A stretch of DNA of 46,205 bases, from the NCBI RefSeq assembly GCF_006345805.1, contig NW_021835029.1:1-46205 (forward strand). Reading direction: 5' to 3'. The notes beneath the pieces are model-generated. The model was not told where the DNA came from, ran no database searches, and worked only from the letters and a program-made list of their open reading frames with translations. Below, one piece after another: positions 1 through 46,205 of the stretch (position 1 is the first letter of the stretch; every line of letters begins with the position of its first letter). The stretch is from Octopus sinensis (Eukaryota). The position numbers were made by a program, and so were the translations under genes.

Positions 1-380
1 TTGGAGGATTAAGTTCATTCTGTGGTCCTTTTTTAGCAGGGGAATGTTTTGAAGGATGGTGTCGAAGACTTCATTGTTGAGAGGGTTGTGTGTGGAGATG
101 TATGGTAGGGCTTTTGGTTGTAAATCCTTCTTTAATATGGGATGTTTCTGAGTTCGTGCATGATGAGTTGAAGGGCACGTTGAAGGCATATGTCAATTAG
201 TGAAGGTGGGTAGTTCCTGGGGATGAGTGTATCCTTTAGTTCATGTAACCCTGGGTCCCTATAGTACATATCCTTTTTGCTAGGTTGAAGGGAATGTTAA
301 TTCTGGTGTGTCTGGGGTAGCATGAGTTGAACGGTAGACATTGATTGGAGTCCGTAGGCTTATAGTATATATGGTTTCTA
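1..380 (-). mobile_element. Penelope-like element (PLE) reverse transcriptase C-terminal/thumb region, decayed (frameshifts)
   Basis: Minus-strand translation across frameshifts gives YKPTDSNQCLPFNSCYPRHTRINIPFNLAKRICTI, then LKDTLIPRNYPPSLID, then LPYISTHNPLNNEVFDTILQNIPLLKKDHRMNLIL. These are motifs typical of PLE RT domains. Runs off the window start. Confidence 0.8.
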
Positions 381-384
381 TTAC

Positions 385-592
385 AATATATATGTACATG
401 TATGTATATTATATATATTATAATATATATATATATAATATAATAATATTATATGTGTGTTGTGTGTGGTATATATACAAGCATATATTTACTTATATAT
501 TATATATATAATATAATATATACACGCACACACACATATATTTATATATTATATATAATAAACACACACACCACACATTATATATAATATTA

Positions 593-688
<96 letters not shown>

Positions 689-835
689 TAGATAGATAGA
701 TAGATAGATAGAGATAGATAATAGAGAGATAGAGAGATACATATCTATATAAATTATATATACATAAATATATATATAAATATATAATGTATATATAATA
801 TATGCATATGTAAATATTATATATACACATATATA
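385..835. repeat. Compound (TA)n/(GATA)n/(CA)n microsatellite
   Basis: Directly visible; explains ORFs 549..830 and 653..865. Confidence 0.95.
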
Positions 836-1185
836 TTTTTTCACACCACTCCTTGGACTTTTCACCCCCTCATCATGCTTTTCACCCTCTCCTAGGACTT
901 TTCACACCACGAATTGTTGGGCGAAAAACTTGAGGAGGTGAAAAGCCCGACTATGGGGGTATAAAGCTCGACGAGGGGGTGAAAATCCCGAGGAGGGGTA
1001 AAAAACCCGACTGGGGTGTGAAAACTCCAACAAGGGGTGAAAAGCCCGAGGAGGGGTGAAACGTCTGAGGCGGAGTGGCAAAAGCCCGATGAGGGGGCGA
1101 AAAGCCCGACTATGGGTGAAAAGCCCGAGCAGGGTGATGAACAGTCCGAGGAACGGGGTGAAATTCTCTAGTAGGATGTGAAATG
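836..1185. repeat. ~20-bp GC-rich minisatellite (ggggtgaaaagcccgagga) with an orientation switch near 910
   Basis: ~13 degenerate units in one orientation at 925-1185, and 3-4 reverse-complement units (cttttcacccc) at 836-908. Confidence 0.85.
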
Positions 1186-1201
1186 TTTGTGTATATGTTT
1201 T

Positions 1202-1515
1202 ATTAGTCAAATGAATCGACTCCTGTACTCAGTTTTAGTTAGGCCTAATACTTATTCAATTGACTCCTTTTGCCGATCCTCTAAGTTATGAGGACGTAAA
1301 CACTCCAACACCGGTTGTCAAGCGGTGTTAGAGACAAACAAACATACACACGCGTACACAGATAGACAGGCTCACACACACATATACAACGGGCTTCTTT
1401 CAGTTTCCGTCAACCATATTCACTCACAAGGCCTTTGTCGGCCCGAGGGTATAGTAGAAGACACTTGGCCAAAGTGCCAACAGTAGAACTTAACATACAT
1501 AGCCACGGCTGCGTC
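1202..1515 (-). mobile_element. tRNA-derived SINE family A, degenerate copy
   Basis: Matches the other family A copies in the window (cttctttcagtttccgtc, cactcacaagg, tatagtagaagacacttg). Confidence 0.75.
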
Positions 1516-2431
1516 AATTCTTACTACACTGCCATAAGTTGTAATAATGAAGTCAAACTAAACTGTGAGATCATTTAATATGCACATATCGGGTGTGCGT
1601 TATGTATAGTAGGAAATAGGTCAATTATGTAAACCTTCCTCAGTTATAGCAATTCAAAATGGTTTAGATTCCACTGATGCAGATATTCTACTAACGATTT
1701 GCGAAGGTTTGTTATATCTGTCTCGAGTCGAAAATTCAGGTACCATGCACCGCCTCTTAGCAAAACCATGAATAAAAATGTGTGTGTGTGGTGGTGTGTA
1801 TGTGTGTGATAATAAAAGTGCTGTAAGATACATGCAAATATATTATGTATATATGTGTGTATGTGTGTGTGTGTGTGTATGTGTGTGTGTGTGTGTTACA
1901 AAGTGCAGATATTACCCGAAATAGAACTCAAAACTTTGGGCAGAGAACATTAGAAATGGTGTATTATATCAAAATAATTTGGTAATAATATTTTAAACCC
2001 ATATGCAAACATGCACACACACAACACACACACACACATCCGCATACAGCAGATACATTCACACAAAGACACATGCACGCGTTCACATCTACAAACGCAT
2101 GATTCTGGTTTAATAAGCGCAAGCGCGCGAGTATGCATGCATATTAGATATATATTATTATATATATATATATATATATTAGATATATATTAATATATAT
2201 ATATATATATATATTAATGTAATTTATATATGTGTGATTGTTAAAAGATTTTGTGTGAGTGTAATGTATCTCAAAGATACATTACTGATGAGGCATCCGA
2301 GAGAATCTGCAAGATGTATCGCAAAACTATATATGTATATATATGTGTATGTTAATGTAAAATGCTGTTTTATTTATATTATATTATATATATATATATG
2401 ACTTTATTTAAAGCAGCAGAAAATTAAAACA

Positions 2432-2479
2432 AAACTGTTACTATTGAGTTTCACGTTGCCGCCGTTCGTCGGACAGTTT
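2432..2479 (-). ncRNA. Minimal type I hammerhead ribozyme motif (U4C core variant)
   Basis: Minus strand reads aaactgt-CCGACGA-acg(gcggcaa)cgt-GAAA-ct(caat)ag-TA-acagttt: 7-bp stem I, 3-bp stem II, short stem III, GUA cleavage triplet. Confidence 0.65.
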
Positions 2480-2604
2480 ATATATACAGACACATGTATA
2501 CATATACATATGTGTGTGTATATATACATATACATTGGTGTATGTATGTATGTGTGTATATATATATATATATAATATATATATATATGTATGTAGATAT
2601 TGGT

Positions 2605-2960
2605 GGAGGCGCAATGGACCCGTGGTTAGGGCAGCGGACTGGCGATCGTACGTTTACGGTTTTGATTCCCAGACCGGCCTTTGTGAGTGTTTATTGAACG
2701 AAAACACCTAATGTTTCCACGAGACTCCGACATGGGGTGGTTGCGAACCCTGCTGTACTCTTTCCCCACAACTTTCTCTCACTCTTTGTGTTGTACCTGC
2801 ATTTGAAAGGGCCAGCCTTGTCACACTCTGTGTCACGCTGAATCTCCCCGAGAACTACGTCAATGGCACACGTGTCTGTAGAGTACTCAGCCACTTGAGC
2901 GTTAATTTCACGAAGAGGCTGTTCCGTTGATCGGATCAACTGGGACCGACGGAGTACCAC
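2605..2960 (+). mobile_element. tRNA-derived SINE family C
   Basis: tRNA-like head ggaggcgcaatggacccgtggttagggcagcggact...ggttttgattccc with A/B-box-like motifs, followed by a ~280-bp body ending in (TG)n. Confidence 0.65.
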
Positions 2961-3035
2961 GATGGTGTGTGTGTGCGTGCGTGAGTGTGTGTGTGCGTGC
3001 GTGCGCGTGTGTGTGTATATATACATATACATGTA

Positions 3036-3445
3036 GGCGTAGGAGTGGCTGTGTGGTAAGTAGCTTGCTTGCGAACCACATGGATCCGGGTTCAGTCCCA
3101 CTGCGTGGCACCTTGGGCAAGTGTCTTCTACTATAGCCTCGGGCCGACCAAAGCCTTGTGAGTGGATTTGGTAGACGGAAACTGAAAGAAGCCCGTCATA
3201 TATATGTATATGTATGTGTGTGTATATGTTTGTGTGTCTGTGTTTATCCTCCCAACGTCGCTTGACAACCGAAGCTGGTGTGTTTACGTCCCCGTAACTT
3301 AGCGGTTCGGCAAAAGAGACCGAAAGAATAAGTACTAGGTTTACAAAGAATAAGTCCTGGGGTCGATTTGCTCAACTAAAGGCGGTGCTCCAGCATGGCC
3401 ACAGTGAAATGATTGAAACAAATGAAAGTAAAGAGTAAAAGAGTA
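3036..3445 (+). mobile_element. tRNA-derived SINE family A, full length
   Basis: Head ggcgtaggagtggctgtgtggtaag (A box) ... gggttcagtccc (B box); CORE-like ccttgggcaagtg; internal TA/TG microsatellite; tail gtaaaagagta. Confidence 0.9.
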
Positions 3446-3446
3446 T

Positions 3447-3515
<69 letters not shown>

Positions 3516-3516
<1 letters not shown>

Positions 3517-3800
3517 CTAAAGGATTAAAATTAGTCAAAGGGCATACTAGGTATGTATCTACCTGCTGGAAATAAGTCAAAACCCTTATTTAAATCGCCG
3601 AAATACACTGATAATTACTACAGAAATCAACCGTGCGAAGGCAAACGGGCCATGGCAATCACTAAGCATACATTCAAGTATTTGGACTCACGTGGACCGG
3701 TTTCTGGACAGGCATTATAGCCTCACTTTCCTCAGCACGCGTTACCATGATAGAGAGACCCAACCCGTCGTGTTGAAGTCTTCTCAAAACGAATCGGAAT
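3516..3800 (-). mobile_element. ~285-bp non-coding element embedded between (TA)n tracts, carrying a decayed minimal hammerhead
   Basis: Minus strand 3743->3689 reads cgcgtg-CTGAGGA-aagtg aggc(tataat)gcct gtcca-GAAA-ccgg-TC-cacgtg. The palindromic stem III (accggt) is typical of PLE hammerheads; the base of stem II is mismatched. Confidence 0.5.
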
Positions 3801-3820
3801 ATATATATTTATTTTTTAAA

Positions 3821-4052
3821 TTTGTTTCAGTCAGTTGATTGCGGCCACGCTGGGGCCACGCCATTAGTCGAGCAAAGCAACCCCAGGACTTATTCTTTGT
3901 TATCCTAGAATTTATTCTATTTGTTTCTTTTACCGAACCGCTAAGTTACGGGGGCGTAAGTACACCAGCATCGGTTGTCAAGCGATGTTGGGGGGGGTGG
4001 ACAAACACAGACGCACAAACATATACATATATACACACACACACATATATAT

Positions 4053-4130
<78 letters not shown>

Positions 4131-4774
4131 TATATATATACATATATGTAATATATATACATATTATATATATATATAATAAAATATTAGGGAGTAAATT
4201 CAAACTTACAGGGAAAAATTAGTTTAGGATTAAATCTAATTTTATAGTATAAATATATATTATATAAAATTAGAGATAAAACCACTATTAGGCAAATCAA
4301 ACAGTGAAAATCATAATCCAATACATAGAAATAAAATTAATTAAAAAATTAAAAAATAAAAATATAAAATATAAAAATCCAATTAAAATATTTAAATAAA
4401 AGTTAAAATTTTAAAAAATTATTTAAATTAATAAATTAAACTTATAAATTTTAAATTTATTATTTATTTATTTATTATTATTTTATTTATTTATTTATTA
4501 TTATTTTTTTTAATTTTAAACTATCAAAAAGTATTAAAAGCTTAATATAAGATAAAGAGTAAATAAATAAATAAATAAAAAAATAAAATAATAATAAAAA
4601 AAAATATTTTTATAAGTTTAATTTATTAATTTAAATAATATAAAAAGATTTTTACTTAAATTTAAATATTTTTAATTGGATTTTATATTTTATTTTTATA
4701 TTTTTTATATTTTATGTATTGGATTATGATTTTCCGTTTTGATTTGCCTAATAGTGGTTTTATCTCTAATTTAA

Positions 4775-4814
<40 letters not shown>

Positions 4815-4854
4815 TAATATATATATATTATATATATGTATATATATGTATTTA

Positions 4855-4901
<47 letters not shown>

Positions 4902-5076
4902 ATATATACACGACGGGTTTCTTTCAGTTTCTGTCTACCAAATCCACTCACAAGGCTCTCTACTATAGCCTCGGCCCAAGGCTATAGCAGAAGACACTTG
5001 CCCAAGGTGCCACGCAGTGGGACTAAACCCGGAACCATGTGGTTGGTAAGCAAGTTTCTTACCATACAGCCACTCC
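3821..5076 (-). mobile_element. SINE family A split by an insertion in its internal (TA)n
   Basis: 3' half at 3821-4030, 5' half at 4910-5076 (ends ...accatacagccactcc), separated by (TA)n plus a ~600-bp AT-rich insert. Confidence 0.8.
4265..4775. repeat. ~510-bp imperfect AT-rich palindrome
   Basis: aaattagagataaaaccactattaggcaaatcaaa (from 4267) is mirrored by tttgatttgcctaatagtggttttatctctaattt (to ~4772). Inner arms also mirror (aaaatccaattaaaa/ttttaattggatttt; aataaattaaacttataaa/tttataagtttaatttatt). Confidence 0.85.
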
Positions 5077-5344
5077 ACATTATATATATATATATATAGT
5101 ATATATAACCTTGTGTATATTTCTGTAGGCGTGTGTGCGTGTATACGTGTGTTAGTGTATGTACGTGCCTTTGCCAGAGCGGGTGACCGGGGACCGAATC
5201 CTCAAATCTTTGCCACTGCACTTTACTTGCTAACATTTTCTTATCAAAATACGAAATGAGATTTCAGATAAATTCGTTCAGGTTTCTCTGTTTACGTCGT
5301 TTATTTGCTTTGGATTCTTCCCTTACGTCTGCCAAAACGCATCA

Positions 5345-5655
5345 CATGTACAGGCACACAGACATATAAGTATGTTTGTGTGTGAGTGTGTGCGTGTGGG
5401 GCGTGTATGGGTGTGTGTGTGAGTGTTTGTGTCCGTATGTGTGTGCGTGTGCATCTGTGTGTGTGCGTGCACGCGTGCATGTGTGTGTGTGTGTGTGTGT
5501 GCACGCGTATGTGTATGTGTGTGTGTGCACGCGCGTGTATGTGTATGCGTGTGTGTGCACGCGTTTGTATGTGTGTGTGTGCGTGTATGTGTCTACATGC
5601 GCGCGCACGTGTGTGTATGTGTGTGCGTGCATGCGTGTGCGTGTGTGTGTGTGTG

Positions 5656-5724
<69 letters not shown>

Positions 5725-5730
5725 TGTGTA
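5345..5730. repeat. Degenerate (TG)n microsatellite
   Basis: Directly visible; source of the Cys-Val and His-Thr ORFs. Confidence 0.95.
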
Positions 5731-5879
5731 CATAAATACATTCAGACATATTCTTTTATTTCATAATTCTTTGGGGTGTTTGAGTCATTGGACTGCGGCC
5801 ATTTCAATCGCTTGACCGAGCCTGAACCGGGGGCGTTTTTCAGAGGAGCCTGTGAAATTTTGAGTATTCTATTCTTATG

Positions 5880-6260
5880 TTCTTTTATTTGCTTCAGTCA
5901 TTTTAACTGCGGCCATGCTGGAGCACCGTCTCTAAACGAACAAATCGACCCCAGGACTTATTCTTTCTAAGCCTAATACTTGTTCTGTCGGTCATTCATT
6001 GCCGAAACTCTAAGTGACGGAGTGGGGGGAGGCAAACACAGACACACAAACATTGATATATACATACATACATACACTCACACACATATATATATATACA
6101 TATATACGACGAGCTTCTTTCAGTTTCCGTCTGCCAAATCCACTCACAAGTCTTTGGTGGGCCCGATGTTATAGTAGAAGGCATTTGCCCAAGGTTCCAT
6201 GCAGTGGGACTGAACCCGGAACCATGTGGTTGGTTAGCAAGCTACTTACCACACAGCCAC
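5880..6260 (-). mobile_element. SINE family A, near full length
   Basis: Reverse complement of the family A sequence, ending ...ctacttaccacacagccac. Confidence 0.85.
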
Positions 6261-6543
6261 TGTATATATAGTTACTCATATGTTTACACACGTAGGTTTA
6301 CGTATATATACCTGCATACAAAAACACACACATACGCACTCATATATATATCTCACACATATATATACACACATGTATATATGTGTGTGTGTTTGTACGA
6401 TTATACATATACACATACATACACACACACACTCAGGCACAGATACACACGCACACACATATTTTATGTGTATTCTGTATGTTAGCTAAAATTTGATATA
6501 ATTCATCGAATCGAATCACACACATACACACATACAAAGACAT

Positions 6544-6885
6544 ATTCTTTTCTACTCTAGGCGCATAGCCCGAAATTTTGGGGGAGGGGCCAGTCGATTA
6601 GATCGACCCCAGTATGCAATTGATGTTTAATTTATCGACCCCGAAAGGATAAAAGGCGAAGTCGACCTTGGTGGAATTTGAACTCAGAACGTAAAGACGG
6701 ATGAAATACCTATTTCTTTATTACCACAAGGGGCTAAACACAGAGGGACAAACAAGGACAGACATAGGTATTAAGTCGATTACATCGTCCCCAGTGCGAA
6801 ACTGGTACTTTATTTATCGACCCCGAAAGGATGAAAGGCAAAGTCGCATCGCCATGCGTGCTAACGTTTCTGCCATCTCGCCGCC
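6544..6885 (-). mobile_element. tRNA-derived SINE family B, dimeric form
   Basis: Minus strand: head ggcggcgagatggcagaaacgttagc; body cctttcatcctttcggggtcgataaa present twice; B box gagttcaaattcc; tail cctagagtagaaaagaat. Confidence 0.8.
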
Positions 6886-7035
6886 CTACATACCAAGACA
6901 TATCGTCTCTCAATATCTGTGCATCTACACGTTCATAAATGCGTATTCCTGCAGATTCATGTTGCTTTTCTTCTTTAAAAGAAGTTATTTGATGTCTTTT
7001 ATAAAAAAGGAACTGGTTCCTAAGAAAAATACGCT

Positions 7036-7885
7036 TGCTGAAGATAAGTTTAATTTGATCGACTTTGCAAAAGAGGATACCCACAAACTACCATATGCCC
7101 TTCCCTCGGGCGATTCCTTATTGTCATCCAGCAACACCAGAGACCTTGGAGTAATTGTTGATAACAATCTAAGCTGGAGTTCCCACATAAACAGCAAGGT
7201 TGACTTGGCCCGCAAGATGTGCTCCTGGATTCTGAGAACTTTCTGGTCTAGAGATGCCCACATCATCATCCTTCTCTACTCTACTTTTGCCCGAACCCAC
7301 TTTGAATACTGTTGCCCATTGTGGTCCCCTCATACGAAGCAACTCATTGTGAAAAAAGGAAGCACCCCAAAGGTCGATAACAAGAAAGATAGACAGCATG
7401 AGAGGCATTGATTATTGGGGTCGACTAAAAAACTCAATCTCTACTCTCTCCAGTACCACCAGGAGCAGTACATCATTTGTGTGATGTGGAAGATAACCCA
7501 TCAATATTGCACAAATGATATTGGCATCAATTTTAAAATCACCCAAAAGTCGGCCCCCGTGCTATCCGCCCATTACAAAAATCGAAGTCAGGATACATAG
7601 CAACATTACGTCACAACTACTTTACCTCAACCGGTCCAGCTCTCTTTAATACCATACCAAAATACGCCAAAACGGAAACGGATCCCATAAAATTCAAACG
7701 TTCATTGGTCAAATTTCGTTAAAAAGTCCCGGAACAACCTCCTCCACCCGGATATGTCTCCGACAATAATAACCTTTTGCTAGAGTGGGCCATGGTGCCC
7801 TATATATGACTAAAAGACTTCCCCAGGCTGTGCTATTAAGTTAGACATGGCATGGGCCTATACTGGCCGAAACCTATCAAAGTTA
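7036..7885 (+). mobile_element. CR1/L2-group LINE 3' end (RT C-terminus and 3' UTR), decayed
   Basis: RDLGVIVDNNLSWSSHIN...LLYSTFARTHFEYCCPLWSPH, continuing after a frameshift as LKKLNLYSLQ...; ends at (TA)n. ORF 6701..7411 is a SINE/LINE chimera. Confidence 0.85.
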
Positions 7886-7896
7886 TATATATATAT

Positions 7897-8312
7897 AGCA
7901 GAATTAGAGAAGAAATTCCAGGTATTGAAATAAAACCTGGAATCAAAGGGCCTCAAAGTTAACCTAGCTAAGACAAAAGTAGTAGTTAGTAAGAAAGAAG
8001 ACAAAACTTTCTTTCCATTCGCTGCACCCAGTGTAAACTATGGACACATAAGAGGTGTAGTGATATCACATGTAGATTAACAGGTAGAGTAGTCTTTATA
8101 TGTGGTAGATGTGCAGGAAGAATAAGCACCAAGAGCAGAGTGGGCTTAGATTCTCTCAAATGCCCAGGAGGCTCTCTTGAGGTTGTAAATAGTTTCTGTT
8201 ACCTTGGTGACCAACTTAGCAATGGTGGAAGATGCTCTGAAAGTATTGTTTCTAGAATAAGATTAGAGTGGAGAAAGTTCAGAGAACTATTACCTCTGTT
8301 GGCAACAAAAGG

Positions 8313-8348
<36 letters not shown>

Positions 8349-8525
8349 AAAGGTAGACTGTATGATGCTTGTGTGCGAATGGCTATACTCCATGTCAGTG
8401 AGACATGGGCTCTGAATGCTGAAGACATGCATAGACTGGAGAGAAACGAAGGAAGTATGCTCCGTTGCATGTGCAACATCAGTGCACATGTACGACAAAG
8501 TGCAGATGTATTGAGAGAAAAGTTC
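7897..8525 (+). mobile_element. RTE-clade LINE ORF2 fragment with an embedded PHD-like zinc finger
   Basis: LESKGLKVNLAKTKV, then CTQCKLWTHKRC...CGRC, then LEVVNSFCYLGDQLSNGG...RIRLEWRKFRELLPLL, then KGRLYDACVR...SETWAL; interrupted by (CT)n. Confidence 0.85.
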
Positions 8526-9419
8526 TTGGGAAAACCCTCCCACGTCAGTGAAACTGAGTTCTAGAAGCGCTGTGTGTCCCACCCACACTTAACAAAAAAA
8601 CTTCGCATACATTCTACCAAAACGAACTACACCCCTTCTCTTCCTCACATTTCCGCTTTATGCACTATGATTACCTCCGCTCACCAATCTAGTCCACTTG
8701 GCCCAGTGCCACTGTATCTTTGCTCTCTGCTTACCTCCGACCAGTAGGTTTTACCCACATGCCTTGCCTCATTCTATTATTGCCATCTGCTAGCCACCGA
8801 CCTGGGTGTTGCACCCAAACGTAACAAGAAAAATTTTCCCTCACATCATCCCAACAAACCAATCTACATCTCTTCACTTTCTCGCATTTCCTACTTCATT
8901 CACTATACTTAGCTCTCACTCCCCAATCTTGTCCTCACACCCCTGTTCTTCTGTATCATTGCTATCCAGTAGCCCCTCCAACTCTATATATACCCAGGTC
9001 TTTCGCCACTTACTCGCACTCTTTAATCGCGCTCCCTTTGCAGTATCCTGTCACTTATAACATTTGAACATCAAAGGTATGCCTTGGCACTTGCCACTTT
9101 CTATATCTTTCTCTTTTCCTCTACTCAACCATCTCATTTATACTCTGATCCCCGTTCCTTGTGAGTATGACCGGCATTTTGCCACCATCTTCCCCCTCAG
9201 GTCTCCCACTCTGTCTCTCTCTAACTCTCACTCTCTCTCTCCCCCCTCTCTCTCTCCCCTTCTCTTGCACTTCCCTCAGGTTGGGCAACCGTGTATTTTC
9301 TTTGCGGTAGCACACCTGTTTCTGTCTTTATTCCTGGTCTTTCTCTCTCCGGCCAGGTAACCTCTACAGCAAGACACCTGTATTTGTCTCACTATAACCT
9401 TTTCATCATCATCTCCTGC

Positions 9420-9757
9420 TCCAATGCCTCCCACCTCTTAAAAGTTTTTGTCTTGCAAGTACTTGGTGAACCTGTCAGTGCAGGTGTCACTTAAAAAGCG
9501 TCCAGTCCATACTGTGAAGTGGTTGGTGTTCGGAAGGGCATCCAACTGTAAAAACTTTGTCAAAACTGACCTCACCTGTGCTTGTGCCACATAAAAAGCA
9601 CGAAGTCCACTCTGCTGAGTGGTTGGTGTTAGGAAAGGCATCCAGCTGTAAATATACTGCCAAAACAGTCACAGAACTCTGGTGCAGGCTTCGGCCTGGC
9701 CGGCCCTTGTGGTACCGTCCTTGTGGTACGTTAAATGGTGATGGTGATGATGATGAT
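9420..9757 (+). mobile_element. RTE-like LINE 3' UTR with internal tandem duplication and (GAT)n tail
   Basis: gtggttggtgtt(c/a)ggaa(g/a)ggcatcca(a/g)ctgtaaa occurs twice ~100 bp apart; ends cgttaaatggtgatggtgatgatgatgat. Confidence 0.55.
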
Positions 9758-9775
9758 ATATATGTGTGTGTGTGT

Positions 9776-9816
<41 letters not shown>

Positions 9817-9825
9817 GTGTGTGTG

Positions 9826-10020
9826 TTTGCGCCTGTGTTTGTCCGCACCACCATCACATGACAACTGGTGTTGGTGTGATTACGTTCCCGTAACTTAGCA
9901 ATTCGGCAAAAGAGCCTGCCGGAATAAGCACCAGGCTTAAAAGAAAAAAAACAGGTACTGGTTCGATTGATTAGACTAAACATTCTTCAAGTCGGTGCCC
10001 CAGCATGGTCGCAGTCTGAG
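9826..10020 (+). mobile_element. SINE family A, 3' half
   Basis: ccgtaacttagcaattcggcaaaagag...ggtgccccagcatggtcgcagtc. Confidence 0.7.
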
Positions 10021-10109
10021 ACTTAAAAATAAATAAATGATTAAGGAATAGTATTACCTGATCACTTCCTATGCCTGAAGAGCCCAGCTTTTCGAAACTG
10101 ATATTTTGA

Positions 10110-10370
10110 CATTTAATAAATGCACCAATAGTTATTGCAAACATAATTGAGGATCTATAAACTGTACAGAGAACCTCTTGGTTTCGAAATCGCTGTCTCG
10201 ACTGGTTTCTCTTCTTGACTGGTTTCCAACGTAATCCACATATCTCTATACACTCTGTACCATAACTGTTCGTGATGTGCTGGGTTTTTTTCTGTTGCAG
10301 AAAACTATATCGGGTTTGTTATGTTTGCACTTGGTAGAAGTTTTTATGGGAATGTTCCACCAATATCACT
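10110..10370 (-). mobile_element. Restriction-like-endonuclease (RLE) domain fragment of a non-LTR retrotransposon
   Basis: Minus strand YWWNIPIKTSTKCKHNKPDIVFCNRKK, and downstream FAITIGAF, resembling the PD..D/ExK RLE region of R2/R4/NeSL-type elements. Confidence 0.55.
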
Positions 10371-10598
10371 AAAGCGATACGTAGTTTCTCAAAATCAGGG
10401 GATATTTCATACATACACACGTAGACACACACACACACACCACACGCATATACCTGAAAAACCAGACACTAAAGAGTCAAAATGAAAATGAGACTCCCTT
10501 ATGTATGTGTGTGTGTGTGTGTGTGTGTTTGTGTGTGTGTGTAAACATGTATGTATGTATGAATATGAATATGAGTATATAGATATATACACACATAA

Positions 10599-10632
<34 letters not shown>

Positions 10633-11477
10633 ATGAATGCATACACGAGCGTACGCACACACACACTTACACACACGTACACACACACTTACACACACAC
10701 ACACTTCTACAGTACATTGTTTGATCTGAACGCTTTTCATTTTCACTCTCACTCTCTCTCTCTCTCTTTCTCATATACACTCGCTTTCTGTCTCACTCTC
10801 CTTCTCATATACATTCGTACTCTCTCTCTCTCTCTCACGCATTCATTTACATATATACATATATACACACAAGTATATGTATACTTTTTCTAAATTGCAA
10901 ATAATACTAAGGTCATTAATTTTAATAAATTCATCTCATCCATTATCATCTTTTTTTCCTTTTTGTCTTTGTCTCAACATTGTCTGTCGTCTGTATGTTT
11001 TATATTACCGATATTACACAAAAAAAATCTATTAACATTTCACTGAAGAATTTCCGTATTGGCTGGGAATTAAAGAATTGATTATGTTCCAATGAAAATA
11101 ATGTTCCGATAAAAGATATATTTCAATGAAATTTCCCCTCTTTAAACCCTTTGCAGGATTATCGGCAGCAGAGTCCTACACATAAACTCACAAGCTAGGA
11201 ACTGAAACCGAATCACTGTATTCGGACATAAAATTGACTGTATTCGGCAAGACAGTATTTTGACATGAATTCATGACTTCAGCAAGCAGGTAGCCATTTA
11301 AGCCCTTGATAGACTCATTAAGAATTTGTTTTTATCAGTAATTCGGTTGATGGACGAAAGCAAAGACGAAGCAGATGATTAACTTGTTAGAATTCCAGTT
11401 GTTGTAAAAAAGGTATTGGAATGTCGTTTACGACTTTGTCTTTGGTGCCTTTCTTTGATAGACCATTAAGTATATAA

Positions 11478-12560
11478 TACAACAGGTTGAGTCAAAAATT
11501 TTTCTCGTATTTCAAGCTTTAATTATTAGTTCAAACAACTAGATACGAAAAGCGTTTATTCATCAAAATATATCCCATCATATTTCATTGTCTGTTGCCG
11601 TCGTTGTGCTAAAAGCTCTAAGGCAGCACTTCCGGTCCCTCAAGTTCCTCAAGTTTCACAACTGGTCACACCGGAAGTGTGTGCTGGGGTATTGTCATGC
11701 TGTCAGATACGTGTTTTCGATTGACCGATACTGGGCAGCGGGCTTTCAAAGCATCATATACACGCAGCAGTTGTTAAACATAAAGGCTAGCATTCACAGC
11801 ATGAACATTTAGGACAAGCTCAAAGTACGACACCCTCTCGAAATTCCCGCGAAGACAAAGTATGACCTTCTGTTCAAACCGCCCTTGTTTGACAACAGGT
11901 TTTAAAGCCTACCCGGAACGAAGCCAAGGATTTTTGTTATTAGAATTACGAAAATAAATCCATTTTTCATGCCCAGTTACAATCCGACGCCTAAACGGGC
12001 ATCTCGAGGATTTGCCAGCAGTTGTTTGCAAATGATCACGCGTCGCTGAGGCTGGTCATTGGTCAGTCCACGAGGAGCTTCTCGGCAGCGTCTGTTCACA
12101 AGGCTAGGCTTAAGAAGGTGTCTATTGACTTGGCTTTGTGAAGGAACAAGTTCTGCCGACAATGTTCTAATACTTGCGCTAACCTCATCTTCTACAATAG
12201 AAAGTCTTTCTCTCTGATCATGGTTTGTCTTTGAAATTGGTGTCACTTTGCTTGAAACCTCTGAACCAGTTTTGGGACACACATTCGTTGACAGATCCTG
12301 GGCCTTCCACATCATTAATTTATTTTGCCGATGCCCTTGCACCCAGTATTTTTCGCCACTGGTAGCATAAAATGGCTCTAATTACAATCTTTCCCCCACT
12401 CATTGCCAAAGCTATGAAATAAAGAATTAAACAGTTAACGTTTCTGTATCATTCAACCATGATACAGAAGTCGAATGATATTCTTAAGGCCGCAATTTAC
12501 TCACACGCAGCATCTTTCAGAGCTTGAGCGCTAATTCAGTTCTTAGCCAAATTGAAAACC
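11478..12560 (-). mobile_element. mariner-type DNA transposon, decayed
   Basis: HTH-like ...SIRTLSAELVPSQSQVNRHL, then RRIVTGHEKW (TGDEKW motif), then QHDNTPAH. The region with the third catalytic D is deleted. Boundaries approximate. Confidence 0.8.
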
Positions 12561-13010
12561 GTTAACATTTTTGAAGAGGAATGGTCCCTAGCTACATTTT
12601 GGCATAAAAAATTGAGATTTGGTCCAGTAGGAAAAAGTTTACATCAAAATTTGTAGCAATGTTATAGGAGAGTAAGTAACGCCACCATTCAAGTTTAGAT
12701 CTAAATAACTTTTTTATTTCAAAAGCAAAATATATTTATCTTAGCTTAAATAATAGAGTTCAATTTCATAGTATCAATCTCATGCAGTGAAATTTTAAAA
12801 GAGAAAAGTTACAAGTGTTTGTTTGTCAAATCTGAAGGTGATAATATATTTCTATACTTTTTTAAGAATGGATATAGTTCTATAAAGGGACTTTTAATAT
12901 ATGTCACCGGCGTCATTGAGGTAAGGAAATTATCAACGACACCGCTAATTGACACATTTGACACATTATTAATAAGAATGATAGCATAGCCTGGAAAAAA
13001 ACATGGATTA

Positions 13011-14378
13011 CATGGAAAAATGCGAGCAAGAGAAATAATATTCTTAAAATTTTAAACCTGGAAAATTACAGGACAAGTTATTACACCTGGAAAAGTTCAG
13101 GACAACATATCACATCTGGTAAAGTACAGAACAAGAACATTTTTGCTTAAAATATTGCAGCTAAGGATAAAATTTGAATATTAAAAATTATTTGATTTCA
13201 TTTTACAAAGTAACATTATAATTCAAAAAGATACCATCATTTTGTTAAAATTTTGACACACTAGTACACTTAAAAAATGAAAGCCAGAAGTACCAATATA
13301 GCTAAAGATTTATGCAAAATAGAATAGTGTATATGGTAGGCAAATTCATTATGTAAAAAATAGGCAATGGGTCAAGACTAAAAATGTGAAGACTTGGCAA
13401 TAACTTAGGCAATAACTCAAGGTAAATTCTACTGTGAATTTGTTATAGGTAGATTTTACTGTAATATATAACTAATTTTTGTATTTTCTATTTATTGTAC
13501 TAATTATGTACTATTATTATTTTTTATAACCAATTTTCAAATTTCGAATTATTAATTGATAATTTAAAAAATGAATATTTTTATAGTGCAAAAATATTTT
13601 AATTGAGTTATCTTTTATTTTTAATAGAAGTAACAAGTAATAACAAATAGAAGCAATACCTTGTAATAAAATTTTTAGTTTTAATAAAAGCTAATATTTT
13701 CCAAATCTGAATATATTATTGGAAATTTTATCCATAGCTGCAATATTTTAAGTAAAAATGTTTTTGTTCTGTACTTTATCAGATGTGATAAGTTCTTTCA
13801 CGTGGGTATATCTTTATGATGAGTTTGGATATTAATTTCCTTATATAAATAGTAATAATATATTATTTAAGAAATATATGTAACTAGCAGTATCGCCCGG
13901 CGTTGCTCGGGTTTGTAAGGGAAATAACTATATAAGCATTTTTAGAGATGTAAAGTATAATAGCCATCTCAATATGGCTAACCACAAGGGAGGGGTGTTA
14001 CTGTAGCTTTTTACGTTCTGAGATTTAATAATACATTTTTAGAGAGTTATTTCCCTCATATAATAGCAAAAAAATGCATTAAAAATGGAAAAAAATGATG
14101 GTAAATTTTTTCTAAATAGTAGACGCGCGCTAATACCCAGAAGGGCTCGATATGAATCACAACTATAAGATACCCGATTTTGGTTACACTGCACCGCAAA
14201 ATGTGGGAGTAGTTAGGAATCTAAATCATAGGAGACAGACACAACTTCACTTTTATATATAAAGATAACTTGTGCTGAACTTTTCCATGTGAACTTTTCC
14301 ATGTGTAATAACTTGTCCTGTAATTTTCTAGGTTTATAATCTTAAGAACGTTATTTCTCTTGCTCGCATTTTCCCATG
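13011..14378. mobile_element. Non-coding element with ~100-120-bp terminal inverted repeats containing ~28-bp subrepeats (foldback/MITE-like)
   Basis: catggaaaaatgcgagcaagagaaataa...ggaaaattacaggacaagttattacac (13011-13086) is mirrored at 14267-14378; interior is AT-rich. Confidence 0.65.
13884..14265 (-). mobile_element. Non-autonomous Helitron
   Basis: Minus strand 5' A|TCtttatatataaaag ... cccgagcaacgccggg hairpin ... CTAG|T 3'; inserted between A and T with no TSD. Confidence 0.85.
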
Positions 14379-14471
14379 CAATTATAAATGAAAATTAAAG
14401 AATAAATACTTCCGCAACGATTGGACAATAACTTGTCCAATCAGATTAATGATATAACATGGAGATACATA

Positions 14472-14636
14472 GGCGCAGGAGTGGCTGTGTGGTAAGTAGC
14501 TTGCTAACCAACCACATGGTTCCGGGTTCAATCCCACTGCGTGGCATCTTGGGCGAGTGTCTTCTACTATAGCCTCGGGCCGACCAAAGCCTTGTGAGTG
14601 GATTTGGTAGACGGAAACTGAAAGAAGTCCGTTGTG

Positions 14637-14685
<49 letters not shown>

Positions 14686-14898
14686 GTATATATTTGTGTG
14701 TCTGTGTTTGTCCCCCACCCAACATCGCTTGACAACCGATGCTAGTGTGTTTACGTGCCCGTAACTTAGCGGTTCGGCAAAAAGACCGATAGAATAAGTA
14801 CTGGGCTTACGAAGAATAAGTCCCGGGGTGGATTTGCTCGACTAAAGTCGGTGCTCCAGCATGGCCGCAGTCAAATGACTGAAACAAGTAAAAGAGTA
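14472..14898 (+). mobile_element. SINE family A, full length
   Basis: ggcgcaggagtggctgtgtgg ... tgactgaaacaagtaaaagagta. Confidence 0.92.
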
Positions 14899-14899
14899 G

Positions 14900-15410
14900 A
14901 TAAGTTACGTCACTTTAAAGTTGTTTGATCAAACAAATTATGCCAGTCTAAGCATGTCTGATGACACAAGTCAAATCACTTCAACAAGGATGCTTGATCA
15001 AACAGATTATTTCACTTTAAAAAATTGTTTCCCCAAACATATTATATCACTCAAGATATGTTTCATGAAACAAATCACGTGACTTCAAATAAGTCAGGTC
15101 ACTTTCAACAAGTTTTATTAAACAAATTATGTCACGTTAAAAATATTTGATGAAACACGTTATGTTACTTTAAGCAGGCTGGATCAAATAAGCCATGACA
15201 CTTGAAAAACGTTTCGTAGAAGACATTACGCCATTTTAAAAAAGTTCTATCAAACAAGTTATGCGGCTTTAAAGATGTTTTATCAAAGTAATTGTGTCAC
15301 TTTTTAAAATGTTTTTTTTTTACCAAAGCAAGTTTTGTCGCTTTAAACATGATTCACCAAAACAAATGATCTTACTCGAGACAGGTTTAAAGACGTTTGA
15401 TCAAAGAAGT
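14900..15410. repeat. Degenerate ~33-bp minisatellite (~15 units; consensus ~caaacaagttatgtcactttaaaaatgtttgat)
   Basis: Recurrent aaaca...gtcacttt...tgtttgatc motifs at ~33-bp spacing. Confidence 0.7.
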
Positions 15411-15419
15411 TATGTTGTT

Positions 15420-15444
15420 TGAAGCATGTTTTGATGCTGCTGAT

Positions 15445-15477
<33 letters not shown>

Positions 15478-15591
15478 GACGATGACGATGATGATGTTGT
15501 TGTTGATGATGATGATGATGATGATGAAGAGGAGGAGGAAGAGCAGGAGGTAGAAGAGGAAAAAAAAGGATGACGACGATGAAAATAAAAC

Positions 15592-15639
<48 letters not shown>

Positions 15640-15850
15640 CGATGATGAAAACGATGATGATGATCACGATGACGACGAAGACGTCATTGACAATAATGAG
15701 TGTGATCATAAAGGGGAGGAGGAGGAGGAGGAAGAGTAGAAGCTTGAGAAGGTGCAGGACGACGACGACGACGACGACAGCGATGGCGCCGAAGCCGACG
15801 CCGGTTCTGACGCTGACGATGACGATATTGTGGTCATGACTACCAAATTA
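15420..15850. repeat. Compound trinucleotide repeat (GAT/GAC/GAG)
   Basis: Directly visible. Confidence 0.9.
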
Positions 15851-16247
15851 ATGTCGTCTAATTCAATTGTTAGACTGGAGAGAAATTTGCAAAACAGCAG
15901 AAAAAGGACAAAATACAAAAAGAAAAAACAAAACAAAACTTGACCAGACATCCATCCATCAATGCATTTTATCCGTCTCTGTCTTAATCAATAGATCCAG
16001 CCATCGATCCATCCAATTAATACATTCATAGATCCATAGATCCAGTGATGCATTGATCTCTGTGTCTATTCAGTCATCCATCCATCCATCCGTACGTACA
16101 TACATACATACATACATAAGTATATACATATATATACATATATGCATAAGTACAAACATGAGCAAATACGTACGTAGATACGTACACACGTACATATATA
16201 CACACACACACATATACATATATATATATATAATATAAATATATACA

Positions 16248-16304
<57 letters not shown>

Positions 16305-16521
16305 TCATGCATACATACGCCAAACATTCATACTTACATACATATATATATATATACACACACATAAATACATTTATACATACATACGTGCATAGATAAA
16401 TCCCTCCATCCTTACACATCCCTCCATCCGTTCTTCCATACACCTACCAATCTACATACATACATACATACATACATACATACATGTATCGTATATACAT
16501 AAATACAATTTACAATATATA

Positions 16522-16704
16522 GGCGCAGGCGTGGATGTGTGGTAAGAAGTTTGCTTCCATCCACATGGTTCCGGGTTCAGTCCCACTGCATGTCACCCTG
16601 GGCAAGTGTCTTCTACTATGTATGTATGTATGCATGTATGTATGTATGTATGTATGTATAGGCCTTGTGATTGGATTTGGTTGACGGAAACTGAAAGAAG
16701 CCCG

Positions 16705-16782
<78 letters not shown>

Positions 16783-16995
16783 GATATGTATGCATGTATG
16801 TATCTTTGTGTTTGTCCTCCATCACCGCTTGACAACCGGTGTTGGTGTGCTTACAACCTCGTAATCTAGCAGTTCAACAAAAAGGCCGACAGAATAAGTA
16901 TCACGCTTAAAAATATTAATAATGGTGTCAGTTGTTCGATTAAAAAATTCTTCATGACGGTGCTCTAGCATGGCCTCAGTCTAACGACTGAAACC
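16522..16995 (+). mobile_element. SINE family A with an internal (TATG)n insertion
   Basis: Family A head and body; (tatg)n splits the ctatag/gcc motif at ~16618-16660. Confidence 0.8.
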
Positions 16996-17017
16996 ACACA
17001 CATATATATATATAATA

Positions 17018-17434
17018 GGCGCAGGAGTGGCTGTGTGGTAAGTAGCTTGCTTACCAGCCACATGGTTCCCGGTTCAGTCCCACTGCGTGGCATCTTGGGC
17101 AAGTGTCTTCTACTATAGCCTCGGGCCGACCAAAGCCTTGTGAGTGGATTTGGTAGACGAAAACTGAAAGAAGACCGTCGTATATATGTATGTATATATA
17201 TATGTATGTGTGTGTATATGTCTGTGTGTCTGTATTTGTCCCATCCAACATCGCCTGACAACCGATACTGGTGTGTTTATGTCCCCGTCACTTAGCGGCA
17301 AAAGAGACCGATAGAATAAGTACTGAGCTTACAAAGAATAAGTCCCGGGGTCGAGTTGCTCGACTAAAGGCGGTGCTCCAGCATGGCCGCAGACAAATGA
17401 CTGAAACAAGTAAAAGAGTAAACGAGTAAAAGAG

Positions 17435-17435
<1 letters not shown>
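17018..17435 (+). mobile_element. SINE family A, full length
   Basis: ggcgcaggagtggctgtgtgg ... gtaaaagagta. Confidence 0.92.
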
Positions 17436-17465
<30 letters not shown>

Positions 17466-17466
17466 C

Positions 17467-17538
<72 letters not shown>

Positions 17539-17767
17539 ATATATATATATGTATGTATGTATAAGCTCTGGTAGTGTGTAGAGTTAGGATATTTCCAGTG
17601 AAGATAGAAAGATAGATAGATAAATAGATAGACAGACAGACAGACAGACAGAAAGATAGATAAATAGATAGACAGACACATACATATATGTATATAGAGC
17701 GCGTCAGTTTTTTGAGGACTACTCTTTTATTCTAATTTCTTTTTACCTTACTTTTCTGATAAATAAT

Positions 17768-17946
17768 CTTTTCTACTATTGGCACAAGGCCTGAAATTTT
17801 GGGTGGGTGGGCAAATCTTAATTTATCGACCCCAAAAGAATGAAAGCCAAAGTTGACCATGACGGAATTTGAACTCAGAACATAGCGGCAGACGAAATAC
17901 CACTAGGCATTTCGCCCGGCCTGCTAACGATTCTGCCAGCTCGTCG
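17768..17946 (-). mobile_element. SINE family B monomer
   Basis: Family B head and body, flanked by the 22-bp direct repeat ccttacttttctgataaataat. Confidence 0.85.
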
Positions 17947-17968
17947 CCTTACTTTTCTGATAAATAAT

Positions 17969-18530
17969 CTTTTCTACTCTAGGCACAAGGCCCGAAATTT
18001 TGGGGAGAGGGCTAGTCGACTAGATCGACCCCAGTATGCAACTGGTACTTAATTTACCGACCCCGAAAGGATGAAAGGCAAAGTTGAACTCAGAACGTAA
18101 AGACAGACGAAATACCTATTTCTTTACTACCCACAAGGGGCTAAACACAGAGAGAACAAACAAAGACAGACAAACGGATGAAGTCGATTATATCGACCCC
18201 AGTGCGAAACTGGTACTTTATTTATCGACCCCGAAAGGATGAAAGGCAAAGTCGACCTCGGCGGAATTTGAACTCAGAACGTAACGGCAGACGAAATACC
18301 CATTTCTTTACTACCCACAAGGGGCTAAACACAGAGAGGACAAACAAGGACAGACAGACGGATTAAGTCGATTATATCGACCCCAGTGCGAAACTGGTAC
18401 TTTATTTATAGACCCCGAAAGGATGAAAGGCAAAGTCGATCTCGGCGGAATTTAAACTTAGAACGTGAATGACAGACGAAGTACTGCTAAGCATTTCGCC
18501 CGGCGTGCTAACGATTCTGCCAGCTCGCCA
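17969..18530 (-). mobile_element. SINE family B trimer (one head, three bodies at ~184-bp period, one tail)
   Basis: cgaccccagtgcgaaactggtac at ~18194 and ~18378, plus a terminal unit; flanked by the same 22-bp direct repeat. Confidence 0.85.
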
Positions 18531-18779
18531 CCTTACTTTTCTGATAAATAATGTCAGGGATCAAGTTGACTCAACAACTGAAAAGATACGCTGCAATCGT
18601 TTTAAAAGCTCAGCATAGTGATTCTTCCTGAAAGTTTTCCGAACCTTCGTTGTCAAAGTTCGAAAGGATCTGGAAGCTGCTGGTGGGGGAACCAATATCA
18701 GCAGCTAAATGCAAAATGCATGCATAGGGTCCTAATACCACCAGAACACGTAACTTTGTACACAAAAAAATCTAAGAAA

Positions 18780-18827
18780 TCTCTCTCTATATAAACGGCA
18801 AAATGTGTGTGTGTGTGTGTGTGTGTT

Positions 18828-18898
<71 letters not shown>

Positions 18899-19206
18899 TT
18901 TATACAAATCCAAAACTTTTCAGTTAGAGGGCTCGTACTTTCTATGGTCATTCAAAACCGTCCAAGGGTGGTCGTGCACATCTTTACCCCGCAAAGCCAT
19001 TAAAAATCAATATAAGTGACTTTTTTGTGAATTTTCTATCCAAAACCCAATCAAAATGCCCGAAACTTGATTCGCCAATTGAATGTCAGCTAGCTGTATG
19101 TGATTGGTCGGAGATTTGGACAGTACTCGCGTGTATGTGCGCACGCACGCAGCTGTATATGCATGCACTAGCATTATGACCCGGCGTTGCCTGGTCATAG
19201 TGCTAG
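18780..19206 (+). mobile_element. Non-autonomous Helitron with internal (TG)n
   Basis: A|TCtctctctatataaacggc ... gacccggcgttgcctggtc hairpin ... CTAG|T. Removing it rejoins the transposase frame (gaa a|ta atc). Confidence 0.85.
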
Positions 19207-19734
19207 TAATCTATAAAAATCCTGGAAAGTCAGTCGGAGCCATTAAAAAGGACCTCAAGATTTCAAAATGCACGATCGGAAGAGTCGCCGAGCATGAAGA
19301 CATCTGGTACAAGTCGTATGTGATTCGGAAGGCCCAATTCACGTTGGATGTTACAAGAGAAAATTGTGTGATCCGTGCAAAGCACTTACTAAACAAGTTA
19401 AAGCACCAAGATTACTGAAATGCTTTGGTTTGTCTCCAACGAAAAAAACCTTTGATCCTGTAAATCGAAAGGCAGGCCCAAAGGAACGTCATGTAGTTAT
19501 AAAGAGACCCGAATAAAGTTACGACGTTCATGCATACTCAGTTCTTAGCATCTGTGATTCTTCTGGGAGTTGACAGCAATAAGGGAGATGTCAAACCCTC
19601 ACTTTTAAGGGCTTAAGAGTCAATGCTGCTGTCTACACAGTGGTTTTGGAGAAAGTTGCAAAGATTTGTATAGACAGAGTACGTATCGGATGACCGTACA
19701 CCTTATGACCTCCTAGCTCACCAGACTTCCATCC

Positions 19735-19945
19735 TTTCTATTATAGGCACAAGGCCTGAAATTTTGGGGTGGAGGATAGTCGATCACATCGACCCCATTA
19801 CTCAACTGGTACTTATTTAATCGACCACGAAATGATGAAAGGAAAAGTCGACCTCGGCGGAATTTGAACTCAGAACATAGCTGCAGACGAAATACTGCTA
19901 AGCATTTCACCCGGCGTGCTACCGATTCTGCCAGTTCGCCGCCTT
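19735..19945 (-). mobile_element. SINE family B with 15-bp TSD
   Basis: accagacttccatcc at 19720-19734 and 19946-19960 flanks a full monomer. Confidence 0.92.
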
Positions 19946-20329
19946 ACCAGACTTCCATCCACTAGACTATTACGCATGGCGCCTAGTCAAGAGAAGAGTT
20001 AATCAACACTCCCAAAACATCATACAATCTCTCAAGTCCGCCATAACCAGCACTCTGCCCAAAATTGATAAAGATCATCTGATGCGGGCCTGTCAACGCT
20101 TCCGACCCCGTATTGAAGCAGCAATTGATGCTAACAGTGGATTCATTGAATAGGCGTGATAAAAGGGTCCCCACGATTATTTGTGTCCATTTTGTTTTCG
20201 AATGCAGCTTTTCTTTGATGAGCCACGCGTCTGTTTCTGAATTCATTGAAATGACCTCAAAAAAACGACGCACCGCTCAACCTGTTTCCTTGCCCTATAA
20301 GGGACTGAAATCACAACCTACCTCACTCC

Positions 20330-20465
20330 ACAACCGGACACCAATCCGTCGTAGGCTTCACTCCCCTGCAGCTGAGTGGAGTGGATTACCGGGAAACGAA
20401 GGGTTTCGCTCAGGAACATAACGTACCAGCCGGTCGGGGAACCGAAACCCTGGGGCTTGCCGTCA
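20330..20465 (-). mobile_element. Highly decayed tRNA-SINE-like fragment
   Basis: Minus strand has a B-box-like ggtttcggttcccc followed by a CORE-like ttcctgagcgaaac...ccactcagctg. Confidence 0.35.
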
Positions 20466-20557
20466 CGAATGCAACAGCGTAACAGCTGGACGCACGCGCA
20501 GACATGTACTCATAAAAATCTATTATGTATGTTTGTATGTGTATGTTCAAGGGTGTA

Positions 20558-20594
<37 letters not shown>

Positions 20595-20739
20595 AGAGAA
20601 AGAGAAAGAGATAGATATATTTGATGCAGAAGACTAAACAAAATGAAACAAACAGAAGCTGACTTGTACAACAACATCAACAAGAAACAAACAAGCAACG
20701 AAAGCGATGAACACATCTTTCATTGATGTTGCACTTGAT

Positions 20740-22030
20740 GTCCTCACAAACTGTTTGTTCTCCGATATTGTATTGTAGCGACGGCGATGGCGACGGTGGT
20801 TACGTGAACGGTGCGGGTGTAGGTGGTAGTGGTGGTGGTGGTGGTGGTGGCTACTGTGGTGGGGGAGATGGTGGTGGTTGTGGTGGTCGTCGTGGTCGTG
20901 GTGTTGGTGATATTTGATGACATTTTGGTGTAGTACGGTGCATGATGTGGTGGTAGTGCACTGTGGTGGTGGTGATGGTGATGGTGGTGGTGGTGATGGT
21001 GGAAATGGTAGTGGTGGTGGTGGTGGTGATGGTGATGGTGGTGCAGGTGATGGTAGTGCACGTGATGATGGTGCAGGTGATGGTGGTGGTGGTGATGGTG
21101 ATAGTGGTGGTGATGGTGGTGGTGGTGGTGGTAGTGGTGGTGATGGTGGTGGTGGTGGTGGTGGTGATGGTGATGGTGGTGAAGGTGATGGTGGTGGAGA
21201 TGGTGGTGGTGGTGGTGGTGGTAGTGACGTGGAGGAGCTTGGTGAATTACTGCCTGGAATGGTAGTGGTGGTGGTATTGCTGATGGCGTTTGGTGTCGCG
21301 TTGTGGTGGAAGTAGTGGTAATATAGTTAGGTGGTAGTTCTTCTGTTATTGTTGCTGTTGTTGTTGGTTGCTAATGGTGGTGGTGTGGGTGCTAGTAATG
21401 GTACGGATGGTGCTATTGGTGGAATGATGGCGTTTATGGTATAGAACCAGTCCTGTATGGTATAGGCAGAGGTGGTGGTGGATAAGGTGATAGAGACTGA
21501 TGGTGGTGGCAGTGGTGGTGGAGGTGATTGTGGTGATGGTGGTGGTGGTGGTGATGGTGGTGGTGGTGGCGGTGGTGATGGTAGTGGTGGTGTCGGTGGT
21601 GATGTCGGTGGTGATAGTGGTGGTGGAAATGGTAGTGGTAGTGGTGGTTGTGGTGGTAATAGTGGTGGTAATAGTGGTGCGGTGGAGGTGAGGTGTGCTA
21701 GAGTACAATCGGGAATGTTTCAAACGGTGGGAGTAGTAGTTGGAGTTAGTTAAACTCATTAGATTGGAGTTAATTATAATTAGTTAAGAAGATTTGTTTC
21801 GGATGAAGAAGATTGCAATCAAATTTTCTTTTTTTCAATCTATTTAACTATTGTTGCTGTTGTCATTAAGAATCATCATCACCATCATCATGATCATCAT
21901 CGTCATCATCATCGTCATCATCATCATCATCATTATTAGTATTATTATTTACATTAGTATTATAGTAAAGTTAGTTTATATTTTTATTAATATTATTTTT
22001 ACTGTTTTTATTATCCTGACCCTGTGACAA

Positions 22031-22079
<49 letters not shown>

Positions 22080-22194
22080 TGTTGTTGTTGTTGTTGTTGT
22101 TATTGTTGTTGTTGTTGCTTTTGCTGCTGCTAACGTAGAACATTGGTTAATTAGTAACAGCAAAGTTCTAGTAATTCATAAGCTGTAGTAGTAA

Positions 22195-22258
<64 letters not shown>

Positions 22259-22400
22259 TGTTGTTGTTTGTGGTGGTGGTGGTGGTGGTGATAGTGGATG
22301 TTAAGGCTGTAATTATCGGGTGGATAAGGAATTATTTGTGAATGTAGTAGTAGTGGTGGTGGTGACAAGGGCTGGCGTGGTGTCGGCGAACTGCAGTGGG
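20740..22400. repeat. Compound trinucleotide low-complexity block (GGT/GAT/GTA/GTT/CAT)
   Basis: Directly visible; source of the poly-G/V/H/T ORFs. Confidence 0.9.
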
Positions 22401-22497
22401 GGCACAAGTGATAAACTCTGCTAGAATCAATTTAGTTATGTGTCACAATCAATATGAATTTTAAAAAGATTATTACTCTTAGATCCATCCATATATA

Positions 22498-23049
22498 CAG
22501 GGTTAGTAAAAAAGAATGAACCGATTTCATTATACAATATTTTAATAAGGAAAAGCAATAGAAAAACTCCAGCTAAGTCACAAGTATTTACTCACAATCA
22601 GCTTTTATTCCCTGTCTTAGAAAGGGTTCAATGTGGCCACCACCTGCAGCACGGACAACATTAATGCGATAAGAGAATCCCTCCCAGACGCGTATCAGCA
22701 CATCAAAAGCAAGTTCATTATGGAAGTAAAGAATAAATTTGCTTAGCTTGAGGCGATTCCAGAAGGTATTGACATAGAAGCGAAATGGAAAAACTTGGAT
22801 AAAGCATTCAACCAGACGGCCAAAGAAGTAGTAACTGGATCGTGATATGCTGATACACGTCTGGGAGGGATTCTCTTATCGCATTGATGTCGCCCGTGCT
22901 GTAGGTGGTGGCCACATTGAACCCTTTCTAAGACAGGGAATAAAGGTTGATTGTGAGTAAATACTTGTGACTTAGCTGGAGTTTTCTGTTGCTTTACCTT
23001 ATTAAAATATTGCCTAATGAAATCGGTTCATTCTTTTTGACTAACCCTG
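22498..23049. mobile_element. 552-bp Tc1/mariner-derived MITE with ~207-bp TIRs and TA TSD
   Basis: TA|cagggttagt...catc (22498-22704) mirrors gat...actaaccctg|TA (22844-23049). The arm encodes a transposase C-terminus, DMLIHVWEGFSYRIDVARAVGGGHIE. Confidence 0.9.
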
Positions 23050-23319
23050 TATATATGGATGGATCTAAGTGTAATAATCTTTTTAAAGTGTGTATGTATG
23101 TATGTATGTATGTATGTAGAGTACAAGACATTTACCCCTCCACACAAAAATCGCAAATTTTATTTAATCTGCTTTTGCGGGAAGGATTGTTTCAACGAAG
23201 TCGTGTCTCGCCTTTACCTTCGAAACGCGGAGTAGATGAAACAGAGGCGGCTGAAGAAGGGGAATTTTCCTTGTGTTGTATGTCTTGTACTCTATTTTTG
23301 CGTTGTTTAAGAAACAACT

Positions 23320-23500
23320 CCGAAATCTGGCTCTTGCGTTCCTCATTGTGCCCCCGGGAATTTCTTTGAACACCTGCAATGATCTTGGCCATCAGCTCGG
23401 TCTTGCTATTACAAGGCAGAGCGGTTATTGTCTTTCTCAAGCACGTTCCACATGTAGTAACCCGTGGTATTACAATCGGGGGAATTAGGGGGACAGAAAG
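23320..23500 (-). mobile_element. DD37D-type transposase C-terminal fragment
   Basis: PPNSPDCNTTGYYMWNVLEKD, then CNSKTELMAKI, then VFKEIPGGTMRNARARFRS. Confidence 0.65.
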
Positions 23501-23544
23501 ATTAACACCCACCCACCACCCCTCTGGCAACCTAACCGCACTTT

Positions 23545-24150
23545 CTATTTCTCAGGAAGTTTTCTGCTGTGGTTGACCCAGGATTTAGCAAATCACAGAA
23601 ATGTTCCTTCAAGCAATCAAGACTGTCCTGCCGGTAAGTTAGGACGTTAACATTGTCTGCTGCAAGCAGAATGCCATTTGACGACTTCACAGGACCAAAC
23701 AGTTGTTTGATGTCAGCATAGAATGCCTAAAATCTTAGGTGTCAGCATTCTGTTGGAACACCTTTACTTTCTGTCGCCACCGAGCGTTCTGCAGCTTCCC
23801 TCAGCCAAATTTAGCACCTTTGTTTGATCTTCTTGTAACGAGTTTCCTTAAACCTCAATCTTGAATCTTGTTCATGAGATAACCGGGCCTTTCGTTTTTC
23901 ATTAAACAATTTCCTCCCCTCTGTCTTCAAACTAGTCTTCGTTCTTTCTTTTGGAGAATCCGATATTACATTTAGCAGCTTCGGAGATGATGTTTTTTCA
24001 AGGAAGACCATTCTTCTTCTAAAGTTTGATTATCTACAAAGCTGGAGTTGATCTTATCGCGGAAGGAATTTTGATTACTGATTCCACACTGGTGGTCCTC
24101 GAGTTTTGGGATGAGGCAGCATAGTGGAACCTTGGTTTTTTGCAGATGGT
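23545..24150 (-). mobile_element. RTE/BovB-like LINE ORF2 endonuclease-RT linker fragment
   Basis: EEEWSSLKK...GFSKRKNED...KLFNEKRKARL...FYADIKQLFGPVKSSNGILLAADN...LKEHFCDLLN across frameshifts. Confidence 0.65.
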
Positions 24151-24180
24151 AATTTTCATACTCGAGATGACCAGACAGCG

Positions 24181-24224
<44 letters not shown>

Positions 24225-24930
24225 ATGTGTGTGAGTATGTGTGTGTGCATAACTATAAAGTCTTCTGTCACTTGCAGTTAGAACCCACCACCACTGCCTT
24301 TCCCGCGTATGTCGGTCACTGTGGTGGTTTTTGACCAATTGTCGCTCAGTCATCTTACATCAGACATTAAATTAAGTATTCTTCAGTCTGCGACACTGAA
24401 ATATTGCAGACGAACAACCAACCAACCAAACAAACAAACAACCAATTCAACACAACAAGCAAATAAACAGATATTTATATAAAAATAAAAACAGACAAAA
24501 AATGGAGAGAAAACACGGTCGTCTGCAACTTCACAGTGTAATCCCTCGTGTATCTATAATGATAGACTGATAGATCGTATTAATGTATCCGTGTTTGACA
24601 GATGAAGATGATATGGCTGGAGAACGAAGGAAAGAAGGAATGGAAGAAAGATGGGAATGGAGGGAAGGAGGAACGGAGGAGAGAACGAGGAGAGTCGTGA
24701 AAAGGAGGGGAAACAGCATAAAAGAGTTTGTTATGCTCATATATGTGATGTTAAACATAAAAATAATTGTCGGGCGATGTGTAATGGAAATGTGCTACAT
24801 TTGTGGTGTGTGTGTGTGTGTGTGTGTACGCACAGAAAATATACATATATACACGCATTCATACATACATATATACGTATATATCTATGCGTACATACAG
24901 ACATACATGAGCACATACATACACATACAC

Positions 24931-24997
<67 letters not shown>

Positions 24998-25013
24998 CAC
25001 ATATACATATACA

Positions 25014-25061
<48 letters not shown>

Positions 25062-25589
25062 GTATGCACACATATATATACACACACACACATCTATATA
25101 TATATACGTATATATGTATGTATAAATATATATACACACACATACATGCATGCATACATACATACATACATACATACATACATACACATACATATATATA
25201 AAACCGTATACACATACAAGCACGAGCAAGTATATGCACACACGTACGTGTGCCTGTGTGTGAGTGTGTGTGTGTGTGTGTGAGTATGTAGGTGTGTGTA
25301 TGTGTGCATGTGTGCAAATGACATTGTCACCATATTAATTGAAAAGCGCCGTGCTAACTTTCTCAACAATACTTACATCTTATTTTCTTCTCACCATTTC
25401 TTAATCCCTCTCCGTTGTTACATATCACTTCGATGTTATTTCTTAAAATCTGACATACGTTTAAATCTCTTCGACATCTCACTCATGTTTTTTTTTTCTT
25501 ACACATTTTATTCTTTTAATTTCCCTCCTGTGTTCTCCAAATCAAACACGATTAAACTCAGTAAAACTACAATATTTGTTTTAATAATG

Positions 25590-26090
25590 TATACGTAAAT
25601 CGCAAATGCGTTTTCCTGTCTGTCTCGCTTTGTAACATTAATAAACAAGAAGAGATAAGAAACAAGTAAGAAAGCGAAATTTTTCTCTTACACGAGCTCC
25701 ATATCAAAGTAAGATTAAATTCTGTTAATACTTCAGTGTTTCTTTACGTAAATAAATTCGTAAATCGTAAATGCTTTTTTTCCCGTTTGTCTCACTTTTC
25801 AACATTCTTCTAAATTGTAAAACGAACGAACAAGAAGAGGTAAGAAACGAATACCCGAGCTCCAAACCTCGTTTAAATTTAGAAGTACTAATTTTTTTGT
25901 TACACGAATCCTATATCTCGATTGACTTTAGAAATACTATCTGGTGTATGCGCGTTGGCCCCGTATTTCCGGTATATGGCGGTGAATACTGACAAGCCAA
26001 CAGCAAGAGATAAGAAACGAATGGGGAAAGCGGAATCTTGTGTTACTCGAGCTCTAAATCAAAAGCGATTAAATTTAGAAATACTAAAAT
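25590..26090. repeat. Degenerate ~165-190-bp triple direct repeat
   Basis: cgtaaatcg(c/t)aaatgc at ~25595 and ~25759; gagctc...ttaaatt block at ~25696, ~25858 and ~26049. Confidence 0.55.
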
Positions 26091-26282
26091 GTCTGCTTCA
26101 AAAGATATAGACACAGTTGTCTGTCCCAATTTTCAATAAATATATATAAATAGCGGAAGATAAAACCAAAAGAGAAAAGAAGCCATTAATGAAGGCGAAA
26201 TTTTTGATAGACGAGCGTCAGAATAAACAAAACAGAAATAGGAACCAAAGAAAATATCAGAATAACATCAATGGAAATTATG

Positions 26283-26465
26283 AGGAGTGGCATGCTTCCA
26301 AACCACATGGTTCCGGGGTCAGTCCCACTGCATGGTCAAGTGTCGTCTACTATAGCCCCTGGCCGACCAAAGCCTTGTGAATGGATTTGGTAGACGGAAA
26401 CTGAATGAAACAGGACGTGTATATATGTGTGTAAATATATATATATATCTATATATATATTATTA

Positions 26466-26505
<40 letters not shown>

Positions 26506-26770
26506 GTGTGTATATATATGTATGTATGCATGTATGTATGTATGTATGTATGTTTGTGTATATGTTTGTGTGTCTGTGTTTGTCCTTCCAGCATCGCTTG
26601 ACAACCGATGCTGGTGTGTTTACCTCCCTGAACTTAGCGTTTCGGCAAAAAAGACACTGACAGAATAAGTACTAGGCTTACGAAGAATAAGTCCTGGGAT
26701 CGATTTGCTTGACTAAAGGCGGTGCTCCAGCATGGCCGCAGTCAAATGACTGAAACAAGTAAAAGAAAAG
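26283..26770 (+). mobile_element. SINE family A
   Basis: Degenerate head, conserved body and tail tgactgaaacaagtaaaag. Confidence 0.85.
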
Positions 26771-26883
26771 TAGAAGAAAAAATTGTATTTTCTATATTTT
26801 AACAAAATTATTAAATAAATGAAGTTTTATCACAAAAATTAAACAAAACTGATTGAAATAATTACATTTTTAAAGGATAAAAC

Positions 26884-27916
26884 TCATGTAAAATGCCGAG
26901 CGGTGCTGATTATGGTGTTAATAATGGTAACGTTAGTTTTAGTGGGGATGGTCGTGGAGGGGGGTAATGGTTGGGGTGTATGGTGGTGTTGGTGGTGGTG
27001 GGTGGTGGTAGTGGTGGCAGTGGTTGTGATGGTGGTGGTGGTACCGGTGGTTGTTGTTGTGGTTGTCGTGATGGTGGCGGTGGTTGTTGTTGTGGTGGTT
27101 ATAGTGATGGTGGTGGTAGTGATGGTAGTGGTGGTGGTTGTAGTAATGGTGGGGGTGATGGTTGTAGTGATGGTGGCGGTGGTGGTGGTTGTGAGAGGTG
27201 GTGGTTGTGATGGTGGTGGTGGCCGTCGTGGTGGTGGCGGTGGTAGAGATGCTGTGCTGTTGATGATGCTGGTTGTGATTGTGGTGATGGCAGTGTCAAT
27301 GGTGATGATCATCGTGATAGTTCTGGTTGCAGTGGTAGTGGAGGCGGTGACGGGGGTAAAGGTGTAGGCTGTAGTGGTTGTGAGGGATGGGGGTGCTGGT
27401 TTTGGTGGTGGAGGAGGAAGTAGTGGCGGCGGCGGCGGGGTAGTAGGGCTTGTGGTTTCAATATGGTCATCAAAAGATTCGGTTTTCTTTGTGCTCTGGT
27501 TGTAGTAGTTGCTGTTGATGATGATAATGATGATGATGATGATGATGATGGTGACGACGATGATGATGAATATGATGATGATGATGAGGAGGAGGAGGAG
27601 GATGGTGCTGGTGGTGGTTGTGTTGCTGTTGCTGCTTCTGATGATGATGATGATGATGATGAAGATTATGATAGCTAGAGCAATGGTCACAAGAATTTGT
27701 CTTTGGGTGATGATGATGAGGATGAGGAGAATAGTAGTGATGATGAAGGTAATGATGAAGTAGAGGAGAAGGAAGAGAGGAGGATGGTGGTGATGACGGT
27801 GATGATGATGATGATGATGATGATGATGGTGATGATGATGGTGATGATGACGACGACGATGACTCATAGTCTAGACAAAGTTGGCGGGGGTGTAATATTT
27901 AAGTAAAAAATAAAAT

Positions 27917-27987
<71 letters not shown>

Positions 27988-28030
27988 TAATAATAATAAT
28001 AATAATGATGATAATAATAATAATAATAAT
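26884..28030. repeat. Compound trinucleotide block (GGT/GAT/GAG/AAC/AAT)
   Basis: Directly visible; the 327-aa ORF 26884..27867 is a repeat read-through. Confidence 0.9.
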
Positions 28031-28425
28031 CACACATACAAGAAAAATAACAAAAATATAAAATTAACTAAAAAGCTATAAAAACCCCCACAAAATCCAA
28101 ACAACCAATCCAGTCAACCTTCACCCCAAACAACCAACCAACCCACCAGCCAGCCAGCCAGCCGACCAGCCAGCCGACCAACCAGCCGACCAACCAGCCG
28201 ACCACCGACAATGGAAATATAGAAGATATGTTGTAATGAGATTAATGCGTCCAGAAATATCAAGTTGGTAAATTGTCTGGAATCCCGATGAAGTCTGCCA
28301 ACTGGAACCGAAAGTTGGTGTTGGATATAGGAGATGGCTTAGAGTGTGTGTGCGTGTGTGAGTGGACATGCATGAACACTCACCCACCCAAGTCTCCCAC
28401 CACACGCATATATATATATATATAC

Positions 28426-28469
<44 letters not shown>

Positions 28470-28593
28470 ATACACACACACACACATATATACATATATA
28501 ATTATATGCATATATATATACATATATATATATATATAACTATGTATGTATATGTAAGTATATAAAAGTATATATATTTTAACACACAGACGC

Positions 28594-28631
<38 letters not shown>

Positions 28632-29099
28632 AAGATTTATTTTTATGTCAAGTTCTGTATATAACAATCATTCTTTAAACTAAAGGGTTGCTTAAACCAT
28701 TTTCTTGAAGAGTACATATTCATTATGCATTCCCAAAAAAAGTGGAGTGACTGTGACTTCAAAGTATCGGCATAATACATACATACACACACACGTGTGT
28801 GTAGATAAATAGATATATGTTCATGTATATGCATATACACATAAATATATATATATATATATATAGTGCATGTATGTGTGTTGTATGTGTGTGGTGTGTG
28901 TGGAGGTATATGTGTGTTTATGTGTGTGCACGGGTGCGTGTGTTTTTTCGTGTGTGTGTGTGTGGATATGTACGTATGTGTATGTATGTGTGCGTGTATA
29001 TAGAAATAAAAGCAATAAATCATAAAGAAGTTAATGCAATATAAAATGGCGCAATGATAAGAAAACAAATGAAACAAGGTTGCTTTGTTGCTGGAGGTG

Positions 29100-29352
29100 T
29101 AGAAGCAGTTAATAGGAGGAGGGGGTTGTGTTCAGTCCGAGGGGAATAGTTGTCCGTAAATTAAAGATATACCGCTGCTCCAGGCGGAGTCGCGAGTGTG
29201 TGGATCCGTGCTGCAGAGTGAGGCCAAAGACGGAGATGTTAGACGGGGAGTGGTTGGCCTAGCGGAAGTGAGGGGTGACAGGGGTGTTCGAACGTAGTCG
29301 GACATCTAAGGGATGTTCGGTGAACCGGTCGGCCAGTCGGCGGCCCATCTGA
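29100..29352 (-). mobile_element. Penelope-like element GIY-YIG endonuclease C-terminal half, decayed
   Basis: QMGRRLADRFTEHPLDVRLRSNTPVTPHFR*ANHSPSNISVFGL...SRLRLEQRYIFNLRTTIPLGLN, matching the PLE pattern R..EH...PV..HF...H...E...I..L.T..P.GLN. Confidence 0.75.
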
Positions 29353-29365
29353 ACCATATATATAT

Positions 29366-30556
29366 ATGAGGTGGACAAAATAATGGAAATACCTTAAAAT
29401 TTCAAATAAATTTATTTCAATATGGGGTAGAACCGCCTCTGGCACTAATTACAGCTTGAAATCTACGAAATATGAACTCGTACAAAGTTTGAATGGTTTC
29501 CAAAGGAATTTTTGTCCATTCTTCAGCTAAAACAGTCTCCAGTTTTTGTAGTGATGATGGTAGAGGATGTACTTGTTTTTCTAAAATGCACCATAAATCT
29601 TCAGTAATATTAAGATCTGGAGACTGCGGTGGTCAGATAAGATGTTCAACTTCACTAGAATGTTCCACGTGCCATTCAGTAACAACTTTAGATGTGTGAA
29701 TTGGTGCATTATCATCCTGAATGATTGTGTTTCATTCTGGAAACAGTTCCGCAACAATAGAATGAATTTGATCAGATAAAATGTTTAAATAATCTTGACT
29801 ATTAATTCTGCCTTGAAGGGAAACCATTGGGCCGGTAGATTTCCAAGATACAGCCCTCCAGGTCATCACAGATCTTCCTCTATGTTTAACAGTTGGAAGA
29901 AGGTAGTCTGGGTCAAATGCTTCTTTTGGCTGTCTCACATGTATATTCGGCCGGTGGTCGGAAATAAGGTAAAAGATGACTCGTCCGAGAAAATAACATT
30001 CTTCCACTGCTATAGGGACCAATTCTGTAGGTTTTTACTCCACTCTAAACGCCTTGCAACGTTTGTTTTTGAAAGTAGTGGTCTTCTGATTGTAGCCCTC
30101 CCGTGAAATCCGGTTTTGTGCAGCTCCAGGCGAACAGTTTGTGTGGAATCTGGGTTCTCGAGGTGGTCATTAAGCTCTGCAGTAAATTTGGGAGCTGTAC
30201 TTTTGTGATCCTTTCTAACAATTCGCGTAAGAGTCCGATGGTCCCTATCTGAAAGTGCTGGTTTTCCTCCGTAGTTTTGTTTCGACAAGGCAGTTTTTCC
30301 CTCTTTCAGAAAGGCTGTCATTACTTTCGAGACAGTACTTCTTAATACACCAAACATTTCGGCTGTTTTCGTTACGCTAGCGCCTGCCATGAATTTTAAT
30401 TACCTAAAAAGAAATAGCAATTTTAGCAAAACATATTAAGTAAGGCTAATAATATATCAAAAAACATAAAAATAAACAAGTTTTTGATAGTTTTATAGAT
30501 ATTTCAAAATTATGATGCTATGATGCTAGGTGTTTCCATTAGTTTGTCAACCCCTG
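29366..30556 (-). mobile_element. Tc1-like transposon with TIRs; transposase pseudogene (29417-30390) with D-36-E spacing
   Basis: Right TIR ggtgtttccattagtttgtcaacccctg|TA; degenerate left TIR gtggacaaaataatggaaatacc. Translation MAGASVTKTAEMFGV...IFSDES...QDDNAPIH-(36 aa after D)-E in SPDLNITE; one frameshift and internal stops. Confidence 0.9.
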
Positions 30557-30854
30557 TATATGTACATATATATACATATACATACATGTGTGTGTGTGCG
30601 TGCGTGCGTGTATGTGTGAGTGTGTGAGTGTGTATAAAGTCATAAATGAAAGAGAAATAGATTGAAATAAATTCTAATATCACGACAAATTGTTTCGTAA
30701 CTTAATACAAGTTGATGAGTAGCATCATAAATGAGTAGCAAAGATGTACAATGAATTGACACCTGTAAATCTTTGTTACTCATTTATATGCATACATACA
30801 CATACACACACACACACGCACACACACACATATTATTATTATTATTATTATTTA

Positions 30855-31045
30855 GCAGTAGCATGCTGGGGGCACTACGCTGAAGAAATTTTAGTCGAAT
30901 AGATCGCCCCCCCCCCAGTACCACCATGTTTAAAGCCTGGTACTCATTCTATCGTACGCTTCTGTCGAACTGCTAGTTGACGGAGACGTAAACAAATCAA
31001 CACCGGTTGTCAATTGATGGTGGGGGGACAAAGACACACACACAC
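30855..31045 (-). mobile_element. SINE family A, 3' half, decayed
   Basis: agcatgctgggggcac...gacgtaaacaaatcaacaccggttgtcaa. Confidence 0.65.
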
Positions 31046-31078
31046 ATACATACATACATACATACATACATACATACA

Positions 31079-31109
<31 letters not shown>

Positions 31110-31326
31110 CATTAATAGTAATGGTAAGACAAGAAAATAATGAATGAGACCTTGATATTATGCAAATAGAGGAATTTATCTGTAAATGTAATATGTGACA
31201 ATTATTCGGTTGCCATAATAAAACTACAGATTTCGGATGTCGGAGCGGAAACCTGTAAATATATATACATATATTTACATATAAACGCAGATATACGTAT
31301 ACATACATACATACGCATACACACAC

Positions 31327-31399
<73 letters not shown>

Positions 31400-32020
31400 T
31401 CACACAAACGCACACACGTAACTGATCCGGCAGAGATAACTACAGAACAGTTACAACTTGAAAAACAATTTAAAACGATTAAAGAAACAAACAAACATTC
31501 GGTACAAAAATTTGTTTTAAATGCGTTTTTCTCCAATTTCTCAATTTCTCTAAACTATAATTAGCCGCCATACACTTTTGAACACAGAAAACAACAACAA
31601 CAACAACATCCAACAGCAGAAGCAACAACAACAACTACAACAATATTTCCGTGTTAAAAGTAACTGACGATATCACTAGAGACTACGTGAAGGCGTGCGA
31701 TAACACCCATAGAGTAATCAATATATTGCTATACGTACAGCTGATATCAGTTTGAAATAGCACGTTCCAAGTAATGAGATTACCAAACGTAAAGCGCCAC
31801 CTAGGTAGCGAACTATAACTGAGGTTAGTAAAGATGGATGTCAACAACCTGTGCCAAAGAAATGAAACGTTTAGATATTATTAAAAAAATAAATAAAAAC
31901 AACAAAGAAAAAATCGGTGCGAGGTGACTCAACGGTTTTCCACACACCGATCACATCTGATGAAAATGATGATGAGGATAATGATGAAGACGATGGTGAT
32001 GGTGGTGGTGGTGCTGGTGA

Positions 32021-32083
<63 letters not shown>

Positions 32084-32094
32084 TAATAATAATA

Positions 32095-32311
32095 ATCTTT
32101 TCTACTCTAGGTACAAATCCCGTAATTTTGGGAGAAGTGGCCAGTCGATTAGACCGACCGCAGTACGCAAACTGGTATTTAATTTATAGACCCCCATAAG
32201 GAGGCAAGGCAAAGTCGGCCTCGGCGGAATTTGAACTCAGAACGTATAGACAGACGAAATTCCGCTAAGCATCTTGTCCGGCGCTCTAATGACTCTGCCA
32301 GCTCGCAGCCT
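32095..32311 (-). mobile_element. SINE family B monomer inserted in (AAT)n
   Basis: Family B head, body and tail; further remnants at ~32468-32700. Confidence 0.8.
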
Positions 32312-32828
32312 TAATGATGATTATGATGAGGAGGAGGAGGAGGAGGAGGAGGAGGAGGGAGGTGGAGAAGGATCATGATCATGATGATCATGACCATGAT
32401 GATTTCTTTTATTTGCCACCAGGGCGAAGGAGTGAGGACAATACAAAGACAGGCATAATAATAATGATCCTTTGTACTATAGGCAGAAGGCCTGAAATTT
32501 GGGGGGGAGGGGACTTGTCGATTACATCGACTCCAGCGTTTCACTGGCGCTTAAGTTATCGACCTCGAAAGGAATATCTACCTCGTCGAAATTCGAACTC
32601 AGAACGTAGCGACGGGTGGTCGGGGTGGCTAGTCGACTACATAAACACAAGTCTTCAACTGGTACTTATTTCGTCGACCCGAAAAGGAAGAAAGGTAGTA
32701 GAATCGACTTCGGTAAAATGGAACCGAATCAAACTGTCTTAAATGATATCTTTTTTTGATAAACAAGAACTTTGTTAATCAAGTGATACCTTACAACTGT
32801 GCGTGTATTTCAATACAGTCTAGAATTC

Positions 32829-32867
<39 letters not shown>

Positions 32868-32989
32868 AAATAAAAATGTATTATTAACGCTATTAATGAC
32901 AATAATAAGGTGGCTAGCAAGTTTACAACTTTACAGGCCAACTATAACCTAAGTGGTACTTAAATACCGTGCTGAATCTATCTATCTAT

Positions 32990-33136
<147 letters not shown>

Positions 33137-33143
33137 TATATAT

Positions 33144-36100
33144 ATTAATCATTTAGGGTAGCAAAAATTCAGTAAAAATTTATCGCTACCAGCGGCCTAG
33201 TGGAAAGAGAAAATAGTCAAAGACTAAATATGTATAAATATAACAATTTAGGAATGGCCTAAACAGGCCATTCGTCCACCAGAAAGAGCAGCCAGAACTC
33301 CAACCGCCAAGTAGTGTAATTCGGAAATAAGGTGAAAATTAAAAACATTTACCCTAATTCATCTTTTATACGATGCATCGTTTCAGTGTCTTTAATGATA
33401 GACCAGCTTAATTAAATTAATTAAGCTAGTCTACCATAGGTCACACTTCATCAGTAAAAGAAACCTGGGAGAGACGGACATACACGAGGCGACTGTATCA
33501 ATGCCTCGGAATGTCTGTCTTAAAATTTTCAAGACCAACGCATTCGCGCCAAACTTATCGGCAGCAAATATAAACTGCCGATTCCATCTCAGATTAGTCA
33601 GAAAATTATCAATTAATCAATTTAGGGTAGCAAAAAATTCAGTAAAAATTTATCGCTACCAGCGGCCTAGTGGAAAAGAGAAAATAGTCAAAGACTAAAT
33701 ATGTATAAATATAACAATTTAGGAATGGCCTAAACAGGCCATTCGTCCACCAGAAAGAGCAGCCAGAACTCCCAACCGCCAAGTAGTGTATTCGGAAATA
33801 AGGTGAAAATTTAAAAACATTTACCCTAATTCATCTTTTTATACGATGCATCGTTTCAGTGTCTTTAATGATAGACCAGCTTAATTAAATTAAATAAGCT
33901 AGTCTACCATAGGTCACACTTCATCAGTAAAAGAAACCTGGGAGAGAACGGACATACACGAGGCGACTGTATCAATGCCTCGGAATGTCTGTCTTAAAAT
34001 TTTCAAGACCAACGCATTCGCGCCAAACTTATCGGCAGCAAATATAAACTGCCGATCCATCTCAGAATTAGTCAGAAAATTATCAATTAATCAATTAGGG
34101 TAGCAAAAAATTCCAGTAAAAATTTATCGCTACCAGCGGCTAGTGGAAAGAGAAAATAGTCAAAGACTAAATATGTATAAATATAACAATTTAGGAATGG
34201 CCTAAACAGGCCATTCGTCCACCAGAAAGAGCACCAGAACTCCAACCGCCAAGTAGTGTAATTCGGAAATAAGGTGAAAATTTAAAAACATTTACCCTAA
34301 TTCATCTTTTATACGATGCATCGTTTCAGTGTCTTTAATGATAGACCAGCTTATTAAATTAAATTAAGCTAGTCTACCATAGGTCACACTTCATCAGTAA
34401 AAGAAACCTGGGAGAGACGGACATACACGAGGCGACTGTATCAATGCCTCGGGAATGTCTGTCTTAAAATTTTCAAGACCACGCATTCGCGCCAAACTTA
34501 TCGGCAGCAAATATAAACTGCCGATTCCATCTCAGAATTAGTCAGAAAATTATCAATTAATCATTTAGGGTAGCAAAAACTTCAGTAAAAATTTATCGCT
34601 ACCAGCGGCCAGTGGAAAGAGAAAATAGTCAAAGACTAAATATGTATAAATATAACAATTTAGGAATGGCCTAAACAGGCCATTCGTCACCAGAAAGAGC
34701 AGCCAGAACTCCAACCGCCAAGTAGTGTAATTCGAAATAAGGTGAAAATTTAAAAACATTACCCTAATCCTCTTTTATACGATGCATCGTTTCAGTGTCT
34801 TTAATGATAGACCAGCTTATTAAATTAAATTAAGCTAGTCTACCATAGGTCACACTTCATCAGTAAAAGAAACCTGGGAGAGACGGACATACACGAGGCG
34901 ACTGTATCAATGCCTCGGAATGTCTGTCTTAAAATTTTCAAGACCAACGCATTCGCGCCAAACTTATCGGCAGCAAATATAAACTGCCGATTCCATCTCA
35001 GAATTAGTCAGAAAATTATCAATTAATCAATTTAGGGTAGCAAAAAATTCAGTAAAAATTTATCGCTACCAGCGCCTAGTGGAAGAGAAAATAGTCAAAG
35101 ACTAAATATGTATAAATATAACAATTTAGGAATGGCCTAAACAGGCCATTCGTCCACCAGAAAGAGCAGCCAGAACTCCAACCGCCAAGTAGTGTAATTC
35201 GGAATAAGGTGAAAATTTAAAAACATTTACCCTAATTCATCTTTTATACGATCATCGTTCCAGTGTCTTTAATGATAGACCAGCTTAATTAAATTAAATT
35301 AAGCTAGTCTACCATAGGTCACACTTCATCAGTAAAAGAAACCTGGGAGAGACGGACATACACGAGGCGACTGTATCAATGCCTCGGGAATGTCTGTCTA
35401 AATTTTCAAGACCAACGCATTCGCGCCAACTTATCGGCAGCAAATATAAACTGCCGATTCCATCTCAGAATTAGTCAGAAAATTATCAATTAATCAATTT
35501 AGGGTAGCAAAAATTCAGTAAAAATTTATCGCTACCAGCGCGCCTAGTGGAAAAGAGAAAATAGTCAAAGACTAAATATGTATAAATAACAATTTAGGAA
35601 TGGCCTAAACAGGCCATTCGTCCACCAGAAGAGCAGCAGCCAGCAACTCCAACCGCCAAGTAGTGTAATTCGGAAATAAGGTGAAAATTTAAAAACATTT
35701 ACCCTAATTCATCTTTTATACGATGCATCGTTTCAGTGTCTTTAATGATAGACCAGCTTAATTAAATTAAATTAAGCTAGTCTACCATAGGTCACACTTC
35801 ATCAGTAAAAGAAACCTGGGAGAGACGGACATACACGAGGCGACTGTATCAATGCCTCGGGAATGTCTGTCTTAAAATTTTCAAGACCAACGCATTCGCG
35901 CCAACTTATCGGCAGCAAATATAAACTGCCGATTCCATCTCAGAATTAGTCAGAAAATTATCAATTAATCAATTTAGGGTAGCAAAAAATTCAGTAAAAT
36001 TTATCGCTACCAGCGGCCTAGTGGAAAAGAGAAATAGTCAAAGACTAAATATGTATAAATATAACAATTTAGGAATGGCCTAAACAGGCCATTCGTCCAC

Positions 36101-36467
36101 CAGAAAGAGCAGCCAGAACTCCACCGCCAAGTAGTGTAATTCGGAAATAAGGTGAAAATTTAAAAACATTTACCCTAATTCATCTTTTATACGATGCATC
36201 GTTTCAGTGTCTTTTATGATAGACCAGCTTAATTAAATTAAATTAAGCTAGTCTACCATAGGTCACACTTCATCAGTAAAAAAACCTGGGAGAGACGGAC
36301 ATACACGAGGCGACTGTATCAATGCCTCGGGAATGTCTGTCTTAAAATTTTCAAGACCAACGCATTCGCGCCAAACTTATCGGCAGCAAATATAAACTGC
36401 CGATTCCATCTCAGAATTAGTCAGAAAATTATCATTAATCAATTTAGGTAGCAAAAATTCAGTAAAA
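33144..36467 (-). mobile_element. Tandem array of seven ~470-bp hammerhead-containing monomers (retrozyme-like)
   Basis: tttagggtagc recurs at 33152, 33621, ~34094, 34564, 35031, 35498, 35973 and 36443 (period 467-475); one type I hammerhead per unit on the minus strand; no ORF. Confidence 0.9.
33362..33461 (-). ncRNA. Type I hammerhead ribozyme, copy 1 (others ~33835-33934, 34305-34404, 34771-34870, 35240-35339, 35712-35812, 36183-36283)
   Basis: Reverse complement reads tctttta-CTGATGA-agtgt[54-nt hairpin]acact-GAAA-cga(tgca)tcg-TA-taaaaga. Copy 5 has GAAA changed to GGAA. Confidence 0.9.
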
Positions 36468-36620
36468 AATTGATAATTTTCTGACTAATTCTGAGATGAA
36501 TCGGCAGTTTATATTTGCTGCCGATAAGTTGGCGCGAATGCGTTGGTCTTGAAAATTTTAAGACAGACATTCCCGAGGCATTGATACAGTCGCCTCGTGT
36601 ATGTCCGTCTCTCCCAGGTT

Positions 36621-36722
36621 TCTTTTACTGATGAAGTGTGACCTATGGTAGACTAGCTTAATTTAATTTAATTAAGCTGGTCTATCATTAAAGACACTGA
36701 AACGATGCCATCGTATAAAAGA
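36621..36722 (+). ncRNA. Type I hammerhead ribozyme
   Basis: tctttta 36621-27, CTGATGA 36628-34, stem II agtgt/acact, GAAA 36699-702, stem III with one extra C, GTA triplet, taaaaga 36716-22. Confidence 0.88.
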
Positions 36723-37097
36723 TGAATTAGGGTAAATGTTTTTAAATTTTCACCTTATTTCCGATTACACTACTTGGCGGTTGGAGTTCTGGCTGCTCTT
36801 TCTGGTGGACGAATGGCCTGTTTAGGCCATTCCTAAATTGTTATATTTATACATATTTAGTCTTTGACTATTTTCTCTTTTCCACTAGGCCGCTGGTAGC
36901 GATAAATTTTTACTGAATTTTTTGCTACCCTAAATTGATTAATTGATAATTTTCTGACTAATTCTGAGATGGAATCGGCAGTTTATATTGCTGCCGACGA
37001 TAAGTTTGGCGCGAATGCGTTGGTCTTGAAAATTTTAAGACAGACATTCCCGAGGCATTGATACAGTCCGCTCGTGTATGTCCGTCTCTCCCAGGTT

Positions 37098-37197
37098 TCT
37101 TTTACTGATGAAGTGTGACCTATGGTAGACTAGCTTATTTAATTTAATTAAGCTGGTCTATCATTAAAGACACTGAAACGATGCATCGTATAAAAGA
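37098..37197 (+). ncRNA. Type I hammerhead ribozyme (intact consensus)
   Basis: tctttta-CTGATGA(37105-11)-agtgt...acact-GAAA(37175-78)-cgatgcatcg-TA-taaaaga; predicted cleavage after 37190. Confidence 0.92.
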
Positions 37198-37318
37198 TGA
37201 ATTAGGGTAAATGTTTTTAAATTTTCACCTTATTTCCGAATTACACTACTTGGCGGTTGGAGTTCTGGCTGCTCTTTCTGGTGGACGAATGGCCTGTTTA
37301 GGCCATTCCTAAATTGTT

Positions 37319-37357
<39 letters not shown>

Positions 37358-37719
37358 CGAAAGTAAGCACATAAATGCGAAACAAGGTGGACAAAATAGT
37401 ACTCGAATACCAGAGGTAGAGTAATATGCTTTATTTAAAATGTGAAACTCTGAGTAACAGTTTTTGTGATGACTTTGTAGCTTTATTAATAAAGTATATA
37501 TATGCATACACATATATATATATATATATTCACACACACACATATTCATGCATACATGCATACGTAAATGCATACATATATATTAAATGTGTATGTGTGT
37601 GTGTTGATATATATATATATAATATATATATATATATACACACACATAAAATATACACATATATATACACATATACACACACACAGACACACACACTTAT
37701 ATATATACATATATAAAGG

Positions 37720-38300
37720 CTGCGATGGGTAAATTTCGTGTATATGCATTGTTCATTTTTGATTTTGCCGATTATACAGTATAGTAGACTCAGTTGGGCA
37801 CCGTCTGCGAGCAAAACAGTACCATGCCGCAATTCATTCAGCCAGAAATTTGGAAATGACATGCTGTGCTACTTCACGCCGGAAGTTCCAATGCGAACAA
37901 CTGCGGAACAGACAGAACAACCGTTCGCTTCCCATGTGCCCAAAACGTGTGGTTTAAATCAAACATCCAGTCAACTCCATTAGTAGTCACTAATGATGGT
38001 GACATTATGCCTCCATTCATCTTTCCACACAGCCTCACACTCAACACGGAGGCCTACATCAAGTGCCTGGAGGTGGTAGTGCTGCCCTGAATCAAGAGGG
38101 TAGTTGCTGGAAGACCCCATGCCTGGCAACAGGACTCAGCACTCTGCCACACAAGCAGGAGAGCCCAGTCATGGCTGTCAGACAATTTCTACGCCCACAT
38201 CACCCCTAATATCTGGCCACCTAACTCCCAACACTGCAACCCCCTTGATTATTATGCGTGGGGCGCAGTTGGGCGAGAGACCAACGAAACTCCTTGCGCT
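37720..38300 (+). mobile_element. DD37D (maT-like) transposon, internally deleted remnant
   Basis: MPQFIQPEIWK*HAVLL (ATG 37824), then DGDIMPPFIFPH...WQQDSALCH...WPPNSQHCNPLDYY. D codons at 38133 and 38247 are separated by 37 residues. Confidence 0.85.
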
Positions 38301-39114
38301 CTCTTCTCCAGGACCCAAACTCAGCCATAATTTGTTCCAGATGGGTTATACGTATGTATGTATGTATGTATGTATGTATGTATGTATGTATGTATGTATT
38401 GTATGTATGTATGTATGTGTGTATGAATACACACACACACACATATATCTTTCAATACATCTCAACGCTTCCAAAATAAACTTTGTTTACTTTCATCGTA
38501 AGTTGAATATATATATATATATAAGAAAAGAAATGGAGCAACATCATTGGTATTAGGAGGTCATAGTTTAATTGTAGTTCAAGAAGATTTACAGCTGTTT
38601 CAGTTTGTTATTTCGAAGTAAATTTGCATTTATCTCGTTCCATTTAACAAACATCGTCAGAATGAATTAGAGTTTATCGAAGGAATATAGATAGGAGAAA
38701 AGAGGGAAATGAAAAGAAAAAGGGAAAAGGGAAAAAGGAATAGGTTTGTTAAGTCTTTAGGCTTACATTTTTGTGACCTTTTTGGGTTACACGAGTGTGT
38801 ATACACATGTATGTATACATATGTGTATATACACATGTATGCATGAATATATTTTTATAATATATATGTATACATATTGTATATGTGTATATATATCCAT
38901 CTATGTATACATATATATATACATACATACATATATATTATGCATATACATACATGTATGTGTGTGTGTGAATATGTATGCATGCATGTATACGTATGTG
39001 TGAGGGGTGTGGAGAGAGAGAAAAGGAGAGAGAGAGGGGGAGAGAGGAAGCGGGAGAGTGAGAGAAATAGTGAGGGAGAGAGAGAAAGAGAGACATAAAG
39101 AGATAGAGAGAGAG

Positions 39115-39220
39115 GTAAATTGGCATATTCGTTAGAGCTTTAGAATTTGTTTTGACACTCAACATACTGAGTTCAAATCCGGCTGAGGTCAACTTGGCCT
39201 TTCATCCATTCGAGATCGTT
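39115..39220 (+). mobile_element. SINE family B, decayed 5' part
   Basis: ctgagttcaaatccggctgaggtcaacttggcctttcatccattcg. Confidence 0.6.
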
Positions 39221-39259
39221 TAAAGCGAAAGAAAGAAGTGGAAGCAACACAAAACTAAC

Positions 39260-39570
39260 CCACGTTTCTATGACAACCAACTATCAATACCATCATCAAC
39301 AGCACTATCACCACCACCACTGCCAGTACCCCCACGCCACCACCATCTACACTACTATGAACGTCACCACCTCCCACCACTCATCGCCGCAACCTACACC
39401 ACCACCAACACCACCATCACCATTACCACCACAGTCATCACAAATCACTAACAACATCACCATCACCATCACCATCACCACCACTACCACTAGCATAATC
39501 AGCATCACCACCATCACCATCACCACTATCACCACTATCATGACCACCACGACAACCGCAATCACACTTT
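39260..39570. repeat. (ACC/ATC)n trinucleotide block
   Basis: Directly visible. Confidence 0.9.
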
Positions 39571-39623
39571 AAAGTGACAATATTTCTCTTTGAAGAAAAA
39601 TCTGCTCATTTATAAGTGTACCT

Positions 39624-39690
39624 GTAGAGCTTATCCCGAACAGGTAATGCTTCTCGATAGCACTGCCAGGCCAGGGATCTTTGGTGATTG
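39624..39690 (-). mobile_element. Possible L1/Tx1-type LINE fragment (region preceding the C-terminal zinc knuckle)
   Basis: Minus strand QRSLAWQCYREALPVRDKLY; short match recalled from the family, unverified. Confidence 0.35.
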
Positions 39691-39927
39691 TCCTTCTTGA
39701 ATTTTTGTCATTCTTGAATTTTTCCATCTGATTTTGAATTGAATTTCCTTTTCAAATGGGAATCTAATTTTCACACAACAACCCATAAAATATGGATGAC
39801 AATTTTCACTAAGTGCTGCAATTAATATTGTAAAGGATTATATTATTTGGAAAAGACCCCCTAAAACTAGTGAATAAAGATTTTACTCAACTTTTAGAAG
39901 CTATTAGAAATTATAGTGAATACTATA

Positions 39928-40126
39928 GGCGCAGGAGTGGCTGTGTGGTAAGTAGCTTGCTAATCAACCACATGGTTCCGGCTTCAGTCCCACTGCATGG
40001 CATCTTGGGCAAGTGTCTTCTGCTATAGCCTCGGGCCGACCGATGCCTTGTGAGTGGATTTGGTAGACGGAAACTGAAAGAAGCCCGTCGTATATATGTA
40101 TATATATAATATATATATATAATATA

Positions 40127-40174
<48 letters not shown>

Positions 40175-40385
40175 GTGGTGTGTGTGTGTGTGTGTGTGTC
40201 TGTGTTTAACCCCCCAACCATGCTTGACAACCTATGCTGTGTGTTTATGTCCTCGTCACTTAGCGGTTCGGCAAAAGAGACCGATAGAATAAGTACTGGG
40301 CTTACAAAGAATAAGTCCCGGGGTCGATTTGCTCGACTAAAGGCGGTGCTCCAGCATGGCCGCAGTCAAATGACTGAAACAATTT
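39928..40385 (+). mobile_element. SINE family A, full length
   Basis: ggcgcaggagtggctgtgtgg ... gcagtcaaatgactgaaac. Confidence 0.92.
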
Positions 40386-40674
40386 AAAGAAAGTTAAAGA
40401 GAGAGTACCTCACAAAGGTATATTTGTAGCACATACTGATCTGATGTAAATCTAGATTTAGTTTGATTTTGTCACCAATTAAGTCTACCTCCAGAGCAAC
40501 TAGAGTCAGTATCAAATTACCTCACTATTTTCTAGTTCAGTCACTAATATGCCTACTGTATAAAGACCAGCAGCAGCTTTCATTCACAAACTGAATTGAT
40601 CTTTGTTTCTCTCTATAACTTGCTGGAATTAATACCTCCCTGTCACATCATAAAACTACTATTACATCTGTTGT

Positions 40675-40940
40675 TGTTGTTGTTAGTGTTGGTCGTGGTC
40701 ATGGCGTTGGGGCAATGGTGGCGATTGCAGTGATGGTGGTAGTGGTAGTGGTGGTTGCTGTTTTGGTGGTGGTGGTGGTGGTGGTGTTGGTGTAGGTGGT
40801 GATGGCGGTTGTGTTGGTTGTGGTCCTAGTGGTGGCGACGTACACGAGAAGTGTGGGTGTTATAGCATTAGTCTGTTGTTGGGGTGGGGGTTCGGTCACT
40901 GTCGTGATGGTCATGGTAGACACGACGACGACGACAATGT
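40675..40940. repeat. (GTT/GGT/GAC)n trinucleotide block
   Basis: Directly visible. Confidence 0.85.
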
Positions 40941-41019
40941 TCATAAAGACAATGGCTTGTGATGCTAAATACTACAAGAACAAACTTGCTTGCTTGTTTC
41001 TTGCGTCTCTCCCTCTTTT

Positions 41020-41058
<39 letters not shown>

Positions 41059-41952
41059 CTCTCTCTATGTGTGTATAAATGTATGTGTGTATGTATTTGT
41101 GGGTGTGTAGAAATACACACATGTGGAAGCGTCGGTACACGTGTACCGAAGCTCTCCCATGTGGCAGCCTTGGTAATTGTTAATTGTTAATTCTTCTATA
41201 ACTGAAACTATTGGTAGCTTGTTAAACCACAAATGGAGAATATTTAATAAAGGACATGTGGGAAAGCGAGGAATAGAGGTCACTGCACATCTAAGCAAGT
41301 CTCTTCAATCTGTGTGTGTATGTGTGTGTGAGTGTGTGTGTGTGTGCGTATGTGGATGTGTGTGTGTGAGTGTGTGTATGTGTGCGTATGTGGATGTGTG
41401 TGTGTGTACATACATATATTGTAATAATTTTATGTTCGGGTAGACACCTTGTAGTATTCTGCTTAAAGCCCGTCCGCAGTAGTCGGCTAGCTGATATCAA
41501 CAACAATTATGGTTGTATATGCCACAGGATTTACTTCAGGAATTCTTTTGTGCCTGTAGCGTTTATATAAAATGATGAGAGACAGAAAATGGAATTCCCG
41601 AAACTCTTTATTCAAAACGACTACGACCGTTTCAACCCATACTGACAGGTGATATGCTGTACAAATAATTGTCATGCTCCATAGGTACAGATGCGTATCC
41701 TCAGGTGACTTTTCAAAAAGTACCTCGTTTTTTTCTTACCGTTTCGTTTATTTCTATAGCAATACAGTTTGGTTAGTGTAGCATTCCATCCATCTCCATA
41801 AGGAACTGAGATGTAATGAAAGAATCGTTCTCATTTAAGCAATGAAATTACGAATACAAGAATAAAAGAATAAGGAAATAAAGAAAATGTGTAATACAAA
41901 GATGATGAGACAGTTAAATAAAAAAATAAAATATCAAATATCAAATAGAATA

Positions 41953-42008
41953 GAACAAAAAGAAAAAGGAAATAATCGGACATTAATACTGACCTTTACA
42001 TTTCATCC

Positions 42009-42048
<40 letters not shown>

Positions 42049-42345
42049 CGCACACCACACACACACACACACATATACACACGCACACACACAACACCAC
42101 AACACACACACCCACACACCACGCACACACACCACACGCACACACACACACCACGCAACACACACACACACAACACACAACCACGCACACCACACACAGC
42201 ACACACACACACACACACACACGCACACACACACCACACGCACACACACACGCACACACACACACCACACACACACACACAGACACGCACACACACACAC
42301 AACAGCACACACACACGCACACACACACACACGCCACACACACAC

Positions 42346-42381
<36 letters not shown>

Positions 42382-42486
42382 CACACACACACCACACACA
42401 CACGCACACACACACGCACACACACACACATATACACACACAACGCACACACGCACACACACACACACACCACACGCACACACACG

Positions 42487-42520
<34 letters not shown>

Positions 42521-42525
42521 CACAT
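41953..42525. repeat. ~570-bp degenerate (CA)n microsatellite
   Basis: Directly visible; followed by (GATA)n at 42730-42826. Confidence 0.95.
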
Positions 42526-42730
42526 GAAAGTTCAGGATTCAAGTGCACCAGGTACTTGTATGGTAAAGCACCGGTCAGGTAAAAAAAAGGGAATCGTTTA
42601 TACGTGTGCTTCCCAAAGTGTACGGCATTACTCCCCTGGGAGCGGTGGAAAGTTGCAAGTAGACTTTGAAGAAAAATGGGGTGATAATGGGGGTATATAT
42701 ATACACATATACATATACATATTGATAAAC

Positions 42731-42826
<96 letters not shown>

Positions 42827-42911
42827 GAAAAGTGGTTAGGAGTCCATATGAATCAAAGATTATAGTTAAAAAAAAGTAAATAAAGTTGGAAAAGGTACAG
42901 AATTATATTTT

Positions 42912-43097
42912 ACAGAAGTATATTTTATTAAACATTCTCTAAAATATACTTCTGTGACTTTTCAAACATTATTTACGTTCATTATTTACATTATTTACAT
43001 TTGATGGATATTTGTCCTCATCTTGTTTGTTGTTAAGACAACGTTTCCAGCAAAAAGATGAGGACAAATATCCGTCAAATGTAAATTATGTAAATAA
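42912..43097. repeat. Two adjacent hairpins (16-bp perfect; 42-bp with 2 mismatches)
   Basis: acagaagtatatttta (42912-27) / taaaatatacttctgt (42940-55); arms 42982-43023 / 43056-43097. Confidence 0.85.
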
Positions 43098-43151
43098 TGT
43101 ACATAATTTCTCATCTCTTAAATATAGAACTGTATTATTTACGTTCTTTTA

Positions 43152-43190
<39 letters not shown>

Positions 43191-43315
43191 TGTGTGTCTG
43201 TGTGGTGTGTTGTGTGTGTGTGTGTGTGTGTGTGTAATAAAACCAGTTTTGCATTAATCTGATGGTTTACTCAATACTTTTGTAGAGAACAAATTTATTA
43301 TTCTTAAACAAGGGT

Positions 43316-43445
43316 ATTACTGACAACGGCTTAGGCACGTTAAGCCAGCGTCTGACGACGGCTTAACTGGTCGAAGCTTCGAAGTCACTGTAATCTTTGC
43401 CTGAATGAACTAGGTTTCTGTTTGAAACCTGCGAAACACTAAGTC
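43316..43445 (+). ncRNA. Two decayed hammerhead-like motifs in tandem
   Basis: CTGACGA(43352)...GAAG-cttcgaag-TC-actgtaat; then CTGAATGA(43401)-aggtttc(tgttt)gaaacct-GAAA-cactaag-TC. Each has core or stem defects. Confidence 0.4.
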
Positions 43446-43789
43446 ACATGGACCGAAACAAACTCTTTAAATTATATATATATATATATATATTATGAAT
43501 TATAAGTTAGTTATTGAGGCAGGTTACTGGCGAGAATTCGCCTGGCGAGTAATATTGTCTTGCTAAATTACCTATTAAAGGATGGCAAATAATCTTATTT
43601 GCTAAAGGAATTCGAAACCCTGGTATAACCGCTAAGAAAAATAACAAGGTAAAAGTTTTTAGTTTTCATTTACTTCGAAAATTGCTATAAAATCGTGGTT
43701 TTGACCGTGTTGGCTGCTATTTCTAGCATGTAAAATTTATCCTGTTAAGGGTAGTTTTTCTTTTGTGGTTTAAATGTACACTATTTTAA

Positions 43790-43834
<45 letters not shown>

Positions 43835-44237
43835 GAGTAAAAAAACATGATAAAACATGATAAAAATGTAAAAGAATGTAAGATAAGGATGTATAGAGGT
43901 TACGGACAAGCATGGTCAGGAGATTGATAAAATTTAGTTGTAGAATTGTCAGTAAATCACAGTTTCGTCTGGGGACCTAATGTGTTGTAAATCAGAGTTC
44001 ATGAGCATTTAATCTGGTTTCTTGAATTAAATGGACTTCTAGTACATACATATCATCATGGATATATACACCCACATACACGCGTACATATACGCCTCCA
44101 AGCCTATTAGCATACACACGCACTCGCGTGTAAACACGTACCTAAACACACACGCACCCACACGCACGCGCGTACACACACATACATACAACAGAATATC
44201 CGCATGCATACACGGACACTATACGCGTACACACTCA

Positions 44238-44760
44238 CATGTTTTTATCATGTTTTTTTACTCTTATTTCTATTTCTATTTTTACTTTATAACCTTATGC
44301 CTTTACATTTACTTATATTTCTTTATATTTCTTTATATCCTTTATACCCCCTTTACATCTCCTTATAACTCTTTATATCTTTATGCTCTACATTTTTATA
44401 CTTTTCTATACTTACACCTTTTATACATTTGTTATCCCTGGTCCCGAATTCTCGCCCCTCCATCTTCACGTCTATATATGTATTTATTTATTTACATTAC
44501 CTCAACATCCAGTTTTCCTCATTCTACATTGAGAGAAGAAGGAGATGGACGCTTCAATTCTATGCTGCTGCCGCATTATGTCGTACGCGAATGAGAGGAT
44601 TCGCATCCCCGACCAAGAATTTTGATGTAACACATGTCCTTGTGGAAGCTGTTGTGCGCGGCTGAAGAAGGCCACAGACATACATTATGCATTGTTATAA
44701 ATCTGTCTAATAAAGGCCCGAAACATATGTACCGCTGAATCCTTCGCATCATGTTTTTAT
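44238..44760 (+). mobile_element. ~512-bp non-coding monomer with terminal direct repeat and a type I hammerhead (second retrozyme/pLTR-like family)
   Basis: catgtttttat at 44238-48 and 44750-60; T-rich 5' part; hammerhead near the 3' end. Confidence 0.55.
44658..44735 (+). ncRNA. Type I hammerhead ribozyme motif
   Basis: gcgg-CTGAAGA-aggcc acaga...tctgt..ggccc-GAAA-catatg-TA-ccgc: 4-bp stem I, palindromic stem III (acatatgt), GUA triplet; A-C mismatch at the base of stem II. Confidence 0.7.
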
Positions 44761-45382
44761 TTTATTTTGATCAATTTACTCCACCACCTACACCACCAAA
44801 CGGTATACACAGGTGCTTATAATTATCAAGTACTCACCCCGAATTTCTATATTATATATATATATAATATATATATATATATATGAAGAGAGAGAGAGAG
44901 AGAGAGAGAGAAAGATGGAAAGAGATAAATTATAAGTATACATACACACATACGTGTGTCTGTCTATAAGTATAGTCCTCTCCAGTCTAGAGGATACGAA
45001 AGTGCAATCACTTGTTAAGAAGTGTTCTCTCGTAAAGATAAGTTATAGTTTCCACTTTTATTTATCACCTTCCATAATTAATAAAGAAACAGAATAGAAA
45101 TTACGACAAAGAATCTAGCAATATAATAAATATATAACAATATACGCGCTTGGATATATTAATATGGCTAAATCTACATGGTATCATAAACCTTTATATA
45201 TTATATACTGGGACTAAGATATATGCCACTATATAGTATATAATAATGAATTCTTCATAGACTAAAATAATGTAATGCAGACACTGTACATTTGATAAAA
45301 TATAGATGTTATGCGATAGTTGATATAACGCAAGCTAAACATCCGCGCTATCGTATCGTTTAATATATAATAAATATATTCT

Positions 45383-45609
45383 TACTCTTTACTCTTTTGC
45401 TTGTTTCAGTCATGTGACTGCGGCCATGCTGGAGCACCACCTTTAGTCGAAGAAATCGACCCCAGGTCTTATTCTTTGTAAGCCTAGTACTTATTCTATC
45501 GGTCTCTTTTTGCCGAACCGCTAAGTTACGGGGACGTAAACACACCAGCATCGGTTGTCAAGCGATGTTGGGGGAGAAACACAGACACACAACCATACAC
45601 ACCCAAACA

Positions 45610-45662
<53 letters not shown>

Positions 45663-45825
45663 CGATAGGCTTTTTTCAGTTTCCGTCTACCAAATCTACT
45701 CACAAGGCTTTGGTCAGCCCGAGGCTATAGTAGAAGACACTTGCCCAAGGTGCCACAAAATGGGACTGAACCCAGAACCATGTGGCAGGTAAGCAAGCTA
45801 CTTACCACACAGCCACTCCTGCGCC
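45383..45825 (-). mobile_element. SINE family A, full length
   Basis: Reverse complement from tactcttttactctttt to ccactcctgcgcc. Confidence 0.92.
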
Positions 45826-45947
45826 TATATATATGCGATATACGCCACAACACAGAATGCCATATAATTATAGTGTTGAATTCAATTCATGATATCAACT
45901 AGAATACAGAATTTATTTTGCGTACATACATATATACATGCCTGCAT

Positions 45948-46205
45948 CTTTTACTTGTTTCAGTCATTGGATTGCGACCATAAGTGGCACCATCTTTTGA
46001 CGAGCTTTTAGTCGAATGAATGAGCCCTACTGCTTTCTTGTTAAGCCTGATACTTAGTGAATCTATTTTTTTGACCGAACTACTAGGTTATGGGTACGTA
46101 AACACACAAGCTTCTTTCAGTTTCCGTCCACCGACTCCAATCACAAAGCCTTTGTTGGCTCGAGGCCATAGTAAAAGGCGCTCGGACAAGGTCCCTACGT
46201 AAACC
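45948..46205 (-). mobile_element. SINE family A, decayed
   Basis: tacttgtttcagtcattggattgcgacca...ttctttcagtttccgtcc...cacaaagcc. Confidence 0.7.

What the first reader, a model, noticed from the sequence alone, without database searches (positions are those of the whole stretch)
33144..37322. 4.2-kb array of a ~470-bp monomer, each copy encoding a type I hammerhead ribozyme: candidate cephalopod non-LTR retrozyme
Seen: nine copies of tctttta-CUGAUGA-agugu[long hairpin]acacu-GAAA-cga(ugca)ucg-UA-uaaaaga in a non-coding monomer tandemly repeated at 467-475 bp. Stem I is a perfect 7 bp and can extend (ccc a ggtt / aatt a ggg) across a small bulge. Stem III is short and palindromic. Established: tandem small monomers with one type I hammerhead each are the architecture of metazoan non-LTR retrozymes and ribozyme satellites (newt satellite 2, schistosome SM-alpha, cricket and coral/mussel/axolotl families). 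These are transcribed, self-cleave to monomers and circularise, and their palindromic stem III supports dimeric cleavage as in Penelope-like elements. Inference: this is such an element, with a large monomer. I do not recall a described octopus retrozyme, but that needs a literature check. Neither array end coincides with the cleavage site (the left end is ~225 nt away), as expected if cDNA was primed on a circular or multimeric template.
Basis: partly seen in the sequence, partly recalled or inferred. Interest (0 to 1): 0.93.

Follow-up and report, generated by a model that had tools for sequence, protein, structure and literature searches.

The report
Hammerhead-ribozyme repeat, two inverted arms
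A 474-bp non-coding repeat, each copy carrying a complete hammerhead self-cleaving RNA motif, sits as two head-to-head arrays inside a (TA)n microsatellite; it looks like a new member of the known animal "retrozyme" mobile elements, probably copied in by a Penelope-like retrotransposon.

Summary
The repeat and the motif are real. A 474-bp, 37% GC, non-coding monomer occurs about 8.9 times, and nine copies carry a type I hammerhead core (eight intact).

It is not one tandem array. About 7.1 copies lie on the minus strand (33144-36471). About 1.8 copies lie inverted on the plus strand (36468-37322). The two arms join head to head, and both outer ends run into (TA)n.

The hammerhead three-way junction is within 1 kcal/mol of the minimum free energy. 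Helix III is a perfect 12-nt palindrome, and a double-hammerhead dimer is predicted. The whole monomer is strongly structured (z = -8.5). A chance match inside one given monomer is very unlikely (4e-7 to 1e-5).

Two points count against it. No Rfam hammerhead model scores it at all. The 10.1-11.1 pair is A-U instead of the conserved G-C.

A partial tandem, an adjacent inverted 5'-truncated copy and a (TA)n target together match the published hallmarks of Penelope-like element insertions.

Best reading: a non-LTR retrozyme, new for an octopus-like host, inserted by Penelope-like machinery. Cleavage, circular RNA and other genomic copies could not be tested. This is a new member of a known kind, of moderate interest.

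The parts
32976..33143 (.). Left flank: compound microsatellite, (ATCT)n then about 80 bp of (TA)n, abutting the array.
   Evidence: TRF rows 32976-33090 (ATCT) and 32992-33145 (TATA); sequence.
33144..36471 (-). Left arm. About 7.08 monomers with hammerhead sense on the minus strand. It runs from consensus position 189 (at 36471) through six full monomers to position 228 (at 33144).
   Evidence: TRF 33144-36468, period 471, 7.1 copies. blastn of the 474-nt consensus against the window. Monomer cuts.
36435..36470 (.). Head-to-head junction. A 36-nt segment belongs to the left arm only (consensus ~189-225) and forms the loop between the two inverted arms. About 4 nt (36468-36471, A/T) are shared by both arms.
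   Evidence: Spurious miRNA-model hits show 25-bp arms at 36410-36434 / 36471-36495 with a 36-nt loop. blastn ends overlap at 36468-36471. Sequence comparison.
36468..37322 (+). Right arm. About 1.80 monomers, inverted relative to the left arm and 5'-truncated. It runs from consensus position 226 through one full monomer to about position 132.
   Evidence: blastn. Inverted-repeat pairs at 97-100% complementarity. Two plus-strand motifs.
37323..37357 (.). Right flank: (TA)n microsatellite abutting the array.
   Evidence: TRF 37318-37357, (TA)20; sequence.
37098..37197 (+). Representative hammerhead motif. Helix I 5' strand at 37098-37104, CUGAUGA at 37105-37111. Helix II is 5 bp, a 5x5 internal loop, 19 bp and a 6-nt loop. 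Then GAAA, then helix III (A-U plus 3 bp plus a UGCA loop). Predicted cleavage is after A at 37190. Helix I 3' strand at 37191-37197, extendable over 37090-37207.
   Evidence: This fold is also part of the whole-monomer minimum-free-energy structure.
36621..36722 (+). Hammerhead motif. The core is intact, with one extra C in the helix III loop. Predicted cleavage after 36715.
36183..36283 (-). Hammerhead motif with intact core. Helix I has a G-U pair in place of G-C, caused by a 1-nt deletion. Predicted cleavage after 36190 (minus strand).
35712..35812 (-). Hammerhead motif identical to the consensus. Predicted cleavage after 35719 (minus strand).
35240..35339 (-). Defective hammerhead copy: GGAA in place of GAAA (A13 to G) and a 1-nt deletion in helix III.
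   Evidence: It fails the descriptor.
34771..34870 (-). Hammerhead motif with intact core. Predicted cleavage after 34778 (minus strand).
34305..34404 (-). Hammerhead motif with intact core. Predicted cleavage after 34312 (minus strand).
33835..33934 (-). Hammerhead motif with intact core. An extra A in the helix I 3' strand leaves 5 contiguous bp. Predicted cleavage after 33842 (minus strand).
33362..33461 (-). Hammerhead motif with intact core. Predicted cleavage after 33369 (minus strand).

Best explanation
The locus is one insertion of a non-autonomous, non-coding retroelement of the non-LTR retrozyme kind.

Shown from the sequence:
- The 474-nt unit encodes a type I hammerhead.
- Helix I is formed by the two ends of the unit.
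- Helix III is a 12-nt palindrome.

Inferred life cycle:
- Multimeric transcripts fold into double hammerheads, with two adjacent units pairing their helix III palindromes.
- They cleave after GUA into 474-nt monomers. Helix I (7 bp plus an extension) holds the monomer ends together.
- A host RNA ligase closes the monomers into highly structured circular RNA.

Inferred from the locus architecture:
- A Penelope-like element (PLE) reverse transcriptase/GIY-YIG endonuclease cut a (TA)n microsatellite.
- Both exposed DNA ends primed reverse transcription at U/A-rich single-stranded sites of the circular or multimeric RNA.
- This produced two multimeric cDNAs of 7.1 and 1.8 units growing towards each other.
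- They were joined head to head through a 4-nt microhomology.

This model explains four things: the tandem copies, the ends that ignore the cleavage site, the inverted 5'-truncated arm, and the (TA)n on both sides.
For: Motif:
- All invariant core positions are present: C3 U4 G5 A6 U7 G8 A9, G12 A13 A14, A15.1-U16.1, and H17 = A. The order of parts gives type I topology.
- The three-helix fold is -39.7 kcal/mol against a minimum free energy of -40.7. It is also part of the minimum-free-energy fold of the whole monomer.

Dimer:
- ACGAUGCAUCGU is a perfect palindrome. Cofolding gives -96.1 kcal/mol against 2 x -40.7.
- In a tandem dimer transcript the two helix III segments pair with each other.

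Monomer properties:
- GC is 36.9% and 64% of bases are paired.
- The folding z-score is -8.5, with 0 of 100 shuffles folding as well.
- There is no ORF of 110 aa or more, and the longest open frame is 62 aa. No tRNA was found.

Chance:
- 0 descriptor hits in the rest of the window and 0 in 20 Mb of random sequence.
- The rate per given monomer is 4e-7 to 1e-5.

Young single event:
- There are only 8 substitutions in about 4.2 kb; the other 62 differences are 1-nt indels.

Insertion architecture:
- Two head-to-head arms with both sense 3' ends on (TA)n.

Definitions and model:
- The definition and mobilisation model of non-LTR retrozymes come from PMC7229834.
- A PLE origin of animal retrozymes is argued in bioRxiv 10.64898/2026.07.22.740005.
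Against: - No Rfam hammerhead covariance model gives any score, even on 131 nt at E<=10.
- The 10.1-11.1 pair is A-U. G10.1-C11.1 is described as the most conserved pair after 15.1-16.1 (PMC3088659; PMC4209133).
- Helix II has a 5x5 internal loop and a 19-bp extension where canonical metazoan type I motifs have a 4-bp helix and a terminal loop. The usual loop 1-loop 2 tertiary contact therefore cannot be recognised.
- Covariation cannot be assessed, because all copies are near-identical and no relative was found elsewhere.
- Only one locus is visible, and there is no PLE ORF in the window.
- About 2 motifs of this strength are expected by chance somewhere in a 2.8-Gb genome.
Confidence: 0.6

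Rival explanations
1. It is an ordinary local satellite. The monomer happens to contain a hammerhead-like string, or a decayed relic of one. The array grew by unequal crossing-over or replication slippage, and the inverted part arose by a fold-back replication error. No RNA-mediated step is involved.
For: - Only one locus is seen.
- Rfam models do not recognise the motif.
- The 10.1-11.1 pair is A-U.
- A fold-back with a short spacer (36 nt) is a common DNA-level rearrangement.
- A few chance motifs per genome are expected.
Against: - The chance of such a motif falling inside one given 474-bp monomer is 4e-7 to 1e-5.
- Features outside the descriptor fit the retrozyme pattern: a 12-nt palindromic helix III, an extended helix I closing the unit, and a z-score of -8.5.
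- A fold-back does not explain why both outer ends sit in (TA)n at U/A-rich points of the unit.
Confidence: 0.15
2. It is not an independent non-autonomous family. It is a multimerised pseudo-LTR or terminal region of an autonomous Penelope-like element, inserted without its reading frame because of extreme 5' truncation and tandem copying.
For: - PLE insertions are heavily 5'-truncated, tandem and inverted, and they carry hammerheads in their pseudo-LTRs (PMC8557442; PMC4209133).
- Xenopus retrozymes are homologous to PLE pseudo-LTRs.
- Octopus genomes hold Penelope families (PMC13282606).
Against: - There is no RT or GIY-YIG coding sequence in or next to the array.
- Nearly nine clean unit-length repeats are more than the usual one-and-a-bit partial tandem.
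- Metazoan PLE hammerheads are described as minimal motifs with almost no helix III and G10.1-C11.1. This one has a 4-bp helix III and a long helix II.
Confidence: 0.13
3. The inverted junction, the copy number, or both are assembly artefacts of long-read sequencing of a simple direct array.
For: The differences between copies are 89% single-base indels, concentrated in homopolymer runs and biased towards deletions. That is the error profile of poorly polished long-read consensus in repeats.
Against: - The right arm is only 1.8 units long and continues into a different unique flank. It is not a mirror image of the left arm and its flank.
- The spacer is genuine monomer sequence rather than adapter.
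- Even if this were an artefact, the monomer and the ribozyme motif would be unaffected.
Confidence: 0.07

Closest known systems
Metazoan non-LTR retrozymes (Cervera and de la Pena 2020, PMC7229834): coral 220-240 bp, mussel 350-390 bp, axolotl 330/350 bp units
   Same: - A type I hammerhead occurs once per unit.
[quoted passage not shown]
- There is no ORF, LTR, PBS or PPT.
- The monomer RNA is highly self-paired.
- Helix III is short and palindromic, favouring dimeric cleavage.
- Array ends are unrelated to the cleavage site.
   Different: - Helix II is 5 bp, an internal loop and then a 19-bp extension, instead of 4 bp plus a terminal loop.
- The 10.1-11.1 pair is A-U.
- The unit is 474 bp. 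That is longer than the three characterised examples but inside the 51-972 bp range of the 2026 survey.
- The host group appears undescribed for such elements.
- RNA circles and cleavage have not been shown here.
Penelope-like element insertions (Craig et al. 2021, PMC8557442; Cervera and de la Pena 2014, PMC4209133)
   Same: - The insertion is a partial tandem.
- An inverted 5'-truncated copy lies directly at the 5' end.
- The insertion sits in a (TA)n microsatellite, so no target duplication can be read.
- A hammerhead with a palindromic helix III is present.
   Different: - There is no RT/GIY-YIG reading frame.
- The unit is 474 bp rather than 3-4 kb.
- The hammerhead is not the minimal PLE type.
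Ribozyme satellites: newt satellite 2 (~330 bp), Schistosoma Sm-alpha, Dolichopoda cricket pDo500 (~500 bp; PMC2837043)
   Same: - Each tandem unit holds one type I hammerhead.
- Double-hammerhead cleavage has been proposed for them.
- pDo500 has a similar unit size, and compensatory changes at 10.1-11.1 are seen there.
   Different: - Those are very abundant satellites. pDo500 makes up about 5% of a genome.
- Here a single 4.2-kb locus with an insertion signature is seen.

Membership tests
Non-LTR retrozyme | Type I hammerhead with a complete catalytic core in each unit | tested here: met
   The core and topology were read directly and pass a descriptor in 8 of 9 copies. The ninth copy is mutated.
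Non-LTR retrozyme | Short tandem repeats (150-450 bp in PMC7229834; 51-972 bp in the 2026 survey), from dimers to multimers | tested here: met
   A 474-bp unit in 7.1 + 1.8 copies.
Non-LTR retrozyme | Low GC (<45-50%) | tested here: met
   36.9%.
Non-LTR retrozyme | Non-coding, with no LTR, PBS or PPT | tested here: met
   No ORF of 110 aa or more; the longest open frame is 62 aa. No tRNA-like part. The array is a plain repeat with no terminal repeats. PBS and PPT were not searched for as such.
Non-LTR retrozyme | Monomer RNA highly self-paired | tested here: met
   z = -8.5 and -153.7 kcal/mol. 64% of bases are paired when folded as a circle.
Non-LTR retrozyme | Self-cleavage of transcripts | not testable with these tools
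   Only thermodynamic prediction is available.
Non-LTR retrozyme | Accumulation as circular RNA | not testable with these tools
   No transcriptome data are available.
Non-LTR retrozyme | Dispersed copies at many loci of the genome | not testable with these tools
   No host genome is on hand. There is no second copy in the window. Nothing related was found in metagenome, viral or prokaryote contigs, or among called proteins.
Non-LTR retrozyme | Co-occurrence with Penelope-like elements in the same genome | tested here: inconclusive
   Octopus vulgaris has Penelope families (PMC13282606). The host of this window is only inferred to be octopus-like, and no PLE is in the window.
Rfam hammerhead families (Hammerhead_1, Hammerhead_3, HH9, HH10, type II) | Covariance-model score at or above the gathering threshold | tested here: not met
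   No hit at gathering threshold, at E<=10 on 4.6 kb, or at E<=10 on 131 nt.
Canonical metazoan type I hammerhead (as defined in PMC4209133) | Helix III short and capped by a small palindromic loop | tested here: met
   A-U plus 3 bp plus a UGCA loop. The whole 12 nt are palindromic.
Canonical metazoan type I hammerhead (as defined in PMC4209133) | G10.1-C11.1 pair | tested here: not met
   A10.1-U11.1 in all nine copies.
Canonical metazoan type I hammerhead (as defined in PMC4209133) | Helix I about 6 bp and helix II about 4 bp, with conserved loop 1-loop 2 contacts | tested here: inconclusive
   Helix I is 7 bp up to a 2-nt bulge. Helix II is 5 bp up to a 5x5 internal loop and then 19 bp. 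The spacing is similar, but there is no terminal loop 2 and no recognisable conserved loop nucleotides.
Penelope-like element insertion architecture | Partial tandem plus an inverted 5'-truncated copy at the 5' end | tested here: met
   against the description in PMC8557442.
Penelope-like element insertion architecture | Microsatellite target, (TA)n | tested here: met
   (TA)n lies on both sides.
Penelope-like element insertion architecture | RT plus GIY-YIG reading frame | tested here: not met
   None in the array or the window. The element would therefore be non-autonomous.

The most novel reading that the evidence does not exclude
The locus preserves the footprint of how animal retrozymes integrate. 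Both ends of a PLE-type break in (TA)n primed rolling-circle reverse transcription on the RNA. The two priming points are not random: each lies 6 A/T-only nt after one of the only two CCUAAAUUG motifs of the unit. One of those points (position ~226-228) is also where the other cDNA stops. If this holds at other insertions, it would be the first sequence-level priming signal for non-LTR retrozymes. The field has said such a signal is missing (PMC7761336). In addition, any read-through transcript of the head-to-head arms would fold into about 0.85 kb of double-stranded RNA, a ready source of small RNAs against the family.
Probability: 0.2. Interest if true: 0.7.

Novelty: new member of a known kind. 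Interest (0 to 1): 0.45.

Why it matters
Retrozymes are an abundant source of small circular RNAs in animals, yet how they are copied back into DNA is still inferred indirectly.

The papers I could search describe no hammerhead repeat or retrozyme in cephalopods. A cephalopod family would therefore extend the known host range.

This hammerhead escapes all Rfam models. That shows covariance-model scans under-count such ribozymes when helix II is long.

The most useful aspect is the locus architecture. A young, almost undiverged insertion with an inverted truncated arm inside (TA)n is direct structural support for mobilisation by Penelope-like elements.

Tried and rejected
- **Rfam:** three searches gave no hammerhead or other ribozyme on either strand. 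The miRNA-model hits at 36396-36508 are artefacts of the inverted junction, and all score far below gathering threshold.
- **Metagenome contigs:** scanned with CTGATGAAGTGT-N(45-75)-ACACTGAAAC. The two hits (L001, L002) lack helices I and III and are chance matches.
- **Viral contigs and GTDB genome contigs:** exact-string scans found nothing.
- **Protein collection:** searched with a concatenate of all open frames of the unit, hoping to reach other copies through called ORFs. Nothing was found.
- **tRNA scan:** none.
- **Pfam on ten nearby ORFs:** only a Tc1 transposase HTH fragment.
- **Covariation analysis:** abandoned, because the copies differ almost only by 1-nt indels.
- **Simple inversion of a once-direct array:** rejected. 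Undoing the inversion leaves a ~57-61-nt gap (189 versus 132).
- **Missed-adapter palindromic read:** rejected as the source of the junction. The arms are unequal and the flanks differ.
- **Deltavirus-like or viroid-like integrated replicon:** rejected. There is no ORF, only one polarity carries a ribozyme, and it is a DNA tandem array.
- **Failed script and missing paper:** One paper on core base-pair tolerance was not held.
Full report
**Observation**

TRF finds a 471-bp period from 33144 to 36468, with 7.1 copies, 96% matches and 2% indels. The string CTGATGAAGTGT occurs nine times between 33443 and 37116. Seven occurrences are on the minus strand and two on the plus strand.

Cutting at the predicted cleavage sites gives full units of 466-475 nt. 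A 474-nt consensus was built from these.

So the motif, the copy count and the period are real. The single 4.2-kb tandem array is not.

**Architecture**

blastn of the consensus against the window shows two arms.

- **Left arm.** Its sense strand is the minus strand. It runs from consensus position 189 (window 36471) through six full units to position 228 (window 33144), about 7.08 units.
- **Right arm.** It lies on the plus strand and runs from position 226 (window 36468) through one full unit to about position 132 (window ~37322), about 1.80 units.

The arms meet 5' end to 5' end and overlap by about 4 A/T bases. The 36 nt at 36435-36470 belong to the left arm only. They form the loop of a giant hairpin, which produces spurious sub-threshold miRNA-model hits. 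The inverted-repeat finder confirms 97-100% complementary arms.

Both outer ends, which are the sense 3' ends, run straight into (TA)n. On the left this is about 80 bp of (TA)n following (ATCT)n. On the right it is (TA)20. No other copy of the unit exists in the window.

**The ribozyme motif**

Reading the sense strand, the order of parts is:

1. helix I 5' strand;
2. C3 U4 G5 A6 U7 G8 A9;
3. helix II hairpin;
4. G12 A13 A14;
5. A15.1, helix III hairpin, U16.1;
6. A17 (the cleavage site follows);
7. helix I 3' strand.

This is type I topology with every invariant core base present.

- **Fold energy.** ViennaRNA gives -39.7 kcal/mol for the three-helix fold, against a minimum of -40.7. The minimum differs only in replacing helix III with a pairing of UGAUG to CAUCG.
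- **Whole unit.** When the full 474-nt unit is folded, all three helices are part of the minimum-free-energy structure. That structure is far more stable than shuffles: -153.7 against -104.9 +/- 5.8 kcal/mol, z = -8.5. As a circle, 64% of bases are paired.
- **Helix I.** 7 bp, a 2-nt bulge, 4 bp, a 1x1 mismatch and 3 bp. It clamps the two ends of the unit together.
- **Helix II.** 5 bp, a 5x5 internal loop, 19 bp and a 6-nt loop.
- **Helix III.** A-U plus 3 bp with a UGCA loop. The 12 nt ACGAUGCAUCGU are a perfect palindrome.
- **Dimer.** Cofolding two motifs gives -96.1 kcal/mol against 2 x -40.7, with a 12-bp intermolecular helix III. In a tandem dimer transcript the two palindromes pair with each other.

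A double hammerhead of this kind is what has been described for newt, viroid, PLE and retrozyme motifs (PMC6155905; PMC4209133).

**Chance**

- A simple descriptor required CUGANGA, GAAA, A15.1-U16.1, H17, and helices of at least 5, 4 and 3 bp. It recovers 8 of the 9 copies. It finds nothing in the other 42 kb on either strand, even when relaxed, and nothing in 20 Mb of first-order Markov sequence.
- Factorised estimates give 4e-10 per nt for a match as strong as observed and 1.4e-8 per nt for the default descriptor. That means about 2 and about 78 chance matches in a 2.8-Gb genome, but only 4e-7 to 1e-5 for any one 474-bp unit.
- The motif alone is therefore not proof. The same caveat is made in PMC3088659. 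A motif inside a tandem unit, together with the features outside the descriptor, is very unlikely to be accidental.
- The nine copies are one observation amplified, not nine.

**Evidence against**

- No Rfam hammerhead family gives any hit: not at gathering threshold, not at E<=10 on 4.6 kb, and not at E<=10 on 131 nt centred on one motif. The likely reasons are the 54-nt content of helix II and the non-consensus stems.
- The 10.1-11.1 pair is A-U in all copies. G10.1-C11.1 is called highly conserved and the most conserved pair after 15.1-16.1. Natural changes at these positions do exist in the cricket satellite.
- Canonical loop 1-loop 2 contacts cannot be recognised. The internal loop 5 bp into helix II and the bulge 7 bp into helix I are at plausible distances, but that is inference only.
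- One copy (35257-35332) has A13 changed to G.

**Copy differences**

Against the consensus there are 70 differences in about 4.2 kb:

| Type | Count | Note |
|---|---|---|
| Substitutions | 8 | |
| Deletions | 46 | 39 lie in homopolymer runs of 2 or more, although such runs cover only 52% of positions |
| Insertions | 16 | 9 repeat a neighbouring base |

All seven differences shared by more than one copy are single-base homopolymer-length changes. This is the profile of long-read consensus error in a repeat, or of polymerase slippage. Either way, substitution divergence is about 0.2%, so the copies share a very recent origin. Covariation cannot be assessed.

**Context and host**

The window is AT-rich and full of microsatellites. 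It holds two transposon fragments:

- a Tc1 transposase HTH at 30010-30390 on the minus strand (Pfam PF01498);
- a non-LTR RT C-terminal piece at 6701-7411 on the plus strand.

Their best named relatives are Octopus sinensis proteins at 68% and 76% identity. A mantis shrimp protein is at 67% for the first. An octopus-like host is therefore plausible but not shown. No RT, GIY-YIG or other long ORF lies in or near the array.

**What it is and how it most likely works**

All testable criteria of the non-LTR retrozymes defined by Cervera and de la Pena are met (PMC7229834):

- a type I hammerhead;
- a tandem unit of a few hundred bp;
- GC below 45%;
- no LTR, PBS, PPT or ORF;
- a highly paired monomer.

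Their model has target-primed reverse transcription on a circular RNA yielding tandem cDNA. It predicts arrays whose ends ignore the cleavage site, as seen here.

[quoted passage not shown] They also show a bias for microsatellites, (TA)n in the Naiad clade, that hides target duplications (PMC8557442). This locus shows all three features.

I therefore infer one insertion event in four steps:

1. A PLE-type break occurred in (TA)n.
2. Both DNA ends primed on U/A-rich stretches of the retrozyme RNA.
3. Two cDNA multimers grew inward.
4. They joined by microhomology.

Shown: the sequence, the fold predictions, the arm geometry and the flanks. Inferred: transcription, cleavage, circularisation, the identity of the enzyme, and the double priming.

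**A detail I cannot explain away**

The 9-mer CCTAAATTG occurs exactly twice in the unit, at 118-126 and 214-222. The two arms end at positions 132 and 228. Each end is thus 6 A/T-only bases after one copy of the motif, right before (TA)n.

The right arm also starts at position 226, essentially where the left arm ends. That is the contiguity expected if one cDNA stopped where the other was primed.

If ends are simply set by microhomology with (TA)n, only about four U/A-rich stretches qualify, and the coincidence is weak (roughly 0.1-0.2). If ends are otherwise free, it is about 0.2-0.6%. It needs other insertions to test.

**Comparison and novelty**

Tandem units with type I hammerheads have been known since 1987. 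The retrozyme concept for animals dates from 2020, and mussels are a characterised mollusc example.

Unit sizes of 51-972 bp are reported, and most families have at most seven units per array. The unit is therefore not exceptional in size.

The papers I could search mention no hammerhead, ribozyme or retrozyme in cephalopods. A 2026 octopus repeat annotation lists Penelope elements but nothing of this kind.

Reviews state that retrozyme repeats show no motif pointing to their mobilising element. A 2026 preprint argues for PLE ancestry from sequence similarity in Xenopus.

This is a new member of a known kind, with an atypical helix II and 10.1-11.1 pair, and with a locus structure that independently supports the PLE link.

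**Verdict**

| Question | Result |
|---|---|
| Observation | partly confirmed |
| Best explanation | confidence about 0.6 |

The class is established. The decisive properties (cleavage, circles, spread) remain untested.

Noticed in passing
window 33144 and ~37322 (consensus positions 228 and 132): Both outer ends of the two arms lie exactly 6 A/T-only bases after the only two copies of CCTAAATTG in the 474-nt unit, and then run into (TA)n. The right arm's inner start (position 226) nearly coincides with the left arm's outer end (position 228).
   Followed up: partly
window 33144-37322: Differences between copies are 89% single-base indels, biased towards deletions and enriched in homopolymer runs. 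Only 8 substitutions occur in about 4.2 kb. This is probably unpolished long-read consensus error in the repeat, or else polymerase slippage.
   Followed up: partly
window 36396-36508: The head-to-head junction folds into a long hairpin with a 36-nt loop. It draws sub-threshold hits from several miRNA covariance models (44 bits or less, against gathering scores of 83-100 bits for the four best-scoring models). These are artefacts of the inverted repeat, not miRNA genes.
   Followed up: yes
window 18084-18484: A 184-bp unit is repeated 2.2 times (93% matches, no indels). Its sequence looks SINE-like (…GGAATTTGAACTCAGAACG…, …GTCGACCCCAGTGCGAAACTGGTAC…). ARAGORN calls no tRNA there.
   Followed up: no
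window 30010-30390 (-): Fragment of a Tc1/mariner transposase N-terminus (Pfam HTH_Tnp_Tc3_2, E = 3e-13). Named relatives are in Octopus sinensis (68%) and the mantis shrimp Oratosquilla oratoria (67%).
   Followed up: partly
window 6701-7411 (+): The C-terminal part of this ORF resembles a non-LTR retrotransposon reverse transcriptase. Its only strong relative is Octopus sinensis LOC115227543 (76% identity over 72% of the query, PF00078).
   Followed up: partly
whole window, e.g. 386-836, 5373-5729, 15432-15672, 20822-21226, 26981-27862, 42014-42524: Microsatellite density is extremely high (more than 157 TRF rows in 46 kb). It includes several arrays of 200-500 bp of AT, TG/AC, TGA, GGT/TGG and ATCT/AGAT.
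   Followed up: no
window 838-1128: Minisatellite of 19-20-bp units (GAGGGGTGAAAAGCCCGAC and a related unit on the other strand), about 10 copies at 69-79% matches.
   Followed up: no
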